Notes under the pieces: generated by a model
Databases searched by the model: none
Told to the model about the DNA's origin: nothing
What the model saw: the letters and a program-made list of their open reading frames with translations, nothing else
Program-made: the position numbers and the translations under genes
Origin: Escherichia coli
GTDB lineage: Bacteria > Pseudomonadota > Gammaproteobacteria > Enterobacterales > Enterobacteriaceae
NCBI RefSeq assembly: GCF_050920415.1
Contig: NZ_CP169309.1
Length of the DNA stretch: 64,000 nucleotides
Direction: 5' to 3' (one strand)
Shown here: positions 1 through 64,000 of the stretch, one piece after another
How positions within the stretch are numbered: the first letter of the stretch is position 1
How the letters are laid out: every line of letters begins with the position of its first letter

Positions 1-446
1 CGACACGTTCAAACGGCGTATCCGGCTCATCACCAGACGCGTTGGAGGCCAGGGCATAACCCAGATTGCCGAACAGATGCGGATATACCTTCGAGGCTGG
101 AAGTCCTACTTCCGGCTGGCACAAACCCCGAAGATATTCAAAGATCTGGATTCGTGGATACGTCACCGACTCCGGGCTATCCAGCTGAAGCACTGGCGCA
201 CGGGAACGACTGTCTATAATCGCCTCCGCAGTCTCGGGGCTACCCATGAGCAGGCCGCACTTATGGCAGGAGGCGCGGGGCACTGGTGGAGACACAGCGA
301 AGCTGGGCTGAACCGTATACTTACAGTCGACTACTTTGATGCTTTAGGTTTACCTCGACTCGCATAACCTCAACTTCTCGAACCGCCCGGTGCGGACCCG
401 CATGCCGGGTGGTGTGGCAGGGGCGCCGCCTTGTGCTGCCCCCTAT
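1..446 (+). mobile_element. 3' part of a bacterial group II intron (end of RT/maturase ORF, domain V, domain VI); the 5' part lies outside the window
   Basis: Frame open from pos 2 to the stop at 365-367, with a maturase-like tail (..RIYLRGWKSYFRLAQTP..). 382-413 folds as a textbook domain V: 9-bp lower helix, 2-nt bulge on the 3' strand, 4-bp upper helix, 4-nt loop. Short DVI-like helix at 417-439. The sequence ends ..CCCTAT at 446. Confidence 0.75.
2..367 (+). CDS. group II intron reverse transcriptase/maturase, C-terminal fragment (5' end cut by the window edge)
   Basis: Frame 2 is open from the window edge and the listed ORF 77-367 is its tail. LRGWxxYF-type motif typical of the intron maturase domain. 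Confidence 0.75.
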   Translation, partial: DTFKRRIRLITRRVGGQGITQIAEQMRIYLRGWKSYFRLAQTPKIFKDLDSWIRHRLRAIQLKHWRTGTTVYNRLRSLGATHEQAALMAGGAGHWWRHSEAGLNRILTVDYFDALGLPRLA

Positions 447-451
447 GCCGA

Positions 452-1123
452 TCAATAAACAGGTTGAATTAACTCCGCTCCCTGGTTTTTGACATTACCT
501 ACCGCGCGCGACACAGGGTGCCAGGTGAACTGGTTTGCTGGCACACAGCCACTGGTAGCGATTTCTGAGGCTTCTTTACCGCTAATCTCTTGCCGCATCC
601 ATTCCCGCGCAGTTTCTGGCGACAGTACCAGCGGGCGGCGGTCATGAATATCTACCAGGCCCTGGTCTGCTGCTGCAGTGACAATTAAAAATCCTTCGGC
701 CTCGTCACCGCGCTCAAACGGTGTGCTACCTATCGCGGCCATAAAAACAGGTTGTCCATCAGCGCGATAGATAAAATAAGGCTGTTTTTTGTCGCCTTCT
801 TTTTTCCACTCAAACCAGCCATCGGCAAAACAGATTGCCCGACCATGTTGCCAGAGCGGTTTAAACATACGACTGGTTGCCGCAGTTTCTACGCGGGCGT
901 TAATCAGCGGCGGTTTATCCCACCATCCGGGAGCATATCCCCAGAAAACCGGATCCAGATGAAGGTGTTCATCACGTTCACTGAGCAGAAGAACTTTGGT
1001 TCCCGGCGCGACGTTGTATCTGCCAATGGGTTCGGGATCGTAGGGAATATCGCGTTCAATATCTTCCGCGAGAAGCGCAAGGTAATCTTCACGCGTTTGG
1101 GATTGGGCAAAGCGTCCACACAT
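452..1123 (-). CDS. yedK: SRAP-family abasic-site processing protein YedK
   Basis: 223-aa ORF starting MCGRFAQ (catalytic Cys2 of the SRAP family). Matches K-12 YedK and the synteny with yedF/yedE. Confidence 0.9.
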   Translation of the reverse strand: MCGRFAQSQTREDYLALLAEDIERDIPYDPEPIGRYNVAPGTKVLLLSERDEHLHLDPVFWGYAPGWWDKPPLINARVETAATSRMFKPLWQHGRAICFADGWFEWKKEGDKKQPYFIYRADGQPVFMAAIGSTPFERGDEAEGFLIVTAAADQGLVDIHDRRPLVLSPETAREWMRQEISGKEASEIATSGCVPANQFTWHPVSRAVGNVKNQGAELIQPVY

Positions 1124-1231
1124 AGCAACCTCCTGAGATCACCCTGAAAAGAATAGGAGAGGGGGCGGGTAAAATCTATATGATACAGAGACAACGATGT
1201 TCCCGCTGTGGGACACAGCGGGAAGGAGGGA

Positions 1232-1465
1232 TTATTTCTGAATTAAATAACGAATGGTCGGCCCGTCTTGCTGAATATCCAGCACCGTATAGCCGTGATT
1301 ACGCGCATCCAGTGGAATATTATTGATCGACTGCGGACAGTCGCTCACCACTTCCAGGATCTCACCTTTTTTTAATTGCGGCATCGCCTCAAGGGTTGCA
1401 ACTGCCGGATAAGGGCAGGGTTCACCCACCATATCAAGGCGGTAATCAGGAACGATATTTTTCAT
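1232..1465 (-). CDS. yedF: TusA-like sulfurtransferase family protein YedF
   Basis: 77 aa with the CPxP motif (GEPCPYP). The 4-bp overlap with yedE matches K-12. Confidence 0.9.
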   Translation of the reverse strand: MKNIVPDYRLDMVGEPCPYPAVATLEAMPQLKKGEILEVVSDCPQSINNIPLDARNHGYTVLDIQQDGPTIRYLIQK

Positions 1466-2667
1466 GCGATCTCCTTAGCTGTCTGCGGTGCCGCATGGCG
1501 GAAGAAGCGTTTTTCCCAGCCGATAATCAACATCAGCGCAGCAAACAGCAGCAAATATGTCACCAGCAGGCCACCCATCGGGCCAAAGGTTTTCAGGAGG
1601 TTGATTTTGTCCCAGTCGGTGGCCAGCGCCGGAGCGAAATCATCCCAGTAATACGCCAGAATCGTTGAGCCGATCACATTGCCCAGACCGACCCACCAGT
1701 AGTGCACCTGGCCTTCTACCGCGCGGTACATCCAGCCGGTTTCGCAGCCGCCTGCCAGCACGATGCCAAATCCAAACAGCAAACCACCAATTACCGCGTT
1801 TGGTCCTGCCCACATGATTTTGGGTTCAACGCCTAACTGTACGTAACTTAAGATCCCGATGGCACTTACCGCCATACCGATAATGATTGCTTTCGCCATG
1901 TGGGTACGTCCGGTGATCCACATATCGCGGAACGCCGAAGTAAAGCAGATTTGCGCACGTTCAATCAGTAAACCAAAGCCGACGCCAAACAGCATTGCCA
2001 GCCCCAGTTTTGGTTGGTTCATCGCCGTCAGCAGCGCCCAGCCCAGCATGCCGAAAAAGACCAGCATCCCGAGACGAAAACGACGCCGCGCCTGATCCGG
2101 TTTTTGCGTCAGCGGTGAGGCGGCAGAAACTTTCTGCATTTTCACGGGAATACGGAAGATGGGCAGCAGGGTAAAGCGCGCGCCAAACCATGAACCAATG
2201 GCAGTGGCGATGGCAAAGAACCAGGCATGCAGCGAGAACTGAGGAATGCCGGTAAAGAACGCCGCCAGGTTACAGCCCATTGCCAGACGCGCGCCAAAAC
2301 CGGCGATAATGCCGCCAATGATGGCCTGCATAATGCGGATACGGCTGCGCGGCATGCGCAGTTTGACATTGTTGGCCCACAGCGCTGCAGCAAAGCAGCC
2401 GCCAAACATACCGAGGATCATCATTCCGTCGATGCGGGTTAATGGCGATCCTTCCAGATGAATAATTTTAAAATAACCCCACTCTTCAGCATGGACGCCA
2501 AACAGCTGCAAAAGCTGACCGCCCCAACGGGTAAATTCACCCGTGACTGCCCAAAAGGTGCCAGTGATGCCAAAATAGTAAGTGGAGAGAATACCCGCCG
2601 CGATGACCGCGGGGATGGGCGCCCAGAATTTAATCAACCAGGCGTGTTTGAATTGCTGCCATGACAT
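1462..2667 (-). CDS. yedE: YedE/FdhT-family inner membrane (selenium/sulfur compound) transporter
   Basis: 401-aa polytopic hydrophobic ORF; K-12 synteny. Confidence 0.9.
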   Translation of the reverse strand: MSWQQFKHAWLIKFWAPIPAVIAAGILSTYYFGITGTFWAVTGEFTRWGGQLLQLFGVHAEEWGYFKIIHLEGSPLTRIDGMMILGMFGGCFAAALWANNVKLRMPRSRIRIMQAIIGGIIAGFGARLAMGCNLAAFFTGIPQFSLHAWFFAIATAIGSWFGARFTLLPIFRIPVKMQKVSAASPLTQKPDQARRRFRLGMLVFFGMLGWALLTAMNQPKLGLAMLFGVGFGLLIERAQICFTSAFRDMWITGRTHMAKAIIIGMAVSAIGILSYVQLGVEPKIMWAGPNAVIGGLLFGFGIVLAGGCETGWMYRAVEGQVHYWWVGLGNVIGSTILAYYWDDFAPALATDWDKINLLKTFGPMGGLLVTYLLLFAALMLIIGWEKRFFRHAAPQTAKEIA

Positions 2668-2853
2668 GAATGTAGCCTCTGAACTCAGAAGGTTTGAAAC
2701 AAGAGTCGCGAATCATACATCAAACAAATTTATTTTCGGGGTAATAATTCACAAAAATAATAGTTAGATCAAATTTCTCTCTGAACCTGGAAAGGCTGGC
2801 GACATCAGGGCTTTAATGCCACAATCCTCTTTTCTTCTCATGCAGGACGAATG

Positions 2854-3267
2854 ATGAAAAAACTCGCAATTGCAGGCGCGCTCATGTTGCTGGCGGGCTG
2901 TGCCGAAGTCGAAAACTATAACAATGTCGTTAAAACCCCCGCGCCGGACTGGCTGGCGGGCTACTGGCAGACCAAAGGGCCGCAAAGTGCGCTGGTCAGT
3001 CCGGAAGCGATAGGCAGCCTGATTGTCACTAAAGAGGGCGATACCCTCGATTGCCGTCAGTGGCAGCGGGTGATTGCTGTGCCGGGTAAGTTGACATTGA
3101 TGTCTGATGATCTCACTAACGTTACCGTAAAACGTGAGCTGTACGAGGTTGAGCGTGAAGGTAACACCATTGAGTACGATGGAATGACGATGGAGCGTGT
3201 GGATCGTCCGACGGCAGAGTGTGCCGCTGCGCTGGATAAAGCGCCGTTACCGACGCCATTGCCGTAA
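2854..3267 (+). CDS. yedD: lipoprotein YedD
   Basis: MKKLAIAGALMLLAGC lipobox; 137 aa counted from the second Met of ORF 2851-3267. Confidence 0.85.
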   Translation: MKKLAIAGALMLLAGCAEVENYNNVVKTPAPDWLAGYWQTKGPQSALVSPEAIGSLIVTKEGDTLDCRQWQRVIAVPGKLTLMSDDLTNVTVKRELYEVEREGNTIEYDGMTMERVDRPTAECAAALDKAPLPTPLP

Positions 3268-3300
3268 TGAAATCTCCCCGGCTTGCCGCCGGGGATGAAT

Positions 3301-4788
3301 TTAAATCACCTCTTCGATAACCCACACGCTGACGCTGCCGCCGTTGCAAAAGAAGGTCGCTTCGCCGTTTTCGTCGGTTACTACACTTTCTTGCCGGTTC
3401 CCCAGAAAATCACGCCAGGTTTTATTGCCGTAATTCTCTCCTAAATGAATGGTTTTTTCGCCATCATCTCCGTTCGACATGACCACCACGCAGCCGGGAT
3501 ATTCGTCGGTGCCACTGCGGCTAAAGGCAATGCAGTTCGGATGGTCGAAAAATAACGTCTGTACACCGTGGGCGAAACGCTGACGGGCGAGAATTAATTC
3601 ATCAAGTTGTTCGATTATTGGCATATCTATCGGATAGGTTTGCCCGTCACCACCGACATCTTCGTAATGTGCACCGTAGAGATCCGGATAGAACACCGAA
3701 GGAACGCCATTTTCCCGCAACAAAATTAGGGCGTACGCCAGCGGTTTAAACCACGGTTCGACCGGCGCTTCGAGGGCTTGCAACGGTTGGGTGTCGTGGT
3801 TGGCAACGAGGGTTACGGCGTGAAAAGGATCGGCTTCCACAAGCGTCCCAGTGAAAATCTGCGTCATGTCGTAGTCGCGTCCCATGCGCGATGCTTCATG
3901 GAATTTCATCTGCAGCGGCGCATCGAACAGCATGGTTTTGCCTTCCACCTGATCAATATACGTTTGCAGCTTATCAACTTCATGCGACCAGTATTCCGCC
4001 ACAATAAACAGCGGCTTTGGCGCAACTTCCTGTACGTGTTCGATCCACTCTTTATAAAACCACGCCGGAATATGTTTGACCGCATCAAGACGAAAACCGT
4101 CGCATTGCGTTTGTTCCATCACCCAGCGCGCCCAGTATTTAATCTCTTCCGTCACGGCATGATTGCGAAAATCGATATTCTCGCCCATCAGGTAATCGAA
4201 ATTACCGAGTTCATCATCAACCTGATCGTTCCAGCCTTCGCCGGTGTAGTCGTTAACAATTTTAAAAATGCCATCTTCATCAGGATTTTCGATATGGTCG
4301 ATACCGCTAAAACATTTGAAATCCCAGATAAACTGTGAGTATTGCCCGGCACGGGCGGGGAAGGTGTAACGCGTCCAGCCTTCGCATTCAATGATTTCTT
4401 CATCAATTTGCGTACGGTCGTCAGCATTAACGCGCTGCACGCGAATAGCTTCTTTTTCATCCGCGCCCATTTTGTGATTGACTACCACGTCCAGCAGCAC
4501 CGCAATGTCATTACGTTTCAGGGCGTCAATGGCGGCCAGCAGTTGTGCTTTATCGCCATATTTAGTAGGGATGCTGCCTTTCTGATCAAACTCGCCTAAA
4601 TCAAATAAATCATAGGAGTCGTAGCCGACCGAATACCCGCCCGATGCGCCTTTATAGGCGGGCGGCAACCAGACCATATTGATACCAATATCATTAAAAC
4701 CGTCGGCGCGCTCGGCCAGTTCAGGCCAGAGCTTACCGCCTTCCGGGTAATACCAGTGAAAACATTGTAACAGCGTGGGATTACGCAT
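3301..4788 (-). CDS. amyA: cytoplasmic alpha-amylase (GH13)
   Basis: 495-aa [24 protein letters not shown].., with the GH13 motifs DVVVNH and GFRLDAVKH. Confidence 0.92.
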
Positions 4789-4865
4789 TCTTCGACTCCA
4801 TTCAAGGGGAACATTAGAAGCGTAGCCGTAATCGGATTATTCGCGAGCCATCGGCTCGTTAAGAT

Positions 4866-5231
4866 TCAAAAGAGGTTATCCTGCGGAGCCAGCACAAAGC
4901 CGCCCTGATCGCCATAGGCACTTAACACCGATTTTTGCACTGATGACTGACCGACCAGTTTCGCCAGTTCATCCATCCGAATCTGCAATAACTGCTTTAC
5001 CCTGCTTTCGTTGTCGAGAATCAGGCGCAGCATCGGGCGGAGTTGCTCCTGCATCGTGGTGGACGGATCAATCTCTTCAGTCAGATGTGCAATCTCCTGC
5101 ACCGCATTCACATACGCCATTTCGCTGGCGATGAGTTCGTCCCATTGTTCTTCCGTTGCCAGGCGTAACATGAGCTGGCTTTTTTCGACGAGTTGTTGCC
5201 AGGCGAAATACAAATGCGGTGCATGGTTCAT
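4866..5231 (-). CDS. fliT: flagellar export chaperone / FlhDC antagonist FliT
   Basis: 121 aa in the fliDST operon position. Confidence 0.9.
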
Positions 5232-5641
5232 CAGACTGGGTCCTGAATCAAAGAAGGGGAGAGTAAAGACTCTTTCCAGGCATCGGCAATATTGCGCATT
5301 AATGCTTCCACTTCTTCGACTGCGGAGACATCGTTGCGTAAATTGGCTTGCAGCAAGCGCCTGACCATATAGCTATAAAGAGCAATCAAGTTTTGGGTTA
5401 GTTCGTCTTTGCTCTCTTCATCAAGACTCACCTGCAGCCCGTTCTCAATGATGTTGATCGCTTTTGACAAAGAGACGCCTTTGCCTTGCTGATTGTTGTC
5501 CTGCATAAACAGGCGCGCTCTAACCAGTGCGCTCAGCACTCCATCAAATAGCATGGTGACCAGCTGCTGCTGGCTGGCGCTCATTACGGCGCTTTCGACG
5601 CCAATTTGTGCATAGGCCTGGGTGCCTTTTGCCGCGTACAT
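5231..5641 (-). CDS. fliS: flagellin-specific chaperone FliS
   Basis: 136 aa, [19 protein letters not shown].. Confidence 0.92.
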
Positions 5642-5656
5642 AGTTTCTCCTGAAGA

Positions 5657-7072
5657 TTATTTCGAGTTGCTATTTGAGGTGTCGAACTGCTGTGTCAGAT
5701 AGCTACTGGTGGAGTTAAGCGAGTTCATTAACACATCTAATTGGGTGAACTGGGCTTTATAGCGCGTCATTAAGGTATCGATACGCTCACTGGCTGCGTT
5801 GTACTGGTCGGTCAAATTATTCAGCGTTTTGCTGACGCCATCTTTTGCGGCCTGGATTATCCCGGTGGAAGAGAGCCAACTGGTTAGGTTGCTACTAATG
5901 CCGGTGGTTACCCCTGTACTTTTACCGTCACCTATAAACATTTCACCGATGCCAGTGGCATCTTTTTTTAGCGCCGTTTGCAGTTTGTCGGTCGCGATTT
6001 CCAGCTTGCCGGTACTGGCATCGCTGGTAATGCCAATCTGTGCCAGCGTTTTATAGTTTGAACTGCTGTGAGTATTGGCGAGCAAGGTTTTAAGCTGAGT
6101 CTGGATGGTACGCAGTGTGGAGTCACCGAGTAATGCGCCATTGCTGGAGTCCTGACTCTCTGCTCCGGCATCGACAGCGGTGTATTTGGTTAAGCTGCTG
6201 AACGTATCCTGCAATGAGTTATAGGCATCCACCCACGCTTTAACCGCATTTTCAGCTTTGGATGTGTCTTTACTGATGGTCAGTGTCTGATTACCGGTGG
6301 TGACGTCATTCAGGTTGAGGGTGATATCTTCCAGCGCGTCGCTGATAGTGTTACTACTGTTTTCAATCTCAACGTTATTGACTGTCAGTTTGGCGTTTTG
6401 CGCAGTGACGCTTTCAATCATGCCATTGCTGCTATCACCCGACGTTCCGTTGTAACCCATAAAACTTTCCAGGGCGCTGTCGCCGCTGACGCTAAGATTC
6501 ATAGCGTTATCGCTGCCCGTATCGTTAGCGGTGATGGACAGACGATATTCGCCGTTTCCCACATTGATGATACTGGCGCTGACACCAGCTTTGGCGTTGT
6601 TAATGGCATCGCGAATGCCGGAAAGTGACGAGTTACCCGCGCTGATATCAATCGTGACCGGATCTTTACCGCCGCCTTGTTGGATGGTCAGTACGCTATC
6701 GCTGGTGGCGATGGCGGCTTTACTGTCTTTTTGACTATTTTTTGTTGTCAGCGTCTGTGCCTGCGCCAGTTGGCTAACGCTAATGGTGTATTTCCCGGCA
6801 ATCGCGCTGCCCGTGGTGGTGGCGCTGAAAGCCGATGAACTGCTGGTGGTTGAGGTGGCGGTAAATAAATCGGCTTTATTCAGTGCTGTGTTGGCTGTCT
6901 GGAAACTCTCTAGTGCACTTTTCAGCGTCCCGTAGGCGCTCAGTTTCGCGGTGTAAGAGCTTTGCTGTTTTGATATCGGCGTCAGGGTAGATTTTTCTGC
7001 CGCCTCCAGACTGTCAAGGATGCTGCTTAAGTCCAGCCCCGACCCAACCCCAAGCGTTGAAATACTAGCCAT
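5657..7072 (-). CDS. fliD: flagellar filament cap protein FliD
   Basis: 471 aa, MASISTLGVGSGLDLSSILDSL.. Confidence 0.9.
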   Translation of the reverse strand: MASISTLGVGSGLDLSSILDSLEAAEKSTLTPISKQQSSYTAKLSAYGTLKSALESFQTANTALNKADLFTATSTTSSSSAFSATTTGSAIAGKYTISVSQLAQAQTLTTKNSQKDSKAAIATSDSVLTIQQGGGKDPVTIDISAGNSSLSGIRDAINNAKAGVSASIINVGNGEYRLSITANDTGSDNAMNLSVSGDSALESFMGYNGTSGDSSNGMIESVTAQNAKLTVNNVEIENSSNTISDALEDITLNLNDVTTGNQTLTISKDTSKAENAVKAWVDAYNSLQDTFSSLTKYTAVDAGAESQDSSNGALLGDSTLRTIQTQLKTLLANTHSSSNYKTLAQIGITSDASTGKLEIATDKLQTALKKDATGIGEMFIGDGKSTGVTTGISSNLTSWLSSTGIIQAAKDGVSKTLNNLTDQYNAASERIDTLMTRYKAQFTQLDVLMNSLNSTSSYLTQQFDTSNSNSK

Positions 7073-7114
7073 ATAAATTCCTTAATCATGCGACGTATAG
7101 AACGAATACCGGGG

Positions 7115-7141
7115 TTATCGGCGTAAGCGGGGCAAAGTTTA
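7115..7141 (-). promoter_or_regulatory. sigma28 (FliA) class 3 promoter of fliDST
   Basis: The minus strand reads TAAACTTT-N11-GCCGATAA, matching the consensus TAAAGTTT-N11-GCCGATAA. Confidence 0.8.
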
Positions 7142-7214
7142 CGATTTATTTTTTGGCTTAATGACACGAACAGCAACGAGGAAGGGGAGTATTTCGACCG
7201 CTAGAAAAAAATTC

Positions 7215-7241
7215 TAAAGGTTGTGAGTGACCAGACGATAA
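7215..7241 (+). promoter_or_regulatory. sigma28 class 3 promoter of fliC
   Basis: TAAAGGTT-N11-GACGATAA, about 77 nt upstream of the fliC ATG. Confidence 0.8.
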
Positions 7242-7317
7242 CAGGGTTGACGGCGACGAAGCCGAAGGGTGGAAGCCCAATACTTAAACCGTAGACTTGA
7301 AAACAGGAAAATGAATC

Positions 7318-8649
7318 ATGGCACAAGTCATTAATACCAACAGCCTCTCGCTGATCACTCAGAACAACATCAACAAAAACCAGTCTGCGCTGTCGACTTC
7401 TATCGAGCGCCTCTCTTCTGGTCTGCGCATTAACAGCGCTAAAGATGACGCTGCGGGCCAGGCGATTGCTAACCGCTTCACTTCTAACATCAAAGGTCTG
7501 ACTCAGGCCGCACGTAACGCCAACGACGGTATCTCTCTGGCGCAGACCACTGAAGGCGCACTGTCTGAAATCAACAACAACTTGCAGCGTGTTCGTGAAC
7601 TGACCGTTCAGGCCACTACCGGTACTAACTCTGATTCTGACCTATCTTCAATCCAGGACGAAATCAAATCCCGTCTCGATGAAATTGACCGCGTATCCGG
7701 TCAGACTCAGTTCAACGGCGTTAATGTTCTTTCCAAAGATGGTTCAATGAAAATTCAGGTTGGTGCGAATGATGGTCAAACTATCTCCATCGATCTGAAG
7801 AAAATTGATTCTTCAACTTTGGGGCTGAATGGCTTCTCAGTTTCTAAAAACTCTCTTAATGTCAGCAATGCTATCACATCTATCCCGCAAGACGCTGGCG
7901 ATAAACCTGTTGATGTTAACTTTGGTACTACTACTGAGTCTGCAGCAATTGCAGCTAAATTGGGTGTATCCGATACGTCAAGCCTGTCGCTGCACAACAT
8001 TCTTGATAAAGATGGTAAGGCAACAGCTGATTATGTTGTTCAGTCAGGTAAAGACTTCTATGCTGCTTCTGTTGATGCCGCTTCAGGTAAAGTAACCTTA
8101 AACACCATTAATGTTACTTATGATGATTATGCGAACGGTGTTGACGATGCCAAGCAAACAGGTCAGCTGATCAAAGTTTCAGCAGATAAAGACGGCGCAG
8201 CTCAAGGTTTCGTCACACTTCAAGGCAAAAACTATTCTGCTGGTGATGCGGCAGTCATTCTTAAGAATGGAGCAACAAGTCTTGAGTTAACTGATCTGAA
8301 TTTAAGTGATGTTACTGATACTAATGGTAAGGTAACCACAACTGCGACTGAGCAATTTGAAGGTGCTTCAACTGAGGATCCGCTGGCGCTTCTGGATAAA
8401 GCTATTGCATCAGTCGACAAATTCCGGTCTTCTCTAGGTGCCGTGCAGAACCGTCTCGATTCCGCTATCACCAACCTGAACAACACCACCACCAACCTGT
8501 CTGAAGCGCAGTCCCGTATTCAGGACGCCGACTATGCGACCGAAGTGTCCAACATGTCGAAAGCGCAGATTATTCAGCAGGCAGGCAACTCCGTGCTGTC
8601 TAAAGCGAACCAGGTACCGCAGCAAGTTCTGTCACTGTTACAAGGCTAA
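7318..8649 (+). CDS. fliC: flagellin (non-K-12 H serotype; conserved N/C termini, divergent centre)
   Basis: 443 aa, from MAQVINTNSLSLITQNNINKNQSAL.. to ..QVPQQVLSLLQG. Confidence 0.95.
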   Translation: MAQVINTNSLSLITQNNINKNQSALSTSIERLSSGLRINSAKDDAAGQAIANRFTSNIKGLTQAARNANDGISLAQTTEGALSEINNNLQRVRELTVQATTGTNSDSDLSSIQDEIKSRLDEIDRVSGQTQFNGVNVLSKDGSMKIQVGANDGQTISIDLKKIDSSTLGLNGFSVSKNSLNVSNAITSIPQDAGDKPVDVNFGTTTESAAIAAKLGVSDTSSLSLHNILDKDGKATADYVVQSGKDFYAASVDAASGKVTLNTINVTYDDYANGVDDAKQTGQLIKVSADKDGAAQGFVTLQGKNYSAGDAAVILKNGATSLELTDLNLSDVTDTNGKVTTTATEQFEGASTEDPLALLDKAIASVDKFRSSLGAVQNRLDSAITNLNNTTTNLSEAQSRIQDADYATEVSNMSKAQIIQQAGNSVLSKANQVPQQVLSLLQG

Positions 8650-8667
8650 TGGCCTTAACCTGCCTGA

Positions 8668-8691
8668 CCCCGCCACCGGCGGGGTTTTTTC
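8668..8691 (+). terminator. rho-independent terminator after fliC
   Basis: CCCCGCC-ACC-GGCGGGG hairpin followed by T6. Confidence 0.85.
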
Positions 8692-8812
8692 TGTCCGCAA
8701 TTTACTGGTAACCCCCAAATAACCCCTCATTTCACCCACTAATCGTCCGATTAAAAACCCTGCAGAAACGGATAATCATGCCGATAACTCATATAACGCA
8801 GGGCTGTTTATC

Positions 8813-9532
8813 GTGAATTCACTCTATACCGCTGAAGGTGTAATGGATAAACACTCGCTGTGGCAGCGTTATGTCCCGCTGGTGCGTCACGAAGCATTGC
8901 GCCTGCAGGTTCGACTGCCCGCGAGCGTGGAACTTGACGATCTGCTACAGGCGGGCGGCATTGGGTTACTTAATGCCGTCGAACGCTATGACGCCCTACA
9001 AGGAACGGCATTTACAACTTACGCAGTGCAGCGTATCCGTGGCGCTATGCTGGATGAACTTCGCAGCCGTGACTGGGTGCCGCGCAGCGTGCGACGCAAC
9101 GCGCGTGAAGTGGCACAGGCAATAGGGCAACTGGAGCAGGAACTTGGCCGCAACGCCACGGAAACTGAGGTAGCGGAACGTTTAGGGATCGATATTGCCG
9201 ACTATCGCCAAATGTTGCTCGACACCAATAACAGCCAGCTCTTCTCCTACGATGAGTGGCGCGAAGAGCACGGCGATAGTATCGAACTGGTTACTGATGA
9301 TCATCAGCGAGAAAACCCGCTACAACAACTGCTGGACAGTAATCTGCGCCAGCGGGTGATGGAAGCTATCGAAACGTTGCCGGAGCGCGAAAAACTGGTA
9401 TTAACCCTCTATTACCAGGAAGAGCTGAATCTCAAAGAGATTGGTGCGGTGCTGGAGGTCGGGGAATCGCGGGTCAGTCAGTTACATAGTCAGGCCATTA
9501 AACGGTTACGCACTAAACTGGGTAAGTTATAA
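8813..9532 (+). CDS. fliA: flagellar sigma factor sigma28
   Basis: 239 aa with a GTG start (VNSLYTAEGVMDKHSLWQRY..). Confidence 0.95.
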   Translation: MNSLYTAEGVMDKHSLWQRYVPLVRHEALRLQVRLPASVELDDLLQAGGIGLLNAVERYDALQGTAFTTYAVQRIRGAMLDELRSRDWVPRSVRRNAREVAQAIGQLEQELGRNATETEVAERLGIDIADYRQMLLDTNNSQLFSYDEWREEHGDSIELVTDDHQRENPLQQLLDSNLRQRVMEAIETLPEREKLVLTLYYQEELNLKEIGAVLEVGESRVSQLHSQAIKRLRTKLGKL

Positions 9533-9577
9533 CGTCAGTAAATGCCGCACTTTAATTTTGACTACCGGGAGTTCTTA

Positions 9578-10129
9578 ATGATGGTGCAGCACCTGAAAAG
9601 ACGGCCATTAAGCCGCTATCTTAAAGACTTTAAACACAGCCAGACCCATTGCGCGCATTGCCGTAAATTACTCGATCGCATTACCCTCGTTCGCGACGGC
9701 AAAATAGTGAATAAAATCGAGATTTCCCGCCTGGACACGCTGCTTGATGAAAATGGCTGGCAAGTGGAACAAAAATCATGGGCGGCATTGTGCCGATTCT
9801 GCGGTGATTTACATTGCAAAACACAGAGTGATTTTTTCGATATTATCGGCTTTAAGCAATTTCTTTTTGAGCAAACTGAAATGAGCCCAGGTACGGTGCG
9901 TGAATATGTCGTTCGTCTGCGCCGTTTGGGTAATCATCTTCACGAGCAAAATATTTCCCTCGATCAGCTGCAGGACGGTTTCCTTGATGAAATCCTCGCC
10001 CCGTGGCTGCCCACTACCAGCACCAACAATTACCGCATTGCGTTACGGAAGTATCAACACTATCAGCGTCAAACGTGTACCGGACTTGTGCAGAAATCCA
10101 CCAGCCTGCCTGCTTCTGATATATATTAA
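9578..10129 (+). CDS. fliZ: regulator FliZ
   Basis: 183 aa counted from MMVQHLKRRPLSRYLKDFK; the listed ORF starts 36 nt upstream. Confidence 0.9.
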   Translation: MMVQHLKRRPLSRYLKDFKHSQTHCAHCRKLLDRITLVRDGKIVNKIEISRLDTLLDENGWQVEQKSWAALCRFCGDLHCKTQSDFFDIIGFKQFLFEQTEMSPGTVREYVVRLRRLGNHLHEQNISLDQLQDGFLDEILAPWLPTTSTNNYRIALRKYQHYQRQTCTGLVQKSTSLPASDIY

Positions 10130-10216
10130 ATAAGAATAAGATGTAGCGGAGTTGTTTTTGTGTTTACAAACAATGGCTCTACACTGCAAACAGACATAAC
10201 AACATTCGGGGTGAAT

Positions 10217-12108
<1,892 letters not shown>

Positions 12109-12122
12109 CTCCGGAAACGCTC

Positions 12123-12791
12123 ATGCAAGAAAGTATACAACTGGTTATTGATTCCTTGCCGTTCCTGCTGAAAGGGGCTGGGTATACGCTGCAACTCAGT
12201 ATCGGCGGCATGTTTTTTGGCTTACTGCTAGGGTTTATTCTCGCGCTGATGCGCCTGTCGCCAATCTGGCCCGTGCGCTGGCTGGCGCGTTTTTATATCT
12301 CTATTTTTCGTGGTACGCCACTCATCGCACAATTGTTTATGATCTATTACGGCTTGCCGCAGTTTGGCATCGAACTAGATCCCATTCCGTCAGCAATGAT
12401 TGGTCTGTCGCTAAACACTGCCGCCTATGCTGCCGAAACGCTGCGCGCCGCCATTTCTTCTATTGATAAAGGTCAGTGGGAAGCTGCTGCCAGTATTGGT
12501 ATGACGCCGTGGCAGACCATGCGTCGCGCGATTTTGCCACAGGCGGCGCGGGTGGCGTTGCCGCCGCTGTCGAACAGCTTTATCAGCCTGGTAAAAGATA
12601 CATCGCTGGCCGCGACAATCCAGGTGCCGGAGCTGTTCCGTCAGGCGCAGTTGATTACCTCGCGTACGCTGGAGGTGTTCACCATGTATCTGGCGGCTTC
12701 GCTCATCTACTGGATCATGGCGACAGTGTTATCGACGTTGCAGAACCATTTTGAGAATCAACTTAATCGCCAGGAGAGAGAACCAAAATGA
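12123..12791 (+). CDS. tcyL: cystine ABC transporter permease
   Basis: 222 aa polar amino-acid ABC permease; K-12 yecS position. Confidence 0.9.
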   Translation: MQESIQLVIDSLPFLLKGAGYTLQLSIGGMFFGLLLGFILALMRLSPIWPVRWLARFYISIFRGTPLIAQLFMIYYGLPQFGIELDPIPSAMIGLSLNTAAYAAETLRAAISSIDKGQWEAAASIGMTPWQTMRRAILPQAARVALPPLSNSFISLVKDTSLAATIQVPELFRQAQLITSRTLEVFTMYLAASLIYWIMATVLSTLQNHFENQLNRQEREPK

Positions 12792-13540
12792 GTGCCATTG
12801 AAGTTAAGAACCTGGTGAAAAAATTCCACGGTCAGACGGTGCTGCACGGTATCGACCTTGAGGTGAAGCCTGGCGAAGTAGTGGCAATTATCGGTCCGAG
12901 TGGTTCCGGCAAAACCACGTTGCTACGCAGCATAAATCTGCTGGAACAACCGGAAGTGGGAACCATCACCGTTGGCGATATCACCATTGATACTGCACGT
13001 TCATTAAGTCAGCAAAAATCGCTGATTCGCCAGTTGCGTCAGCACGTCGGGTTTGTCTTCCAGAACTTTAATTTGTTTCCGCATCGTACGGTGCTGGAAA
13101 ACATTATTGAAGGGCCGGTGATCGTCAAAGGCGAACCGAAAGAAGAGGCCACGGCGCGTGCTCGCGAGCTGTTGGCGAAAGTTGGGCTGGCAGGTAAAGA
13201 AACCAGCTATCCACGTCGTTTGTCTGGCGGTCAACAGCAGCGTGTCGCGATTGCGCGAGCGCTGGCTATGCGTCCTGAGGTGATTTTGTTTGACGAGCCA
13301 ACGTCGGCGCTGGATCCAGAGCTGGTGGGCGAAGTCCTGAACACCATCCGTCAGCTGGCGCAGGAAAAGCGCACGATGGTGATTGTGACGCACGAAATGA
13401 GCTTTGCCCGGGATGTTGCGGACCGGGCGATCTTTATGGACCAGGGGCGGATAGTCGAGCAGGGGGCCGCAAAAGCGTTATTTGCCGATCCTCAGCAGCC
13501 TCGCACTCGCCAGTTTCTCGAGAAGTTTCTGCTGCAATAA
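12788..13540 (+). CDS. tcyN: cystine ABC transporter ATPase
   Basis: 250 aa with Walker A GPSGSGKTT and signature LSGGQQQR; 4-bp overlap with tcyL. Confidence 0.9.
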   Translation: MSAIEVKNLVKKFHGQTVLHGIDLEVKPGEVVAIIGPSGSGKTTLLRSINLLEQPEVGTITVGDITIDTARSLSQQKSLIRQLRQHVGFVFQNFNLFPHRTVLENIIEGPVIVKGEPKEEATARARELLAKVGLAGKETSYPRRLSGGQQQRVAIARALAMRPEVILFDEPTSALDPELVGEVLNTIRQLAQEKRTMVIVTHEMSFARDVADRAIFMDQGRIVEQGAAKALFADPQQPRTRQFLEKFLLQ

Positions 13541-13769
13541 TAAGAAAAAATCAGCCCAGACGGCGCTCTTGTCGGGGCTGAACGCCATTTCAAGTGTGAT
13601 AAAAGTGCTTAATGAATCAGCCTAACTCATTAATAACATAAGAGAATGTGATGTCTTGCAAAAGTACTTTATTACCTGAATAATATAATTTATATATAAA
13701 TCTTATTTATGTGATAGTTTGAATTATCATTATAAATGATACTCACTCTCAGGGGCGTTGCGGTTTACT

Positions 13770-14492
13770 ATGCAGGATACGGATTTTTTCAGCTGGCGTC
13801 GCACGATGCTGTTGCGTTTTCAGAGGATGGAGGCCGCAGAAGAGGTCTACCATGAAATCGAGCTTCAGGCTCAGCAGCTGGAGTACGATTACTATTCGTT
13901 ATGTGTTCGCCACCCGGTACCATTCACGCGACCTAAAGTAGCTTTCTACACCAATTACCCTGAGTCGTGGGTGAGTTATTATCAGGCAAAAAACTTTCTC
14001 GCCATTGATCCTGTGCTGAACCCTGAAAACTTTAGTCAGGGCCATTTAATGTGGAATGATGACTTATTCAGCGAAGCACAGCCGTTATGGGAAGCCGCGC
14101 GCGCACACGGTTTACGCCGTGGTGTCACCCAGTATTTAATGCTGCCAAACCGGGCGCTGGGCTTTTTGTCCTTTTCCCGTTGCAGCGCGCGCGAAATACC
14201 CATTCTTAGTGATGAACTGCAATTAAAAATGCAGTTACTGGTGCGCGAAAGTCTGATGGCTCTGATGCGTTTAAATGATGAAATAGTGATGACGCCAGAG
14301 ATGAATTTCAGCAAGCGCGAAAAAGAAATTCTGAAATGGACGGCGGAAGGGAAGACATCAGCAGAGATAGCGATGATTTTGTCAATCTCTGAGAATACGG
14401 TCAATTTCCATCAGAAAAACATGCAGAAAAAAATCAATGCACCGAATAAGACCCAGGTTGCCTGTTACGCGGCCGCTACTGGCTTAATTTGA
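13770..14492 (+). CDS. sdiA: LuxR-family AHL-responsive regulator SdiA
   Basis: 240 aa from MQDTDFFSWRRTMLLRFQ; C-terminal LuxR HTH. Confidence 0.92.
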   Translation: MQDTDFFSWRRTMLLRFQRMEAAEEVYHEIELQAQQLEYDYYSLCVRHPVPFTRPKVAFYTNYPESWVSYYQAKNFLAIDPVLNPENFSQGHLMWNDDLFSEAQPLWEAARAHGLRRGVTQYLMLPNRALGFLSFSRCSAREIPILSDELQLKMQLLVRESLMALMRLNDEIVMTPEMNFSKREKEILKWTAEGKTSAEIAMILSISENTVNFHQKNMQKKINAPNKTQVACYAAATGLI

Positions 14493-14558
14493 TCGCTTTT
14501 CTTTCTGCGTGCCAGATGCAAAAACCGGCTGAAAGGCACGCTCTCAGCCGGTTTTATA

Positions 14559-14783
14559 TTACTGACGGTAGGCTTGTTTAATTTGCTTAACCGTTTTGGA
14601 AAATACAGCAGCCTGGGTTTCGTCTTCGATCAGCGCAAGCTGTTTTTCCATCTTTAACATCACGCGGCCCGCGTCAGCTTGTCCCATCGCCTGCAGCATC
14701 AGCGTCAGCATCGCTTTCAGGCAGGAGACTTCATTTGCCAGTTCTTGATTATTCTCGGCAGTAGAAAAATCAGGCGTACTCAT
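14559..14783 (-). CDS. yecF: small protein YecF (DUF2594)
   Basis: 74 aa; K-12 position between sdiA and uvrY. Confidence 0.85.
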
Positions 14784-15241
14784 TTATTTTCCTCGTCATG
14801 TTGCAATGAAAATTTGCGGTGAAAAATGTTAAGGCGGCGGAGTATACCATAAGCTTTGCTAAAAATAGCAGTGGTTGTTTTTTGAGCGTGCCGTCAACGG
14901 TGCTATTAAATGCGTTAATATAATGACCAATAAATATTTTTATCATGAATGTTTTTTGCCCGTATTGTTCGGGTTAATTAATGTTACATATTCAGCGGGC
15001 TGATTTTCATTTTTGCTGAATAAAGGTAATTTTTGTCACATTTCGTCGCAGGGCTTACTGTGAAACGATCCGGTAAGCCGTTGGTGACGGGCGTGACCAT
15101 AACTGTGGACAATCGAATTGACAAAAACGAGAGAAAAATCGAATACCCACCATTTTTAACGTTTCAAAGTTGCAATAAAAACCGCTAATATACGAATGAC
15201 TAACTATCAGTAGCGTTATCCCTATTTCTGGAGATATTCCT

Positions 15242-15898
15242 TTGATCAACGTTCTACTTGTTGATGACCACGAACTGGTGCGCGCAGGGATACGACGCAT
15301 TCTGGAAGATATAAAGGGTATAAAAGTCGTTGGTGAGGCATCGTGCGGTGAAGACGCCGTTAAGTGGTGCCGGGCAAATGCCGTTGACGTGGTGCTAATG
15401 GACATGAGTATGCCGGGCATTGGCGGTCTTGAGGCGACGCGTAAAATCGCGCGTTCCACAGCTGATGTAAAAATCATCATGCTTACGGTCCATACAGAAA
15501 ACCCTTTACCAGCGAAAGTCATGCAGGCCGGTGCTGCTGGCTACCTCAGCAAAGGCGCGGCTCCGCAGGAAGTCGTGAGTGCGATTCGTTCTGTTTATTC
15601 TGGACAGCGTTACATTGCTTCTGACATCGCTCAACAAATGGCGTTAAGCCAGATCGAACCAGAAAAAACAGAAAGCCCATTTGCCAGTTTGTCTGAACGT
15701 GAATTGCAGATTATGCTGATGATCACCAAGGGCCAGAAGGTCAATGAGATCTCAGAACAGCTCAATCTCAGTCCGAAAACGGTGAACAGCTACCGCTATC
15801 GTATGTTCAGTAAACTAAACATTCATGGCGATGTTGAGCTGACTCACCTGGCAATTCGCCATGGTCTGTGTAATGCGGAGACATTATCAAGTCAGTGA
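15242..15898 (+). CDS. uvrY: BarA/UvrY two-component response regulator
   Basis: 218 aa with a TTG start ([22 protein letters not shown]..). Confidence 0.93.
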
Positions 15899-17727
15899 GT
15901 GATCAGTTTGACGCAAAAGCGTTTTTAAAAACCGTAACCAGCCAGCCAGGCGTTTATCGCATGTACGATGCTGGTGGTACGGTTATCTATGTCGGCAAAG
16001 CGAAAGACCTGAAAAAACGGCTTTCCAGCTATTTCCGTAGCAACCTCGCTTCGCGCAAAACCGAAGCGCTGGTCGCCCAGATCCAGCAAATTGATGTAAC
16101 GGTTACTCATACAGAAACCGAAGCGCTGTTGCTGGAACACAACTACATCAAACTCTATCAGCCGCGTTATAACGTTTTGCTACGCGATGATAAATCTTAT
16201 CCTTTTATCTTCCTGAGTGGCGATACCCACCCGCGTCTGGCGATGCATCGTGGTGCGAAGCATGCCAAAGGTGAATATTTCGGCCCGTTCCCGAATGGCT
16301 ATGCCGTACGTGAAACACTGGCGTTACTGCAAAAGATATTCCCCATTCGCCAGTGCGAAAATAGTGTTTATCGCAATCGCTCGCGTCCGTGTCTGCAATA
16401 TCAGATAGGGCGCTGTCTGGGACCGTGCGTTGAAGGACTGGTGAGTGAAGAAGAATACGCTCAGCAGGTCGAGTATGTGCGCCTGTTTTTGTCTGGCAAA
16501 GATGATCAGGTGCTTACGCAACTCATTAGCCGTATGGAAACTGCCAGCCAGAATCTGGAGTTTGAAGAAGCGGCACGTATTCGCGACCAAATTCAGGCGG
16601 TGCGACGCGTCACCGAAAAACAGTTTGTGTCCAATACCGGCGACGACCTTGACGTTATTGGTGTGGCGTTCGATGCGGGCATGGCTTGTGTCCACGTATT
16701 GTTCATTCGTCAGGGTAAAGTGCTCGGCAGCCGCAGCTATTTCCCGAAAGTGCCGGGCGGTACGGAACTGAGCGAGGTGGTGGAAACCTTCGTAGGTCAG
16801 TTCTATTTACAAGGCAGCCAGATGCGCACCTTACCGGGTGAGATCCTGCTCGATTTTAATCTTAGCGATAAAACGCTGCTCGCCGATTCCCTTTCAGAAC
16901 TGGCGGGACGCAAGATTAATGTTCAAACCAAACCTCGCGGCGATCGGGCGCGTTATCTGAAACTCGCGCGCACCAATGCGGCGACGGCCTTAACCAGCAA
17001 ACTTTCGCAGCAATCTACCGTTCACCAGCGACTGACCGCGCTTGCCAGCGTGTTGAAATTGCCGGAAGTGAAGCGGATGGAGTGCTTTGACATCAGCCAT
17101 ACCATGGGTGAACAAACCGTCGCCTCCTGTGTGGTATTTGATGCTAACGGCCCGCTGCGTGCGGAGTATCGGCGCTATAACATTACTGGCATTACGCCGG
17201 GCGATGATTATGCGGCGATGAATCAGGTGCTGCGTCGGCGTTATGGTAAAGCCATCGACGACAGTAAGATCCCGGATGTGATCCTTATCGACGGCGGCAA
17301 AGGCCAGCTTGCACAGGCGAAAAATGTCTTCGCCGAACTGGATGTCTCATGGGATAAAAATCATCCGCTGCTACTTGGCGTTGCCAAAGGAGCAGATAGG
17401 AAGGCTGGGTTGGAAACGCTGTTCTTTGAGCCGGAAGGTGAGGGATTCAGTTTGCCGCCAGATTCTCCCGCGCTGCATGTTATCCAACATATTCGCGACG
17501 AATCACACGATCACGCGATTGGCGGGCACCGCAAAAAACGGGCGAAGGTCAAAAATACCAGTTCCCTGGAAGCCATTGAAGGCGTCGGGCCAAAACGTCG
17601 GCAAATGTTGTTGAAATATATGGGCGGTTTGCAAGGTTTACGTAACGCCAGCGTCGAGGAAATTGCAAAAGTGCCGGGTATTTCGCAAGGTCTGGCAGAA
17701 AAGATCTTCTGGTCGTTGAAACATTGA
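15895..17727 (+). CDS. uvrC: excinuclease ABC subunit C
   Basis: 610 aa with an N-terminal GIY-YIG domain ([18 protein letters not shown]); 4-bp overlap with uvrY. Confidence 0.95.
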
Positions 17728-17783
17728 TGTCTCTGTAGCAACATAGGGGTAATCTTACTGACAACAGATAGTTACCCGTCATT

Positions 17784-18332
17784 ATGCAATTTAATATCCC
17801 TACGTTGCTTACACTGTTCCGTGTCATCCTTATCCCATTCTTTGTATTGGTCTTTTATCTGCCTGTCACCTGGTCGCCGTTTGCCGCCGCGCTCATTTTC
17901 TGCGTCGCGGCGGTGACTGACTGGTTCGATGGTTTTCTGGCACGCCGCTGGAACCAGAGTACCCGGTTTGGTGCTTTCCTTGACCCTGTAGCAGATAAAG
18001 TTCTCGTGGCTATCGCCATGGTGCTGGTAACCGAGCATTATCACAGCTGGTGGGTGACATTACCGGCGGCAACGATGATCGCCCGTGAAATTATTATTTC
18101 TGCGCTACGCGAATGGATGGCAGAGTTGGGTAAACGCAGTAGCGTGGCTGTCTCCTGGATTGGGAAAGTGAAAACCACTGCCCAGATGGTAGCGCTGGCC
18201 TGGCTGCTGTGGCGTCCGAACATTTGGGTTGAGTACGCCGGTATTGCACTTTTCTTTGTGGCTGCGGTACTGACTCTGTGGTCAATGTTGCAATATTTGA
18301 GCGCTGCGCGTGCAGATTTGCTTGATCAGTGA
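17784..18332 (+). CDS. pgsA: phosphatidylglycerophosphate synthase
   Basis: 182 aa with the CDP-alcohol phosphotransferase motif [10 protein letters not shown]. Confidence 0.95.
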
Positions 18333-18483
18333 TCGTTTCGGCGCAATTTTCAGCAAACGATCAAAAGTGGTGAAAAATATCGTTGACTCATCGCGCCAGG
18401 TAAGTAGAATGCAACGCATCGAACGGCGGCACTGATTGCCAGACGATAATAAAATCAAGTGATTAACTGATTGCTTGATGAAT

Positions 18484-18559
<76 letters not shown>

Positions 18560-18612
18560 GTTTAAAAGACATCGGCTTCAGCGGATGTCCGGCTGAAAGG
18601 CCTGAAGAATTT

Positions 18613-18686
18613 GGCGCGTTAACAAAGCGGTTATGTAGCGGATTGCAAATCCGTCTAGTCCGGTTCGACTCCGGAACGCGCCTCCA
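18613..18686 (+). tRNA. cysT: tRNA-Cys(GCA)
   Basis: 74 nt, GGCGCGTTAACAAAGCGG..GCGCCTCCA; anticodon loop ATTGCAAAT. Confidence 0.95.
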
Positions 18687-18698
18687 CTTTCTTCCCGA

Positions 18699-18785
18699 GC
18701 CCGGATGGTGGAATCGGTAGACACAAGGGATTTAAAATCCCTCGGCGTTCGCGCTGTGCGGGTTCAAGTCCCGCTCCGGGTACCA
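18699..18785 (+). tRNA. leuZ: tRNA-Leu(UAA), intact copy at the prophage left junction
   Basis: 87 nt, GCCCGGATGGTGGAATCGGTAGACACAAGGGATTTAAAATCCC..GGGTACCA, with a long variable arm. Confidence 0.95.
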
Positions 18786-18855
18786 TGGGAAAGATAAGAA
18801 TAAAATCAAAGCAATAAGCAGTGTCGTGAAACCACCTTCGGGTGGTTTTTTTGTA
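18731..18855 (+). repeat. attL: left copy of the 125-bp direct repeat (3' 55 nt of leuZ plus 70 bp downstream including the terminator)
   Basis: Base-for-base identical to 53671-53795 on manual comparison. Identity starts at TTTAAAATCC in the anticodon loop and ends at ..TTTTTTTGTA. Confidence 0.95.
18829..18853 (+). terminator. rho-independent terminator of the glyW-cysT-leuZ operon (inside the att repeat)
   Basis: ACCACC-TTCG-GGTGGT hairpin plus T7. Confidence 0.85.
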
Positions 18856-18868
18856 TTTGTATTTTGTT

Positions 18869-18900
18869 AAATGGCGGTAAAGTGGCGATGGTGTGGCGAT
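18869..18900 (+). promoter_or_regulatory. candidate integrase arm-type binding sites (P' arm)
   Basis: AAATGGCG (18869-76), AGTGGCGAT (18881-89) and GTGGCGAT (18893-900). The same words recur next to int at 53567-53602. Confidence 0.45.
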
Positions 18901-18989
18901 ATGCAGAAATAATGATAGTACACGTCTGTTTAAACTCTAAGGGTGAAGCAAAACTCTCCTGCAACTCATCTGCATTTCGCATATTGAAC

Positions 18990-19103
18990 TAGGGCCTTGG
19001 TTAAACCAAAGTTTTTTCTGGGATCTTCCCACTCAACTTCATTTTTCCTCCTACCATCCACCAAAAGGTGTCTGCGCTACTCTATCTTTTTTAATCTGAC
19101 AAC
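18990..19103 (-). repeat. degenerate second copy of the hok-type leader (no intact toxin ORF downstream)
   Basis: Aligns by eye at roughly 60-65% identity with 19994-20120 (TAGGGCCTYGGTTAAAC .. CCATC .. AAAGG .. CTATC..TTTTTT). The minus-strand mini-ORF beginning MVGG is conserved in both copies. Confidence 0.5.
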
Positions 19104-19325
19104 ATCCTGAGAAAAAGACAAATTCGTTAGATTTACTGTCTTTCTGCTGCCTCGAATGCTGATGTCTGCAGCACTGATAATAACTCTATCTCTTTGATAT
19201 AGATCTTTTTTTTGATGAATTGCACGGCATATTATCGTGATGGCACCTTCTTGTTAAAGGTGTTGTACTCCTCATCTCGATTTTATGATGTGGGCTATGA
19301 TTGGTTAGTAATAGAGTGTATCGGT

Positions 19326-19607
19326 ATGCGATGTGGTTTATTAATGGCAATCTGCCTTTGTTTGGTATCTTTTAGTGGGTATGCAGCAACAGGAAAGTCA
19401 GATGCTCAGATCAAGAAAGAAATAATTAAAGAGTCCATTGAATCTTATCCAGGCAATTGTGCGTGTCCGTATAATCATGCAAGGAATGGTAGTAGATGTG
19501 GTGGACGCAGTGCATATAGCCGTACTGGAGGGTATGACGTGGTATGTTATGAAAGTGATGTTACCGATGAAATGATCCGGCAATGGAAGCAGGAGAATGC
19601 TGAGTAA
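19326..19607 (+). CDS. small secreted Cys-rich protein (moron; unknown function)
   Basis: 93 aa from MRCGLLMAICLCLVSFSGYA (signal peptide). Mature part has CACPYNHARNGSRCGGRSAYSRTGGYDVVCYE. Low GC relative to the phage. Followed by terminator 19681-19712. Confidence 0.65.
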   Translation: MRCGLLMAICLCLVSFSGYAATGKSDAQIKKEIIKESIESYPGNCACPYNHARNGSRCGGRSAYSRTGGYDVVCYESDVTDEMIRQWKQENAE

Positions 19608-19680
19608 TCTCTTTTAACTGATTTGTTGTGCGAGCATAATGTGCAGTTAACGGCTCACTAGCTAGTGAGAGTTCCAAAAA

Positions 19681-19712
19681 GAAACCCCGCAGTTTTTACG
19701 CTGCGGGGTTGT
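19681..19712. terminator. bidirectional rho-independent terminator shared by the Cys-rich gene (+) and the hok-like gene (-)
   Basis: AACCCCGCAG-N8-CTGCGGGGTT hairpin, with a T-run on the minus strand (TCTTTTTGG) and a T-rich tail on the plus strand. Confidence 0.8.
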
Positions 19713-19938
19713 TATTCATGCCTATGAGATAGGGTGCCTTATCGGCCTTACCCTGGCAACCGATTGACGGGGAGTTGCCTCCCCGTCGCGGTTTCCTTAC
19801 TGCTTACACTGTAAGAACGCCGCAAACTCCGCTCCCCAGAAGCTCATCCGTATTTCACACAGCGAACCGTGCAGCATCCAGATGATGAGGATTACCGTCA
19901 CGCAGAACGTGATGGCCGTAAGCGATTTTTGCGACATA
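19696..19938 (-). CDS. Hok/Gef-family membrane toxin homolog with an unusual C-terminal extension (80 codons); not present in the supplied ORF track
   Basis: Hand translation gives MSQKSLTAITFCVTVILIIWMLHGSLCEIRMSFWGAEFAAFLQCKQ, then VRKPRRGGNSPSIGCQGKADKAPYLIGMNNNPAA*. The first 46 aa align with HokA (..WMIRDSLCELHIKQESYELAAFLACKLKE). An AAGGAG SD lies 6 nt upstream and an in-frame TAG 30 nt upstream. I checked that the frame contains no stops. Confidence 0.75.
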
Positions 19939-20126
19939 GCGCTTGCTCCTTTGTTGGAGAGGCGCTAACCTATCACTTGCTAGGTTGACGGGTTAGGGCC
20001 TCGGTTAAACAGAAATGTTTTCCGGGGCCTTTCCACATCCGGCCTTCGGGTATTCCCTCCGACCATCAGCCGAAAGGCACCCGCACGTAATCTATCGCTT
20101 TTTTGTTACTCCGGCAATTCTGCCTG
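19939..20126 (-). promoter_or_regulatory. hok-type mRNA leader (candidate promoter, mok-like mini-ORF, antisense-RNA target region)
   Basis: Minus strand has TTGCCG-N17-TAGATT as a candidate promoter, the mini-ORF MVGGNTRRPDVERPRKTFLFNRGPNPST, and a GGCC(T)CGG..CCG(G)GGCC hairpin followed by TTT on the plus strand (possible Sok-like terminator). Confidence 0.45.
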
Positions 20127-20387
20127 TTAATTCTGAGGTAAAGGCAAACTCATCTGATTGTTTCCCCTGTGTGAAGCTGGCAGCTCATGCCACGGGATAC
20201 CTTCTGAAGAGTGAACGCCGGAGGCGTGTTTTGATGTGAATTTATGGAAAGCTTCCAGTGTTGAGAAGCATACGCCGCATTCCAGATTGTTACACTGGTA
20301 ATACTTTTGCCGCACGGTGTTTGAATCATTTTCCGGACGACTGGTGCGGATACGGGCAGATGCGCCACAAAGCGGACAACGGAACAT
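20127..20387 (-). CDS. ogr: Ogr/Delta-type zinc-finger late transcription activator
   Basis: 86 aa, MFRCPLCGASARIRTSR..YYQCNNLECGVCF, with the same CxxC..CxxxxC layout as P2 Ogr (MFHCPLCQHAAHARTSRY..). Confidence 0.88.
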   Translation of the reverse strand: MFRCPLCGASARIRTSRPENDSNTVRQKYYQCNNLECGVCFSTLEAFHKFTSKHASGVHSSEGIPWHELPASHRGNNQMSLPLPQN

Positions 20388-20429
20388 AGCGACCTCCCTT
20401 AACGTGGTGCTGCCGCTATTCTAAGTTGC

Positions 20430-21539
20430 TCACTCTGTTTCCGCTATCCATTCCGGGATTTTTGCTTCAAGCTCAAGCTGCGTGGTAAAGCCGCTGTTAT
20501 CAATGGTGTGCTCGGCTTTTGCAATAATCCAGTCCTGATTGTCGATGTCACTTTTGAAGCCTGTCACCGTGCCATGCATTTCGGGATAGAGTTCTGCACG
20601 TCCACGCGCCAGCGTGATGGAGAATGATGCGGCTCCGCGTTGTAGTTGCTGCCACTTTGCCGCCGCTGCGCGTCTTGCTGCCTGCTCGTTCTGATAAGTC
20701 TTGCGTAACACAAACACATTGCCTTCCGCGCCTTCCATATAATCACCTTCACGGCTGCTGCTTTTCTCCTTTTTGGGTTTTGGCGGTTTACGGCGTTTTA
20801 CGCTGACTTTTTTCTTTTTCCCGTAATTAAGATCAAGCCAGTAGGCGCGTACCCCCGTATACGCCTCGCGGTCAGCAATACGGAACTGATGGCGATCGCC
20901 GCTGCTGCGTGTAATGGCGAACGAGGGCAACGGCTGGCCCTGTGCGTTCACGCCACCACCTGGCATGATGAATAACAGATTGCCGCTTTTTACCGTGGTG
21001 ATTGCGCCCAGCATTTCCGCCATGCGCGTAAGGAAGGACATGTCGCTTTCTTCGGTCTGGTCGGCGTGGTCGATTTCAATATCCATCAGCATTTCGCTGA
21101 TTTGCGGTTTCAGGCCGTATCGGTGAGCAATTGCAGACACCACGCGTTCAACGGTCACATCATGCCAGGATACTTCGCGCTTGACGTTAAATTCATCCCG
21201 AAAATCTGCGCTTCTGGCTGAAATGGTCAGTCTGTCGGGCGGTCCTTCATGAGCAATTTCATCAACAATGTAAGTGCCTTTTTCTGTCAGCGGTTCTCCT
21301 TTCCAGCCAATGAGAACCGTCAGGCGCGCGCCCCGTGGCGGTAGCTGCAACTGACCATCTGCATCATCCAGCGTGATGGTGAGCTGGTCCGCCTCAAATC
21401 CCCGGTTGTCGGTCAGTGACAGGCTCATCAGGCGCTCTGCCACGCCTGACAGCGTTTTACCCTCCGCGAGAATATCAAAATCCGGCATTTTCACGGGGTC
21501 TGTGCCCTGACTGAGCAATTGCATGGTGGTGTCGGTCAT
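20430..21539 (-). CDS. P2 gpD-like tail protein
   Basis: 369 aa from MTDTTMQLLSQG (GGGAGG SD). Contains SLSLTDNRGFEADQLTITLDDADGQ, as in P2 gpD. The listed ORF has a spurious 44-codon N-terminal extension. Confidence 0.88.
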   Translation of the reverse strand: MTDTTMQLLSQGTDPVKMPDFDILAEGKTLSGVAERLMSLSLTDNRGFEADQLTITLDDADGQLQLPPRGARLTVLIGWKGEPLTEKGTYIVDEIAHEGPPDRLTISARSADFRDEFNVKREVSWHDVTVERVVSAIAHRYGLKPQISEMLMDIEIDHADQTEESDMSFLTRMAEMLGAITTVKSGNLLFIMPGGGVNAQGQPLPSFAITRSSGDRHQFRIADREAYTGVRAYWLDLNYGKKKKVSVKRRKPPKPKKEKSSSREGDYMEGAEGNVFVLRKTYQNEQAARRAAAAKWQQLQRGAASFSITLARGRAELYPEMHGTVTGFKSDIDNQDWIIAKAEHTIDNSGFTTQLELEAKIPEWIAETE

Positions 21540-21593
21540 CTGTTCCCTCCCTGTGCGGCATGGTCGCATGTGCGTGCGGAGGGGGTTACTGCT

Positions 21594-21621
21594 TTTTGTT
21601 GTCGCCGTGGCGGGAGAACGG
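21594..21621 (+). promoter_or_regulatory. candidate late-activator (Ogr-type) site in the D/FI divergent spacer
   Basis: TTTTGTTGT-N12-AGAACGG. The same TTTTGTTGT-N12-AGAACAG occurs at 39318-39345 in the O/P divergent spacer. Confidence 0.5.
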
Positions 21622-21696
21622 CGCAGGGGTGAGATTACGCGCGTGGTGGGTGATGATTGTTGCCGAATCATTTAACGGATACAAGGGGCTGAAGCT

Positions 21697-22881
21697 ATGA
21701 GTGAAACTCGTTTTCATGGTGCCCGTGTTACGGAAAATACCGACCTGGTAACAGCGATTAACGATGTTGATTCCAGCGTTATCGGTATCGTGGCAACGGC
21801 GGATGATGCGGACGCGGAGCTGTTCCCGCTGAACAAGCCCACATTGCTGACCCGCGTCAATGACGTGCTGGGAAAATGCGGAACAACGGGGACGCTTTAT
21901 CGTGCGCTTAAGGCCATCGCAGACCAGGTGAGCACAAAGGTGATCGTCGTTCGCGTGGCTGAACACAAAGAAGAAGACGGAAAAACGCAGGATCAACTGG
22001 TTATCGGTGGTTCTGAATCTGACGGCAGCTATACGGGGATGTATGCGCTGCTTGTTGCAGAGCAGGATGAAAGCATCGGATACCGTCCGCGTATTCTGGC
22101 CGCGCCGGAGCTGGACACGGAGGCGGTGACAAAATCCTTGTGCGTGATTGCGGGTAAACTGCGCGCGTTTGTGTATGCCACATGTCATGGTTGTAACACG
22201 ATGGCTGAGGCGATTACCTACCGCCAGAAATTCAACGAACGTGAGGTGATGCTCTTATGGCCTGACTTCATCGCCTACAACCCGAAAAGTGGCAAAAACG
22301 AAACGTTCCCCGCGCCTGCTTATGCGTGCGGCCTTCGTGCGTACATTGACCATGAGCAGGGCTGGCACAAATCGCTGTCCAACGTTCCGGTTAAAAATGT
22401 GCTGGGAATGTCCAGGCATGTGTTCTGGTCGTTGCAGGCCGAAGACAGTGATGCCAACAGCCTCAACAACAAAGAAATCACGACCATTATTCGTCGCAAC
22501 GGGTTCCGCTTCTGGGGCAACCGCACACCGGAAACGAACGCCTACATCTTTGAGGTGTATACCCGAACCGCACAGGTACTGGCTGATTCAATTGCGGAAG
22601 CGCAGTTTGAAACCATCGACAGTCCACTGACGCCTGCGAACGTGAAGGATGTTATCAGTGCCATCAGGGCAAAACTGGATTCACTGGTTACTGCCGGGAA
22701 ACTGATTGGCGCGTCGTGCTGGTATGACGTGGTGGATAACAGCACCACGGATTTACGTCAGGGGCGTGTGCGTATTCGCTACAAATATACGCCTGTTCCT
22801 CCGCTGGAAGATATGGAGCTTTACCAGACGTTTACTGATGAATACTTTGATCCCGCATTTGCGGTGTTGGGAGGTGTCTGA
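21697..22881 (+). CDS. P2 gpFI-like contractile tail sheath
   Basis: 394 aa with ..GWHKSLSNVPV..RRNGFRFWGNRT..YTRTAQVLADS.., similar to P2 FI. Confidence 0.9.
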   Translation: MSETRFHGARVTENTDLVTAINDVDSSVIGIVATADDADAELFPLNKPTLLTRVNDVLGKCGTTGTLYRALKAIADQVSTKVIVVRVAEHKEEDGKTQDQLVIGGSESDGSYTGMYALLVAEQDESIGYRPRILAAPELDTEAVTKSLCVIAGKLRAFVYATCHGCNTMAEAITYRQKFNEREVMLLWPDFIAYNPKSGKNETFPAPAYACGLRAYIDHEQGWHKSLSNVPVKNVLGMSRHVFWSLQAEDSDANSLNNKEITTIIRRNGFRFWGNRTPETNAYIFEVYTRTAQVLADSIAEAQFETIDSPLTPANVKDVISAIRAKLDSLVTAGKLIGASCWYDVVDNSTTDLRQGRVRIRYKYTPVPPLEDMELYQTFTDEYFDPAFAVLGGV

Positions 22882-23393
22882 TGGCTGTACCAAAACATCT
22901 TCGCTTTTTTACGCTGTTTGTGAATGGTGAAAACGAAGTGGGTAAGGTGACGTCCGTCACTCCACCTAAACTGACGCGCAAAACTGAAAGCTATCGTGGC
23001 GGTGGCATGATGGGGGCGGTGAGTATCGACCTCGGTCTTGATGATTCTGCGCTTGATGCGAGTTTTGTCATGGGGGGCGCAGTTCGTGAGCTGTTCCTTA
23101 AATATGGCGGCACGATTGACAGCACGTTGCTGCGTTTTGCGGGTGAATACTACACCGATGCAGAAAGTGATCTGTATGAAATCGAGATGCGCGGGCGTGT
23201 GACGGAAATTGATATGGGGGAAGCCAAACAGGGCGAAGCCACATCACACACTTACGCTGTCAAAAACACCTACTACAAGCTGAGCGTTAACGATCGTCCG
23301 CTGTGGGAAATCGACCTGCTGAACCACATCTACCGGAAGGACGGCAAGGACATCGTGCCTGATCGCATCCGTTCCGCGCTTGGGCTTGGCTGA
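22881..23393 (+). CDS. P2 gpFII-like tail tube
   Basis: 170 aa, immediately after the sheath gene (ATGA-type overlap). Confidence 0.88.
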   Translation: MAVPKHLRFFTLFVNGENEVGKVTSVTPPKLTRKTESYRGGGMMGAVSIDLGLDDSALDASFVMGGAVRELFLKYGGTIDSTLLRFAGEYYTDAESDLYEIEMRGRVTEIDMGEAKQGEATSHTYAVKNTYYKLSVNDRPLWEIDLLNHIYRKDGKDIVPDRIRSALGLG

Positions 23394-23449
23394 TAAGTAA
23401 TATGCAGGCGGCGCAGTGCGTCGCCTCTGACTGAAAAAGGAGACAACTG

Positions 23450-23824
23450 ATGCAAAACATCAATACTGAAACCCGGAATAACGCCGTGGCGGATGATGTG
23501 ACGGCAGGTGAGGATATGGCTGTCGAACGTGGCGTAAAACTGGCCCGACCAATTGAGCGCGGTGGCGAAAAAATCACGTATGTGGAAATTACCGGGGCTA
23601 TTGAGCAGGCTGGATCTCTGCGTGGTCTGTCGCTGTCTGATGTGCTGAATCTGAAAGCGGATACCATGTTCACGCTGTTGCCTCGCGTGACCTCGCCACG
23701 ACTGGATGAAGTGATGATTAAAAAAATGTCGTCACGCGATTTTATTCAGTTGTGCGCTGTGGCTGTAAATTTTATGAGCGAGCCAGACTCTGGCGCGAAG
23801 AGCGTGCAGGAGACGGCAGCGTAA
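23450..23824 (+). CDS. P2 gpE-like tail assembly chaperone (zero-frame product)
   Basis: 124-aa ORF; the true start may be the internal MAVERGVKL. Sits in the P2 position between the tube and tape-measure genes. Confidence 0.8.
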   Translation: MQNINTETRNNAVADDVTAGEDMAVERGVKLARPIERGGEKITYVEITGAIEQAGSLRGLSLSDVLNLKADTMFTLLPRVTSPRLDEVMIKKMSSRDFIQLCAVAVNFMSEPDSGAKSVQETAA

Positions 23825-23988
23825 TCACCCTGGTGTGCTTTGAGCACATCGAAGATCTGGTGGCGGATATTGCCGCCATTTTTAACTGGTCGCCCGCCGA
23901 AATCTTCATGATGACGCCCGGCGAAGTGGTTAGCTGGCGTGAGCGGGCGGCACTTCGCAGCGGGAATGCAGACAATGAAGACTCTTGA
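23450..23988 (+). CDS. gpE+E' tail chaperone made by a programmed -1 frameshift at A_AAT_TTT (23767-23773)
   Basis: The -1 frame is open from 23722 to the stop at 23986-88. Its tail ..LVADIAAIFNWSPAEIFMMTPGEVVSWRERAALRSGN resembles the P2 E' tail. The heptamer is in X_XXY_YYZ phase in the E frame. Confidence 0.7.
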
Positions 23989-26776
23989 TATCCGGGTCGC
24001 TTTCAGCGCCGTTGACAGACTGACCCGGCCTGCCGAAAACGCCCGCCGCCTGATGGGGCAGTTTGGTGACTCCATCCAGCGAACGCAGGGGGCGATCAAA
24101 AATCTCGAGCGTCAGGCGCGTTCATTTGAGCGCGCCCGTGACGCTGTCAGTAAAGCGGATGCGAGCATCGTGAAAGCACGACGCCAGCTTAACGCCCTTA
24201 ATCAGTTACAACGCACGGGTACAGTGCTCAGCGAAAAACAACAAAAGCTGATGCAGCAGTTAAGCACCCGGCTTGAACGCCTGAATGAATCGCGCACACG
24301 GGAAATTCAGAAAATGCGGGAGCTTGGCGGAGAGCTGAAACGCCACGGCATTTCCCTGACAGGCAGCGATAACACCATCCAGCAGGCCATCAGACGCACC
24401 GAACAGTACAACAACCAGCTTGAACGCGAACGGCAGACGCTTGCGCGTGTAACGCGGGCGCGTGAGCGGTATTCGCGCGCGCAGGAAACTGCTGGAAAAC
24501 TGAAAACAGGTGGTGCGCTGGCAATTGGTGCGGCAGCGGCTGGCGGCTATGCTGCCGGGCGTTTTTTGCAGCCTGCGATCGGGTTCGGGAAAGAGATGTC
24601 CCGCGTTCAGGCACTGACGCGAATCGACCAGAACAGCCCACAGTTTAAGGCGCTGCGTGAGCAGGCGTTAAAACTTGGCTCTGAAACGCAGTTCACCGCA
24701 GGCGATGCCGCCAGTGGACAGGCATTTCTTGCAATGGCTGGCTTCACACCGCAGGCCATTCAGGCTGCGCTTCCGGGCGTGCTGAGCATGGCAACGGCTG
24801 GCGGCATGGATCTCGGCGAGACGGCGGATATTGGCTCAAATATCCTGACGCAGTTCGGCCTTTCTGCTGACCAGATGGACCGGGTTGGTGACACACTCAC
24901 CGCAGCGTTTACCCGTACCAACACTGACCTTCGCGCACTGGGCGAAACCATGAAATATGCAGGTCCGGTGGCGGGTAAGCTGGGAATATCGCTGGAGCAG
25001 GCCGCAGCGATGGCGGGCGTGCTGGCGAATATGGGTATCAGAGGGAGTGATGCCGGGACGGCAATGCGTGCCAGCCTGGCTCGTCTGGCATCACCGCCAA
25101 AGGCAGCAGCAGAGGCGCTGAAAGAGCTTGGTGTGGCAGTTTCTGACGCGAACGGCAAAATGCGCCCGATGGAGGATGTGCTGGCCGACCTTTATAAAGC
25201 CACCCGCAAATACGGGGAAGTTGACCGGGTATCCTTCTTTAAGGACATCGCCGGGGAAGAGGCTTTCACATCATTTATGGCCCTCGTTGATGCAGCGGGT
25301 GACGGGTCCTTACCCAAACTGAGAAAAGAACTTGAAGGCGCGCGCGGTGAGGCTGAACGCACAGCAAAGGTTATGGCCAACAACCTTGACGGCGATCTGA
25401 AATCACTCGGCAGTGCATGGGAAGGGTTGCGCATCCGCATTGCAGATCTGATTGACGGTCCGCTGCGTTCTGTCACGCAGTGGCTCACGCGTGTGGTATC
25501 AAAGGTGACGGCGCTGGCGCAGGCCCATCCCGCACTGACGCGCCAGCTACTGATAGCAGGCGGTGCGTTGCTGGCAATGACTGCAACGGTTGGCTCGTTG
25601 TCGCTGGCTATTGGTGTGCTTGCTGGTCCGCTGGCAAAACTGCGTCTTGGTTTTTCCCTCCTGACCGGATCAATGAATGCTGTCAGGGTCCTGCCAGCAC
25701 TATGGGGAATGGTGACGGGTTCCGTTTCTTTGCTGGGAGGTGCTATCGGGGCGCTGTTCAGTCCGGTTGGTCTTATCGTGGCTGCGCTTGCCGGAGCTGC
25801 CATTCTTATCTGGAAATATTGGGATCCCATCAGGGCATTTTTTGCCGGGGTGTTCGGCGGGATTATGGAAAGGCTGACCCCGTTGCGCGAAACCTTTGAA
25901 CGGTTTGGCCCTGTTTTTGACGTAATCGGAAGCGGGATCAGCCAGGTGTTTAACTGGTTTAAATCGCTGCTGTCACCGATGGAGTCCAGCAAGGAAACGC
26001 TGGATAAATGTACCAGTGCTGGCGAGATATTCGGTAACGTTCTTGGCGGTGCGTTACAACTTGTTCTGACACCTGCAAAAATGTTGCTGGATACGCTGGC
26101 GTGGATACTTGAAAAGCTCGGTGTGCTTCCGGATGAAGCGGAAAGGGCGCGCAAGAAAATCGAAGACGCACAGCGTGCGGCCATTCTTCAGGACAAGGTT
26201 GCCTTGCTTCAGGGGGACCTGGCGAAAATCAATCCGCCGAAGCCTGTGGAAAATGGCACCGGAGGTGATAAACCCAAAGACAACAAACCGCTCACAGACA
26301 GCAATACCGGTACGCTACGCAGACTCAGCAAGATTGCTGATAACACAGGTAAGCTGGTTGATGAGACGAAAAAACGCATTGGCCCTGGCGATATTGTCTT
26401 TAAGAACCTGCCCCGCGCACTTGCTGTTCGTGGGGAGTGGCAGGAGCGGAAGATTGCGCAGGTCAGTAAGCCTGCTTCCGCAATCAACATCACACCTGTG
26501 GTCCCGACTCCTCTGCCTCCGGCGCTGGTCCCTGTTGTTGCGGCCAGCTCCCGCCCGGTGGCGGAGGCCATACGATCGCCAGTGGCATCAGTTCCTGCAA
26601 CTTCCCGTAACCGGGAGCCTGTTGTCTCCGGATTTGGCGGTGAAATTCATGTTCATCTGCATAACGTTGTTACGCAGAATCCCCGCGAACTGGCGAAACT
26701 GGTCGGTGAAATGGTCAGGGCAGAATTGGAACGACGCGACCGTGCCGGACGTGGCAGTTTTTACGATAAAGATTGA
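23975..26776 (+). CDS. tail tape measure protein (gpT-like)
   Basis: About 933 aa from MKTLDIRVAFSAVDRL; coiled-coil N-terminal part and Gly/Ala-rich hydrophobic centre. Confidence 0.88.
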   Translation: MKTLDIRVAFSAVDRLTRPAENARRLMGQFGDSIQRTQGAIKNLERQARSFERARDAVSKADASIVKARRQLNALNQLQRTGTVLSEKQQKLMQQLSTRLERLNESRTREIQKMRELGGELKRHGISLTGSDNTIQQAIRRTEQYNNQLERERQTLARVTRARERYSRAQETAGKLKTGGALAIGAAAAGGYAAGRFLQPAIGFGKEMSRVQALTRIDQNSPQFKALREQALKLGSETQFTAGDAASGQAFLAMAGFTPQAIQAALPGVLSMATAGGMDLGETADIGSNILTQFGLSADQMDRVGDTLTAAFTRTNTDLRALGETMKYAGPVAGKLGISLEQAAAMAGVLANMGIRGSDAGTAMRASLARLASPPKAAAEALKELGVAVSDANGKMRPMEDVLADLYKATRKYGEVDRVSFFKDIAGEEAFTSFMALVDAAGDGSLPKLRKELEGARGEAERTAKVMANNLDGDLKSLGSAWEGLRIRIADLIDGPLRSVTQWLTRVVSKVTALAQAHPALTRQLLIAGGALLAMTATVGSLSLAIGVLAGPLAKLRLGFSLLTGSMNAVRVLPALWGMVTGSVSLLGGAIGALFSPVGLIVAALAGAAILIWKYWDPIRAFFAGVFGGIMERLTPLRETFERFGPVFDVIGSGISQVFNWFKSLLSPMESSKETLDKCTSAGEIFGNVLGGALQLVLTPAKMLLDTLAWILEKLGVLPDEAERARKKIEDAQRAAILQDKVALLQGDLAKINPPKPVENGTGGDKPKDNKPLTDSNTGTLRRLSKIADNTGKLVDETKKRIGPGDIVFKNLPRALAVRGEWQERKIAQVSKPASAINITPVVPTPLPPALVPVVAASSRPVAEAIRSPVASVPATSRNREPVVSGFGGEIHVHLHNVVTQNPRELAKLVGEMVRAELERRDRAGRGSFYDKD

Positions 26777-26782
26777 GGAGTC

Positions 26783-27277
26783 ATGGCCATGATGATGATC
26801 TACGGCATGTTTGTTTTTGAGCTGCGCACATTGCCGCATCAGCAGTTACAGCAAAACAAAAGCTGGCGGCATGTGAAAAATGAACGCGTTAACCGTTCAG
26901 CAAGCTGGCAGTATATCGGGGCAGGCGATGATCGCATCGTTCTTTCTGGTGTGCTTTATCCTGAAATTACAGGTGGCGAAGTATCGCTTTCGTTGCTGAC
27001 CACGCAGGCATATACAGGACGCCCCTGGCCTCTGATTGATGGTGTCGGGCAGATTTACGGCATGTATGTCCTGACCGGAACGAATACGACCCGCTCCGAG
27101 TTTGATCGCTACGGTAAGGCGAAAAAGATAGAATTTTCACTGACCCTTGAACGCTGTGATGAGGATTTGCGGGAGCGCCTGCAATCCTCATCGTTCAGCG
27201 ATATGCTGTCCGGCTTCAAAGATAAGGTCACATCATCCCTTAACAGCGCGGCCAGCTCCGTTAAAGGGCTGTTTTGA
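26783..27277 (+). CDS. P2 gpU-like tail protein
   Basis: 164 aa, (MA)MMMIYGMFVFELRTLPHQQLQQNKSWRH.., resembling the P2 gpU N-terminus. Confidence 0.88.
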   Translation: MAMMMIYGMFVFELRTLPHQQLQQNKSWRHVKNERVNRSASWQYIGAGDDRIVLSGVLYPEITGGEVSLSLLTTQAYTGRPWPLIDGVGQIYGMYVLTGTNTTRSEFDRYGKAKKIEFSLTLERCDEDLRERLQSSSFSDMLSGFKDKVTSSLNSAASSVKGLF

Positions 27278-27284
27278 TTAACGC

Positions 27285-27314
27285 AAAACCGCTAATGGTC
27301 AGATTAGCGGTTTT
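27285..27314. terminator. bidirectional hairpin between convergent gpU and invertase genes
   Basis: Perfect 12-bp stem AAAACCGCTAAT-GGTCAG-ATTAGCGGTTTT. It contains the invertase stop codon. Confidence 0.7.
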
Positions 27315-27903
27315 CATTTTCCTGAGTCTGCCTGGTTGTTTCTTCAGCCTGTATATCGCCTACAGGGTGATAACGATAAATCGTCGATATGCCGATGTCG
27401 TAAATGATCGCCAGTTGTTTCCTGTCATGACCGTTTTTAATCAGCCTCGCTATTTGCTCGTGTTGTTCTTTTGTCAACTTCGGGCGACGTCCGCCAATGC
27501 GCCCCCGTGCGCGCGCTGCCGCCAGCCCGGCCAGTGTACGCTCTACAATTAATTCACGTTCCATTTCGGCTAAAGCCCCCATGACGTGAAAAAAGAAACG
27601 CCCCATGGGTGTTGATGTGTCAATGCTGTCCGTCAGACTACGGAAATTAACACCTTTTTCCCGCAATTCCTCAATAAGCGTGATCAGGTGTTTCATACTT
27701 CTGCCCAGTCTGTCCAGCTTCCAGACAACCAGCGTATCTCCTTCTGATAGCGTTCTGATCAGTTTTTTCAATCCCGGTCTGGCTGATTTCGTTCCGCTGA
27801 TTTTATCTTCAAAAATCAGTTCACATCCTGCGCACTCCAGCGCGTTACGCTGCAATTCTGTATTCTGGTCATTTGTTGATACGCGGACATAGCCAATAAG
27901 CAT
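27304..27903 (-). CDS. Gin/Pin/Cin/Hin-family serine DNA invertase
   Basis: 199 aa, MLIGYVRVSTNDQNTELQRNAL.. (catalytic Ser in the YVRVST motif), with a C-terminal HTH. Confidence 0.93.
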   Translation of the reverse strand: MLIGYVRVSTNDQNTELQRNALECAGCELIFEDKISGTKSARPGLKKLIRTLSEGDTLVVWKLDRLGRSMKHLITLIEELREKGVNFRSLTDSIDTSTPMGRFFFHVMGALAEMERELIVERTLAGLAAARARGRIGGRRPKLTKEQHEQIARLIKNGHDRKQLAIIYDIGISTIYRYHPVGDIQAEETTRQTQENENR

Positions 27904-27958
27904 GATGGATCCCCTGAATAAAAACCGGGGATGATGCCAGTTAGCCGTAATCTCTGCA

Positions 27959-27984
27959 TTTTCTTAAACGTTGGTTTGGGAGAA
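27959..27984 (+). promoter_or_regulatory. gix-like crossover site (invertase-proximal)
   Basis: TTTTCTTAAACG-TT-GGTTTGGGAGAA. Both half-sites fit TTxTCxxAAACC. Confidence 0.8.
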
Positions 27985-28440
27985 GGTGCTCCAGCTATTG
28001 GCGTTCCGTTCTTCTGGCCGTCCGCCGCAATGCCAGATACCGTAATCGAAAGCTGGTCCGGCATGGTGTTTTTGAAGTTCAACGGCGCGAAATTCTCTGC
28101 CACTGATTACCCTGTGCTGGCGAAAGTGTTTCCTTCGCTGGTATTACCTGAAGCCCGCGGTGATTTCATTCGTATCTGGGATGATGGCCGTGGTGTTGAT
28201 AGTGGCCGTGCGTTACTTTCCGCGCAATCAGACGATTTCAAAACGCACGAGCATAAAATTTTAGGGCTAAATGGAAGTGGCAGTAATGTAGTGTTTGGCA
28301 CCGTTTCGAATGCTTCTCCATTATATACCAGCGGCGTTAGTCAGCCGGGTGGAAGTGCTTTGCCCGCTTTTCAAAACCCAGGCGGTACTGAAACGCGTCC
28401 CCGTAACATCGCATTCAACTTTTTAGTAAGGGCTAAATAA
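27959..28440 (+). other. silent alternative tail-fibre C-terminal cassette (Sv'-like; no start of its own in this orientation)
   Basis: The frame reads ..FLNVGLGEGAPAIGVPFFWPS.. to a stop at 28440, with a tail-collar-like sequence. It would fuse to the constant part of H at GLGE after inversion. Confidence 0.75.
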
Positions 28441-29033
28441 TGAAACCTGTTTTTGATGAAAATGGACTGGCTACAGTGCCGGGTGATATGCGTTGTTTTT
28501 ATTATGATGCAGTAACGTATGAATATACGGGCTGGTCTGATGAATATATTAATACTGGTATAAGTATGCCCGCCTGTTCCACTGGTATTGACCCTGGCGA
28601 AAACATTCCGGGAAAAGTGGCTGTATTTACAGGTAAGGGATGGAGCCATGAAGAGGACCATCGCAATGAGACTGTTTACTCAATCGAAAATGGCGCAGCT
28701 GTTACAGTGGATTATATCGGTGCCATCAAAAACGGTTATGTCACGCTTTCACCGTTAACGCCATATGATAAATGGGATGGTGAGAAATGGGTGACAGATA
28801 CTGAGGCACAACACGGTGCCGCAGTAGAAGCGGCAGAAGCACAGCGTCAGCCACTGATTGATGCTGCAATGGCTTCCATCAGTCTGATTCAGCTGAAATT
28901 ACAGGCCGGGCGGAAGCTGACGCAGGCAGAAACCACCCGGCTTAACGCCGTGCTTGATTACATTGACGCGGTGACGGCAACAGATACGAGCACCGCTCCG
29001 GATGTCATCTGGCCTGAACTGCCGGAGGCGTAG
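28440..29033 (+). CDS. tail fibre assembly protein (alternative cassette, Tfa/U'-like)
   Basis: 197 aa with the conserved Tfa C-terminus ..RLNAVLDYIDAVTATDTSTAPDVIWPELP. Confidence 0.8.
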   Translation: MKPVFDENGLATVPGDMRCFYYDAVTYEYTGWSDEYINTGISMPACSTGIDPGENIPGKVAVFTGKGWSHEEDHRNETVYSIENGAAVTVDYIGAIKNGYVTLSPLTPYDKWDGEKWVTDTEAQHGAAVEAAEAQRQPLIDAAMASISLIQLKLQAGRKLTQAETTRLNAVLDYIDAVTATDTSTAPDVIWPELPEA

Positions 29034-29439
29034 GCCATTCAATATCTGGAGCACTGGAGGTATCAACCAGTTCCAGTGCGTCCAGATAATCCAGCCACAA
29101 ATTATATTGCGCCAGTTCCTCACCTTTCAGACGACCAATAGCCGCTTTACCAGGCCATTGCTTGGTATTCATATATTCGTTGGACTGATTAATCAATTGC
29201 TGTTTTTTCAATTCGGCTGCGGCAATCTGTTCCTCATGTGTTGGTGGTGGAATTTCAGACCATGCAGGAAAACCATTTTCCTCAGCGATACGGATTTTTC
29301 CTTTCGGCGGTAATCCGGAAAACTCAATATACACCTGCTCATCAACTTCAACAGCATCATCTGGCCATGAATTTACATTGATGTAGTCATCCTTAAGCGC
29401 AGGATTCACAAAAATATTTAAAGATGGACTAAAAAACAC
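29005..29439 (-). CDS. tail fibre assembly protein (currently expressed cassette; P2 gpG analog)
   Basis: 144 aa with ..NLWLDYLDALELVDTSSAPDIEWPTPP. Its 3' end overlaps the opposing tfa gene by 29 bp. Confidence 0.82.
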   Translation of the reverse strand: MFFSPSLNIFVNPALKDDYINVNSWPDDAVEVDEQVYIEFSGLPPKGKIRIAEENGFPAWSEIPPPTHEEQIAAAELKKQQLINQSNEYMNTKQWPGKAAIGRLKGEELAQYNLWLDYLDALELVDTSSAPDIEWPTPPAVQAR

Positions 29440-29440
29440 A

Positions 29441-30922
29441 TCACCCTCCTATAGCAACATAACAGCCCGATACAGGATTTGCGGCAGTCGCTACGCTGGA
29501 AAAACCACGAAAGCCGCTTTTTGTGATTGCGGAGGCAGATAGTATTCCGGCACCCGAAGGTGTATGCCCCACGTGGCTGGCAACCATCACGTAGCACGCC
29601 GACGGAAAAGCGAAAGGGAAATTGTTTAAATATCCCGCATCATCCCCCAGACTTCCCCCAAACTGCCCCACTCCCCACTGGATAATAAGTGGTCTCCGAA
29701 CGCCAGAAATAATTAATGGAATTGCTACATACCCATTCACCAACATAGCGCCGGTTGTTGCGCCAGCCAGAGCCAATTCCCCCAAACCAAGGTAATCAAG
29801 AACTCCCTGAGTGCTGGTTTTACCAAGAATGGCACGTCCAACACTTGTCAACGCGGTTAACGCGGCACGATCTGCCCCTGTAAAATATGGGAGTTTATCT
29901 GCTGATGTAGCAAGCTCCGCCAGCGCCGTCAGGGTGGCATCCTTCGGTTGCTTACCCGCAAGCGCGTTAGTCATGGTGGTCGCAAAATTCGGGTCATTGC
30001 CCAGCGCCGCAGCCAGTTCGTTCAGCGTGTTCAGTGCATCAGGTGACGAATCTACAAGTGCGGCAATCGCGGCCATAACGAAAGCCGTGCTTGCGATCTG
30101 GGTACTATTAGTCCCCTGTGGCGCTGTTGGTGTTGTTGGCGTTCCGGTCAGTGCCGGGCTGTTTAATGGTGCTTTCTTGCTCGTTTCATCCATTACCGCC
30201 TTAACAGCTTTTGGTGTCGCTGCCAGCGTTTCAGACGTGCTGTTCGTGGCGCTACTGAGCTGAACAATCCCTTTTTGTGTAGTGGTGGCGTTCTGGGCGG
30301 TATATTTCCCGTTAGCCAGGTCATATGCAGCCTTAACCGCTTTCGGTGTTGCGGCCAGTGTTTCTGATTCACTGTTAATTGCACTGCTTAACTGAGTAAA
30401 ACCTTTTACGGTCAGCGAGGCGTCCGGGTGACGTCGTGACTGTTCGTGCTCTGATATTTTATCATCCACATATTTGCGGGTTGCCAGAACCACAGACGGG
30501 TCGATTTTCAGCGTGATGGCTTCGGTGTTCGTGACAACCAGAATCATGCGGATAGTCTGGGTGCGTCCACTGCCTTCCTGCAACTGCGGTTTGTACGTTT
30601 CCGGGCAGTTTGCCACCGCAATGAGTACACCTTCATCATCATAAAGCCCAATCTCACGGATCCAGAATCCTCCCTCGTTTTCAGGGATGATTTGCTCCGC
30701 AATAATCTGGCTCTGATTGTTAGGGTCAACACTCAGAAGATTCAGCGGTGCAATGCGTTTCTGGTTAATCAGTTTTGTTTGTGCAGGGTCTGGTGTTGGT
30801 AACACACCATTTGCATCACCAACGGCCATTTGCGTCAGATTCAGCTTACTGCCGAGCATCGTCGCGTTAGCCAGTCGTGCCGCGCCCTGATTAGTCAGAA
30901 TGGCGTAGTATTTCACTGTCAT
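29441..30922 (-). CDS. tail fibre protein (P2 gpH / Mu S-like); the C-terminal ~112 aa are encoded inside the invertible segment
   Basis: 493 aa with the N-terminus MTVKYYAILTNQGAARLANA.. and repeated SETLAATPKAVKA motifs. Confidence 0.88.
   Translation of the reverse strand: MTVKYYAILTNQGAARLANATMLGSKLNLTQMAVGDANGVLPTPDPAQTKLINQKRIAPLNLLSVDPNNQSQIIAEQIIPENEGGFWIREIGLYDDEGVLIAVANCPETYKPQLQEGSGRTQTIRMILVVTNTEAITLKIDPSVVLATRKYVDDKISEHEQSRRHPDASLTVKGFTQLSSAINSESETLAATPKAVKAAYDLANGKYTAQNATTTQKGIVQLSSATNSTSETLAATPKAVKAVMDETSKKAPLNSPALTGTPTTPTAPQGTNSTQIASTAFVMAAIAALVDSSPDALNTLNELAAALGNDPNFATTMTNALAGKQPKDATLTALAELATSADKLPYFTGADRAALTALTSVGRAILGKTSTQGVLDYLGLGELALAGATTGAMLVNGYVAIPLIISGVRRPLIIQWGVGQFGGSLGDDAGYLNNFPFAFPSACYVMVASHVGHTPSGAGILSASAITKSGFRGFSSVATAANPVSGCYVAIGG
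29777..29802 (-). promoter_or_regulatory. gix-like crossover site inside the tail fibre gene
   Basis: The minus strand reads TTCTTGATTACC-TT-GGTTTGGGGGAA. It is inverted relative to 27959-27984, with the same TT core and a near-identical right half. Confidence 0.8.
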
Positions 30923-31527
30923 GCGTTTACTCTCAGATTATCAATTAAATGAATGGCCGGGGCAGGGAAATAATCCCCTTCGACAATAATGGACTCCGGG
31001 GTGTAGGGATAAACCGTCAGGGCATCGCCGTGATAGCATCCCGTACCAACGAAAATCTTTCCGTTCACACTCAGGCTGATCGCCAGCCCCGTCAGATGGC
31101 GACTTACTGGTTTTGCATCCGCAATAAGGCGCTCAAGTTCCTGATACATTTCATCGGTGATGCCCTGATCAAGTACTCCGACAACAATGCGAAATGTTCC
31201 TGGCTCCTCGTTGAGTTGCCACCACTCCTTTACTTCAATCAGGTAGCCGAGAGGCTCCACGGCTCTTCGCAGTGCGCTGATGGTCCCTTTGTGTCGGTGT
31301 ATCAGCCATGCATCACGAATCACCTGTCGCTTTGTCTCTTCCGGCCAGTTGCGATCCCAGCGGTCAACGGAAAACGCCCAGGCGAGATAAGGCAGCAGAT
31401 GCACCGGGCAGGTGTCCGGCGACCACAGCGTGTTGAGGTCTACCGGAATGTCTGTAATGCGTGTTCCGACGGCTTCGGCACAACGCATGAAATTGCTGGC
31501 TGATGGCGGTAACAGTGAATTACTCAT
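30919..31527 (-). CDS. P2 gpI-like baseplate protein
   Basis: About 202 aa from MSNSLLPPSASNFMR; located between J and H. Confidence 0.82.
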   Translation of the reverse strand: MSNSLLPPSASNFMRCAEAVGTRITDIPVDLNTLWSPDTCPVHLLPYLAWAFSVDRWDRNWPEETKRQVIRDAWLIHRHKGTISALRRAVEPLGYLIEVKEWWQLNEEPGTFRIVVGVLDQGITDEMYQELERLIADAKPVSRHLTGLAISLSVNGKIFVGTGCYHGDALTVYPYTPESIIVEGDYFPAPAIHLIDNLRVNA

Positions 31528-32416
31528 TACGCCCACCTTCGCTGATGGTGAATGACTCACAACGCGCCGCCTGTATGTCGCTGATGGCCATATTCTGTGT
31601 GGGTTCGATTATTTCCACGCGTTGCACACCGTGCACATGCAGTGCGGCAGCAATGGCGGACAACGCCACGTCCTGACCGATAAGCCCCTGTTCAGCCAGC
31701 CACTTCCTGAATGACGATTCCGCCGCGGCCAGAATAGGTTCGGATTCCGGACCGGGGTAAAAGTACAGTTTTGCATTCAGCCGCCATGTCACGATGCTGG
31801 CGCTCTGTACGGTCAGGCGGTCGGCCACCGGGCGGGTATCCTCTGCATTCAGAACGGCGCGAACGGTATTAAGCAACGCCTCCGTTGCTGTGCCGTCGCC
31901 TTCAGTGGACAGGATGGAAACCGTCACATTTGCCGGAGACGGACTGATAGCCCGCGCATCACGCACCAGACCGCTGGCGCTGCGGGCAAAATACTCGTAT
32001 GCACCTGACGGGCCAGCAACACTCAGGCCGTCGTACGCCCGTTGCGCCCGCAGTCTCAGCGAGGTGTCGCTTTCCATCACCGCGTCGGTGGTATCCGTTG
32101 CCGGAGTGATAACCAGGCGCTTTGTGTTCATATTGCCTGCGAGGTTGTCCAGGTCTGTCCCGGCGCTGTGGCTTAACATGCAGGCGCGTGCACCCTCATT
32201 GACCCGCTGGCGTAACAGCATTTCACGAAACGACATGGTTTGAGCGATAACGTTAAGGGGTTCCGATTCCAGCTCCAGCGCGGCGGAGACGGCTTCACGC
32301 TGTTCGGCAGGATAGGACGCAATCATCATGGCCTTTGTGTCAGCCAGAATTGCCTCAAAGTCAGGCTCCGCGATGATGGCGGGTTCCGGTAACTGTGAAA
32401 GGTCAACGGCGGGCAT
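31520..32416 (-). CDS. P2 gpJ-like baseplate protein
   Basis: 298 aa in the P2 position. Confidence 0.85.
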   Translation of the reverse strand: MPAVDLSQLPEPAIIAEPDFEAILADTKAMMIASYPAEQREAVSAALELESEPLNVIAQTMSFREMLLRQRVNEGARACMLSHSAGTDLDNLAGNMNTKRLVITPATDTTDAVMESDTSLRLRAQRAYDGLSVAGPSGAYEYFARSASGLVRDARAISPSPANVTVSILSTEGDGTATEALLNTVRAVLNAEDTRPVADRLTVQSASIVTWRLNAKLYFYPGPESEPILAAAESSFRKWLAEQGLIGQDVALSAIAAALHVHGVQRVEIIEPTQNMAISDIQAARCESFTISEGGRNE

Positions 32417-32419
32417 GAT

Positions 32420-32770
32420 TTACTCCCTCAGCGTGATGGTTAATTCAACATTCTGCATGGTCTGCATGACAGTGCCCGACAGCGTCACCCCGGCGCGGCC
32501 TCCCGCTTTCCAGACAACGTCGATGGCATCCAGGGCAATGCGGGGTTCCCATCGTGTCAGCGCAATCACGGCAGCACTCATGCATTGCAGACGCGTGGTG
32601 TTATTCATGGGTTCGTCAATCAAATCAGGCACAAGGCTGCCATATTCCCGTCGCATAACCCGGCTTGCCAGCGGGGTGGTCAGGATGTCCCTGGCTGACT
32701 GTTTCAGGTGCTCCATATCGTTCAGGTTTCCCGTTCCGTCCGGGTTCATTCCTGTGTAGCGGGTTGTCAC
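32420..32770 (-). CDS. P2 gpW-like baseplate wedge (gp25 family)
   Basis: 116 aa in the P2 position. Confidence 0.85.
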   Translation of the reverse strand: MTTRYTGMNPDGTGNLNDMEHLKQSARDILTTPLASRVMRREYGSLVPDLIDEPMNNTTRLQCMSAAVIALTRWEPRIALDAIDVVWKAGGRAGVTLSGTVMQTMQNVELTITLRE

Positions 32771-33348
32771 TGCGGGCCTCCTGTCGAATCGCTGCCACCT
32801 TTCACGCCACCGTGTTTATGCGTATGCACGGTAATGCCGTTTGAGGTGAAATTGCCGCCGCTGTGCGTGATATTGCCGCTCATCTTTCCCCCTTTTGTGA
32901 CGTCAAGCGTCGCCGTTCTCAGAAGGTCTGTGCATTCCACGACGGGCGTGTCCAGTGTCACGCTGACGGATGCCTGTAAAGTGGCCGTTTTCATGCCGCT
33001 GGCGCTCAGTGCGCCTGCGTCCGCGTCGTAGCGGAACACCGCGCCGTCCGGCGCGCTGATCACGATTTCTTTCAGGCTTTTGCCGGGGGCCGGATTGGCA
33101 TCACTCCACAGGCTGCCAATTATCATGGCGGTTTCCGGGTTGCCGCCAATGCAGGCAATTACCACCTGTTCGCCTGGTGATGGCGGCAGCCACACATTGA
33201 AGGCTCCCGCGCGCGTGGTGTTCCAGCGCAGCCAGCCTGTTTCCAGTTCGCCGCTGCGAACGCGCACGCGCCAGGACTTCTCATCAACTTCAGAGATGAT
33301 CCCGGTGCGGATGATATTGCTCAGCAGTCGCATGAGTTCTGCGCTCAC
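32767..33348 (-). CDS. P2 gpV-like baseplate spike
   Basis: 193 aa, ..IRTGIISEVDEKSWRVRVRSGELETGWL.. Confidence 0.85.
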   Translation of the reverse strand: MSAELMRLLSNIIRTGIISEVDEKSWRVRVRSGELETGWLRWNTTRAGAFNVWLPPSPGEQVVIACIGGNPETAMIIGSLWSDANPAPGKSLKEIVISAPDGAVFRYDADAGALSASGMKTATLQASVSVTLDTPVVECTDLLRTATLDVTKGGKMSGNITHSGGNFTSNGITVHTHKHGGVKGGSDSTGGPQ

Positions 33349-33989
33349 CGTACAGCCTCCGCAATCCGGCCCAGCACCGTGTTATAAATCAGGCGTTCAT
33401 CTGCCTGACTGATGCCCAACAGCTCACGTACCGGGTAATCGGTGAAAATGCCCGGCGCAACCTGATCGCGCTCACCGAACTGATGAACGCGTGCAATACG
33501 TGCGGCCACGCCGCTGTAACCCACCGTCACACCGGAAGCATCTGCACGGGCTTTCAGGTAGCGGGCGGTGCGCAGTTTTACGAACATGGGGACGCGCTTT
33601 GTGCTGTCCTGGTTGATGCGCCGGGTGCGTATTTCCAGAAAGCGGTCGATGTCATCCCGGTAAAACGTGCGGATGCTGTTTTTATCCTCATCCCACCCGG
33701 TGATGGTTCGCCCGTATTTCCCCGTGTCGTGATGCCAGTTTTTCAGCGTGCGTGCTTCGTTATTCCAGATAAAGCGAATGCGCTCCTGTATCCTGGTTAC
33801 GCGGCGTCTGCGTGGTGTCCATGCAGTCCCGTCCGGCGCTTTCTGTGACCGGATACGTGCCTGCTGGGCGCGACGTAAATCCTGTGCCAGCTTTCTGGCG
33901 ATGTTATTGATGGCCTGCTGATTCAGGCTGTCGCGGATAGCCTCAAAGGTTTCATCCACGCGGGTGAATGCCTTATCCATCGCTTTCAC
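33345..33989 (-). CDS. P2 gpS-like tail completion / virion morphogenesis protein
   Basis: 214-aa ORF (the start may be the internal MDKAF); position after R. Confidence 0.75.
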   Translation of the reverse strand: MKAMDKAFTRVDETFEAIRDSLNQQAINNIARKLAQDLRRAQQARIRSQKAPDGTAWTPRRRRVTRIQERIRFIWNNEARTLKNWHHDTGKYGRTITGWDEDKNSIRTFYRDDIDRFLEIRTRRINQDSTKRVPMFVKLRTARYLKARADASGVTVGYSGVAARIARVHQFGERDQVAPGIFTDYPVRELLGISQADERLIYNTVLGRIAEAVR

Positions 33990-34440
33990 CCCACGTCACA
34001 TCCTGGAATACATGCGACCAGTCGCCTTCGGAAGAGGGCAGACGGGGTTTTGGCTCCGGCAGGTGTTCTGCCTGCGGTGTCCCCTGACTGCTGCGCGTGA
34101 TGCGAACGCGTTCCCGCAGAGGGAGCGTAAACAGGAGATCGGCGCTGTCATCGTCATTGATAACGGCGGAGAATTTGATGTCCTGATTACGCTCCGGATT
34201 GAGCAACAATTGCGGCTGATTTTCGGATAACCACGCCAGTAGCGGCAGCGTGAGGTCGTCCAGCTCCCCGGCGTAATCCATGACAAACATCACCATCTGA
34301 TAGCGGTAAACAAACGAGGGCGTTTCTCCGGTCGTTTCAATGTTGCCGCTCTCCACGAAAATGGTGAATTTTTCCGGGTTGGCCTGACACCATCGGCATG
34401 AACGGGTCATGGCTTCACGCAGGGAATCAGTTTTCAGCAT
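33973..34440 (-). CDS. P2 gpR-like tail completion protein
   Basis: 155 aa, the same length as P2 gpR, in the same position. Confidence 0.8.
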   Translation of the reverse strand: MLKTDSLREAMTRSCRWCQANPEKFTIFVESGNIETTGETPSFVYRYQMVMFVMDYAGELDDLTLPLLAWLSENQPQLLLNPERNQDIKFSAVINDDDSADLLFTLPLRERVRITRSSQGTPQAEHLPEPKPRLPSSEGDWSHVFQDVTWGESDG

Positions 34441-34717
34441 GGTTGTTGTCCTCGTTGTTCAGTCGTTGCAGCCTGCGCTGTTCCAGTAATTCAATGGCCC
34501 GTTTATCCGCGTTACAGGTTTCCAGTGCATCCAGAAGGCGGTCGCCCCATATACCGAGATTTCCCCATGTGGGAGGGTCAGGGAAGGGGGGCGGCGTTAC
34601 CGGAATGGTCAGCGTCTGCGGTATAAGCCGGACTGACGGCGCTGGCAGTGGCGCGTTCTGCGTGCCTGCGCAGCCTGTCAGTAAAACGAGCGTCAGGCAA
34701 AGCGTGGGCGCATTCAT
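34427..34717 (-). CDS. o-spanin (outer-membrane lipoprotein, LysC/Rz1 analog)
   Basis: 96 aa from MNAPTLCLTLVLLTGC (lipobox), Pro-rich. It starts inside the i-spanin gene in another frame and extends past its end (overlapped architecture). Confidence 0.75.
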   Translation of the reverse strand: MNAPTLCLTLVLLTGCAGTQNAPLPAPSVRLIPQTLTIPVTPPPFPDPPTWGNLGIWGDRLLDALETCNADKRAIELLEQRRLQRLNNEDNNHAEN

Positions 34718-34985
34718 CTTTTGCAATATCGTTGCGTAGCTGTTCACGTCTTACCTCTCCGTCCTGATTGCGTTGCTGATTTTCCACGCGGAGTTGCGCC
34801 AGCACCTGCTGCATATCCTGTACCCCGGCGCTGATGATATTCAGGGTGTCGGCGGTACTTTTCAGGGTGCTGGCCTGCGCTTCGTTTCTGGCGTTCTCCC
34901 GGCCCAGCGACCACGACAGACGCATGGATGTTCCCCATCCGGCAATCAGAAGGAAAGCGACGCCAAGCGTGGGCCAGAGCTTCAT
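34578..34985 (-). CDS. i-spanin (LysB/Rz analog)
   Basis: 135 aa from MKLWPTLGVAFLLIAGWG (N-terminal TM helix) followed by coiled coil. The ATGA overlaps the endolysin stop. Confidence 0.7.
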   Translation of the reverse strand: MKLWPTLGVAFLLIAGWGTSMRLSWSLGRENARNEAQASTLKSTADTLNIISAGVQDMQQVLAQLRVENQQRNQDGEVRREQLRNDIAKDECAHALPDARFTDRLRRHAERATASAVSPAYTADADHSGNAAPLP

Positions 34986-35374
34986 GCCGGATAGGCTCCG
35001 TGTGGTAACTGAAAATGCGGTCCGTCTTTCAGGGTCTTCCAGTCGCCGCCCCATTCCACCGGAATATTCAGCTCCCGGCTGGCCTGTCTGAATGCTGCTG
35101 CGATTTTTTCGTACAGCGGCCATTCCCATGACACCTGGCTGCCGACATAAGCCACAACATCCACGGCATGCCCCGTAAGGTGGCGGCTGTTCATGGTCTG
35201 GCTCTTACCTGTGGCCACAAGTTGCTTCTGGCGGTAACGGCTGCGCAACCCTTCGGTGATACCAAAATCCACTTCCGAGATTTCCAGTGCCCGTCGGGTC
35301 ACTTTCACCAGATCAGGATTTACGCCCTGCAAATTCTTTTCGCTCCGGCTGCTGAATTTAAATGTGTTGCTCAT
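34982..35374 (-). CDS. endolysin, peptidase M15 (L-Ala-D-Glu / D-Ala-D-Ala peptidase type), not the P2 gpK lysozyme type
   Basis: 130 aa with ..SRHLTGHAVDVVAY.. (Zn-binding H..D motif of the M15/VanY-like fold). Confidence 0.8.
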   Translation of the reverse strand: MSNTFKFSSRSEKNLQGVNPDLVKVTRRALEISEVDFGITEGLRSRYRQKQLVATGKSQTMNSRHLTGHAVDVVAYVGSQVSWEWPLYEKIAAAFRQASRELNIPVEWGGDWKTLKDGPHFQLPHGAYPA

Positions 35375-35694
35375 TCGTCCTTCTCCTTCACCCTGCGATT
35401 AAAGGCCGCAATAACCTTGTCGCGTGCTTTCTCTGCGCCCATAAAACCGATTGATGCGCCGATAAACGTCACGGCATCTTCAGGAAACCCGAAGAAGCGC
35501 AACGACCCGGCCACGGCCATGGCAAGAACGCCGCACGCCAGCGATCCCGTTACGGTCTGAACCAGTGTTCGTCCGTCATAAAGACTCATCAGCGCGGAAA
35601 TGCTGACTGCCGCGCCTACTGCATACACCGTTGGCAGGTGGTCAAAGAGCCACGCAATAACCTGCTCTGTGATCCCTGTTTGAATGGTGCTCAC
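35371..35694 (-). CDS. holin (three predicted TM segments)
   Basis: 107 aa with a GTG start (VSTIQTGITEQVIAWLF..) 2 nt after the gpX stop, behind a GGGGGGAG SD. The listed 180-aa ORF is an out-of-context extension. Confidence 0.7.
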   Translation of the reverse strand: MSTIQTGITEQVIAWLFDHLPTVYAVGAAVSISALMSLYDGRTLVQTVTGSLACGVLAMAVAGSLRFFGFPEDAVTFIGASIGFMGAEKARDKVIAAFNRRVKEKDE

Positions 35695-35696
35695 TG

Positions 35697-35903
35697 CTAC
35701 TCCCCCCACAACTGAATCATTTCTCGTTTCTTCTTCTCCGGCTCCGGCATCTCCACGTCCTGCCCGGCGTCCAGAAATACCTGCTGACAGAGTCCGGGGT
35801 TGGCATCCAGCACCTTTTCGGTGACGCCCTGCGTCGTGCCGTAGTACCGGAAACAGAGCGAATCCACGGTGTCGCCTTCCAGTGCCTTCACTTTCATCAG
35901 CAC
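35697..35903 (-). CDS. P2 gpX-like tail protein (LysM-like)
   Basis: 68 aa, ..KALEGDTVDSLCFRYYGTTQGVTEKVLDANPGL.. Confidence 0.82.
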   Translation of the reverse strand: MLMKVKALEGDTVDSLCFRYYGTTQGVTEKVLDANPGLCQQVFLDAGQDVEMPEPEKKKREMIQLWGE

Positions 35904-36400
35904 AGCTCCGCAAAGATTCGCGGGCGGCGCAGAATGTCAGAGATGGCCCAGCTCACATCGCGCCACAAATCCGATGTCTGTATATCCAGTGCGTCCGCGC
36001 GGCGGTCGCCCTTATCCGTTGTGTCCGCATCGCGGTAACGCTCCAGAATCAGGGCGCGTGTGGCGGTATAAACGGCATTGCGCCAGTGCCAGAGATTGAC
36101 GCTTTCTCCGTTAATTACGGGTGCCGGAACATCGGCCAGCGTCTGATGGCCAGCCGCCTGTTGTTCCTGCTGCCACGCTTCCAGCTCGCGGGTAACGTGT
36201 GCCACGGCCCCGGTGGCGGTATGCAGCAGGCGGGAGGTGGTCACACGGCCCGGCAGTCGTATCGCCAGACGCAGCTCACGCAGCACAATATCCGGCCAGA
36301 ATGCGCCCGCTGAAATACGGGTATCACCATCATCGGTATCGGTGATGTCGTCCTCTGCGGGTCCGGGGTTGGTTCTGGCAACCATACTCATGGGGTTCAC
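35897..36400 (-). CDS. P2 gpL-like head completion protein
   Basis: 167 aa in the P2 position. Confidence 0.82.
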   Translation of the reverse strand: MNPMSMVARTNPGPAEDDITDTDDGDTRISAGAFWPDIVLRELRLAIRLPGRVTTSRLLHTATGAVAHVTRELEAWQQEQQAAGHQTLADVPAPVINGESVNLWHWRNAVYTATRALILERYRDADTTDKGDRRADALDIQTSDLWRDVSWAISDILRRPRIFAELC

Positions 36401-36492
36401 TCCTGAAAAAATCGGGCGGTGGGTGCGCGGTGTAAACGGTCACGGAGTCAAACCGGAACACCGCGCACGCCGCCCGCTGACGGGGTCAGTCG

Positions 36493-37293
36493 TTAACCGC
36501 GCTTCGCCTTCTGCGTCGCGGTGGTTTTTCGTGTTGCAGGCTTCCGCGTTGTTTTTTTACTTTTGCTGCTTTCGTCCTGCGTCTGCGGTGTGCTGGCATC
36601 TTCTGGTGCGGCTGCGGAATCAGCTTTCTTCAGGGCGCGGGAAAGGGTTGCAATCTCGCGTTTCACACCTGCGTTCGGGTTCAGGTGCATCGCTTCGCGC
36701 AGCAGCTTCAGTGATGAGGCCATGCTGTCCGCATCACTCAGGCCACGGCGGGCAAAGGCGCACGCCTTGCATAATTTGGCGCGCACTTCGTCCGGCATAT
36801 CCTGGTTGGCGACAATTTCCCAAAGTGTGTCCAGTGGTTCGATAAAGGTGGACAAATCCGCGTCGGCATCCGTCCCGGCCTGCGTCAGTACCGGGTTGCA
36901 GATTTCTTCGGTCAGTACCGTGGCAGCAGTACGGCCAAAGTTATCCGGCATGATGAGGTTGTGACGGACCACATACGCACCAATACGCAGCGCAAGCGGA
37001 AGATCGCCGCAGTCAATCGCCCACACCATCAGCGTGGCAATCACTTCGTCCTGCTGCCCGCCGTCAGCCTCCAGCGTTCCCTCAATCCAGCCGGAAAAAT
37101 CCGGCAACAACTCTTTTTTGATGGCGGCTTTCGCGCTTCTTGCCTGTACGCCCTTAAGCCGGGCCTGTGCCAGACGCAGACGATACAGCACCTCTTCATG
37201 CGCGGTACGCGCGGCGTGGTCCACGCCTTCATTCGCCCGGCCTGCGCGCTGTGCCATCACGTTCTGCCAGTGTTGCTGTGCAGGAGTAATCAT
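36493..37293 (-). CDS. P2 gpM-like terminase small (endonuclease) subunit
   Basis: 266 aa in the P2 position, with a basic C-terminal tail. Confidence 0.82.
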   Translation of the reverse strand: MITPAQQHWQNVMAQRAGRANEGVDHAARTAHEEVLYRLRLAQARLKGVQARSAKAAIKKELLPDFSGWIEGTLEADGGQQDEVIATLMVWAIDCGDLPLALRIGAYVVRHNLIMPDNFGRTAATVLTEEICNPVLTQAGTDADADLSTFIEPLDTLWEIVANQDMPDEVRAKLCKACAFARRGLSDADSMASSLKLLREAMHLNPNAGVKREIATLSRALKKADSAAAPEDASTPQTQDESSKSKKTTRKPATRKTTATQKAKRG

Positions 37294-37338
37294 TTTTTCT
37301 CTCCGTTACAGGCGGGCATGATGCCCGCCGTGAGTTGA

Positions 37339-38391
37339 TTAGCTGTCGGCGAACTTCAGGCCAGTGACCATCGCGCACTTGCCATAGTCTTCAACGACAT
37401 AAGCGTCATTGATGGACTGGTAGGTGGCGATGCGGTTGTATTCCGGTTCGTCTTTCATCAGACGACGCATTGAACCTTTCTGCCAGTAAATCGACAGGTT
37501 GTTGAACGAGGTGATCAGCATCGTTGAATCCGGGAAGAACGGCGCAAGGAACACGCCCAGCCCGCCAATGGTGCGCGATGACAGAATGAGCTGCCCGGCG
37601 AGTAATTCCGCATTGGGATTCTGGCCGCTGATGCTGTTCAGCACGGGCAGACGCAGCGAGTTAAACAGGTTGCGCCCCATAATCACCACGAGGTCGTCAG
37701 CTTCCTTGTGCCATTCATCCAGCAGGGATGAGCGCGCGTCCTGTACCAGTGCATCAGCGTTCGCATACTTACCCGCGTGCGCCACGGTGTTGTCCATGTT
37801 ACGGGAGGTCAGCGTCACGTCATTCATAACGCGTTCGCTGGCGTCGGTTCTGATGTGCTCCAGCCAGCCCACGTTAACGTCCTGAAGCAACTTGTTGGTG
37901 CTGAAGTTAGACTCATCCGCGTGAGACGTGCCGTTGAAACCGATCATGATGCGGTCAAGTGCCACCTGTCGGGCAATCTGTGCGCTGATGCGGGACTGAA
38001 AATCAGGGTGTGCCGCCCAGGCATCAAGCTGCGGATATGAAATAAACGTGTCGTAGTTCACCTGTTCGCACTGGTATTTGCGGTTTTTCAGATCAACCAC
38101 GTTATTCGGGTTACGGCGTTTTGTGCCGTCATAACTGGTATTCGTGCGCGCAATCGGCCCGGTGGTATCCGGGAGGATTTTTTCGCCTTTCTGGTCGGTC
38201 ACGCCGATCACGTTAATTCTTTTTGTAAATTCGGTGCTTTCCTTTGAGGCGTTTTCAAAACGCTGCTGTACCGAGGGTTCCACGGTAAATCGCGATACCA
38301 GTGCGGAAACCGGGATATTGTTAAGCGACGCCTGCTGCGCCATATAGCAACCCAGCTTGTTGCGGGTAATATCTGACATCACCAGATTCAT
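37339..38391 (-). CDS. P2 gpN-like major capsid protein
   Basis: 350 aa in the P2 position. Confidence 0.88.
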   Translation of the reverse strand: MNLVMSDITRNKLGCYMAQQASLNNIPVSALVSRFTVEPSVQQRFENASKESTEFTKRINVIGVTDQKGEKILPDTTGPIARTNTSYDGTKRRNPNNVVDLKNRKYQCEQVNYDTFISYPQLDAWAAHPDFQSRISAQIARQVALDRIMIGFNGTSHADESNFSTNKLLQDVNVGWLEHIRTDASERVMNDVTLTSRNMDNTVAHAGKYANADALVQDARSSLLDEWHKEADDLVVIMGRNLFNSLRLPVLNSISGQNPNAELLAGQLILSSRTIGGLGVFLAPFFPDSTMLITSFNNLSIYWQKGSMRRLMKDEPEYNRIATYQSINDAYVVEDYGKCAMVTGLKFADS

Positions 38392-38414
38392 AAAAAATTT
38401 GCTCCTTTGTCTTA

Positions 38415-39251
38415 TCAGAAGTCAGCCAGCTGGTCGGAGGCTGCGCCCGTTGCGGTGAACCGGTTCTGCGGATCGCCGTCCTGCGTGCGCAGTTTTTCCT
38501 TCAGTGCTGCCAGCTCTGTGGTCAGTGAAGTGATTTTCTGGCTGTCCTGCTGATGGCGGGTTTCCAGTGCATTAAAACGGTCGATAATGTCGGCCTGTGA
38601 CGTTGCGACGCCTTCCACCGCTTCCTGAATGCGGGAGAAACTGGCGTCATCCGCTTTGCGGCCACGGCCAATAATCCCCATTACGCGGTTAAACCACTGG
38701 GTGCCTTCTTCCTGGCGTTGTTCTGCCATTTCGATGATTTCAGACTCGATGGCTTCGGAGATAAGCGGTGCTTCACCCTGGACACTGTTGAACGTCATCA
38801 CCGCCTGACGTTGCTGTGCCGTGAATTTCAGGCGCTCAGTGCCCAGGCTTGCCGGGGTGTCGGTCATCGCCAGCCCGACCAGATAGGCGCGCCCGTTAAC
38901 GGAGAACTGCGGGTGCAGTTCGATACTGGAATAGATTTTCTTGCCGTCAGCGACAAGCTGCTTCATGCGCTCGGTCGGTTCGATTTCTGCATACAGCGCA
39001 GTACGTCCGGCCAGCGGGCCTTCCGTAATATCTTCCGTACTCAGCGCGGTGACATCGCCCATTGCGGAAAATTCGCTTGACGGGCATGGCGAGAGATAGT
39101 GCTCAACGTTCACGCGGGCAGCGTAAACATCCGGGTTGAAGTTCTCGGCGGCTTCACGCAGATGTACCGGACTGATTTCGCGGCCATCAACAGTTGATCC
39201 GGAGACAGCCACGCGAAACTTTTTGCGGGATGTCTTTTTTTCATTAGCCAT
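38415..39251 (-). CDS. P2 gpO-like capsid scaffold/protease
   Basis: About 278 aa from MANEKKTSRKKFRVAVSGSTVDGREISP, similar to the P2 gpO N-terminus. Confidence 0.85.
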   Translation of the reverse strand: MANEKKTSRKKFRVAVSGSTVDGREISPVHLREAAENFNPDVYAARVNVEHYLSPCPSSEFSAMGDVTALSTEDITEGPLAGRTALYAEIEPTERMKQLVADGKKIYSSIELHPQFSVNGRAYLVGLAMTDTPASLGTERLKFTAQQRQAVMTFNSVQGEAPLISEAIESEIIEMAEQRQEEGTQWFNRVMGIIGRGRKADDASFSRIQEAVEGVATSQADIIDRFNALETRHQQDSQKITSLTTELAALKEKLRTQDGDPQNRFTATGAASDQLADF

Positions 39252-39317
39252 AGTTTTTGCCCCTCTGACTGGTTCTTCAGTCATGATGGCAAAGCGTAAC
39301 AGGCTGATACAAAGGGC

Positions 39318-39345
39318 TTTTGTTGTAAGAAAACGGCCAGAACAG
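39318..39345 (+). promoter_or_regulatory. candidate late-activator site in the O/P divergent spacer
   Basis: TTTTGTTGT-N12-AGAACAG, near the middle of the 154-bp spacer. Paralogous to 21594-21621. Confidence 0.5.
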
Positions 39346-39405
39346 GGGGTTAAGGAGAACGGTTTCGCGCGCGGGTAATCTTCCTGTAATTACTCAGGGG
39401 GAGCA

Positions 39406-41157
39406 ATGATTCAGGACGCTTTTGTGCGCCAGCGTGCGCGGCAACTTTACTGGCAGGGTTATCCGCCCGCAGAAATATCACGTCTGATGGGAATAAACCC
39501 GAACACGATTTATGCGTGGAAAAAACGCGACCAGTGGGATGAAACGCCACCCGTGCAGCGTGTCACGCAGTCCATCGATGCGCGCCTCATCCAGCTCACT
39601 GAAAAACAGAATAAAACAGGTGGTGACTTCAAGGAAATAGACCTGCTGACCCGGCAGCTTAAAAAACTGCATGATGGCCAGCCGGATGCGACGGCCACAG
39701 GAAAGAAAGGCCGGGCGAAAAAGCTTAAAAATCATTTCACGCCGGAACAGATTGCCGCACTGCGGGAAAAAATCATCAGCAGGCTGGAGTGGCATCAGCG
39801 GGGCTGGTTTGACTCCCTGACCCTTTGCAGGGAAGCAGGGATACGTAACAGGATGATCCTGAAATCCCGACAGATTGGGGCGACCTGGTATTTTGCACAG
39901 GAAGCGCTGCTGATGGCGCTGCGTGACGATGTGGCGCAACCTTACCAGCGTAACCAGATTTTTTTGTCTGCGTCGCGTCGTCAGGCGTTCCAGTTTAAAA
40001 GCATTATTCAGAAGGCCGCGGCTGAAGTTGATGTGGAGTTGAAAGGGGGCGATAAAATCATCCTCTCCAACGGCGCAGAGCTGCATTTTCTCGGCACTTC
40101 TGCTGCGTCGGCACAGTCCTATACGGGCAATTTTTATTTTGATGAATTTTTCTGGGTCAGTCGCTTTGCTGAACTGCGCAAGGTGGCTGGCGCTATGGCA
40201 ACCCTCAGCGGACTGCGGCGCACCTACTTCTCCACGCCATCCACCGAAACGCACGAGGCATACGCCTACTGGAACGGCGACCGCTGGAACGAGAAAAAGG
40301 CCACGCATAAACGCCAGCGTTTTTCTGTGGACTGGAAAACGCTGCATAACGGGCTTATCTGCCCTGACCGGACGTGGCGGCAAATTGTCACGCTGGAAGA
40401 TGTGGTTAATCACGGCTGGAAACACACCGATATCGACGAAATTCGTGATGAAAACACCGAAGACGAGTTCCTCAATCTCTATATGTGTGAGTTTGTCCGC
40501 GAAGGGGAATCGGCATTTAACCTGAATATCCTGATTGGCTGCGGTGTTGACGGATACGACGACTGGAAAGACTGGAAACCTTTTGCTCCCCGCCCGATGG
40601 GGAATCGTCCGGTATGGATTGGGTATGACGCAAACGGCAGCAGTGGCAACGGCGACAGCGGCGCTGTGTCCGTGGTGGTTCCTCCGTCTGTTCCTGGTGG
40701 CCGTTTTCGAACGGTGGAGACGCGACGCGCTCAGGGGCTGGAGTTTGAAGAACAGGCCAGAGTCATTGAAGAGTTCACGTGTCGCTACAACGTGGAACAC
40801 ATCGGCATTGATGTGACGGGCGGGAACGGGGAGGCTGTTTATCAGATAGTGAAACGGTTTTTCCCTGCCGCTATTCCGTACACCTTCACGCTGTCATCAA
40901 AACGGTCGCTGGTACTGAAAATGCTGCAAATAATGCGTGCCGGGCGGTGGGAATACGATCGCGCCGAACGCGAGCTGGTCGCGGCCTTTAACGCCGTGCG
41001 TAAGGTGAAAACACCGGGCGGCTTTATCACTTACGAAACGGACCGCGCGAGGGGGATCAGCCACGGCGACCTTGCGTGGGCAACCATGCTTGCTGTCATT
41101 AACGAACCAATTGGCGGCGAAGGAGAAAACGAGCGTTTCACGGTTATGGAGTTCTGA
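39406..41157 (+). CDS. P2 gpP-like terminase large (ATPase) subunit
   Basis: 583 aa in the P2 position, divergent from O. Confidence 0.9.
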   Translation: MIQDAFVRQRARQLYWQGYPPAEISRLMGINPNTIYAWKKRDQWDETPPVQRVTQSIDARLIQLTEKQNKTGGDFKEIDLLTRQLKKLHDGQPDATATGKKGRAKKLKNHFTPEQIAALREKIISRLEWHQRGWFDSLTLCREAGIRNRMILKSRQIGATWYFAQEALLMALRDDVAQPYQRNQIFLSASRRQAFQFKSIIQKAAAEVDVELKGGDKIILSNGAELHFLGTSAASAQSYTGNFYFDEFFWVSRFAELRKVAGAMATLSGLRRTYFSTPSTETHEAYAYWNGDRWNEKKATHKRQRFSVDWKTLHNGLICPDRTWRQIVTLEDVVNHGWKHTDIDEIRDENTEDEFLNLYMCEFVREGESAFNLNILIGCGVDGYDDWKDWKPFAPRPMGNRPVWIGYDANGSSGNGDSGAVSVVVPPSVPGGRFRTVETRRAQGLEFEEQARVIEEFTCRYNVEHIGIDVTGGNGEAVYQIVKRFFPAAIPYTFTLSSKRSLVLKMLQIMRAGRWEYDRAERELVAAFNAVRKVKTPGGFITYETDRARGISHGDLAWATMLAVINEPIGGEGENERFTVMEF

Positions 41158-42203
41158 TGAGCAGAAAAAATAAAAAAGTGCGCATGAGTTCACGCATTGA
41201 TCTCGCTGATGCGCTCAGGAAAGAATCATCGCTCAGTGCATTCACATTTGATGGTCCTTATCGCCTGACCGGGCATGACCTGCTGGACAATATGTACTGT
41301 GCTGATAACGGGCGGTGGTATGAAACCCCGGTGGACTGGTACGGTCTGGCAAGAGCCGCCCGGCAAACGTCCTGGCATCAGTCTGCGCTTTACTTTAAGC
41401 GCAATGTATTGCTCGGTTGCTACATCCCGCACCCGCTGCTTTCCCGGCAGGATTTCTCGGCGCTGGCGCTGGACTGGTTTGTGTTCGGTAACGCATTCCT
41501 TGAGCTTCGAAGCAATATGCTCGGCGAACCGCTTAAATTACGGCACGCCCTGGCGAAATACATGCGACGCGGAAGCGATCTTGAATCATGGTGGTATGTG
41601 CAGGATGGCAAGGATGCGTTTCAGTTTCGCCCAGGCAAAGTGTGCCACCTGATGAATCCGGACATTAACCAGGAAATCTACGGCATGCCGGAATATCTCG
41701 GCGCATTACTCTCGGCCAGCCTGTCTCATTCGGCGGACATGTTCAGAAAACTGTATTACGACAACGGATCCCACGCCGGGTGCATCATCTACATCGGTGC
41801 AGCGCAGGTAAACCGCGAAAGCATGGACTCCCTGAAAGAAACGCTACAGGGTGCGCGTGGTGGTGGTGCGTTTAAAAACGTGCTCATTCATGCGCCCAAC
41901 GGGGGCAAAGAGGGGGTGCAAATTTTGCCGTTCCAGCAGATCACCGCAAAGGATGAGTTCATGAATGTTAAGGCGGCATCCCGTGATGATGTGCTGGCTG
42001 CGCACCGCGTTCCGCCGCAACTGATGGGGGCGATGCCGGGTGAAAAAAGTGCGTTTGGTGATGTGGAGAAGGCCGCGCGGGTTTACGCAATTAACGAGCT
42101 GATGCCCGTCATGGAGGCCATGAAGCATATCAATGACTGGCTTGGCGAAGAGGTGCTCCGCTTTAACCCTTACGCACTGCTGGACACCCAGCCCACATCC
42201 TGA
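41157..42203 (+). CDS. P2 gpQ-like portal protein
   Basis: 348 aa; ATGA overlap with P. Confidence 0.9.
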   Translation: MSRKNKKVRMSSRIDLADALRKESSLSAFTFDGPYRLTGHDLLDNMYCADNGRWYETPVDWYGLARAARQTSWHQSALYFKRNVLLGCYIPHPLLSRQDFSALALDWFVFGNAFLELRSNMLGEPLKLRHALAKYMRRGSDLESWWYVQDGKDAFQFRPGKVCHLMNPDINQEIYGMPEYLGALLSASLSHSADMFRKLYYDNGSHAGCIIYIGAAQVNRESMDSLKETLQGARGGGAFKNVLIHAPNGGKEGVQILPFQQITAKDEFMNVKAASRDDVLAAHRVPPQLMGAMPGEKSAFGDVEKAARVYAINELMPVMEAMKHINDWLGEEVLRFNPYALLDTQPTS

Positions 42204-42627
42204 CGCGCTTCGCTTGTCTGCTGCTTCGCCGGGGCATAAAAAATTTATGCCCCGACTCTCCAGCTCCTGTATCAGTCAGATAATTTCACGACGCCTTCCA
42301 GTTTATCGCCACTATCGACAGTCAGACTCTTACGCAATCCCACTGCGCTGACTGCATGTTCTCGCCGCCTCAGTGCGATTTTGACGGCCTTATCTGCCAC
42401 CCCGTCAAATCAAAAGCCCTCACGTCTTTTTCACGCTCAGCGTGAGAAATACAGCCATTCTGTTGTGTCGCTGCGACATCGTTCAGGGGATGCTATTTAC
42501 CCCCTGAAACGCGGGCTGTTCCCCCGTCACCTGCGCGTAGAAAAAGCGCGTTTTTTTGTGCACGCACGGATCCTTGACGGATCCAGCCGCCACGCGGGCC
42601 GGAAGGGCAAAAAGTCGTTCAAAAAAA

Positions 42628-42654
42628 TTGTGCAAATTTGTGCACTATTGTGCA
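42628..42654 (+). repeat. three TTGTGCA words phased exactly 10 bp apart
   Basis: aTTGTGCAaa tTTGTGCAct aTTGTGCAtt, preceded by an A7 tract. Confidence 0.8.
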
Positions 42655-42662
42655 TTGAAATA

Positions 42663-42683
42663 AACGCCCTGGAAGAGGGCGTT
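42663..42683. terminator. hairpin terminator at the end of the minus-strand early/accessory operon
   Basis: AACGCCCT-GGAAG-AGGGCGTT, with T-rich flanks on both strands. Confidence 0.7.
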
Positions 42684-42694
42684 TTGGCTCATTT

Positions 42695-42955
42695 CTATAG
42701 CTTTGATGCAGGCTGGGCTAGATGTAAGGGTTGGACATACCAGCCTTTTGATAACCAACTCTCTGCAACATCTTTACTCCTTGTTATTGCTGGTATTCCG
42801 ATGCCGTTATTTACATGCATCCATGCTACTGGCTCTGCTTCCAGCGATGCCAGTGCAATTTCATAAGCACGGCGTTCAATATTGTCTCGAACGTCCAGGC
42901 TGCCGATGCGCTCTTTGATTTCTTTAATCAGTTCTTTGTCGGTGAACGTTGTCAT
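42695..42955 (-). CDS. hypothetical protein (86 aa)
   Basis: Last ORF of the tightly packed minus-strand operon. No recognisable domain. Confidence 0.55.
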   Translation of the reverse strand: MTTFTDKELIKEIKERIGSLDVRDNIERRAYEIALASLEAEPVAWMHVNNGIGIPAITRSKDVAESWLSKGWYVQPLHLAQPASKL

Positions 42956-42965
42956 GTGTTAGTCC

Positions 42966-43229
42966 TTATCCTGCTGTGCTTTCAACTGATGAGGGGAACA
43001 AAATCTTTTCATCAAATCCGGCATTCATATCATGGACAGCAACACACCAATCCATCGACGAACGATTATCAAGAGCCTCCATGATTTCATCCATGCGGCG
43101 TAGGTCATACAGGTAAATGTTTTTATCGCCAATGGTGTAAAAACCAATTTTTTTCGGTGATGGACAGCGATCAAGAACGTCCTGTAATTCGTTCAACCAT
43201 GCCTGTTCTTTTTTTGTCAACGTTGCCAT
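42966..43229 (-). CDS. hypothetical protein (87 aa)
   Basis: Start at MATLTKKEQAWLNEL, 1 nt after the stop of the upstream ORF. The listed ORF is extended upstream. Confidence 0.55.
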   Translation of the reverse strand: MATLTKKEQAWLNELQDVLDRCPSPKKIGFYTIGDKNIYLYDLRRMDEIMEALDNRSSMDWCVAVHDMNAGFDEKILFPSSVESTAG

Positions 43230-43230
43230 A

Positions 43231-43449
43231 TCAGTTTTCCTTATACGGATTAATTTTATTGTGCAATGTGTTGAACGACGCCCATACCACGTCGTTATAC
43301 AATTCAATAACTGGCTCAATTATTTTCCCGATTGCCCAGATAAAAATTAGCGGGGATATCGGTATCATCAACACGATAAACAGAATGAGAAACAGAAATT
43401 CTATTGCTCTACTCTTTCGCGGATAGTTTTTCCTGAATAGTGTAGGCAC
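43231..43449 (-). CDS. small membrane protein (72 aa)
   Basis: One or two TM helices (AIEFLFLILFIVLMIPISPLIFIWAIG). Confidence 0.55.
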   Translation of the reverse strand: MPTLFRKNYPRKSRAIEFLFLILFIVLMIPISPLIFIWAIGKIIEPVIELYNDVVWASFNTLHNKINPYKEN

Positions 43450-43450
43450 C

Positions 43451-43645
43451 TCACTCTCCTTTAATGCGAAAGTGGTTTTTCCAGCGGTTTTGCGCCGCGC
43501 TGGGCTTTTTGCAAAAACCGCAATCCATCATCCCGTAATATTTCATCAACCCCATTCGTCGGTTGCTGAGTCTCACCCACTGCCATACGCCTGGATCGTT
43601 TCTGCGAACTAACAGAATCTTTGCTTTACGGTTGTTGGTTGCCAT
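43451..43645 (-). CDS. hypothetical basic protein (64 aa; alternative start at 43666)
   Basis: [23 protein letters not shown].. Confidence 0.5.
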   Translation of the reverse strand: MATNNRKAKILLVRRNDPGVWQWVRLSNRRMGLMKYYGMMDCGFCKKPSAAQNRWKNHFRIKGE

Positions 43646-43961
43646 ATCCCCCTCCCTTGATACCAATATTTACAACATGGCAAGCCTCTTTGAGCACCCA
43701 GTCAACAGCGTCTTTCCATGCTCCGGTTTCGGCTGGCGGATTCTCACGCTTTACCAGTTCATAGAAACGTACTGCTCTAACCAGTCCATCTGACGGTTTT
43801 GCCTGTAGTGCAGCCTGAGCTATGCGGTATGCCTGGAGTATACGGGCGTCGTTGATATCCATTCCGAACGGAATTTCTGATGATTGTGATTCTGCATCTT
43901 CAAGCCTGGCAATTTCTTTACGTAAGAAGTATTTCAACTCTTGTTTTTGTTTTCTGTTCAT
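43626..43961 (-). CDS. hypothetical protein (111 aa)
   Basis: ATGA overlap with the upstream ZBD gene. Confidence 0.55.
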
Positions 43962-44290
43962 GCGTTTTTTCCCTTTTTGTCTGTCACTTCTCTCCTGATA
44001 ATTTCATTGCACAAATCCACGCACTCATTGCAGATGTAAACAGACGGTCCAGCAATCACCTTTGTGACTTCGTACTGGGATTTATTGCAGAAGCTGCAAT
44101 AAATCGTCTCCTCACCTGAAGTCCATGTTTTGCTGGTTTCGCCAGACATCAGTTGTTTGAGGTCTTTTTCACGACGAAGAACTATCTGGCCACATTCAGC
44201 TATTTTTTGGATGTTGACATTTTCTTCTTTCGCCAGCGCTTCCATCCGCTCAATCAGTCGCTGCGCTTTTTCTCTGTCAATGTGTTGCAT
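43958..44290 (-). CDS. protein with a C-terminal ClpX-type C4 zinc-binding domain (ZBD)
   Basis: 110 aa. Residues ~64-102, [39 protein letters not shown], match E. coli Clp[40 protein letters not shown] at about 30 of 39 positions by eye, and all four Cys are kept. Confidence 0.85.
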
Positions 44291-44353
44291 TGTGTCCCCC
44301 TTGTTTATGCTCCCGGGTTAAAGTCATCAGGGCGGATGCGCCCTGATGTTGTG

Positions 44354-44665
44354 TTATTCGGGAAATAACGCCCGGATATTTCCGGCCATCTGACTGGTTA
44401 TCTGTGCGGCTGATACTGGCTGTGACGCGGGGCGTTCTGTCCTGGGTTGTGTCACTGATAACGCCTCATCATCAGCCCATGCAGCCAGTCGGTAAGCCTC
44501 TGCCGGATTCATTTTCAGTAGTGCCAGCCCGGCCAGAAAAGCCACGCGTTGACCACTTTTGCGGGCTTCTGGTGTAAGGCTGTCCAGCCAGGCGCATGCT
44601 TCGCCTTCGTTCTTGACGGCGGCGGGCTTCAGATAGAAACTTATCCGTCTGGTTGGTGTCGTCAT
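44354..44665 (-). CDS. parR: ParR-like ribbon-helix-helix centromere-binding protein
   Basis: 103 aa from MTTPTRRISFYLKPAAVKNEGEACAWLDSLTPEARKSGQRVAFLAGLALL, compared with R1 ParR ..RRTIAFKLNPDVNQTDKIVCDTLDSIPQGERSRLNRAALTAGLALY. Confidence 0.8.
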   Translation of the reverse strand: MTTPTRRISFYLKPAAVKNEGEACAWLDSLTPEARKSGQRVAFLAGLALLKMNPAEAYRLAAWADDEALSVTQPRTERPASQPVSAAQITSQMAGNIRALFPE

Positions 44666-44669
44666 TGGC

Positions 44670-45629
44670 TTACTCCTTGTCCATTGCGTACAGCCCATTA
44701 ACCAGAGCAAACTGTGGCACCCCGTCCGCGATGAAAGTCGCATTAACTCCGCAGGCTTCGCGGATAGCGGGTGCCACAATCTCCGCCCCGCCACCGACAA
44801 CCATCACCCGCCCGTAACCCGAAAAACCCGCCAGCGCGCGGATCACGCGTTGTTTCAGTGTTTCTTCCTTTTCACGAATAACCGCCATCAGGCTGGCGTA
44901 ATGCGCGTCATTGTGGATGTGCTGGCGCAGCCAGGCTTCATCATGGCGATGTTCAATAATGGTATTGGCGATGTGGTGACTGGTGCGCATACCGTTAGTG
45001 GCCATCACCGACAGCACGGCATCGGCCATCAGTGAAACACCTACGTGTGGATCGCAAAACACCTGGCTGATACCTGCCAGTTGTCCCTGAACCTTTGCCA
45101 CATCCAGCGTGGTTCCGCCCAAATCCACAATCAGCAGGGATTCAAACGGACTCATGTCAGCCAGTGCCTTAAAGCCTGCCGGAATGGATTCAGGCATAAC
45201 CCGCACGTTACGGATAGTGAATGCCTCACCGTTCTGGTACTCCACCGGGCGCATAACGTTCGCTTTTTTGCGGTTGATGTTGGCCATGTCCGGCTGTGCG
45301 TTTGTGTCGAAATACTCGCTCAGTGGCAGGGTGACAACCACATCCACCTCCTGTGGCGTGATGCCTGATTTGACCAGCGCGTGATGAATGGCAATGACAT
45401 TCACATCGCTGTATTGGTATTGCGTGTCGGTCGTCTGGACAAAGCGATCGCTGACCGGATCAAAACCATAGCGCACGCCATCAAGCATGTAGTTCGCGGG
45501 CTGCGTGCCACCGAACGGCGCAGACCATTCCGACTTGAAGCTGTTCGGGCTGATGGCGTTGCGGCGTTCGCCGTTCTCAGTCCATGCCAGCTTGATGTTG
45601 GTGGAGCCGTCGTCGATACAAATTTTCAT
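44670..45629 (-). CDS. parM: ParM/StbA actin-like plasmid segregation ATPase
   Basis: 319 aa, MKICIDDGSTNIKLAW..ISPNSFKSEW..YSDVNVIAIHHAL..VMPESIPAGF..LIVDLGGTTLDV..VMVVGGGAE.., colinear with R1 ParM along its full length. Confidence 0.9.
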   Translation of the reverse strand: MKICIDDGSTNIKLAWTENGERRNAISPNSFKSEWSAPFGGTQPANYMLDGVRYGFDPVSDRFVQTTDTQYQYSDVNVIAIHHALVKSGITPQEVDVVVTLPLSEYFDTNAQPDMANINRKKANVMRPVEYQNGEAFTIRNVRVMPESIPAGFKALADMSPFESLLIVDLGGTTLDVAKVQGQLAGISQVFCDPHVGVSLMADAVLSVMATNGMRTSHHIANTIIEHRHDEAWLRQHIHNDAHYASLMAVIREKEETLKQRVIRALAGFSGYGRVMVVGGGAEIVAPAIREACGVNATFIADGVPQFALVNGLYAMDKE

Positions 45630-45663
45630 GTCGCTTTTCCTTATGTTGATTAATTAATCGTTT

Positions 45664-45683
45664 ACGGGATTCTGAAATCCCGT
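45664..45683. promoter_or_regulatory. dyad ACGGGATT-N4-AATCCCGT upstream of parM (candidate ParR operator / parC element)
   Basis: Perfect 8-bp arms. Part of a ~40-bp direct repeat with 45734-45775. Confidence 0.45.
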
Positions 45684-45705
45684 TTTTGCCTGCTTTGTGC
45701 GCGCT

Positions 45706-48528
45706 TCATATATCACTGCGCGTTTTTTGCTCATTTACGGGATTCGTGAGTCCCGTTTCTGTCTGTTTTTTGTTTCCGCTGGTCAGGCCACCCCGCAGCA
45801 GGTCTGCTTTGCGGCTGGCGCGTTCAGTGGTTTCACTGATTCTCTGTGCGTGCTCTGCGTCGCGGATGGCGCGCAGCATGTCAGAAAGCACAGTAACGGG
45901 TGTTTTCATGGTGTTCTGGTCCTGCTGAAGTGTGGATGCCAGGCGTGCGGCGGCTTCAGGGTCTGATGCCCCCAGCTGTGCCAGATAGCTGGCGACCGGG
46001 TTATGGCGGATCTCCGTGCTGCTTACGCCATGATTACGGCTCAGGCGCTGCCAGAGCTGCGTGATTCGGCTGTCCGGGCGGGTATCCGGTTTGCGTACAA
46101 TTTCAAATCCCTGCGGTGCAATGATGCTGCCGTCAACGTACAGACTGCCGCCCCGTAACAGGTGCTGCATCTGTTGTTCACCGATATGCAGGCCGAGAGA
46201 TTCAGCAGACTCCCGCCATTCTTTAGCGAGTAATTCGTGGTTATCAGGCAAAGGCCGCTGCTGTTTGCGGCTCTGTGTCCAGCTCTGCATTTCATCACTG
46301 CTGTTTTTTGCCTGTTTGTCACGAAGCGAACGCATCAGCGCCCGGCGTTCGTGCCGTTTCAGTGAGCGCATCCATTCGTTCACTTCAACGCCGTCAGGGA
46401 GCTGCGGCCACGGTGCTGGCCGTTCTTCCGGCTGTTCTGTCCCGTTGTTGTCCGTTTCCTGTGCACGGGGACAGTTATTGCCACGAGTCCAAGGGGCGGC
46501 AGGGCCGCCCTGAAGGTCAAAACCATTTTCGTGGGCGTTGTCTCCCGGTTCTGGTTTACGTCTTACCAGCTTCCAGTTATCCGGATGCGTGCACACACGG
46601 GAGGATTCCCCGATGAGTGGTGACCAGATCCCGTAAATCTGTACGCTCTGTTCGCCGTAATCGTTCAGCTCATCTGCGAGGTCGTAGGCGGTGCGAATCA
46701 GGTAGTCCTTGCGTGGAACAAGCACGCCACCCTGTTTTTCAATGTAGGTGGCAAAACACCCGGCATCGGCGGCAGCGAGTACCGCATCCATTGCATCATC
46801 TTTCAGCCGTTGCGGGCCTTCCGGATTGCGTGCCATCTGGCTGGCAAGGCGGCGCAGTTCACGCCACACCTGACGGGAGGGGATGCCAAAGAACTGGAAC
46901 TGACGGACCCGGTGAAGGCGCGCCCAGCCGATGGCGCGCTCCACGCTCTCGGCCATTGATTTTCCGGTTTCGTGGTCAACGCGTGGCTTGCCCGTTTTCG
47001 GGTCGATGCCATCCACGGCGCGGCTGTCCAGGTTCTTTCCGATGTAGGTGGCGATGTAGCTGGTTGGTGTGCCTTTTGAGCCGTCGACATACTCCGCCTT
47101 AAAACGCGGAGTTATGTCATCGCCCAGCTCGTGGCGGTCCTCCTGAATGGCAATATCGCAGACGTGGGACACGATGGTTTCAATCTCGTCCGGATGTGCA
47201 AAGACCATCATATGCCAGTGCACAGTGCCGTCATGGTGAGGCTCCACCGTGCGGATGCCATACCAGCGCAGGCCGTCGCGGTTCAGTTTTTTGCGGACCG
47301 CCGCAAAAAACGTGTTAACCAGGTAATCGCTGGAGTCGCGCATGGTGGCCCCGTTCCATTTGGGGTTCGGATGACCGTTCTCCGTTGTTGCGTGGTATTT
47401 TGACGGGCAGGTGACGGTCAGAAACACCGCTCTGTCGCCACGGGCTTCGGCCAGAAGTTCCAGTCCCTTCATGGTGGCCATCATTTCTGCCTTACGGTGA
47501 ACCGGGTTACTTACTCCCGCGTAATACACCGTCTCGAGATCAATCGTGAACCCGTCTTCATTTTCCAGCATGAAACTTTTCAGGAAATCGCGTGTTTTCT
47601 CGCGCTGTGCGCGAAACTCGCTTAACGCGTCCTGGCTCAGATAGGGGGATGTTTTTCTGGAAACCAGACAGGCGGCGCGGAGTTGTTCTTCCCGCCACTC
47701 ACAACGTAACAGCCACAGTTTGCGTTTCCACCATTCCGCACAGGTCAAGCGAAGGATTGCGCCCGGCAGCAGCTCCGTGTCCGGTTCGTTCCTCCGGTCT
47801 TTGTCTGTTGTCAGTGCGTCATAATGTGGAGGCATGGCGTGCAGGTGTAACGCCATGCGGGCCAGCATCTGATAAGCCTTCAGGGTTACATCCATGGTCA
47901 GCTCGCCATCAGTCGCGCCAAAGCCATCGCAGAGTTTTTCGAAGGTGCTGCTGAACATCGCCGCCGTCATGGTGGCCAGCGTCTGTATCTGGTGTTTGTT
48001 GAGCTGCGGCAGGTAAAGCAAATCGTCCAGGCGTTCGCGTCCGGCAAGGGAGCGATAACCCGGTGTCAGCCAGCGGTGGTCGGTGCGGTCCAGACGTTCG
48101 AATATTTTGCGCAGGGTTCCGCACGCGTAGCGTTCAGCCTGCCAGCTCTTTTTGCCTTTCCGGCGATCGGCTTCCTGTTTTTTGCGCAGGAAGGAGAGGT
48201 GGCGAATAAGCGGATCGCGCAGATAGGACGGCAGCAGGCGCAGCGAGGCCATGGCTTCATCCACCGCGCCACGTGCCTGTTTTCTGGCGTCTCCTGCCAG
48301 TGTGATGGTTTTGTCCTGTTTTTCCTGTGCGTCCAGGCTTTTATTAATCAGGTTGCCCAGCGGCGTGGCGGAGAACGCCGCATCAGCCATTTCCTGGCGG
48401 CGCTCGTTCTCTGCCCGGTAGGCATCCAGCCAGGAGGAAAGCGCGGATTCAGGAGCGGGGATCCCCGTTCCTTCACGCCCCACTGCGTGGCGCGGTTGTT
48501 GCCAGTCCCTGATGTACTCTGCCGTCAT
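45706..48528 (-). CDS. P2/186 gpA-family rolling-circle replication initiator, unusually long (940 aa)
   Basis: Contains ..RTVEPHHDGTVHWHMMVF.. (the HUH-type motif of the Phage_GPA family). In the P2 position at the end of the early operon. Confidence 0.85.
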   Translation of the reverse strand: MTAEYIRDWQQPRHAVGREGTGIPAPESALSSWLDAYRAENERRQEMADAAFSATPLGNLINKSLDAQEKQDKTITLAGDARKQARGAVDEAMASLRLLPSYLRDPLIRHLSFLRKKQEADRRKGKKSWQAERYACGTLRKIFERLDRTDHRWLTPGYRSLAGRERLDDLLYLPQLNKHQIQTLATMTAAMFSSTFEKLCDGFGATDGELTMDVTLKAYQMLARMALHLHAMPPHYDALTTDKDRRNEPDTELLPGAILRLTCAEWWKRKLWLLRCEWREEQLRAACLVSRKTSPYLSQDALSEFRAQREKTRDFLKSFMLENEDGFTIDLETVYYAGVSNPVHRKAEMMATMKGLELLAEARGDRAVFLTVTCPSKYHATTENGHPNPKWNGATMRDSSDYLVNTFFAAVRKKLNRDGLRWYGIRTVEPHHDGTVHWHMMVFAHPDEIETIVSHVCDIAIQEDRHELGDDITPRFKAEYVDGSKGTPTSYIATYIGKNLDSRAVDGIDPKTGKPRVDHETGKSMAESVERAIGWARLHRVRQFQFFGIPSRQVWRELRRLASQMARNPEGPQRLKDDAMDAVLAAADAGCFATYIEKQGGVLVPRKDYLIRTAYDLADELNDYGEQSVQIYGIWSPLIGESSRVCTHPDNWKLVRRKPEPGDNAHENGFDLQGGPAAPWTRGNNCPRAQETDNNGTEQPEERPAPWPQLPDGVEVNEWMRSLKRHERRALMRSLRDKQAKNSSDEMQSWTQSRKQQRPLPDNHELLAKEWRESAESLGLHIGEQQMQHLLRGGSLYVDGSIIAPQGFEIVRKPDTRPDSRITQLWQRLSRNHGVSSTEIRHNPVASYLAQLGASDPEAAARLASTLQQDQNTMKTPVTVLSDMLRAIRDAEHAQRISETTERASRKADLLRGGLTSGNKKQTETGLTNPVNEQKTRSDI
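45737..45756. repeat. second copy of the dyad (ACGGGATT-N4-AGTCCCGT), inside the 3' end of gene A
   Basis: 73 bp from the first copy. Flanking TTT..GTTT(C/T)T also conserved. Confidence 0.45.
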
Positions 48529-48534
48529 AGTGAT

Positions 48535-48900
48535 TTACTTCGTCATGCCATTCAGGGTGTCGCGGCAGACTGTAGCCAGCCGCTGAATTTCCAGCACGGT
48601 GTCTTCTGTGTCGGCATGGCGATGTGTGATGCGGATGCTGTCGGCAATCACATCGACGATTGCAGAGGATGGGCGCTGGTAAATGCCAATAACGGACGGG
48701 GTGCCACCTTCAATGCGGTAAAGCCTGTAATTTCCCTCGTGGCTGTCAATCATGTAGCGACCATCAATAACAATCTTTCCGTCAGCGAGCTGCGGTACAG
48801 GCAGGGATTTCAGGTACATGTCATAACGATCACGCACGCGAGCGGCAAGATCACGTTCTGTGTTGAGCAGGTATTCAAGAAAGTCGTTGGCGAGAATCAT
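48535..48900 (-). CDS. hypothetical early protein (121 aa)
   Basis: Ends 6 nt before the gene A start. Confidence 0.55.
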   Translation of the reverse strand: MILANDFLEYLLNTERDLAARVRDRYDMYLKSLPVPQLADGKIVIDGRYMIDSHEGNYRLYRIEGGTPSVIGIYQRPSSAIVDVIADSIRITHRHADTEDTVLEIQRLATVCRDTLNGMTK

Positions 48901-49041
48901 TGCGGCAATCCTCTTGTTACAGATGTGCGAAGGCCTCCCGCCGCAAGGTGCAGGAAAGGCCCGGAACAGGAATTAATGGAGTTTGTTTTGCAGCCGGATG
49001 AGCTGCTGAAGCCCGACGTGGTTTCCGGCAGTTGGAGGTGC

Positions 49042-49287
49042 TCATGCTCTGATTTCCCTCAGTAGCTGGTTGAACATCTGGGTTAGTGGGTTGCTACACC
49101 CAAACGGCATCGGGTTTACCTGATAGGAAAAGCGACCGCCTGTTTTGCGCTCTTTTCTTATGACTGAACCGCTGCGCCAGAGACGGCGTAGCTCCGCATT
49201 AATGGTTGTGGTTGGTGTATTCAGTGCTGCGGCGATTTCTCCACCGCTACAACCCGGATTGGCAGCGATGTAGTCCAGAATGGTCAT
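49042..49287 (-). CDS. winged-helix DNA-binding protein (81 aa)
   Basis: MTILDYIAANPGCSGGEIAAALNTPTTTINAELRRLWRSGSVIRKE.. has a wHTH pattern. Confidence 0.6.
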   Translation of the reverse strand: MTILDYIAANPGCSGGEIAAALNTPTTTINAELRRLWRSGSVIRKERKTGGRFSYQVNPMPFGCSNPLTQMFNQLLREIRA

Positions 49288-49487
49288 CTGCGTGACTCCT
49301 GTACCTGTCTGATAAGATTCACCTGCACCACGTTGGTGGCGCAGAAGTAAGTGCCGTCAGTGAGATAGATGTGATGTGCATCCTTTTCTGAACGGTGTTT
49401 GTCGATTGTGGTAATCAGGCGTTCGTCAACTTCGTATTCACGTCCTCTGGAGGTGAAACGAACGACAGGAAAATGCTTAATTGCCAT
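49284..49487 (-). CDS. hypothetical early protein (67 aa)
   Basis: Start at MAIKHFPVVRF behind a strong AAGGAGG SD. The listed ORF is extended. Confidence 0.55.
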   Translation of the reverse strand: MAIKHFPVVRFTSRGREYEVDERLITTIDKHRSEKDAHHIYLTDGTYFCATNVVQVNLIRQVQESRR

Positions 49488-49573
49488 TACGCCTCCTTGG
49501 CGTGTGCGAATACCTCCGCGAATGCGGATTGTTTTCACATTTTCTTATTTAACCTGGGGTCTTATTTGCGCGG

Positions 49574-49687
49574 TTATTCTTCAGTGAAAAAGCGTTCAAT
49601 CTTTTTTACTGAATTAATAATTCGCATAATCCCAATGGCGCAGACCACCGAAATAATCAGAACAAGCCATGAGATAAATATACTCAT
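49574..49687 (-). CDS. 37-aa single-pass membrane peptide (below the ORF-track cutoff)
   Basis: MSIFISWLVLIISVVCAIGIMRIINSVKKIERFFTEE. The ATGA is coupled to the stop of the upstream ORF. Confidence 0.45.
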   Translation of the reverse strand: MSIFISWLVLIISVVCAIGIMRIINSVKKIERFFTEE

Positions 49688-49929
49688 GCGATATTTCCCA
49701 GCTTATACGGTTCAATATGTTCCCCGCATTCTGCGGCACAGATCAGCTCGGAAAGTTCGTTAAGTGCATCCAGATCATCAGCGTAAAAAGCCACGTCATA
49801 CAGACTTCGGATTGCTCTGGTCAATGAGTCACGGGCCGCACGTTCAGCATGAGTGCCTGATGCACTTAAGCGAAAATAAAAACGCTCAAGTGCTTTGTTA
49901 ATGAGAGTTTTATATTCTTTGCCCATCAC
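49684..49929 (-). CDS. hypothetical early protein (81 aa)
   Basis: In the operon; no recognisable domain. Confidence 0.55.
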   Translation of the reverse strand: MMGKEYKTLINKALERFYFRLSASGTHAERAARDSLTRAIRSLYDVAFYADDLDALNELSELICAAECGEHIEPYKLGNIA

Positions 49930-49964
49930 AACGCCCTTTAATCTGCTTTCTGTATTTCAGCTTC

Positions 49965-50225
49965 TTAATCCATACAAATAATTTCGATATAGGGTTCATC
50001 GCCATTAACCTGGCGTGCCTTTTCAGCTTCGCTAATGATTTCTCGTACGGTCTGGTACGGAAGTTCCACAAGCAGTCGCGTGCCGTTCAGATAAACGTAA
50101 GTGGCTTCGTCGGCTCCGTTTTTACCCGCCGGAGTCACTCCGTCAATAGCGGATGCACGTAATAACAGTTCACCGCGAAAATCAATAAAACGGATAAATA
50201 CACCTTGTGCATGGTCTTTGGTCAT
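49965..50225 (-). CDS. hypothetical early protein (86 aa)
   Basis: Start at MTKDHAQGVFIRF, 10 nt after the upstream stop. Confidence 0.55.
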   Translation of the reverse strand: MTKDHAQGVFIRFIDFRGELLLRASAIDGVTPAGKNGADEATYVYLNGTRLLVELPYQTVREIISEAEKARQVNGDEPYIEIICMD

Positions 50226-50235
50226 AAAGCACCTG

Positions 50236-50586
50236 TTATAAATCAGCCTGTTTAATAAAACTTTGCCTGCGAAGCAGACGATCAACCGTGCGAAGTGCTT
50301 CGTATAATGTGAAATCCTGCCCGAACTGATTGTCGCCACAGCTCAATGCAAAAATGCGGTTTCCGGTAAACGGATTGCGTGGGCATTTGTGGACCACGAT
50401 TCCAGCTTTCTCAATCAGCCAGGCATGCTCGCCGATTTGTTTTACAGCGTGGCCATCCGGTGTTGCGTGCGTCTCGTTCAGGTTATAGCGACTGTTACTA
50501 CGTGATGCACTGGTAGTGACGTGGTGTACATGGCGTTCTACGCCATTACGAAATTTGGAGTATGGATTATTAGCGTTTTTTTTCAT
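50236..50586 (-). CDS. hypothetical early protein (116 aa)
   Basis: In the operon. Confidence 0.55.
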   Translation of the reverse strand: MKKNANNPYSKFRNGVERHVHHVTTSASRSNSRYNLNETHATPDGHAVKQIGEHAWLIEKAGIVVHKCPRNPFTGNRIFALSCGDNQFGQDFTLYEALRTVDRLLRRQSFIKQADL

Positions 50587-50607
50587 GATGGTGCTCTGTT
50601 CATTGTT

Positions 50608-50811
50608 TTAGCTGTTAGCCAAAGCGTCTTTTAACATCGCCACAAGGTTTACTTCAGGCTTTTCCATTTTGGCGCGTTTGGGGCGGATAATAATTCGACC
50701 GTCAGCCAACATCTTTTTGCATGTATTAAGAGGGATACCTGTTATCTCTGCATATTTCTGCAGGGATACATAGGGGGCATTCACATTGATATTGATGGTT
50801 ATACCTGACAT
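50608..50811 (-). CDS. Cox/excisionase-like HTH protein
   Basis: 67 aa, ..YVSLQKYAEITGIPLNTCKKMLADGRI.. Second gene of the lytic operon, as for P2 cox / 186 apl. Confidence 0.6.
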   Translation of the reverse strand: MSGITININVNAPYVSLQKYAEITGIPLNTCKKMLADGRIIIRPKRAKMEKPEVNLVAMLKDALANS

Positions 50812-50827
50812 CCCACTAGCCTCCTGA

Positions 50828-51034
50828 TCAGGAAGATTTGTTTTGTTCTTTCTGGGTTAGCTCTAGGCCGCGAAGGAAGATCATGCGCGCCATGTTAGAG
50901 GATGAGCGTTGTTCTTTAGCTGCCATTTCATCAATGACGGCTCGCTCCTCGAGGGACAGCCGAAGTGCCAGTCTTGGACCTGTGGCGGTGTTACGCGGAA
51001 TGCGTGATCTGGTATCGTGAAGAACTTGTTTCAT
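50828..51034 (-). CDS. ribbon-helix-helix (Arc/CopG-like) protein, first gene of the lytic operon
   Basis: 68 aa, ..RLALRLSLEERAVIDEMAAKEQRSSSNMARMIFLRGL.. Confidence 0.6.
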   Translation of the reverse strand: MKQVLHDTRSRIPRNTATGPRLALRLSLEERAVIDEMAAKEQRSSSNMARMIFLRGLELTQKEQNKSS

Positions 51035-51071
51035 AGTGGTATATTGTGATCATCTAATAGCTCGTGAAATC

Positions 51072-51100
51072 ATTTTGGTATCAAAAAAGATACCTGTCAA
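51072..51100 (-). promoter_or_regulatory. early lytic promoter with an operator palindrome in its spacer
   Basis: The minus strand reads TTGACA-GGTATCTTTTTTGATAC-CAAAAT. The 18-bp palindrome GGTATC-N6-GATACC (51077-51094) fills the -35/-10 spacer. Confidence 0.6.
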
Positions 51101-51109
51101 GGTTTTTGT

Positions 51110-51514
51110 ATGAAAAATGATATTGGTCAGCGGTTGCGTGAGGAAAGGGAAAGATTGGGACTTAGTCAAGTTGCCATGAGCGACATTGGTGGAGTCAAAA
51201 AGCTAACTCAGCTTAGATATGAGAAAGGAGATAGCTTTCCTGATGCTGCGTATTTGGCAGCGCTGTCTCGTTTTGGCCTTGATGTTCAGTATGTTGTGTT
51301 GGGAATTCACTCACCTGAAACTTATAACGATGATGAGCAGGAGTTGATTACTCGCTTTCGAGCAGCTTCGTTAGATGTGAAAAACGCGGTGATTGGGGCT
51401 TTAAAAGGTGCGATCAGTGAAAAGGAAACTCAGCCATCAGGACGTGAGTTAAATATTTCTGGTGGTAATAACCGTATTGCTGGTCGTGACTATAACGAAA
51501 CTAAGGGTAGGTGA
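51110..51514 (+). CDS. XRE/CI-type HTH immunity repressor
   Basis: 134 aa, MKNDIGQRLREERERLGLSQVAMSDIGGVKKLTQLRYEKGDSFPDAAYL.. Divergent from the lytic operon. Confidence 0.8.
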   Translation: MKNDIGQRLREERERLGLSQVAMSDIGGVKKLTQLRYEKGDSFPDAAYLAALSRFGLDVQYVVLGIHSPETYNDDEQELITRFRAASLDVKNAVIGALKGAISEKETQPSGRELNISGGNNRIAGRDYNETKGR

Positions 51515-51529
51515 TAGTAGGGAGGTGAC

Positions 51530-52180
51530 ATGGCCGTCAACTCAAACGGTTCAAACAATCGCGTTGCTGGGCGTGATTTTCACGAAAAGAATATTCAGAT
51601 AGAGCGATATGATGGTTCTCATACCGTCAATATCGCAATCCCTTCGAATAATGATGATGACGATCGCCCTTTGCTTAAGGCTCAGCGTAAGGAGCTAAAT
51701 AGTTTGGTTGCTGCTATTGCAGAAGCTAGCAATACTGAAGCGTTTATTATTTGGCAAAAAGTACATGCTGAGATTGGTGTAGCTGGTATTGATGATATGA
51801 CAGTAAATCAATATAAAACAGCGGAGAGTTTTCTGCATGCAATGCTTGAGCGATGTAAAGATCATGATGCCTGTAAGGCTCTTGTAAGTTTATTACTACG
51901 TAACAGTGAAGACTGTGGACTTCGACAAAAACTTCTGCGGTATTGCCATATCAATTTCGGTACAGGACGTTTAAACGATCTTACTCGTTCTCAGTTACAG
52001 TCTGCATTGTCGTGGTTAGAGCAACAATCGGCATCAAGCCACACAGAGAGTTCGACCTTACCAGAAGTCCGACTTCGTGCTTCAGAATTAATCCGACTTT
52101 ATCCAAAAGAAATAATATTCTTTATCTGCGTAGGGGGTTTGGTAGGCGGTGTCATTTCTAGGGTGCTTTTTAATTTGTAA
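51530..52180 (+). CDS. C-terminally membrane-anchored protein of unknown function, co-transcribed with the repressor
   Basis: 216 aa with a C-terminal TM helix IIFFICVGGLVGGVISRVLF. The N-terminus shares the NNR(I/V)AGRD(Y/F)xE motif with the repressor C-terminus. Confidence 0.65.
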   Translation: MAVNSNGSNNRVAGRDFHEKNIQIERYDGSHTVNIAIPSNNDDDDRPLLKAQRKELNSLVAAIAEASNTEAFIIWQKVHAEIGVAGIDDMTVNQYKTAESFLHAMLERCKDHDACKALVSLLLRNSEDCGLRQKLLRYCHINFGTGRLNDLTRSQLQSALSWLEQQSASSHTESSTLPEVRLRASELIRLYPKEIIFFICVGGLVGGVISRVLFNL

Positions 52181-52209
52181 TCTTACTTGAGCTAAATTGA
52201 GGTAATGAT

Positions 52210-52557
52210 ATGAAAGTAAAAAAGGTTCAACTATTAGTTACTTTTTTATCTATGTTTTCTTTTTCCGCCGTCGCAATGCCTTTTAAAACTATTGAACGTG
52301 AGAGTTTCAATGGGGTATGGCCATTTAATACTGATGAGGTTCAATTACAGTGTCTTGATGGTAATCCTTATGTGATGAATTTTGACGATAATAAGTTATA
52401 TGCACTTACAGGTTTGGCTCGAATAAAAGGTAAAACATTTGGTGCGTTACCGTTAGATAACAATAATCCATTTTGGCTAGATAATGATGCCGCCCCAGGG
52501 TTAAAAAAGAGTCTGGGGGATGTCACTAAGGCTGCATTTGATTTATGTGATAAGTAA
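52210..52557 (+). CDS. YebY-like (DUF2511) periplasmic protein
   Basis: 115 aa with a signal peptide. The W.FN..EV.L.C and C-terminal Cys pattern matches E. coli YebY. Confidence 0.65.
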   Translation: MKVKKVQLLVTFLSMFSFSAVAMPFKTIERESFNGVWPFNTDEVQLQCLDGNPYVMNFDDNKLYALTGLARIKGKTFGALPLDNNNPFWLDNDAAPGLKKSLGDVTKAAFDLCDK

Positions 52558-52562
52558 CTAAA

Positions 52563-53564
52563 ATGTCGGTTCGTAAGATTCCATCAGGTAAATGGCTTTG
52601 CGAATGTTATCCCTACGGGGCATCGGGAAAACGCATTCGTAAACAGTTTGCGACAAAAAGTGAGGCGCTCTCTTATGAGCGCCGTTTAATGAATAGTAGA
52701 GTTGGAGACGAGTTTCAAGATGGTTCTGGTCCTCGTCTTTCTGAGTTGATTGCTCGTTGGTTTGAGATGTACGGTAAAACCTTGTCCTCTGGTGCAGAGC
52801 GCAAAGTCAAACTTGAGGCGATTTGTTCCAGGCTGGGAGATCCATTTGCTTCTCAGTTTGACAAAAATATGTTTGCTACTTATCGGGAAAGAAGGCTATC
52901 AGGAGAATGGAATCCCAAGGGGAAGAAAAAACTTAGTGAAGCAACCGTTAATCGCGAGCAGTCATATCTACATGCTGTTTTTGCCGAACTGAAGCGCCTT
53001 GGGGAGTGGTCTGGTGAAAACCCCCTGACTGGTATTCGCAAGTTTCGTGAGGAAGAAAAGGAACTGGCGTTTCTGTATGTAGATGAGATTGAACGCCTTC
53101 TGATTGCGTGTGATGAGTCACGGAATAAAGATTTGGGGGTTGTTGTCCGTATTGGGCTTGCGACTGGTGCTCGGTGGAGTGAAGCAGAAGGATTAAAGCA
53201 ATCTCAAGTACTGCCCGGTCGAATCACATTTGTTAAAACTAAAGGAAAGAAGAACCGCACTGTACCGATTTCACCTCAATTGCAGGCTATGCTTCCTAAA
53301 AAACGAGGAGCGCTATTTTCACCATGTTATGAGGCTTTTGACGCTGCAATTAAGAGAGCGAAGATCGAGCTTCCTGATGGGCAATTAACTCATGTGCTAC
53401 GTCACACGTTTGCCAGTCATTTTATGATGCGGGGCGGAAATATTCTTGTGTTGCAAAAAATACTGGGGCATAGCGATATAAAAATGACTATGCGTTATGC
53501 GCATTTTGCTCCAGGTCATTTAGAGGCTGCTGTTGAATTGAACCCTTTTGACAATAGAGGGTAA
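52563..53564 (+). CDS. int: tyrosine integrase (P2-type)
   Basis: 333 aa, ..HVLRHTFASHFMMRGGNILVLQKILGHSDIKMTMRYAHF.. (R..HxxR..Y catalytic box). Confidence 0.92.
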   Translation: MSVRKIPSGKWLCECYPYGASGKRIRKQFATKSEALSYERRLMNSRVGDEFQDGSGPRLSELIARWFEMYGKTLSSGAERKVKLEAICSRLGDPFASQFDKNMFATYRERRLSGEWNPKGKKKLSEATVNREQSYLHAVFAELKRLGEWSGENPLTGIRKFREEEKELAFLYVDEIERLLIACDESRNKDLGVVVRIGLATGARWSEAEGLKQSQVLPGRITFVKTKGKKNRTVPISPQLQAMLPKKRGALFSPCYEAFDAAIKRAKIELPDGQLTHVLRHTFASHFMMRGGNILVLQKILGHSDIKMTMRYAHFAPGHLEAAVELNPFDNRG

Positions 53565-53566
53565 AA

Positions 53567-53602
53567 AGTGGCGATAAAAAGTGACAATAGATTCAAATGG
53601 CG
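53567..53602 (+). promoter_or_regulatory. candidate integrase arm-type binding sites (P arm)
   Basis: AGTGGCGAT (53567-75), AGTGACAAT (53580-88) and AAATGGCG (53595-602), matching the words at 18869-18900. Confidence 0.45.
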
Positions 53603-53670
53603 TTGTATAGAGCCATTTTCAAAGTTAATAAAATCATAAGGTTATGATTTATAAATGGTGGTTGATAGTT

Positions 53671-53725
53671 TTTAAAATCCCTCGGCGTTCGCGCTGTGCG
53701 GGTTCAAGTCCCGCTCCGGGTACCA
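53671..53725 (+). pseudogene. displaced 3' fragment of leuZ (55 nt, no 5' half)
   Basis: Starts in the anticodon loop (TTTAAAATCCC..) and ends GGGTACCA. Confidence 0.9.
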
Positions 53726-53795
53726 TGGGAAAGATAAGAATAAAATCAAAGCAATAAGCAGTGTCGTGAAACCACCTTCGGGTGGTTTTTTTGTA
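53671..53795 (+). repeat. attR: right copy of the 125-bp direct repeat
   Basis: Identical to 18731-18855. Confidence 0.95.
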
Positions 53796-53920
53796 CCTGC
53801 AACTTGTCGTTACACCCTCCTTAATTTTTAATCACCGGCAAAGCCACTCAAAAAGTATCTCTGATACGGACCGACATGTAAGATAGGTGTTGGCGAGTTG
53901 AGATCCACAAGGAAAAGCGT

Positions 53921-54586
53921 ATGAAAACGGGACCGTTAAACGAAAGTGAGTTGGAATGGCTGGACGATATTCTGACCAAATACAACACTGACCACGCCAT
54001 TCTTGATGTGGCGGAGCTGGACGGTTTATTGACGGCGGTGTTGAGTTCTCCGCAAGAGATTGAACCGGCACAGTGGCTGGTTGCCGTATGGGGTGGGGCT
54101 GACTATGTGCCACGCTGGGCGTCAGAGAAAGAGATGACGCGCTTTATGAACCTGGCTTTTCAGCATATGGCCGATACCGCAGAGCGTCTGAACGAATTCC
54201 CGGAGCAGTTTGAGCCGTTATTCGGCTTGCGAGAAGTCGATGGCAGCGAGCTGACGATTGTTGAGGAGTGGTGCTTTGGCTATATGCGGGGCGTGGCACT
54301 TTCTGACTGGTCAACGTTGCCCGATTCGTTAAAACCGGCGCTGGAGGCGATTGCGCTGCACGGTACTGAGGAAAACTTCGAGCGGGTAGAGAAGATGTCG
54401 CCAGAAGCGTTTGAAGAGAGCGTAGATGCCATTCGACTGGCGGCGCTTGATTTACATGCATACTGGATGGCGCATCCGCAGGAAAAAGCTGTTCAGCAAC
54501 CGATCAAAGCAGAAGAGAAACCGGGTCGTAACGATCCTTGTCCGTGCGGCAGTGGTAAGAAATTTAAGCAGTGCTGCCTGCATTAA
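53921..54586 (+). CDS. yecA: SEC-C motif protein YecA
   Basis: 221 aa from [21 protein letters not shown].. to a C-terminal ..[18 protein letters not shown]. Confidence 0.92.
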
Positions 54587-54635
54587 GAGGTCAAATTGGG
54601 TGTCAGCGTTAATTCTGGCACCCAATAAGATCTAA

Positions 54636-55847
54636 TCATCCCACTTCTGGTAACAAGCCTGCCGCAATCAAAAATTGCACGCCAATCACAGCAATACCAC
54701 AGAGAAACACCACCACCAGCGCTGGACGACCACCTTTCACCCGGTAACCCGCCTGAGGATTGTGCTTTCTGCTTTGCCAGGTCAACAGCGAAGGGATAAT
54801 CAATGCCAGTACCGCCAGCGCCACACCGGCGTAACCCAGCGCCATTACAAATCCTCGTGGATAAAACAGTGCAAACGCTAACGGCGGCAGAAAGGTAATT
54901 GCACCAGTTTGCAATCGTCCACCAACGGTATTTGAACGCTGAAACAAATCTGCCAGATAATCAAATAAACCTAACGCAACGCCGAGGAATGACGTGGCGA
55001 GGGCTAAATCAGCAAATAAATGCACCGCCAGCTCAACATGCGGAGAGGCCACCATTTCGCGTAACGCCTGTAACAGCCCGTTTAATCCGGCATGATTAGC
55101 CAGCAATCCCATAAAGGTTGTTGAATCAATGCTGCCAAGCGTCGCCAGCTGCCAGAAAATATATGCCACCAGGGGGATCGCACTACCGGTTATAAACACC
55201 CAGCGTAGCTTACGAATATTGCCATCCATATAACTGACAATGCTCGGCACGCTACCGTGAAAACCAAACGACGTAAAAATCACTGGGATTGCAGACAGTG
55301 CCAGCCCCTGTTGCAACGGCAGGGTTAAAAGATTCACCTTATGAATATGCGGAAGTAGCAGTACCAGCATCACCACCAGAAAAATAATTTTGGCGCTGAA
55401 CAGAAAACGGTTAAATAAATCGACCAGCGAAGTTCCGACACAAACCACGCCACCGGCAACAAAAGTGAACAACAGCACGCCAGCGGTTGCCGACATTGAA
55501 ATACCTGTCCAGTCGCTGATGCTGGAAGCCAACAATTCACCAGCACCACTGATGTATGCCGCAGTCAGAGCATACATTAAGAACATCATACTGAAGCCCG
55601 TCAGCCACTGACCGTAGCGTCCCAGATAGCGTTTTGCCAGCGTGCCCAGACCGGTATCTGCCGGGACATGCTGGTACACCTCCAGTAGTAATAGCGCCGT
55701 GTAGCACATCAACGCCCAAAGCCCAATCAACAAGATTAACGTGACGCTAAAACCAACACCTGCCGCAGCCAGCGGCATTGCCAGCATGCCTGCGCCAATT
55801 GTGGTTCCCGCCACGATAAAAACACTTCCCAGAGTTCTGTTTTTCAC
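54636..55847 (-). CDS. tyrP: tyrosine-specific transporter
   Basis: 403 aa, [30 protein letters not shown].. Confidence 0.93.
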
Positions 55848-56036
55848 GCTTTCTTCTGTCCTGACGATCTTTATGAGTGATATCTGCGGCGCAGGTTAAG
55901 GCATAACGGCGGATTCGTCAAACCGGCGTTACATATGGTGTAAATATAAATGTACAATAAAATGCGTTCAGTCCTGCGCTGGCGCAAAGTCTTGGTAAGC
56001 GGCAATCGCTACGCTAGCCTTTTTTGAGGAGGAACG

Positions 56037-56276
56037 ATGGACTCTATTCACGGTCATGAAGTGTTAAATATGATGATTGAATCAGGCGAGCAATATACGC
56101 ATGCCAGTCTGGAAGCAGCGATTAAAGCGCGTTTTGGTGAACAGGCACATTTTCACACCTGCTCGGCAGAAGGGATGACAGCGGGAGAGCTGGTAGCGTT
56201 TCTGGCAGCAAAAGGCAAATTTATACCTTCGGAAGACGGTTTTTCAACCGATCAGAGTAAGATTTGCCGTCACTGA
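56037..56276 (+). CDS. yecH: DUF2492 protein YecH
   Basis: 79 aa in the K-12 position. Confidence 0.85.
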   Translation: MDSIHGHEVLNMMIESGEQYTHASLEAAIKARFGEQAHFHTCSAEGMTAGELVAFLAAKGKFIPSEDGFSTDQSKICRH

Positions 56277-56313
56277 TTTGAAACGGCGGCAGTAAACCTG
56301 CCGCCGGAGAACA

Positions 56314-56811
56314 TTAGTTTTGTGTGTCGAGGGTGGAGAGTTCTTTGTCGATAAAATACAAACCTTCGCCGCTTTTGCCTGCCAGGCTTAATTTATCAAT
56401 AATCGATTTGAACAGCTTCTCTTCTTCATGCTGCTCAGAAACATACCATTGCAGGAAATTAAATGTTGGGTAGTCCTGATTGGTCATTGCAGCATGAGCC
56501 AGTTCGTTAATTTTCTGCGTGATTAATTGTTCGTGTTTATAGGTTTCCTGGAATAATTCATCAAGTGAAGAATATTCAGCAAACGGAGATTCAACGGTAT
56601 TAATACGCGGTAAGTTGCCGGTATCAGTCAGATAATCAAACAGACGCTGCATATGCGTCATCTCTTCCTGGGCGTGACGGCGCAGGAACGCGGCAGCACC
56701 TTCGAAGGTATGATAGCTGCACCAGGCGCTCATTTGCTGATAAAGCAGTGAAGAGTACAGTTCCAGGTTCATCTGCTCATTAAGTTTTTCAATCATTTCT
56801 GGTTTCAGCAT
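56314..56811 (-). CDS. ftnA: ferritin
   Basis: 165 aa from [21 protein letters not shown]. Confidence 0.93.
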
Positions 56812-56982
56812 GATAGTGCTCCACAAAGGTTATATTTGTTGCAGTGGCGTCACTATAATTTGTTATTTTATTATTTGCAAAAGGTAAAATATAAACTTCA
56901 TTTATTAAAAATACGAATGGGAATAAAACGCATTACTGATATTTATTTAATCAGCGAAGATCCCCCTCGCTGATTAAAACAT

Positions 56983-57306
56983 TTAGAGAAAGACAGGGAA
57001 GGCGGAATGATGGCACTGATATGACAAAGTGAATTCCGTATTCAAACATAAGGAACCCGCAAAGAGGCTACAGTTGCCTACTGGCTGACCAAAGGGGATA
57101 GCGTGGGTATAGCCTTCCTGCTGGCATGCGCGATCGGCGATCCCGCGACTGATATAACGATCGGTACGGGCATGCTGCAAAAAAGCCTGATCATAAACCA
57201 ACCGAACAATACCTGTTGCCGCGTCAACTTCGCCCACATGAGCCTGGCGAGTAACTGTGCACCCCGCCAGCGTTATTAATGAAAGAGTCAGAATCAGAAG
57301 TCTCAT
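56983..57306 (-). CDS. yecR: lipoprotein YecR
   Basis: 107 aa with lipobox LITLAGC. Confidence 0.85.
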   Translation of the reverse strand: MRLLILTLSLITLAGCTVTRQAHVGEVDAATGIVRLVYDQAFLQHARTDRYISRGIADRACQQEGYTHAIPFGQPVGNCSLFAGSLCLNTEFTLSYQCHHSAFPVFL

Positions 57307-57568
57307 GGTCCAGCCAGAAGAGTAAAAGAAAGCAGTATTTTACGCGTTACAGCGCTGCGACAATGGCCGGAAAAGACGCCTGGCAGGCGCTATTTCTCGC
57401 CATCTGTATGTGTCAGAAATGGGGGGGCTGCTTTTTGATTATCATTTTTATAACATTAAAGGGGTATTTATGTGATTTGCATCACATAAAGATTGATTTT
57501 TGTGATGATTGTCATATTATAAGTGCAAAGACAATAACACCTGCATAACAAATAGTCGGAGTGCCGCG

Positions 57569-57655
57569 ATGAAACTGCGCAAGATCCTGAAAAGTATGTT
57601 CAATAACTATTGCAAGACGTTCAAAGACGTACCGCCAGGGAATATGTTCCGATAA
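57569..57655 (+). CDS. azuC: 28-aa small protein AzuC (within the dual-function AzuCR/IsrB RNA)
   Basis: Hand translation gives MKLRKILKSMFNNYCKTFKDVPPGNMFR*, followed by a terminator. Confidence 0.85.
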   Translation: MKLRKILKSMFNNYCKTFKDVPPGNMFR

Positions 57656-57656
57656 C

Positions 57657-57683
57657 AAAAAACCTGCTCCGGCAGGTTTTTTT
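57657..57683 (+). terminator. rho-independent terminator after azuC
   Basis: AACCTGC-TCCG-GCAGGTT plus a T-run. Confidence 0.85.
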
Positions 57684-57769
57684 GTGTCCTGATGACGGTG
57701 GTTGTGACTATCGCTGAAGAAGTGAAGCCGCTACTATAACGGCTTTCAAAATGCTATCAGGAGTTTACG

Positions 57770-58021
57770 ATGTCCCAGCCGCTGAATGCCGATCAGGAAC
57801 TGGTTTCTGACGTGGTTGCTTGCCAGTTGGTTATCAAACAAATTCTGGATGTTCTCGATGTGATCGCACCCGTTGAAGTTCGCGAAAAAATGTCCAGCCA
57901 GCTGAAGAATATCGACTTTACTCACCATCCCGCCGCCGCAGACCCGGTCACCATGCGGGCAATCCAAAAAGCTATCGCGCTGATTGACCTCAAGTTTACC
58001 CCACAAGGCGAATCCCATTAA
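57770..58021 (+). CDS. yecJ: DUF2766 protein YecJ
   Basis: 83 aa in the K-12 position. Confidence 0.85.
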
Positions 58022-58098
58022 AAAACCGCTGCTTCAAAAAGATGAGGCAGCGGTTTCTCAAAAACTTCATCGGCGCAATGCATTAGCGCCGATGATGA

Positions 58099-58602
58099 TC
58101 AATGCAGCTGATGCGACACGACATTCAGAACATGTTGGTCGGTCTGCACAGGGCACATACCAGCAAGTTTCGCACTGCGCACTTCATCAAGAATGGTTTG
58201 CAGCAACAGGCCATCATGCTGCTGCTCTTTTTCCAGATCGCGCAGGAAATTGACGGTTGAATCATCATTCAGTTCTTTAGCTTCATCGGCTAACTGTGCC
58301 AGCGTGCTTGAACGTTGCTCGTATTCTTCCATCGTTTTTTGGAAAAGTTCTTCCAGTGAGTTCAGTTTTTCACCGGGAACATCAATGGCTTTAACGATGG
58401 GAGTAGCGCCGACACTCTTCATAAAGTTAAACATGCGCATCATTTGGGTCACGTTACTCTGTGCCTGGGCGCGAAGGAAAGTGGCGGTGCCGTTCAGACT
58501 CTGTTCAGAACACCAGTTACTCAGGTGAAGGTAGAGATTGGATGCGTAAAACTCGCGGTTCATTTGAGAGTTGAGTTTGAGAAGCATTCCAGCGGTTGCC
58601 AT
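58099..58602 (-). CDS. ftnB: ferritin-like protein
   Basis: 167 aa, [28 protein letters not shown].. Confidence 0.9.
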
Positions 58603-59398
58603 ACCTAATATCCTTATATCCAGAAGTGGAGAGGTGCAAGATAAATCAAAACACCATAATTACTGTTTGCAGAATAATTCCTTTCTGCCGGTCCGAAATG
58701 TGATCGTGGAGTCAATTCTGACGATGATCTGAAATAAGAATAACGTCTGAACGGGTATAAGAAAATGCTTAAATCATCAAGTTTATATATTTTTACATTT
58801 CATTGATGAAATCAATGTAACTGCAATGAATTTTAATGATGATGCTTTTTGTATCTTGTTGATATTAATAGGGGGATTTGAATTCATGATGAAGCAATGA
58901 TTTTTTAAAACGTTTTTTCATTTTTGCGATAAGGCTCTCAGTATACGTGTTCTGTTAATTAATGAGCACGGTGATAATTAATGGCGAAATGAATGACGCT
59001 CATTTTCCACATCTTTGAATTGCGGTTATTACACCATTTCAAAAGCTCAACGCCAGGTAATGTGGCCAATTGACTGGTTAAAAAGAAGACGTTCCGTATG
59101 AGTACAAAACACAACAAGGATTTCCAGGCTAATCTTATGGATTAATCTGCTGTGTACTCGATGATTTGTCTGACAAATAAGCCTTTCTCTATGTCTTTTC
59201 CCGCTAAATTTATGCACGTTCTCACTGTAATTCTGCGATGTGATATTGCTCTCCTATGGAGAATTAATTTCTCGCTAAAACTATGTCAACACAGTTACTT
59301 ATCTTTTAGTTAAAAGGTAATGCTTTGTTTTCCGATTAAATTAACGAGAGTTATTCGTTTTTGCCCTACACAAAACGACACTAAAGCTGGAGAGAACC

Positions 59399-60388
59399 AT
59401 GCACAAATTTACTAAAGCCCTGGCAGCCATTGGTCTGGCAGCCGTTATGTCACAATCCGCTATGGCGGAGAACCTGAAGCTCGGTTTCCTGGTGAAGCAA
59501 CCGGAAGAGCCGTGGTTCCAGACCGAATGGAAGTTTGCCGATAAAGCCGGGAAGGATTTAGGGTTTGAAGTTATTAAGATTGCCGTGCCGGATGGCGAAA
59601 AAACATTGAACGCGATCGACAGCCTGGCTGCCAGTGGCGCGAAAGGTTTCGTTATTTGTACTCCGGACCCGAAACTCGGCTCTGCCATCGTGGCGAAAGC
59701 GCGTGGCTACGATATGAAAGTCATTGCCGTGGATGACCAGTTTGTTAACGCCAAAGGCAAGCCAATGGATACCGTTCCGCTGGTGATGATGGCAGCGACC
59801 AAAATTGGCGAACGTCAGGGCCAGGAACTGTATAAAGAGATGCAGAAACGTGGCTGGGATGTCAAAGAAAGCGCGGTGATGGCGATTACCGCCAACGAAC
59901 TGGATACGGCTCGTCGCCGTACTACGGGTTCTATGGATGCGCTGAAAGCTGCAGGATTCCCGGAAAAACAAATTTATCAGGTACCTACCAAATCTAACGA
60001 CATCCCGGGGGCATTTGACGCTGCCAACTCAATGCTGGTTCAACATCCGGAAGTTAAACATTGGCTGATCGTCGGTATGAACGACAGCACCGTGCTGGGC
60101 GGCGTACGCGCGACGGAAGGTCAGGGCTTTAAAGCGGCCGATATTATCGGTATCGGTATTAACGGTGTGGATGCGGTGAGCGAACTGTCTAAGGCACAGG
60201 CAACCGGCTTCTACGGATCACTGCTGCCAAGCCCGGATGTACATGGTTATAAGTCCAGCGAAATGCTTTACAACTGGGTCGCAAAAGGTGTCGAACCGAC
60301 CAAATTCACCGAAGTTACCGACGTGGTGCTGATCACGCGTGACAACTTTAAAGAAGAACTGGAGAAAAAAGGTTTAGGCGGTAAGTAA
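59399..60388 (+). CDS. araF: periplasmic L-arabinose-binding protein
   Basis: 329 aa, MHKFTKALAAIGLAAVMSQSAMAENLKLGFLVKQPEEPWF.. Confidence 0.95.
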   Translation: MHKFTKALAAIGLAAVMSQSAMAENLKLGFLVKQPEEPWFQTEWKFADKAGKDLGFEVIKIAVPDGEKTLNAIDSLAASGAKGFVICTPDPKLGSAIVAKARGYDMKVIAVDDQFVNAKGKPMDTVPLVMMAATKIGERQGQELYKEMQKRGWDVKESAVMAITANELDTARRRTTGSMDALKAAGFPEKQIYQVPTKSNDIPGAFDAANSMLVQHPEVKHWLIVGMNDSTVLGGVRATEGQGFKAADIIGIGINGVDAVSELSKAQATGFYGSLLPSPDVHGYKSSEMLYNWVAKGVEPTKFTEVTDVVLITRDNFKEELEKKGLGGK

Positions 60389-60457
60389 TCTGCCGAAAAA
60401 ATTCCCCTCTGCATGATGCAGAGGGGGTGTGAACGACCAGTGATTCACGGAGACGTT

Positions 60458-61972
60458 ATGCAACAGTCTACCCCGTATCTCTCATTTCGCGGCATCGGTA
60501 AAACGTTTCCCGGCGTTAAGGCGCTGACGGATATTAGTTTTGACTGCTATGCCGGTCAGGTTCATGCGTTGATGGGTGAAAATGGCGCAGGAAAATCAAC
60601 TCTCTTAAAAATCCTCAGCGGCAACTATGCGCCAACCACGGGTTCTGTAGTGATTAATGGGCAGGAAATGTCCTTTTCCGACACAACCGCAGCACTTAAC
60701 GCGGGTGTGGCGATTATTTATCAGGAACTGCATCTCGTGCCGGAAATGACCGTCGCGGAAAACATCTATCTCGGCCAGCTTCCTCATAAAGGCGGCATTG
60801 TGAATCGCTCATTGCTGAATTATGAGGCGGGTTTACAACTTAAGCATCTTGGTATGGATATTGACCCGGACACGCCGCTGAAATATCTCTCCATTGGTCA
60901 GTGGCAGATGGTTGAAATTGCCAAAGCGCTGGCGCGTAACGCCAAAATTATCGCCTTTGATGAGCCAACCAGCTCCCTCTCTGCCCGTGAAATCGACAAT
61001 CTTTTCCGCGTTATTCGTGAACTGCGAAAAGAGGGGCGGGTGATCTTATACGTTTCTCACCGTATGGAAGAAATATTTGCCCTCAGCGATGCCATCACCG
61101 TCTTTAAAGATGGGCGTTATGTCAAAACCTTTACTGATATGCAGCAGGTTGACCACGACGCCCTGGTGCAGGCGATGGTCGGGCGCGACATCGGAGATAT
61201 CTACGGTTGGCAACCGCGTAGTTATGGCGAGGAGCGGCTGCGTCTTGATGCTGTGAAAGCACCAGGCGTGCGTACGCCAATAAGTCTGGCGGTTCGCAGT
61301 GGAGAAATTGTCGGTCTGTTTGGTCTGGTCGGGGCAGGGCGTAGCGAATTAATGAAAGGCATGTTTGGCGGTACGCAAATCACCGCCGGTCAGGTTTATA
61401 TCGACCAACGGCCGATTGATATTCGTAAACCGAGCCACGCTATTGCCGCAGGCATGATGCTCTGCCCGGAAGATCGCAAAGCGGAAGGCATTATTCCTGT
61501 GCACTCCGTTCGCGACAATATCAACATCAGTGCCAGACGCAAACATGTGCTCGGCGGTTGTGTAATCAACAACGGTTGGGAAGAAAACAATGCCGATCAC
61601 CACATTCGTTCGCTCAACATCAAAACGCCGGGCGCAGAGCAACTGATCATGAATCTTTCAGGCGGAAATCAGCAAAAAGCCATTCTGGGCCGCTGGTTAT
61701 CGGAAGAGATGAAGGTCATTTTGCTGGATGAACCTACGCGCGGCATTGATGTTGGTGCTAAGCATGAAATTTACAACGTGATTTATGCGCTGGCAGCGCA
61801 GGGCGTGGCGGTGCTGTTTGCCTCCAGCGACTTACCTGAAGTCCTCGGCGTTGCCGACCGGATTGTGGTGATGCGCGAAGGCGAAATCGCCGGTGAATTG
61901 TTACACGAGCAGGCAGATGAGCGTCAGGCATTAAGCCTTGCAATGCCTAAAGTCAGCCAGGCAGTTGCCTGA
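60458..61972 (+). CDS. araG: arabinose ABC transporter ATPase
   Basis: 504 aa from [17 protein letters not shown]; two ABC domains. Confidence 0.93.
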
Positions 61973-61983
61973 GTAAGGAGAGT

Positions 61984-64000
<2,017 letters not shown>

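Follow-up and report, generated by a model that had tools for sequence, protein, structure and literature searches.

Under the control of ClpXP are RpoS, products of the SOS response, proteins tagged with ssrA, several antitoxins, and proteins that are key to the phages lambda, Mu, and P1. Among phage-encoded modulators of host proteolysis, PinA of T4 and Gp4.5 of T7 are inhibitors of Lon that act by binding this protease. For ClpX, trigger factor, lambda O, SspB, and RssB all make use of the residues F16 and I46 in the hydrophobic pocket of its zinc-binding domain (ZBD) (PMC7804408), and the isolated His-ZBD binds SspB XB-containing peptides with a KD of 35 to 82 nM (PMC12373786). Free ClpX ZBD provided in trans at 5 to 20 μM inhibits the ClpXP-driven breakdown of sigma-S that RssB mediates and dimerises rapidly in cross-linking, and ClpX without its ZBD cannot degrade sigma-S, although ssrA substrates are still processed (PMC7226468). 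The ZBD and the anti-adaptor IraD have also been proposed to dock at the same site of RssB (PMC7226468). In the literature that we searched, no natural protein is described as imitating the docking domain of ClpX, and a full-text search returned no characterisation of a phage-encoded or stand-alone ClpX zinc finger. The small prophage protein described here, gp19, may be a phage-encoded protein of the type that modulates a host protease, acting by this kind of domain mimicry.

The window (the whole stretch of 64,000 nt of Escherichia coli DNA analysed, from contig NZ_CP169309.1) holds a P2-like prophage of the P88 type (Xuanwuvirus), which encodes a 110-aa protein that by tblastn shares all of its residues with gp19 of phage P88 (100% identity) and whose DNA is a 100% match to a chromosomal copy in the porcine E. 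coli strain UMNF18 (Table 1). The genome paper of P88 does not mention this gene, and its names in databases differ: RefSeq has used the misnomer "carboxylate--amine ligase" for P88 gp19 and the homologue in D6, some records label the gp19-type protein as "ATP-dependent Clp protease ATP-binding subunit ClpX", and the PGAP name is now "ClpX C4-type zinc finger protein". Among PHROG families, phrog_6797 (labelled there as of unknown function) matches the full length of the protein with E = 1.5e-58, aligning residues 1 to 106 to positions 5 to 107 of the 107 in the profile. The perfect hairpin between parR and the gp19 gene has no T-tail on the coding (minus) strand; it may mark the boundary of a module or act as an RNA element. 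A scan for sigma-70 promoters and terminators upstream of the gp19 gene gave nothing usable, with no promoter identified there; judging by strand and spacing only, the gene would belong to the early operon. The 111-aa ORF that follows gp19 is similar in its C-terminal part to Ea22-type phage proteins (phrog_26213/660).

Table 1. Features of the gp19 gene, its product, and its surroundings, in positions of the window.
Feature	Position	Strand	Basis or remark
Gene of the 110-aa protein, identical to phage P88 gp19	43958-44290	minus	ATG-initiated ORF; Pfam, PHROG, tblastn
N-terminal helical hairpin (predicted), codons 1-48	44147-44290	minus	AlphaFold2 helices 6-22 and 27-48
Flexible Ser/Thr/Gly-rich linker of variable length, codons 49-61	44108-44146	minus	pLDDT <50 at residues 53-59
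ClpX-type C4 ZBD, codons 62-102	43985-44107	minus	Pfam, PDB phmmer, alignment, Foldseek
Strong Shine-Dalgarno sequence AAGGGGGA	44295-44302	minus	Read from the sequence; 4 nt upstream of the ATG
Perfect hairpin, 10-bp stem and 4-nt loop	44325-44348	.	Between parR and the gp19 gene
111-aa ORF	43626-43961	minus	Start overlaps the gp19 stop as ATGA
parR, directly upstream context	~44354-44665	minus	Pfam Plasmid_stab_B; P88 annotation
parM, directly upstream context	44670-45629	minus	Pfam StbA_N/ParM_N; P88 annotation
Replication endonuclease gpA, hotspot edge	45706-48528	minus	Pfam Phage_GPA, E = 1.7e-129
Portal gpQ, opposite hotspot edge	41157-42203	plus	P88 annotation, ORF
Terminase gene, converging from the portal side	39406-41157

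The C-terminal half of gp19 is recognised by Pfam PF06689 (zf-C4_ClpX) over residues 64 to 99 with 64.5 bits, well above the gathering threshold of 27 bits (E = 8.2e-18, HMM positions 2 to 38 of 39), and a phmmer search of PDB sequences returns the ZBD of E. coli ClpX at the top (1ovx with E = 2.2e-19 and 2ds5 with E = 6.5e-19). Compared to ClpX of E. coli K-12, 30 of 36 residues are identical at positions 64 to 99 and 31 of 41 (76%) at positions 62 to 102, in agreement with the first-pass annotation of this DNA, which had put the match of residues ~64 to 102 at about three quarters. The same annotation had claimed all four zinc ligands, and the predicted ligands C65, C68, C87, and C90 are indeed arranged as CxxC-x18-CxxC with the spacing of the ClpX ligands to which they align; these cysteines are invariant in the 11 aligned family members. 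The pocket residues F16 and I46 of ClpX are kept in gp19 as F67 and I97. A difference from ClpX is the replacement of its D37 by Asn in all 11 aligned members, with Asp being kept in D6 and PhiR41_1.

An AlphaFold2 model of gp19 with a mean pLDDT of 77 consists of the two N-terminal helices, a disordered stretch at residues 49 to 61, and the ZBD at residues 62 to 109. Foldseek places the modelled ZBD on the ClpX ZBD crystal structures 2ds5, 2ds6, and 2ds8 at ~0.7 Å (0.6 to 1.0 Å) with target TM scores of 0.88 to 0.92, in line with the ZBD fold of beta-hairpins and a C-terminal helix. One of these superposed structures, 2ds8, is a ZBD-XB complex. By its profile matches and its predicted fold, the gp19 ZBD thus appears to be a bona fide ClpX-type zinc-binding domain. 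What gp19 does not have is the AAA+ ATPase module of ClpX with its Walker A/B motifs, pore loops, and IGF loop: the TIGR00382 model for ClpX equivalogs, with a cut-off of 371 bits, reaches 50 bits and aligns at model positions 6 to 52, which are the ZBD only, and Pfam has no match to an AAA family in gp19. The protein is therefore not a ClpX; it belongs to the zf-C4_ClpX domain family as well as to phrog_6797, and in it a 48-residue helical hairpin and a linker precede the ZBD, close to the helical N-terminal part of ~60 aa without an AAA+ module that the first-pass annotation had described. The linker carries an 11-residue insertion in the Salmonella member P0019.

Although the fold (as predicted), the C4 spacing, the core residues, and the F16/I46 pocket are all alike between gp19 and the ClpX ZBD, the gp19 domain is phage-encoded and its DNA is only 64 to 68% identical to clpX. 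Synonymous sites are saturated, since just 11 of the 31 identical residues share the same codon, and yet the amino acid identity of the core ZBD to host ClpX is 83% despite this saturation. An earlier description of the domain as a near-copy of that of the host is therefore right for the protein and wrong for the DNA, and the codon comparison rules out a recent capture of clpX. Between the lineages of the gp19 family, the N-terminal domains share 22 to 42% identity, and the ZBDs are 63 to 78% identical to each other and 68 to 85% identical to that of E. coli ClpX. Each lineage is thus about equally near to the host ZBD and to its own relatives, a pattern that would be expected if selection preserves a host-like surface. 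Among close gp19 variants, dN/dS is below 1 (with small counts), and the gp19 ZBD is under long-term purifying selection. The lineage of D6 and PhiR41_1 is drifting in its ZBD, with GPSVY changed to GDAVF, L42 changed to A or V, and a dN/dS of ~0.87 between the two, so strict host mimicry is not universal. Overall, the two-domain family is narrow, being found in E. coli, E. albertii, and Salmonella and in the phages of these hosts, and homologues at 44 to 54% identity keep the same two-domain architecture.

The N-terminal hairpin is specific to the gp19 family. An exhaustive phmmer search with residues 1 to 55 against 1.84 billion representative proteins retrieved this family alone (11 hits), and all intact matches carry the ZBD. 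A match to a repetitive 1212-aa coiled-coil protein was regarded as spurious and rejected as a relative. Pfam searches with the N-terminal domain at E ≤ 10 returned only noise (NAF and SepF), and Foldseek of the gp19 model found no match apart from the ZBD. With its module, flexible tether, and ZBD, gp19 resembles tethered docking proteins such as SspB, and this layout suggests that the N-terminal domain may oligomerise or else interact with a second partner.

P2-like phages have a documented hotspot of diversity between gpA and gpQ (Rousset et al. 2022, PMC9122126), which houses old/tin in P2 together with many validated defence systems, a partition system in roughly one in four of these phages, and other non-defence cargo including toxins (PMC9122126). 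The locus table of that study contains arrangements of "StbA + Plasmid_stab_B + zf-C4_ClpX + hypothetical" without a reported test (PMC9122126). Out of 5426 complete E. coli genomes, 111 have the gp19 gene as an intact ORF, almost always on the chromosome, as compared to 1302 that have parM of the same prophage type. In related Xuanwuviruses, parMR is followed by cargo of other kinds. Two divergent relatives of gp19, P0019 from Salmonella (44% identity) and P0015 (54% identity), likewise lie between gpA and gpQ and are co-directional with gpA, without parMR. In the Salmonella loci, direct repeats of 71 nt with 97% identity flank the gp19-type gene, an arrangement that looks like a cassette. 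Outside P2-like phages, the phage-plasmids D6 (P1-like) and PhiR41_1 have their gp19 homologues within arrays of small genes of the Ea22/EaA type. The gp19 gene is thus variable cargo of the gpA-gpQ hotspot and behaves like an accessory module of its own.

With regard to its neighbours, the first-pass annotation had placed the gene just after parMR and coupled to the 111-aa ORF. The partition genes do adjoin it upstream on the same strand, but this proximity is incidental; a functional unit with parMR was rejected given the divergent members without parMR, the copies in Ea22/EaA arrays of D6 and PhiR41_1, and the fact that most prophages with parMR have no gp19 gene (111 versus 1302 genomes). 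Similarly, the ATGA overlap with the 111-aa ORF is real, but an obligate pair of the two genes was rejected given strain Br_167_kylling, D6, and PhiR41_1, in which the downstream gene is absent, replaced, or set apart. No defence model of PADLOC-DB v2 matches gp19, which was therefore dismissed as a known defence system, and the sole match among its neighbours is a marginal one of the 111-aa ORF to PDC-M28C (E = 0.025). Given the position of the gp19 gene in the variable gpA-gpQ hotspot, a role in the lysogen such as phage exclusion or host conversion is as plausible as an early lytic role.

Proteins consisting of the ZBD only are encoded by other temperate phages, in which stand-alone zf-C4_ClpX domains are found among early or nin-type accessory genes (phrog_12435, labelled "protease", and phrog_5259). 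Examples are a 65-aa "Clp protease ClpX" of Pseudomonas phage PP9W2, which is encoded in the nin region and is a ZBD only, and an unannotated ZBD-only ORF between cII and the replication initiator of a Klebsiella phage. Unlike gp19, these proteins have no N-terminal hairpin, and their likeness to its ZBD is much lower (~42 to 49% identity to gp19 as the query). The existence of such minimal ORFs in other temperate phages suggests that the ZBD alone can be the active principle.

The best-supported reading of these observations is that gp19 acts as a decoy in competition with ClpX and selectively takes ZBD-dependent inputs away from ClpXP, because free authentic ZBD binds SspB-tail peptides and blocks the RssB-dependent degradation of sigma-S; we hold this reading tentatively, at somewhat less than an even chance. 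The first-pass annotation had likewise suggested that a free ZBD could titrate adaptors and substrates, a mode of action that published results on the authentic domain support independently. In this mechanism, gp19 would be a small soluble protein composed of the family-specific helical hairpin, a flexible tether, and the ClpX-type ZBD that would be unable to unfold or deliver proteins itself because it has no ATPase ring. The hydrophobic pocket that serves for docking on the ZBD dimers of the ClpX hexamer would be offered by the ZBD of gp19 too, and gp19 would therefore compete with ClpX for proteins that have to dock there. The competed clients would include SspB and RssB as adaptors, probably also UmuD, and ZBD-dependent substrates resembling lambda O or MuA. 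Consequently, adaptor- or ZBD-dependent degradation by ClpXP would be lost selectively, and ZBD-independent processes such as the basal turnover of ssrA-tagged proteins would persist. The N-terminal hairpin may raise the avidity of gp19 by further oligomerisation or may bind a second partner. Both the binding of gp19 to adaptors or substrates and its competitive effect are inferred here from its likeness to the ClpX domain. The strong Shine-Dalgarno sequence of the gp19 gene and its intact ORFs in 111 E. coli genomes speak for a decoy. Against it, micromolar free ZBD was required in vitro, a level that a prophage gene in single copy would reach only if strongly expressed; the constant attachment of a conserved, family-specific N-terminal domain is left unexplained by a pure decoy; and the ZBD of D6 and PhiR41_1 has diverged (GDAVF; L42 to A or V).

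The predicted outcome of this mechanism overlaps with that of the anti-adaptors IraD, IraM, and IraP in that a small protein would block the RssB-dependent delivery of sigma-S. However, gp19 has no relation to the Ira proteins in sequence or fold. While these bind RssB by folds of their own, gp19 would imitate the docking domain of the protease, and SspB and other ZBD clients would therefore be affected as well, unlike for the Ira proteins. Similar to PinA and Gp4.5, gp19 is a small early or accessory phage protein and a proposed modulator of a host ATP-dependent protease, but the protease is a different one, there is no homology, and gp19 copies a domain of the protease whereas PinA and Gp4.5 bind the protease.

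Other readings of the locus differ in what the ZBD would do and in how well they account for the N-terminal domain. It is unlikely, though not far-fetched, that gp19 poisons or retargets ClpX subunits, with its ZBD pairing with the ZBDs of ClpX protomers and disrupting the three ZBD dimers of the hexamer; the N-terminal domain hung on ClpX in this way would then block the pore or recruit a new target as a specificity switch or adaptor. Y34, I35, L42, I46, and I47, which reportedly form the dimer interface of the ClpX ZBD (Donaldson et al. 2003), are all identical in gp19, interface pairing with a host domain would demand very high host-likeness, and two tethered modules with a conserved N-terminal domain are more in keeping with a protein that bridges others than with a simple decoy. 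The ZBD dimer of ClpX is reportedly very stable and constitutive (Wojtyra et al. 2003), however, and a stable dimer would exchange slowly with existing ClpX and leave gp19 mostly homodimeric. A related and still less probable reading is that of a two-headed protein that rewires ClpXP. Its ZBD head would enter the ClpX system by pairing with the ZBD of ClpX or by taking hold of one of the tails of a dimeric adaptor, for instance SspB, and its helical head would hold a specific protein of the host, the phage, or a rival phage that would be redirected to, or shielded from, the protease. In that case, gp19 would be a viral switch of specificity derived by copying the docking domain of the protease, as opposed to a passive decoy. 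We consider it improbable that the ZBD is a generic zinc-ribbon scaffold for dimerisation or peptide binding that serves a function of the N-terminal domain outside the ClpXP network. Such use would fit the occurrence of zf-C4_ClpX in other non-ClpX architectures (e.g., proteins of 136 aa from actinobacteria that carry an HTH-like tail at the C-terminus) and an N-terminal domain that is conserved and confined to the gp19 family, but a scaffold has no need for 83% identity to the host amid saturated synonymous sites when the N-terminal domain is at 22 to 42%, and ZBD-only phage proteins occur without any partner domain.

Compatible with the chemistry of a decoy, though concerning the biological role instead, is the idea that gp19 is expressed in lysogens as a factor of phage exclusion or host conversion that would cripple incoming phages in need of ClpX (for Mu-type transposase remodelling or ClpX-dependent inactivation of a repressor) or would stabilise RpoS. 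This role is rather unlikely by our estimate. The hotspot is home to old/tin in P2 and to many validated defence systems, "StbA + Plasmid_stab_B + zf-C4_ClpX" is among its loci (PMC9122126), three divergent gp19 lineages occupy the gpA-gpQ slot, and the cassette of the Salmonella prophages sits between its 71-nt direct repeats. On the other hand, the same hotspot houses cargo other than defence, including partition systems and toxins (PMC9122126), the Ea22/EaA arrays of phage-plasmids that are also homes to the family are not known as defence loci, PADLOC models match neither gp19 nor its neighbours (the one marginal hit aside), and the gp19 gene runs co-directionally and close behind the early replication genes. 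Finally, the short length of the gene and the "ClpX" annotation in some records might point to a non-functional clpX fragment acquired by the phage. This is effectively refuted by the intact ORFs in 111 genomes with a strong ribosome-binding site of their own, by a two-domain architecture kept at 44 to 54% identity with dN/dS below 1, and by a protein that is conserved when its DNA has diverged from clpX to saturation.

If gp19 has no effect on ClpXP, its gene would simply add to the small accessory genes of a phage locus already known as hypervariable. If its action as a decoy or in rewiring is true, gp19 would represent a new means for temperate phages to adjust proteolysis in their hosts and a natural, selective off-switch for the adaptor-dependent degradation by ClpXP that leaves the motor untouched, and it would provide a likely function for the ZBD-only ORFs found across phages of several hosts.

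The interval of the P88-type prophage that runs from the gene of the zinc-binding domain (ZBD) protein to the portal gene is filled with small ORFs that match phrog_26213/660, 1380, 1832, 1714 and 5117 and share 92% to 96% nucleotide identity with counterparts in Stx/lambdoid phages, P1-type phages and plasmids. This stretch is an "ea/nin-type" accessory-gene mosaic within a P2-like phage (see table for the coordinates of all features). The ZBD gene of Salmonella P2-like prophages suggests a cassette-like insertion into the gpA-gpQ hotspot, because it is bracketed by direct repeats of 71 nt (97% identical and 499 nt apart) with GC-rich hairpin potential. On its other side, the ZBD gene of our prophage is separated from parR by a hairpin that is terminator-like on the noncoding (+) strand only and may mark a module boundary.

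Positions of features in the window and in related loci
Feature	Locus	Position	Strand	Setting
Closely packed run of small ORFs	window	42204-43961	-	from ZBD gene to portal
Perfect hairpin, 10-bp stem, CATCAGGGCG-CATC-CGCCCTGATG	window	44325-44348		between parR and ZBD gene
parR and parM, actin-type ParMR partition system	window	44354-45629		within integrated P2-like prophage
24-nt palindromic unit AAACGGGA(C/T)T....AATCCCGTAAA, two copies	window	45664-45683 and 45737-45756		
Free ClpX-type ZBD, unannotated 62-73-aa ORF	L010	2501-2722	+	Klebsiella phage ST846-OXA48phi9.2
UmuD-like gene	L005	8820-9209		phage-plasmid PhiR41_1
Direct repeats flanking ZBD gene	L016	5891-5961 and 6390-6460		Salmonella P2-like prophage
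Direct repeats flanking ZBD gene	L015	5909-5961 and 6391-6460		Salmonella P2-like prophage

A search of 5426 complete E. coli genomes at a threshold of at least 95% nucleotide identity detects parM of this prophage in 1302; 1440 of its 1442 copies are chromosomal. According to Rousset and colleagues, a partition system in the hotspot may permit plasmid maintenance (PMC9122126). Near parM, the palindromic unit may serve as the operator of ParR or as a parC-like centromere; its two copies lie ca. 73 bp apart, one in the intergenic region between gpA and parM and the other within the 3' end of gpA.

Beyond P2-like phages, a free ClpX-type ZBD is encoded between cII and the replication-initiator gene of Klebsiella phage ST846-OXA48phi9.2, whose record instead annotates an ORF of 51 aa that runs in the other direction. 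The RefSeq product name "carboxylate--amine ligase" of the ZBD proteins P88 gp19 (NC_026014) and D6 orf93 (NC_050154) is an annotation error that has now spread to NCBI protein clusters. The ZBD of ClpX is the docking site of UmuD for delivery of UmuD', and PhiR41_1 carries a UmuD-like gene ca. 3.5 kb downstream of its ZBD homologue, which may be a coincidence. Four metagenomic or actinobacterial proteins of ca. 136 to 182 aa (P0031, P0061, P0085 and P0116) combine an N-terminal ClpX-type ZBD with a conserved C-terminal HTH-like tail (...GVSWARIGEALGMTRQSAWERFSGEE); they form a family separate from the phage ZBD protein and represent a further non-ClpX architecture of this domain.

Follow-up and report, generated by a model that had tools for sequence, protein, structure and literature searches.

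Among the described systems closest to the locus studied here, the ParMRC modules (parA/stb) of R1 and R100 are hosted by low-copy plasmids and have the gene order parC, parM, parR; in R1, ten direct 11-bp iterons flank a TTGACA promoter. The normally integrated SXT/R391 ICEs also carry a type II partition module, srpMRC, whose centromere, located ahead of the M gene, consists of four short repeats, direct and inverted. This module is expressed only upon activation of the element and was shown experimentally to stabilise its short-lived excised, rolling-circle-replicating form (Carraro et al. 2015, PMC4489591). The integrated Corynebacterium prophage CGP3 has genes for an actin-like protein that forms filaments and for an adaptor that binds DNA (AlpAC/alpS); these are described as acting on phage DNA upon induction, their role being in the transport of this DNA and the efficiency of its replication (PMC4446434, PMC5539076). 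Among tailed phages, the P1-like plasmid prophage D6, which does not integrate, carries a ParM/ParR pair (StbA/StbB) and a TCTCA iteron array, and its GenBank note already refers to 'phage P88 StbA'.

Partition genes are also on record in the P2 family. The genes gp17/gp18 of P88 and stbA of prophage Sp13 of O157 Sakai were already annotated as such, PHROGs 691 and 2515 are 'partition protein' families, and one published sentence covers both the observation of parMR and the suggestion of a plasmid lifestyle (Rousset et al. 2022). Given these annotations and this mention in the literature, the finding is not novel, and the preliminary description, which was aware of no parMR in P2-family phages, must be amended on this point. 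A functional study of the cassette was not found in the literature, nor was experimental evidence for this phage group. What is new here is a ParM clade spanning five genera, a two-site GGGA/TCCC element, and a mosaic ParR set against an invariant ParM. The DNA of the cassette had a match in 1,307 of the 5,426 complete E. coli genomes (~24%), including O157 Sakai and UTI89. Being routinely annotated and already mentioned in print, it adds little as a genome-scan finding.

The window analysed is a stretch of 64,000 nucleotides of an E. coli contig (NZ_CP169309.1), in which a prophage of roughly 35 kb (~18.7-53.8 kb) is integrated at tRNA-Leu(taa). The prophage is bounded by 137-nt att repeats (18731-18867 and 53671-53807) overlapping this tRNA, the first of them at its 3' end, and encodes a tyrosine integrase on the plus strand (52563-53564; Pfam Int_N and Phage_integrase). 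The window matches P88 with 93-98% DNA identity across most of the P88 genome, and sequence comparison places the prophage in the P88 group, genus Xuanwuvirus, of the P2 family (Peduoviridae). Three consecutive genes are encoded on the minus strand: gene A (45706-48528), for an HUH replication endonuclease of 940 aa (Pfam Phage_GPA, 1.7e-129; PHROG 91, 'nicking at origin of replication'); parM (44670-45629), intact and coding for an actin-fold partition ATPase of 319 aa; and parR (44354-44665), for a small, putatively centromere-binding adaptor of 103 aa. A spacer of 76 nt separates gene A from parM, and the ATG of parR, at 44665, begins 4 nt past the parM stop. Recomputed from the sequence, the ORF sizes, the coordinates and the gap to gene A all agree with the preliminary description, and domain, structure-profile and att searches confirmed its central claim of a complete, intact R1-family parM-parR pair within an integrase-bearing, tRNA-integrated P2-family prophage. 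The cassette is a type II DNA partition module (ParMRC, R1/StbAB family). Essentially the same genes occupy the same position after gene A in P88, other Xuanwuvirus and Sakai Sp13, with 94-98% DNA identity; parR and the cargo further downstream differ, but only allelically.

ParM carries the same two Pfam domains as its R1/R100 counterpart, StbA_N (1.8e-82) and the ParM C-terminal domain (1.3e-68). Its residues 2-316 (315 residues) are colinear with the structure of R1 ParM (PDB 1mwk, E=9e-93), and the nucleotide-binding motifs DDGST, DLGGTT and GGGAE are retained in this alignment. The strength of these profile matches bears out the identification of the ORF as ParM. The protein is 100% identical to P88 gp17, whereas it shares ~47% identity with the R1/R100 protein. 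ParR matches Pfam Plasmid_stab_B (PF10784, 4.9e-24), the family that also holds ParR of R1/R100, although the identity between them is ~26%. Among solved structures, the top match of the E. coli phage ParR profile was pB171 ParR (PDB 2JD3, E=0.004), which a broader ParR profile matched at 1.5e-17. Its earlier assignment to the ParR family is upheld by these searches and, judging from its sequence, the protein is a member of the ribbon-helix-helix ParR/StbB family; its AF2 monomer model was poor (pLDDT 56). An invariant N-terminal strand, RRISFYLKP, is followed by a hypervariable linker and then by a conserved C-terminal tail, NI(R/Q)A(L/F)FPE, which aligns with the C-terminus of R1 ParR. The E. 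coli phage ParR lacks a segment of ~15 residues found in other ParRs. Between alleles, the N-terminal 17 residues and the C-terminal tail are invariant or near-invariant; ParR overall is mosaic and hypervariable and falls into >40 clusters at 90% identity, in contrast to a ParM that hardly varies.

Upstream of parM lie two imperfect copies of a 42-nt direct repeat, 79% identical and with a spacing of 73 bp. The distal copy (45731-45772, about -126 from the parM ATG), candidate parC site 1, is inside the last codons of gene A; the proximal copy (45658-45699, about -53), candidate parC site 2 or operator, is intergenic. Each copy holds one 20-bp dyad of consensus ACGGGATT-N4-AATCCCGT. Dyad 1 (45737-45756) reads ACGGGACT-CACG-AATCCCGT on the gene strand, with one arm mismatch, and dyad 2 (45664-45683) is a perfect ACGGGATT-TCAG-AATCCCGT. 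The commonest form of the distal dyad in 85 relatives is also perfect (ACGGGATT-CACA-AATCCCGT). Allowing up to three mismatches, these two were the only matches in the 64 kb, against 0.26 expected, and both dyads with the 73-bp spacing were present in all 85 related loci scored. Phages of E. coli, Plesiomonas and Hafnia all carry the motif [C/T]GGG-N10-CCC[G/A] twice upstream of parM, once at about -126 to -132 and once at about -53 to -60, and the flanks of the pair do not align between genera. In Hafnia, the gene upstream of parM differs and the distal motif copy sits within that different ORF, indicating that the element is linked to parM rather than to gene A. The proposal that the intergenic copy is a duplicated 3' end of gene A is not supported by this observation. 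The repeat was also thought to overlap a parM -35 element; no consensus sigma-70 promoter was called between gene A and parM, and none is conserved.

Since the two-site GGGA/TCCC element (~-55 and ~-125) keeps its distance from parM regardless of the gene that precedes it, it is probably a minimal parC. The pair at the same distances in the Plesiomonas and Hafnia relatives supports the earlier suggestion that the dyads may be a ParR operator or parC. The half-site AATCCCG is similar to the AAACCCA core of R1-type 11-bp iterons, a CCC core being present in the centromere sites of both systems. Iteron arrays do occur at R1-type, D6 and Pantoea loci. In contrast to R1, an array of ~10 direct repeats enclosing the par promoter was not found upstream of the phage parM; the region lacks a consensus promoter and contains just two dyads, each an inverted repeat, which give four half-sites. 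The phage locus does have a repeated cis element, but its layout is minimal and differs from that of R1-type parC.

It is unlikely that the dyads are instead intrinsic terminators or RNA hairpins, directed against late P-Q antisense read-through or used in early-mRNA processing, with ParR binding elsewhere or nowhere. Both dyads, like a hairpin with a 10-bp stem directly after parR (44325-44348), form stem-loops followed by T-runs on the plus strand and are called terminator-like (10 such calls were found vs 3.3 expected), and the common variants of dyad 2 (A1 to G, C18 to T) retain G-U pairs in the sense RNA. However, two terminators would not need identical arm sequences, and the element stays with parM despite a changed upstream gene. 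Plesiomonas and Hafnia keep the motif at its distance from parM with stems of 3-4 bp and no T/A tracts; in Plesiomonas, pairing is not conserved, which favours a protein site over a hairpin. An Rfam search matched no family, and the predicted long-range fold simply results from the two palindromes being identical.

The proposed placement of the cassette in the early operon holds, with parM and parR in the same orientation as gene A and the only strong promoter-like site at the position of Pe (51072-51100, minus strand; TTGACA-17-CAAAAT). This site is divergent from the gene for an HTH protein, the repressor (51110-51514). Nor was any terminator called on the sense strand of the gene A-parM spacer. 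The Pe-like site is likely to drive transcription of gene A, parM and parR, expression from Pe alone being deduced from a crude consensus scan.

We hold with moderate confidence that the cassette partitions or positions transient extrachromosomal phage circles, its products being made from the early operon and acting via the two-dyad parC. ParR dimers would bind the two GGGATT/AATCCC dyads, which are ~7 helical turns (73 bp) apart and whose four half-sites would form a minimal, bipartite parC, and the conserved C-terminal tail of ParR would link the ParR-parC complex to ParM filaments. Because they lie behind gene A without a recognisable promoter of their own, parM and parR would be expressed only while the phage genome is extrachromosomal and replicating, either between infection and integration or following excision. 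Filaments of ParM would then push apart or position monomeric phage circles, yielding a copy for both daughter cells or spreading the genomes for replication and packaging. This role would be analogous to what srpMRC does for the SXT/R391 ICE once excised and to that of AlpAC in prophage CGP3. SrpM and SrpR are nevertheless distant from R1 ParM and ParR, whereas the phage pair is clearly of the R1 family, and their host is an ICE and not a phage; AlpAC belongs to a different actin-like family and to a different host phylum. Full segrosome assembly is uncertain, in view of the four half-sites, compared with ten R1 iterons, and of a ParR without the ~15-residue segment. Should the circles be segregated or positioned in this way, P2-like phages would be a further case, beside ICEs and CGP3, of integrating elements that nevertheless need plasmid-style partition, and the two-dyad site would be a handy minimal centromere for studies of ParR-ParM coupling. 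Some observations speak against a partition role: replication driven by gene A yields a multicopy pool, for which partition is less necessary; a derivative lacking parMR exists; and the dyads score as terminator-like on the plus strand.

A bolder reading, which we regard as tentative and rather doubtful, is that P88-type phages pass through an actively partitioned plasmid phase using the two-dyad centromere and the shortened ParR, as a facultative episome that precedes integration or follows excision, possibly in a carrier state. If this were true, roughly one E. coli strain in four would harbour a latent phage-plasmid, and four half-sites would suffice as a parC for ParM-driven segregation. 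That the cassette allows P88-type prophages to persist stably as low-copy plasmids instead of integrating is quite improbable. A complete circular P88-like genome with parMR (34,461 bp) is deposited as a plasmid (NZ_CP148288.1), but this single record may be an induced or excised form. The same suggestion was made by Rousset et al. (2022), and D6 employs a related StbAB pair, with a ParM 48% identical to that of the prophage. In complete E. coli genomes, the cassette occupies 1,453 chromosomal places vs 2 in plasmids. With its integrase and its att repeats at tRNA-Leu, the prophage does not qualify as an autonomous plasmid; no plasmid-type replicon was seen, and replication depends on the rolling-circle initiator gene A.

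It is very unlikely that the cassette is a mere passenger, a plasmid module caught in the variable interval between gene A and gene Q without a phage function. This interval is a known defence hotspot with 1,650 gene arrangements (Rousset et al. 2022), the cassette is located at its edge, and the existence of a derivative without parMR, which retains only the dyad embedded in gene A, indicates that the cassette is dispensable for prophage residence. Yet the P2-like prophages surveyed, from five genera, always have the order gene A, parM, parR, cargo, portal. The parMR pair is always the first cargo past the replication region and the downstream genes are variable; homology between relatives most often stops at the hairpin at 44325-44348. 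The parM gene was intact in 88 of 88 related loci, with a pN/pS of 0.06, in a set picked by ParM similarity and thus biased towards intact genes, and it appears to be under strong purifying selection. The ParMs of P2-like prophages of the five genera form a single clade in an NJ tree, which implies long retention: the partition module is a long-standing resident of one P2-family phage lineage.

Least probable is exclusion or incompatibility, in which the prophage ParR/ParM or parC sites would interfere with partition in ParMRC plasmids or in related phages that superinfect: a diversified ParR with a near-invariant ParM is the pattern seen where specificity is under pressure, genomes hold up to three copies and the locus is within the defence hotspot, but the DNA-reading strand and the dyads are invariant between alleles, so that specificity is apparently not diversifying, ParR shares only ~26% identity with R1-type ParR and the sites differ from R1 iterons, PADLOC models gave no match for ParM, ParR or the five downstream ORFs screened, and the genes would be silent in lysogens if Pe is the sole promoter. 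Plasmid exclusion and stable phage-plasmid life are both disfavoured by the data, and UTI89 carries the cassette together with pUTI89, which is reportedly stabilised by a ParM-type system.

The two genes following the homologue of replication gene A (940 aa; 45706-48528, minus strand) are, to judge from their sequences, almost certainly a ParMR pair. The first, parM (319 aa; 44670-45629, minus strand), is separated from gene A by 76 nt and from parR (103 aa; 44354-44665, minus strand) by 4 nt. The 319-aa protein matched the Pfam domains StbA_N (1.8e-82) and ParM C-terminal (1.3e-68) and aligned end to end with the structure of R1 ParM (1mwk, E = 9e-93), with the phosphate- and adenosine-binding motifs retained. 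The 103-aa protein matched Plasmid_stab_B, the StbB/ParR family (4.9e-24). The AF2 prediction of the ParR monomer, based on a 29-sequence ParR alignment, was poor (pLDDT 56), and ParR was compared with solved structures by profile-to-PDB searches instead. The top solved structure for a profile of E. coli phage ParRs only was pB171 ParR (2JD3, E = 0.004), which was matched at 1.5e-17 when plasmid ParRs were added. The similarity to ParM and ParR proposed in the preliminary description is thus significant for both ORFs in profile searches, and its account of the ORFs, spacer, repeats, and prophage setting was accurate wherever it could be checked.

The prophage is bounded by 137-nt att direct repeats (18731-18867 and 53671-53807), the left copy of which overlaps tRNA-Leu(taa), and encodes a tyrosine integrase (52563-53564). 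Escherichia phage P88 (Peduoviridae, Xuanwuvirus) was matched at 93-98% identity over most of its genome. Every gene from a Pe-like early promoter (TTGACA-17-CAAAAT; 51100-51072, minus strand) through parR is on the minus strand, and between gene A and parM neither a consensus promoter nor a terminator on the sense strand was called. The suggestion that a parM -35 box overlaps one of the repeats found no backing, since the sigma-70 scan was negative at parM and inspection by hand gave only weak, nonconserved hexamers. We infer that parMR belongs to the early operon and is probably coexpressed with the replication initiator; a literature search for expression data on stbA of Sp13/CP-933T yielded nothing usable. 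Just 3' of parR lies a hairpin with a perfect 10-bp stem (44325-44348), a better terminator on the plus strand than on the gene strand. Related prophages most often lose homology at this point, which is the edge of the variable cargo region. Directly after parR, a 110-aa protein (43958-44290, minus strand; counterpart of the oddly annotated P88 gp19) contains little beyond a ClpX-type C4 zinc finger (zf-C4_ClpX, 8.2e-18) and could be a ClpX decoy or modulator. Near its att end the prophage has an ORF for a 46-aa toxin of the Hok/Gef family (19797-19937, minus strand; Pfam 3.7e-07); it was not retained as a second plasmid-like stability trait, since Stx lambdoid phages commonly carry homologues too and the trait is not specific.

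A repeat search of the window identified a 42-nt direct repeat (45658-45699 and 45731-45772; 79% identity, spacing of 73), with a 20-bp dyad, ACGGGATT-N4-AATCCCGT, at the center of each copy. The proximal dyad (45664-45683) is in the gene A-parM spacer and the distal one (45737-45756) in the 3' end of gene A; these are the only matches in the 64-kb window with up to 3 mismatches (0.26 expected). Both dyads, with the 73-bp spacing, were present in all 85 E. coli-type loci scored, where the commonest form of the distal dyad is a perfect ACGGGATT-CACA-AATCCCGT. Variation among these loci is mainly in the 4-nt center and the outer arm positions, and it represents polymorphism counts rather than a real test of covariation, because the 80 IMG/VR loci are all at least 98% identical in ParM; a scan of genome contigs for relatives gave three near-identical loci. 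The DNA upstream of parM in Plesiomonas and Hafnia does not align with that of E. coli and yet carries [C/T]GGG-N10-CCC[G/A] twice, at -129 to -132 and at -56 to -60, spaced by 72-73 bp. In Hafnia, a 167-aa ORF separates gene A from parM and contains the distal motif in its 3' end; the cis element is thus tied to parM rather than to gene A, which speaks against the earlier idea that the intergenic copy is a duplicated gene A 3' end. A role of the dyads in the gene A origin was likewise rejected, since they accompany parM even where further genes intervene between it and gene A. The layout differs in the Serratia/Enterobacter branch, which nevertheless has a pair of GGGAAC/GTTCCC cores, near -118 and -56. 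In sequence, the half-site AATCCCG is similar to AAACCCA, the core of the 11-bp iterons of an R1-type parC. The R1-type, D6, and Pantoea plasmid-like loci have classical direct-iteron arrays, and the phage clade has two sites only.

Less probably, the dyads are antisense terminators: on the plus strand they resemble weak terminators with T-runs, and the late P-Q operon reads towards them. This would leave unexplained the arm sequence common to both dyads and the conservation of the motif across genera without stems. The potential stems at the Plesiomonas motif are only 3-4 bp, which favors a protein-binding site over a hairpin. When the RNA of the gene A-parM junction was folded for both strands, only the two identical palindromes paired with each other, and Rfam gave no matches except tRNAs. 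The E. coli, Plesiomonas, and Hafnia lineages share a conserved ATTAATCAA box, located between the parM ribosome-binding site and the proximal dyad (~45646-45654; ~4973-4981 and ~4976-4984 in the fetched loci L091 and L092), that the Serratia/Enterobacter lineage lacks; it may serve as a weak -10 or as a further binding site.

We give moderate credence to a role in which parMR would partition the phage's own extrachromosomal circles via a two-dyad parC. Within each dyad the GGGAT/ATCCC cores are spaced by 11 bp, and ~7 helical turns separate the two dyads, which would place all sites on the same side of the helix. The four half-sites would be occupied by ParR dimers, the tails of which would capture ParM filaments. 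P2-type replication yields monomeric circles and parMR is apparently transcribed together with gene A, which would make the phage's extrachromosomal circle, present after infection or after excision, the natural substrate. The closest functional precedent is srpMRC of the SXT/R391 ICEs, a type II partition module with four direct and inverted repeats that is expressed only on activation and cuts the loss of the excised, rolling-circle-replicating ICE (Carraro et al. 2015, PMC4489591). A second is AlpAC of prophage CGP3.

The cassette is widespread. Its 1.5 kb matched DNA in 1,307 of 5,426 complete E. coli genomes, 702 of which covered at least 80% of the query. UTI89 and O157 Sakai are among the carriers, the latter in prophage Sp13 with the gene annotated as stbA. 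The ParM protein is 100% identical to P88 gp17, named "plasmid segregation protein ParM" in RefSeq, where gp18 is a "partition protein." PHROGs has "partition protein" families for both ParM and ParR, the GenBank entry for phage-plasmid D6 mentions a similarity with "phage P88 StbA," and the tables of Rousset et al. (2022), who surveyed the gene A-gene Q locus in E. coli P2-like prophages, list arrangements with StbA and Plasmid_stab_B. The P88 and Sp13 annotations, PHROGs, and this survey contradict the claim that parMR was undescribed in P2-family phages; taken with the D6 record, they put both its presence in these phages and the phage-plasmid speculation already on record. The finding is real, and parMR has already been annotated and published for this very common group of prophages. 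Our literature search found no paper testing the function of parMR of P2-family phages.

A stable phage-plasmid life is disfavored: one complete circular copy of 34.4 kb has been deposited as a plasmid, but the cassette has 1,453 chromosomal versus 2 plasmid placements in complete E. coli genomes, and the prophage has an integrase and att sites. The circular copy (NZ_CP148288.1; 34,461 bp) is a complete P88-like genome with integrase, parMR, and hok; its record names it plasmid pZ1323PEC0009-2, from an E. coli isolated from a cat. A 226-kb contig labeled Vagococcus sp. WN89Y (NZ_JBQPOM010000071.1), a Gram-positive genus, carries an E. coli-type cassette with a 98% identical ParM and is probably from a contaminated or mislabeled assembly.

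ParR is mosaic and fast evolving beside a near-invariant ParM, with recombination break-points inside parR. At 90% identity, ParM formed 2-4 clusters and ParR more than 40 (down to 41% identity). The first 17 residues of ParR (MTTPTRRISFYLKPAAV), which hold a predicted DNA-reading strand of the ribbon-helix-helix type, are invariant or nearly so among relatives. Residues 18-65 fall into at least two allele classes, residues 67-92 are a hypervariable linker, and the conserved tail NI(R/Q)A(L/F)FPE aligns with the R1 ParR C-terminus, which we take to be its ParM-binding peptide. Homology among relatives frequently ends within parR or at the hairpin directly 3' of it. A segment of ~15 residues (consensus T....I...I.SVLP) is missing from the 103-aa E. 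coli phage ParR and kept in the ParRs (116-140 aa) of Plesiomonas, Hafnia, Serratia, Enterobacter, R1-type, and IncFIA. Exclusion of plasmids by the prophage ParMR is disfavored by the invariance of the DNA-reading strand and the sites, by the divergence from R1 ParR and R1 parC, by the lack of PADLOC defense-model hits at the parMR locus, and by UTI89, which has both the cassette and pUTI89, a plasmid reportedly stabilized by a ParM-type system.

Outside the E. coli group, the closest ParM relatives are 54-63% identical. Those with context fetched (Plesiomonas, Hafnia, Serratia, and Enterobacter) are all in P2-like prophages with the order gene A, parM, parR, variable cargo, and portal/terminase, pointing to an old association. 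A neighbor-joining tree, built without bootstrap, grouped them with the E. coli phage ParMs in one 16-leaf clade, the sister group of which includes an IncFIA plasmid ParM. All 88 loci fetched had an intact parM, with a pN/pS of 0.06, although the loci were picked by ParM similarity, which biases them towards intact genes. That parMR is a functionless passenger is very improbable: a derivative without parMR exists, retaining only the gene A-embedded dyad, but parM is under purifying selection and the phage ParM clade spans multiple genera. This natural derivative is in the E. coli CUVET19-1704 chromosome (L098 3540-3620). Its P88-type gene A still has the dyad embedded at the 3' end; similarity is lost 4 nt past the stop codon, and a frameshifted ead/Ea22-like gene takes the place of parMR and the proximal dyad. 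The cargo right after parR varies by lineage, with HicA/HicB in Serratia (L094 6450-7084), a KAP NTPase in Enterobacter (L095 5411-6757), and a DUF3800 protein in an E. coli relative (L097 5506-6216), consistent with the published gene A-gene Q defense hotspot.

What the first reader, a model, noticed from the sequence alone, without database searches (positions are those of the whole stretch)
51110..52557. Lysogeny operon: repressor and a membrane-anchored unknown protein share a 16-aa motif, followed by a YebY-like periplasmic protein
The CI-type repressor ends ..NISGGNNRIAGRDYNE(TKGR) (nt 51452-51499). The next ORF, 15 nt downstream, begins (MAV)NSNGSNNRVAGRDFHE (nt 51539-51586). That is 11 of 16 residues identical, while the DNA is only about 65% identical, so the motif is conserved at the protein level and is not a recent DNA duplication. 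The 216-aa ORF has a single C-terminal TM anchor. It is followed by a DUF2511/YebY-like secreted protein and then int, all on one strand. P2 has only C and int here. A shared terminal motif between a repressor and a membrane-tethered partner suggests homotypic interaction. This could be membrane sequestration or sensing that modulates immunity, or a superinfection-exclusion or abortive-infection module wired to the repressor.
Basis: partly seen in the sequence, partly recalled or inferred. Interest (0 to 1): 0.55.

Follow-up and report, generated by a model that had tools for sequence, protein, structure and literature searches.

The report
Prophage repressor and membrane partner share motif
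A prophage's immunity repressor ends with the same short peptide that begins the membrane-anchored protein encoded next to it, and this matched pair recurs and co-varies across many P2-like and Mu-like prophages, pointing to an undescribed repressor-to-membrane control link.

Summary
The XRE-type repressor (51110-51514) ends NISGGNNRIAGRDYNE. The next ORF (51530-52180), 15 nt downstream, begins NSNGSNNRVAGRDFHE. That is 10/16 residues identical, 62.5% DNA identity, and only 4 of the 10 shared residues use the same codon.

ORF216 is not an orphan. It has a disordered head, a Pfam Flk_N helical domain and a C-terminal membrane tail anchor.

The pairing is conserved in nine other Enterobacterales species. 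In Mu-like prophages of Pectobacterium, Gilliamella and Pseudomonas, homologous repressors carry different tails, and the downstream membrane protein starts with the matching variant. This holds even when that protein is not Flk_N. Cognate pairs beat non-cognate pairs across nine motif classes (permutation p = 2e-5). In viral contigs, 154 of 155 NR[VI]AGRD[FY]xE matches lie at repressor C-termini or partner N-termini. A tail-less relative has no such partner.

Best reading: the two disordered termini pair, coupling the repressor to a membrane-anchored input protein. The genomic signature matches amyloid-signalling gene pairs, but with entirely different proteins. No interaction was tested.

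The DUF2511 gene is variable cargo, not part of the module. I found no description in the literature searched.

The parts
51110..51514 (+). Immunity-repressor candidate (134 aa, XRE-type HTH). It is divergent from the early lytic operon, in the position of P2 C and of Mu c.
   Evidence: Pfam HTH_31/HTH_19/HTH_3 hits, all below gathering score. PHROG phrog_8 'transcriptional regulator', E = 2.5e-14. NCBIfam weak RstR and DicA hits. AF2 gives an HTH of five helices at residues 5-64, helices at 74-85 and 88-101, and a disordered tail at 105-134. Homologues occupy the repressor position next to the transposase genes in Mu-like prophages.
51452..51499 (+). Repressor C-terminal tail motif NISGGNNRIAGRDYNE, followed by the basic end TKGR.
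   Evidence: The motif is nearly invariant (..SGxGNR[VIA]AGRD[FY]NENKK) in repressors whose whole-protein identity to this one is only 35-60%. AF2 pLDDT is below 50 here.
51512..51529 (+). Junction: three consecutive in-frame stops (TGA TAG TAG), then a GGGAGGTGAC Shine-Dalgarno-like sequence before the ATG of ORF216.
   Evidence: Read directly from the sequence. The two ORFs share a reading frame here, but not in other loci such as L003, so read-through fusion is not a general feature.
51530..52180 (+). ORF216: membrane-tethered partner. It has a disordered head, an Flk_N helical domain, a variable linker and a C-terminal TM tail anchor.
   Evidence: phrog_5825, E = 2e-102. NCBIfam Flk NF007987, E = 8.3e-16 over residues 37-166, but 58 bits against a cut-off of 353. 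Homologues carry PF27202, named Flk_N. AF2 mean pLDDT 78.
51539..51586 (+). Partner N-terminal head motif NSNGSNNRVAGRDFHE.
   Evidence: Conserved in the 120 listed homologues from Escherichia, Klebsiella, Serratia, Erwinia and others. AF2 pLDDT is below 50 for residues 1-27.
51665..52051 (+). Flk_N helical domain (residues 46-174).
52103..52174 (+). C-terminal transmembrane tail anchor (residues 192-215).
   Evidence: Hydrophobic stretch EIIFFICVGGLVGGVISRVLFNL. AF2 helix 192-215. A hydrophobic C-terminus is conserved in homologues.
52210..52557 (+). DUF2511 (YebY-like) exported protein. It occupies a variable cargo slot and is not part of the conserved module.
   Evidence: Pfam DUF2511, 28.4 bits, above the cut-off. 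phrog_2950. It is present only in the window, L001 and L002. Other species have unrelated genes, or nothing, between the partner gene and int.
52563..53564 (+). Tyrosine integrase, last gene of the lysogenic operon.
   Evidence: Pfam Int_N and Phage_integrase. It is 73-77% identical in all related loci.
50608..51034 (-). Start of the divergent early operon: Arc-like RHH protein (50828-51034) and Cox-like excisionase/repressor (50608-50811).
   Evidence: phrog_3431, E = 1e-28, and phrog_575, E = 1e-27. The same arrangement occurs in L002-L010.
51035..51109 (.). Switch region. It holds a leftward sigma-70-like promoter (TTGACA-17-CAAAAT, 51100 to 51072), a perfect palindrome GGTATC-N6-GATACC (51077-51094) inside its spacer, and repeated TGGTAT(C) elements.
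   Evidence: That these are operator sites for the repressor is inference.
53671..53795 (+). Right copy of the 125-bp direct repeat bounding the prophage. The left copy is at 18731-18855 and includes the 3' half of tRNA-Leu(taa).
   Evidence: yecA and a 403-aa multi-span membrane ORF on the minus strand lie to the right; I take the latter to be tyrP from memory of the E. coli map.

Best explanation
This is a conserved two-gene control module in the lysogenic operon of a P2-like prophage integrated at a tRNA-Leu(taa) gene next to yecA.

Gene 1 is the immunity repressor: an XRE HTH domain, two helices, then a disordered G/N-rich tail ending in basic residues. Gene 2 is co-transcribed and tightly linked. 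It encodes a cytoplasm-facing protein anchored in the inner membrane by a C-terminal TM helix. Its disordered N-terminal head carries the same motif as the repressor tail.

Proposed mechanism: the two disordered termini recognise each other homotypically, by beta-strand pairing or co-assembly. A membrane-anchored partner can thereby capture, cluster or release the repressor. The partner is the input device. In relatives its body varies: an Flk_N tail-anchored form, bitopic forms with a cysteine-containing extracytoplasmic domain, and small two-TM forms. The repressor is the output. A change in partner state would titrate or inactivate the repressor and derepress the early promoter. This would give an SOS-independent route to induction, or a way of tuning immunity, in phage groups (P2-like, Mu-like) that are classically not UV-inducible.

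Shown here: motif identity, its conservation, class-level co-variation, positional exclusivity, co-absence, disorder of both termini, operon context, and the Flk_N plus tail-anchor architecture.

Inferred: physical pairing, membrane topology, the direction of signalling, and the effect on lysogeny.
For: (1) The motif match is far beyond chance in the window, and it is maintained at the protein level rather than the DNA level.

(2) The partner head motif is conserved in 120 homologues. The repressor tail is nearly invariant among repressors whose whole-protein identity to this one is only 35-60%.

(3) The same order, early operon (arc, cox) on one strand and rep > partner > (cargo) > int on the other, occurs in nine other species.

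(4) Class-level co-variation.
- Pectobacterium Mu-like: ..QIFNGDISGQFAGNQIINN / MRQEFNGTAQGQFSSRDIINI.
- Gilliamella: ..GEGQIAGGNIYTT / ..TAEQIAGRDIYNI.
- Pseudomonas aeruginosa Mu-like: ..QQFNGPVGTVTSGDVVNH / MANQQFHDRVHQVAAGDIKNF.
- Metagenomic viral contigs L053, L058, L062, L067, L080, L082 and L084.
- Nine distinct motif classes: the cognate pair is best in its row in 6/9 and in its column in 7/9, permutation p = 2e-5.
- 39 of 50 unique tails match their own downstream region better than all 300 shuffles.

(5) The matching head also occurs on partners that lack Flk_N (two-TM, zinc-ribbon plus TM, and bitopic proteins). The common denominators are therefore the motif plus a membrane anchor. 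The Flk_N domain is not the motif's receptor.

(6) The pattern NR[VI]AGRD[FY]xE gave 155 matches in 118 viral loci. Of these, 84 lie in Flk_N proteins (78 N-terminal, 6 scored internal) and 69 at the C-terminus of repressor homologues. One lies at the N-terminus of a zinc-ribbon/TM partner, and one is unrelated.

(7) A related P2-like prophage whose repressor lacks the tail has no motif-bearing partner.

(8) Both motif regions are low-confidence, disordered termini in AF2 monomer models, next to well-folded domains.

(9) Gene spacing is 15 nt with a strong SD here, and 1-4 nt overlaps occur elsewhere. There is no terminator-like site on the + strand between rep and int.
Against: No physical interaction was tested, and AF2 multimer was not available.

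A minority of pairs show weak or no similarity under ungapped scoring: L011, L081, L083, L090 and L094/L095.

Within the NRxAGRD class, the one variable core position does not co-vary between partners (24 matches against 21.5 expected, p = 0.26). Specificity, if any, therefore lies between classes and not within a class. Many heteroimmune repressors share one motif class.

Co-expression from one operon makes constitutive sequestration pointless, so an unidentified regulatory input must be assumed.

The loci are phylogenetically related, so the counts overstate the number of independent events.

The literature search covers only an open-access library.
Confidence: 0.55

Rival explanations
1. 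Amyloid-like (prion-like) signalling, a specific form of the main model. The partner head, once clustered, nucleates a cross-beta fold. This templates the repressor tail, converts the repressor into an inactive polymer and flips the switch cooperatively. Bab/Agp, NLR/Bell and NWD2/HET-S pairs work in this way.
For: The genomic signature is the one used to discover BASS motifs. That signature is collinear adjacent genes with tiny spacing or overlap, and a shared motif of at least 15 aa at the C-terminus of the upstream product and the N-terminus of the downstream product. Composition is biased the same way. G+N+Q+V+I is 0.47 in tails and 0.40 in heads against 0.29 in the rest of the proteins. 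K+P+L is 0.04 and 0.07 against 0.21. The regularly spaced Gly/Asn, the disordered monomer state and the multiple co-varying motif classes also fit. A BASS11 pair works in an E. coli prophage defence island.
Against: No NLR/STAND sensor and no Bell/HeLo effector is present. No hit to any Pfam amyloid-motif family at E <= 0.1. Q is not enriched, and the core is highly charged (R, R, D, E). The shared segment is about 16-20 aa, which is short. A pseudo-repeat in the ORF216 head is not supported (z = 0.6). Fibril formation cannot be tested here.
Confidence: 0.2
2. Shared recognition tag for a third factor. Both termini would be bound by the same protease, adaptor or chaperone (for example ClpXP, Lon or FtsH). 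The partner would then act as a membrane-bound competitor or co-substrate that sets repressor turnover.
For: The motifs sit at the extreme termini, where degrons usually lie, and the repressor motif is followed by a basic end. From my own knowledge, the C-terminal tail of the Mu repressor controls ClpXP degradation. 186 CII is degraded by FtsH and RseP (abstract listed, PMC7708051).
Against: Repressor and partner diversify in a coordinated way into many motif classes within related hosts. A conserved host factor would be expected to hold the motif constant. The same sequence would have to work as both an N-terminal and a C-terminal tag. No third motif-bearing protein family was found in phage DNA.
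Confidence: 0.13
3. The partner is the effector and the repressor is the sensor. On this view the membrane protein is a superinfection-exclusion or abortive-infection device, switched by the state of the repressor through the shared motif.
For: The gene sits in the lysogenic operon, where exclusion and moron genes are common. All partners are membrane proteins. In Bab/Agp the membrane-acting protein is the effector.
Against: No PADLOC hit. In known motif pairs the effector carries the motif at its C-terminus and is encoded upstream, which is the repressor's position here. A single tail anchor with a soluble helical domain does not look like a pore former. Partner bodies vary like sensor domains, while the repressor is the constant element.
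Confidence: 0.08
4. ORF216 is simply a phage-borne Flk that modulates the host flagellar type III secretion switch (lysogenic conversion). The motif would then be incidental or a relic of gene fission or duplication.
For: The Flk_N domain and the tail anchor are shared with Flk. Flk is a cytoplasmic, C-terminally anchored inhibitor of the secretion-specificity switch. Some databases name the homologues 'flagella biosynthesis regulator'.
Against: The score is 58 bits against the 353-bit equivalog cut-off. The C-terminal half of Flk is missing. Chromosomal Flk proteins lack the head motif. Homologues are abundant in Klebsiella pneumoniae (P0097 on 754 contigs), which from my own knowledge is non-flagellate. 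Non-Flk_N partners carry the same head. Protein-level conservation with divergent codons argues against a relic.
Confidence: 0.04

Closest known systems
Amyloid-signalling gene pairs: BASS motifs in Bell/NLR pairs, Bab/Agp (BASS11) in E. coli prophage defence islands, fungal HET-S/NWD2
   Same: Collinear adjacent genes with minimal spacing. A short G/N-rich, K/P/L-poor motif at the C-terminus of the upstream product and the N-terminus of the downstream product. Several motif classes that co-vary within pairs. The downstream protein carries variable, input-like domains.
   Different: The upstream protein is a DNA-binding immunity repressor, not a membrane-attacking death effector. The downstream protein is a small membrane-anchored protein, not an NLR or a TPR-PIN sensor. 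The location is the core lysis-lysogeny switch, not a defence island. Amyloid formation is untested. No match to curated amyloid-motif families.
Flk (Fluke, RflH), the flagellar type III secretion-specificity regulator of Salmonella and E. coli
   Same: Homologous Flk_N helical domain and a C-terminal membrane tail anchor with the bulk of the protein in the cytoplasm.
   Different: ORF216 is 216 aa against about 333 aa and lacks the C-terminal half of Flk. It has the repressor-matching head, which Flk lacks. It is phage-encoded and always follows a repressor gene. It occurs in hosts such as Klebsiella. It falls far below the NCBIfam equivalog cut-off.
Antirepressors that inactivate phage repressors by binding or sequestration: Qtip of vibriophage VP882, 186 Tum, P4 epsilon acting on P2 C
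   Same: A small phage protein that would control the immunity repressor post-translationally, without RecA-mediated cleavage. Qtip is described as an antirepressor that sequesters its repressor (paper listed, bioRxiv 10.1101/2019.12.16.877910). Tum and epsilon are cited from my own knowledge.
   Different: Those proteins are soluble, are transcribed only on an inducing signal, and share no sequence with their repressor. Here the partner is membrane-anchored, co-transcribed with the repressor in the lysogenic operon, and shares a terminal motif with it.
P2 immunity region (C and int transcribed from Pc, divergent from cox)
   Same: Same layout: the repressor is divergent from a Cox-like early operon, and int is last in the repressor operon.
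   Different: P2 C is 99 aa with no G/N-rich tail, and nothing lies between C and int. Here the repressor is a different, XRE-type protein, and a partner gene plus a cargo slot are inserted.

Membership tests
Prophage immunity repressor of the XRE/Cro-CI HTH type | XRE-type helix-turn-helix DNA-binding domain | tested here: met
   phrog_8, E = 2.5e-14. Pfam HTH_31, HTH_19 and HTH_3 hits with E between 8e-5 and 1e-3, all below gathering score. AF2 gives a five-helix HTH fold at residues 5-64, pLDDT about 88.
Prophage immunity repressor of the XRE/Cro-CI HTH type | Encoded divergently from the early lytic operon at the lysis-lysogeny switch | tested here: met
   Divergent from the Arc-like and Cox-like genes. 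Same position in nine species. Homologues lie next to the small Ner-position gene and the rve/AAA_22 transposition genes in Mu-like prophages.
Prophage immunity repressor of the XRE/Cro-CI HTH type | Binds operators and represses the early promoter | not testable with these tools
   Only candidate sites were seen: the palindrome GGTATC-N6-GATACC inside the leftward promoter spacer.
Flk (flagella biosynthesis regulator, NCBIfam NF007987) | Flk_N domain | tested here: met
   Residues 37-166 match profile positions 20-149, E = 8.3e-16. Homologues carry PF27202 Flk_N.
Flk (flagella biosynthesis regulator, NCBIfam NF007987) | Full-length equivalence (score above the curated cut-off; protein of about 330 aa including the C-terminal half) | tested here: not met
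   58.2 bits against a cut-off of 353, and only 130 of 339 profile positions are covered. 216 aa.
Flk (flagella biosynthesis regulator, NCBIfam NF007987) | C-terminal membrane anchor with a cytoplasmic body | tested here: met
   Hydrophobic C-terminus and AF2 helix at 192-215. No signal peptide at the N-terminus. The topology itself is inferred.
Flk (flagella biosynthesis regulator, NCBIfam NF007987) | Acts on the flagellar type III secretion switch | not testable with these tools
   Abundance of homologues in Klebsiella argues against this. That Klebsiella is non-flagellate is from my own knowledge.
Amyloid-signalling motif pairs (BASS/FASS) | Shared motif of at least 15 aa at the C-terminus of one product and the N-terminus of the product of the adjacent collinear gene | tested here: met
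   16 aa with 10 identical residues in the window. General across loci. The criteria are those given.
Amyloid-signalling motif pairs (BASS/FASS) | Composition enriched in G/N/Q/V/I and depleted in K/P/L | tested here: met
   0.47 and 0.40 against 0.29, and 0.04 and 0.07 against 0.21. The enrichment is carried by G and N; Q is not enriched. Reference composition.
Amyloid-signalling motif pairs (BASS/FASS) | An NLR/STAND or comparable oligomerising sensor paired with a cell-death effector (Bell, HeLo, Bab) | tested here: not met
   The proteins are an HTH repressor and an Flk_N tail-anchored protein.
Amyloid-signalling motif pairs (BASS/FASS) | Match to a curated amyloid-motif family | tested here: not met
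   No such Pfam family among hits at E <= 0.1 for either protein. BASS11 itself could not be compared because its sequence is not in the text held.
Amyloid-signalling motif pairs (BASS/FASS) | Forms amyloid fibrils and templates its partner | not testable with these tools
   Needs peptides, ThT/EM, or foci assays.
Known anti-phage defence systems (PADLOC-DB) | Match to a defence-system protein model | tested here: not met
   No hit for ORF216 or the DUF2511 protein. The repressor gives only weak HTH-level hits to RmrA.
DUF2511 (YebY-like) | Pfam DUF2511 above gathering score | tested here: met
   28.4 bits against 21, covering residues 28-113 and the full profile. This applies to the neighbouring cargo gene at 52210-52557 only.

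The most novel reading that the evidence does not exclude
The shared peptide is a true amyloid or prion-like signalling sequence. A membrane-anchored sensor nucleates a cross-beta fold that templates the tail of the immunity repressor and polymerises it into an inactive state. This would give P2-like and Mu-like prophages a self-amplifying, SOS-independent induction switch driven from the cell envelope. It would be the first case of amyloid signalling controlling a transcription factor and a lysis-lysogeny decision.
Probability: 0.2. Interest if true: 0.9.

Novelty: new variant of a known kind. Interest (0 to 1): 0.72.

Why it matters
How P2-like and Mu-like prophages leave lysogeny without RecA-mediated repressor cleavage is poorly understood. 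This module offers a concrete candidate route that can be tested by mutation. It places a membrane-anchored protein with a repressor-matching peptide inside the immunity operon.

The module is common. It occurs in about 10% of complete E. coli genomes, including O157:H7, and in Klebsiella, Salmonella, Serratia, Yersinia, Pectobacterium, Gilliamella and Pseudomonas prophages.

If the peptides pair, this extends the 'matched terminal motif in adjacent genes' logic beyond cell-death immunity systems to transcriptional control of a virus. So far that logic is known only for amyloid signalling in such systems.

It also corrects the over-annotation of these proteins as 'flagella biosynthesis regulator'. 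And it suggests that the chromosomal Flk and these phage proteins share ancestry.

Tried and rejected
1. Read-through or fusion of the two ORFs. They share a frame in the window but are separated by three consecutive stops, and the frames differ in other loci. Rejected.

2. Recent DNA duplication or gene conversion. Rejected: 62.5% nucleotide identity, and only 4 of 10 shared residues use the same codon.

3. Residue-level co-variation inside the NRxAGRD class. Not significant, p = 0.26.

4. An internal pseudo-repeat in the ORF216 head, as in HET-s. Not supported for this protein (z = 0.6) and only weakly supported in a few relatives.

5. My first shuffle test was flawed, because the downstream window included the repressor's own last residues. 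It was redone correctly, which lowered the count from 49/50 to 39/50.

6. Apparent exceptions without a partner. L056, L084, L088 and L093 were ORF-calling misses, and L040 is cut by the contig end just after its partner begins. L083 (weak, 5 of 300 shuffles) and L094/L095 (no match) remain without a convincing match.

7. A third motif-bearing protein, such as an antirepressor. None in the window and none in 118 viral loci.

8. Natural all-in-one HTH-Flk_N fusions. None among the 120 listed repressor homologues or the 138 Flk_N cluster representatives.

9. Defence-system assignment. No PADLOC hit.

10. Fold search of ORF216. Only generic small helical-bundle similarities, not informative on mechanism.

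11. A motif-only database search was impossible: the minimum query is 40 aa. A profile of the diverse Flk_N proteins was too divergent for locus scanning.

12. Literature. No paper on this module was found by accession, by Pfam name, or by combinations of repressor, amyloid, membrane and Flk.
Full report
**Context.** The window is E. coli chromosome carrying a P2-like prophage of about 35 kb.
- The finding region (queried as nt 51000-52600) is 97.7% identical to Escherichia phage 520873 (Peduoviridae, Xuanwuvirus).
- The prophage is bounded by a 125-bp direct repeat at 18731-18855 and 53671-53795. The left copy includes the 3' half of tRNA-Leu(taa). yecA lies to the right, followed by a membrane-transporter ORF that I take to be tyrP.
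- The finding lies at the right end, in the lysogenic operon: repressor (51110-51514), ORF216 (51530-52180), a DUF2511 gene (52210-52557) and int (52563-53564). All are on the + strand.
- This operon is divergent from an early operon that starts with an Arc-like and a Cox-like gene.
- No terminator-like site separates the four + strand genes. ORF216 has a strong Shine-Dalgarno sequence 15 nt after the repressor stop.
- P2 itself has C followed directly by int.
- The region is present in 520 of 5426 complete E. coli genomes, 478 of them at 99% identity or more, including many O157:H7 strains.

**Observation.** It is confirmed with small corrections.
- The motifs NISGGNNRIAGRDYNE and NSNGSNNRVAGRDFHE share 10 of 16 residues, not 11.
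- DNA identity is 30/48, and only 4 of the 10 shared residues use the same codon.
- The next best 16-mer match among 260 ORFs of the window is 7/16.

**What the two proteins are.**
- The repressor is an XRE-type HTH protein. AF2 gives a confident HTH at residues 5-64, two helices at 74-101, and a disordered tail at 105-134 that contains the motif.
- ORF216 is not an orphan. It matches phrog_5825 over its full length. Its residues 37-166 match the N-terminal part of the flagellar regulator Flk (E = 8e-16, but far below the equivalog cut-off). Its homologues carry Pfam PF27202, named Flk_N.
- AF2 for ORF216 gives a disordered head (residues 1 to about 40), a confident helical domain (46-174) and a C-terminal TM helix (192-215).
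- A library-wide profile search shows two groups. One is chromosomal Flk proteins of roughly 280-490 aa with Pro-rich N-termini and no motif. The other is short proteins of about 185-230 aa, with hydrophobic tail-anchor-like C-termini, that begin with a G/N-rich motif.
- Flk is a cytoplasmic, C-terminally anchored inhibitor of the flagellar secretion-specificity switch.

**Conservation of the pairing.**
- All 120 listed ORF216 homologues keep the head motif. They come from Escherichia, Klebsiella, Serratia, Erwinia, Raoultella, Enterobacter and others.
- In nine other species the order is the same: arc and cox on one strand, then rep, partner, a variable slot and int on the other.
- In those loci the repressor ends ..SGxGNR[VIA]AGRD[FY]NENKK or a close variant. 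This holds even though the repressors are only 35-60% identical to the window's.
- The slot between partner and int holds unrelated genes or nothing. The DUF2511 gene is therefore cargo, not part of the module.

**Co-variation.** Repressor homologues have several different G/N-rich tails, each ending in a basic cluster. In most cases examined, the protein encoded immediately downstream begins with the matching variant.

| Source | Repressor tail | Downstream protein head |
|---|---|---|
| Pectobacterium Mu-like | ..QIFNGDISGQFAGNQIINN | MRQEFNGTAQGQFSSRDIINI |
| Gilliamella Mu-like | ..GEGQIAGGNIYTT | ..TAEQIAGRDIYNI |
| P. aeruginosa Mu-like | ..QQFNGPVGTVTSGDVVNH | MANQQFHDRVHQVAAGDIKNF |
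| L080 | ..QVFHGAVSGGVAARDIINN | MQEFQGNVDGGVAGRDIVNQ |
| L082 | ..LNFNGPVGTAFSGDATI | ..LNFHAPVEYAAGGDVKI |
| L053 | ..QVFNSKVSGQVSAENIYNF | MEQNFYGQVDQVAANNIYNI |

- The partner body varies. It can be an Flk_N tail-anchored form, a bitopic protein with a coiled coil, one TM and a Cys-containing C-terminal domain, a small two-TM protein, or a zinc ribbon plus TM. All forms are membrane proteins.
- Across nine distinct motif classes, cognate pairs outscore non-cognate pairs (permutation p = 2e-5).
- 39 of 50 unique tails match their own downstream region better than all 300 shuffles (which corrects the flawed).
- A few pairs are weak or lack a match: L011, L081, L083, L090 and L094/L095.

**Exclusivity and co-absence.** A DNA pattern for NR[VI]AGRD[FY]xE gave 155 matches in 118 viral contigs:

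| Location of match | Count |
|---|---|
| N-terminus of Flk_N proteins | 78 |
| Flk_N proteins, scored internal (probably start-codon artefacts) | 6 |
| C-terminus of repressor homologues | 69 |
| N-terminus of a zinc-ribbon/TM partner | 1 |
| Unrelated | 1 |

A related P2-like prophage at the same chromosomal site has a repressor that lacks the tail. It has no motif-bearing partner.

**Mechanism.** The common denominators are three: a repressor with a disordered terminal motif, a co-transcribed membrane protein with the same motif on a disordered cytoplasmic head, and coordinated change of both.
- This is best explained by homotypic recognition between tail and head, which couples the repressor to a membrane-anchored input protein.
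- The variable partner bodies look like interchangeable input domains. The repressor is the constant output.
- I therefore favour partner-to-repressor signalling: capture or inactivation of the repressor, giving derepression. Both phage groups are classically not SOS-inducible (my own knowledge).
- The direction and the outcome of signalling are inference.

**Relation to amyloid signalling.** The genomic signature is the one used to discover amyloid-signalling motifs. That signature comprises:
- collinear adjacent genes;
- tiny spacing between them;
- a C-terminal motif on the upstream product and an N-terminal motif on the downstream product;
- a shared segment of at least 15 aa;
- a G/N/V/I-rich, K/P/L-poor composition.

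The composition test agrees. However, the defining protein classes are absent, no curated amyloid-motif family matches, and fibril formation is untestable here. I keep amyloid templating as the most novel reading that the evidence does not exclude, at about 0.2.

**Rivals.**
- A shared degron or adaptor tag. Coordinated diversification and the absence of any third motif family argue against it.
- The partner as an exclusion or abortive-infection effector. There is no defence-model hit, and the orientation is opposite to known pairs.
- A plain phage-borne Flk. This fails the equivalog test, and homologues are abundant in Klebsiella.
- A relic or a recombination linker. Codon divergence with protein-level conservation argues against it.

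**Novelty.** I found no description of this module in the searchable library. The nearest functional precedents are soluble antirepressors such as Qtip. The closest formal analogue is the Bab/Agp and BASS logic.

Noticed in passing
window 51077-51094 and 51010-51082: A perfect palindrome GGTATC-N6-GATACC lies inside the spacer of the leftward promoter-like site (TTGACA at 51100-51095). TGGTAT(C) recurs at 51010, 51036 and 51076. These are candidate operator sites for the repressor or the Arc/Cox proteins.
   Followed up: partly
window 51512-51520: The repressor ORF ends with three consecutive in-frame stop codons (TGA TAG TAG), and ORF216 follows in the same frame. The shared frame is not conserved in other loci.
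   Followed up: yes
window 18731-18855 and 53671-53795: A 125-bp exact direct repeat bounds the prophage. This is unusually long for an att core. It covers the 3' half of tRNA-Leu(taa) plus about 70 bp downstream, including a terminator-like hairpin.
   Followed up: partly
L001 (NC_049344 phage 520873) 3530-5556: The reference phage record has ORF216, the DUF2511 gene and int each split into several frames. ORF216 and the DUF2511 gene are unannotated there, and int is annotated as two CDS. This reflects either sequencing errors or a decayed prophage.
   Followed up: no
L216 767-2801 (Salmonella enterica contig): Three tandem repressor paralogues precede one Flk_N partner. Two end in ..GNRVAGRDYNEKK. 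The third, next to the partner, has lost the motif core (..NISDTGNNENK).
   Followed up: no
L067, L080, L081, L082, L090 (viral contigs), downstream of the repressor: A bitopic partner class. It has the matching head, an Flk_N-like segment, a long coiled coil, one TM and a conserved C-terminal domain of about 60 aa (C.F.G..Y..G..I...C....W) ending in basic residues. It looks like an extracytoplasmic sensor domain and has no Pfam match.
   Followed up: partly
P0347 (270 aa) and P0373 (210 aa): The first half of the Flk_N profile also matches the region after a Phage_pRha (Rha regulatory protein) domain. ORF216 residues 49-108 weakly match PHROG 'anti-repressor Ant' (phrog_245, E = 0.004). This hints that part of Flk_N is a module shared with phage regulatory and antirepressor proteins.
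   Followed up: partly
L011, L014, L015 downstream of the partner gene: In the Mu-like Gilliamella prophages the gene after the partner encodes a small lipoprotein-like protein (signal sequence ending in Cys). In the window the corresponding slot holds an exported DUF2511 protein. Several slots thus hold envelope proteins, though other loci carry cytoplasmic cargo.
   Followed up: partly
L214 3357-4132: The tail-less repressor relative is followed by a zinc-ribbon-like 117-aa protein and a 140-aa coiled-coil tail-anchored protein without a G/N-rich head. Similar-looking genes (by eye, not tested) sit in the cargo slot of L010.
   Followed up: no
Several public annotations call the phage-type Flk_N proteins 'flagella biosynthesis regulator', including in Klebsiella pneumoniae. 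This is probably over-annotation from the partial Flk match.
   Followed up: partly
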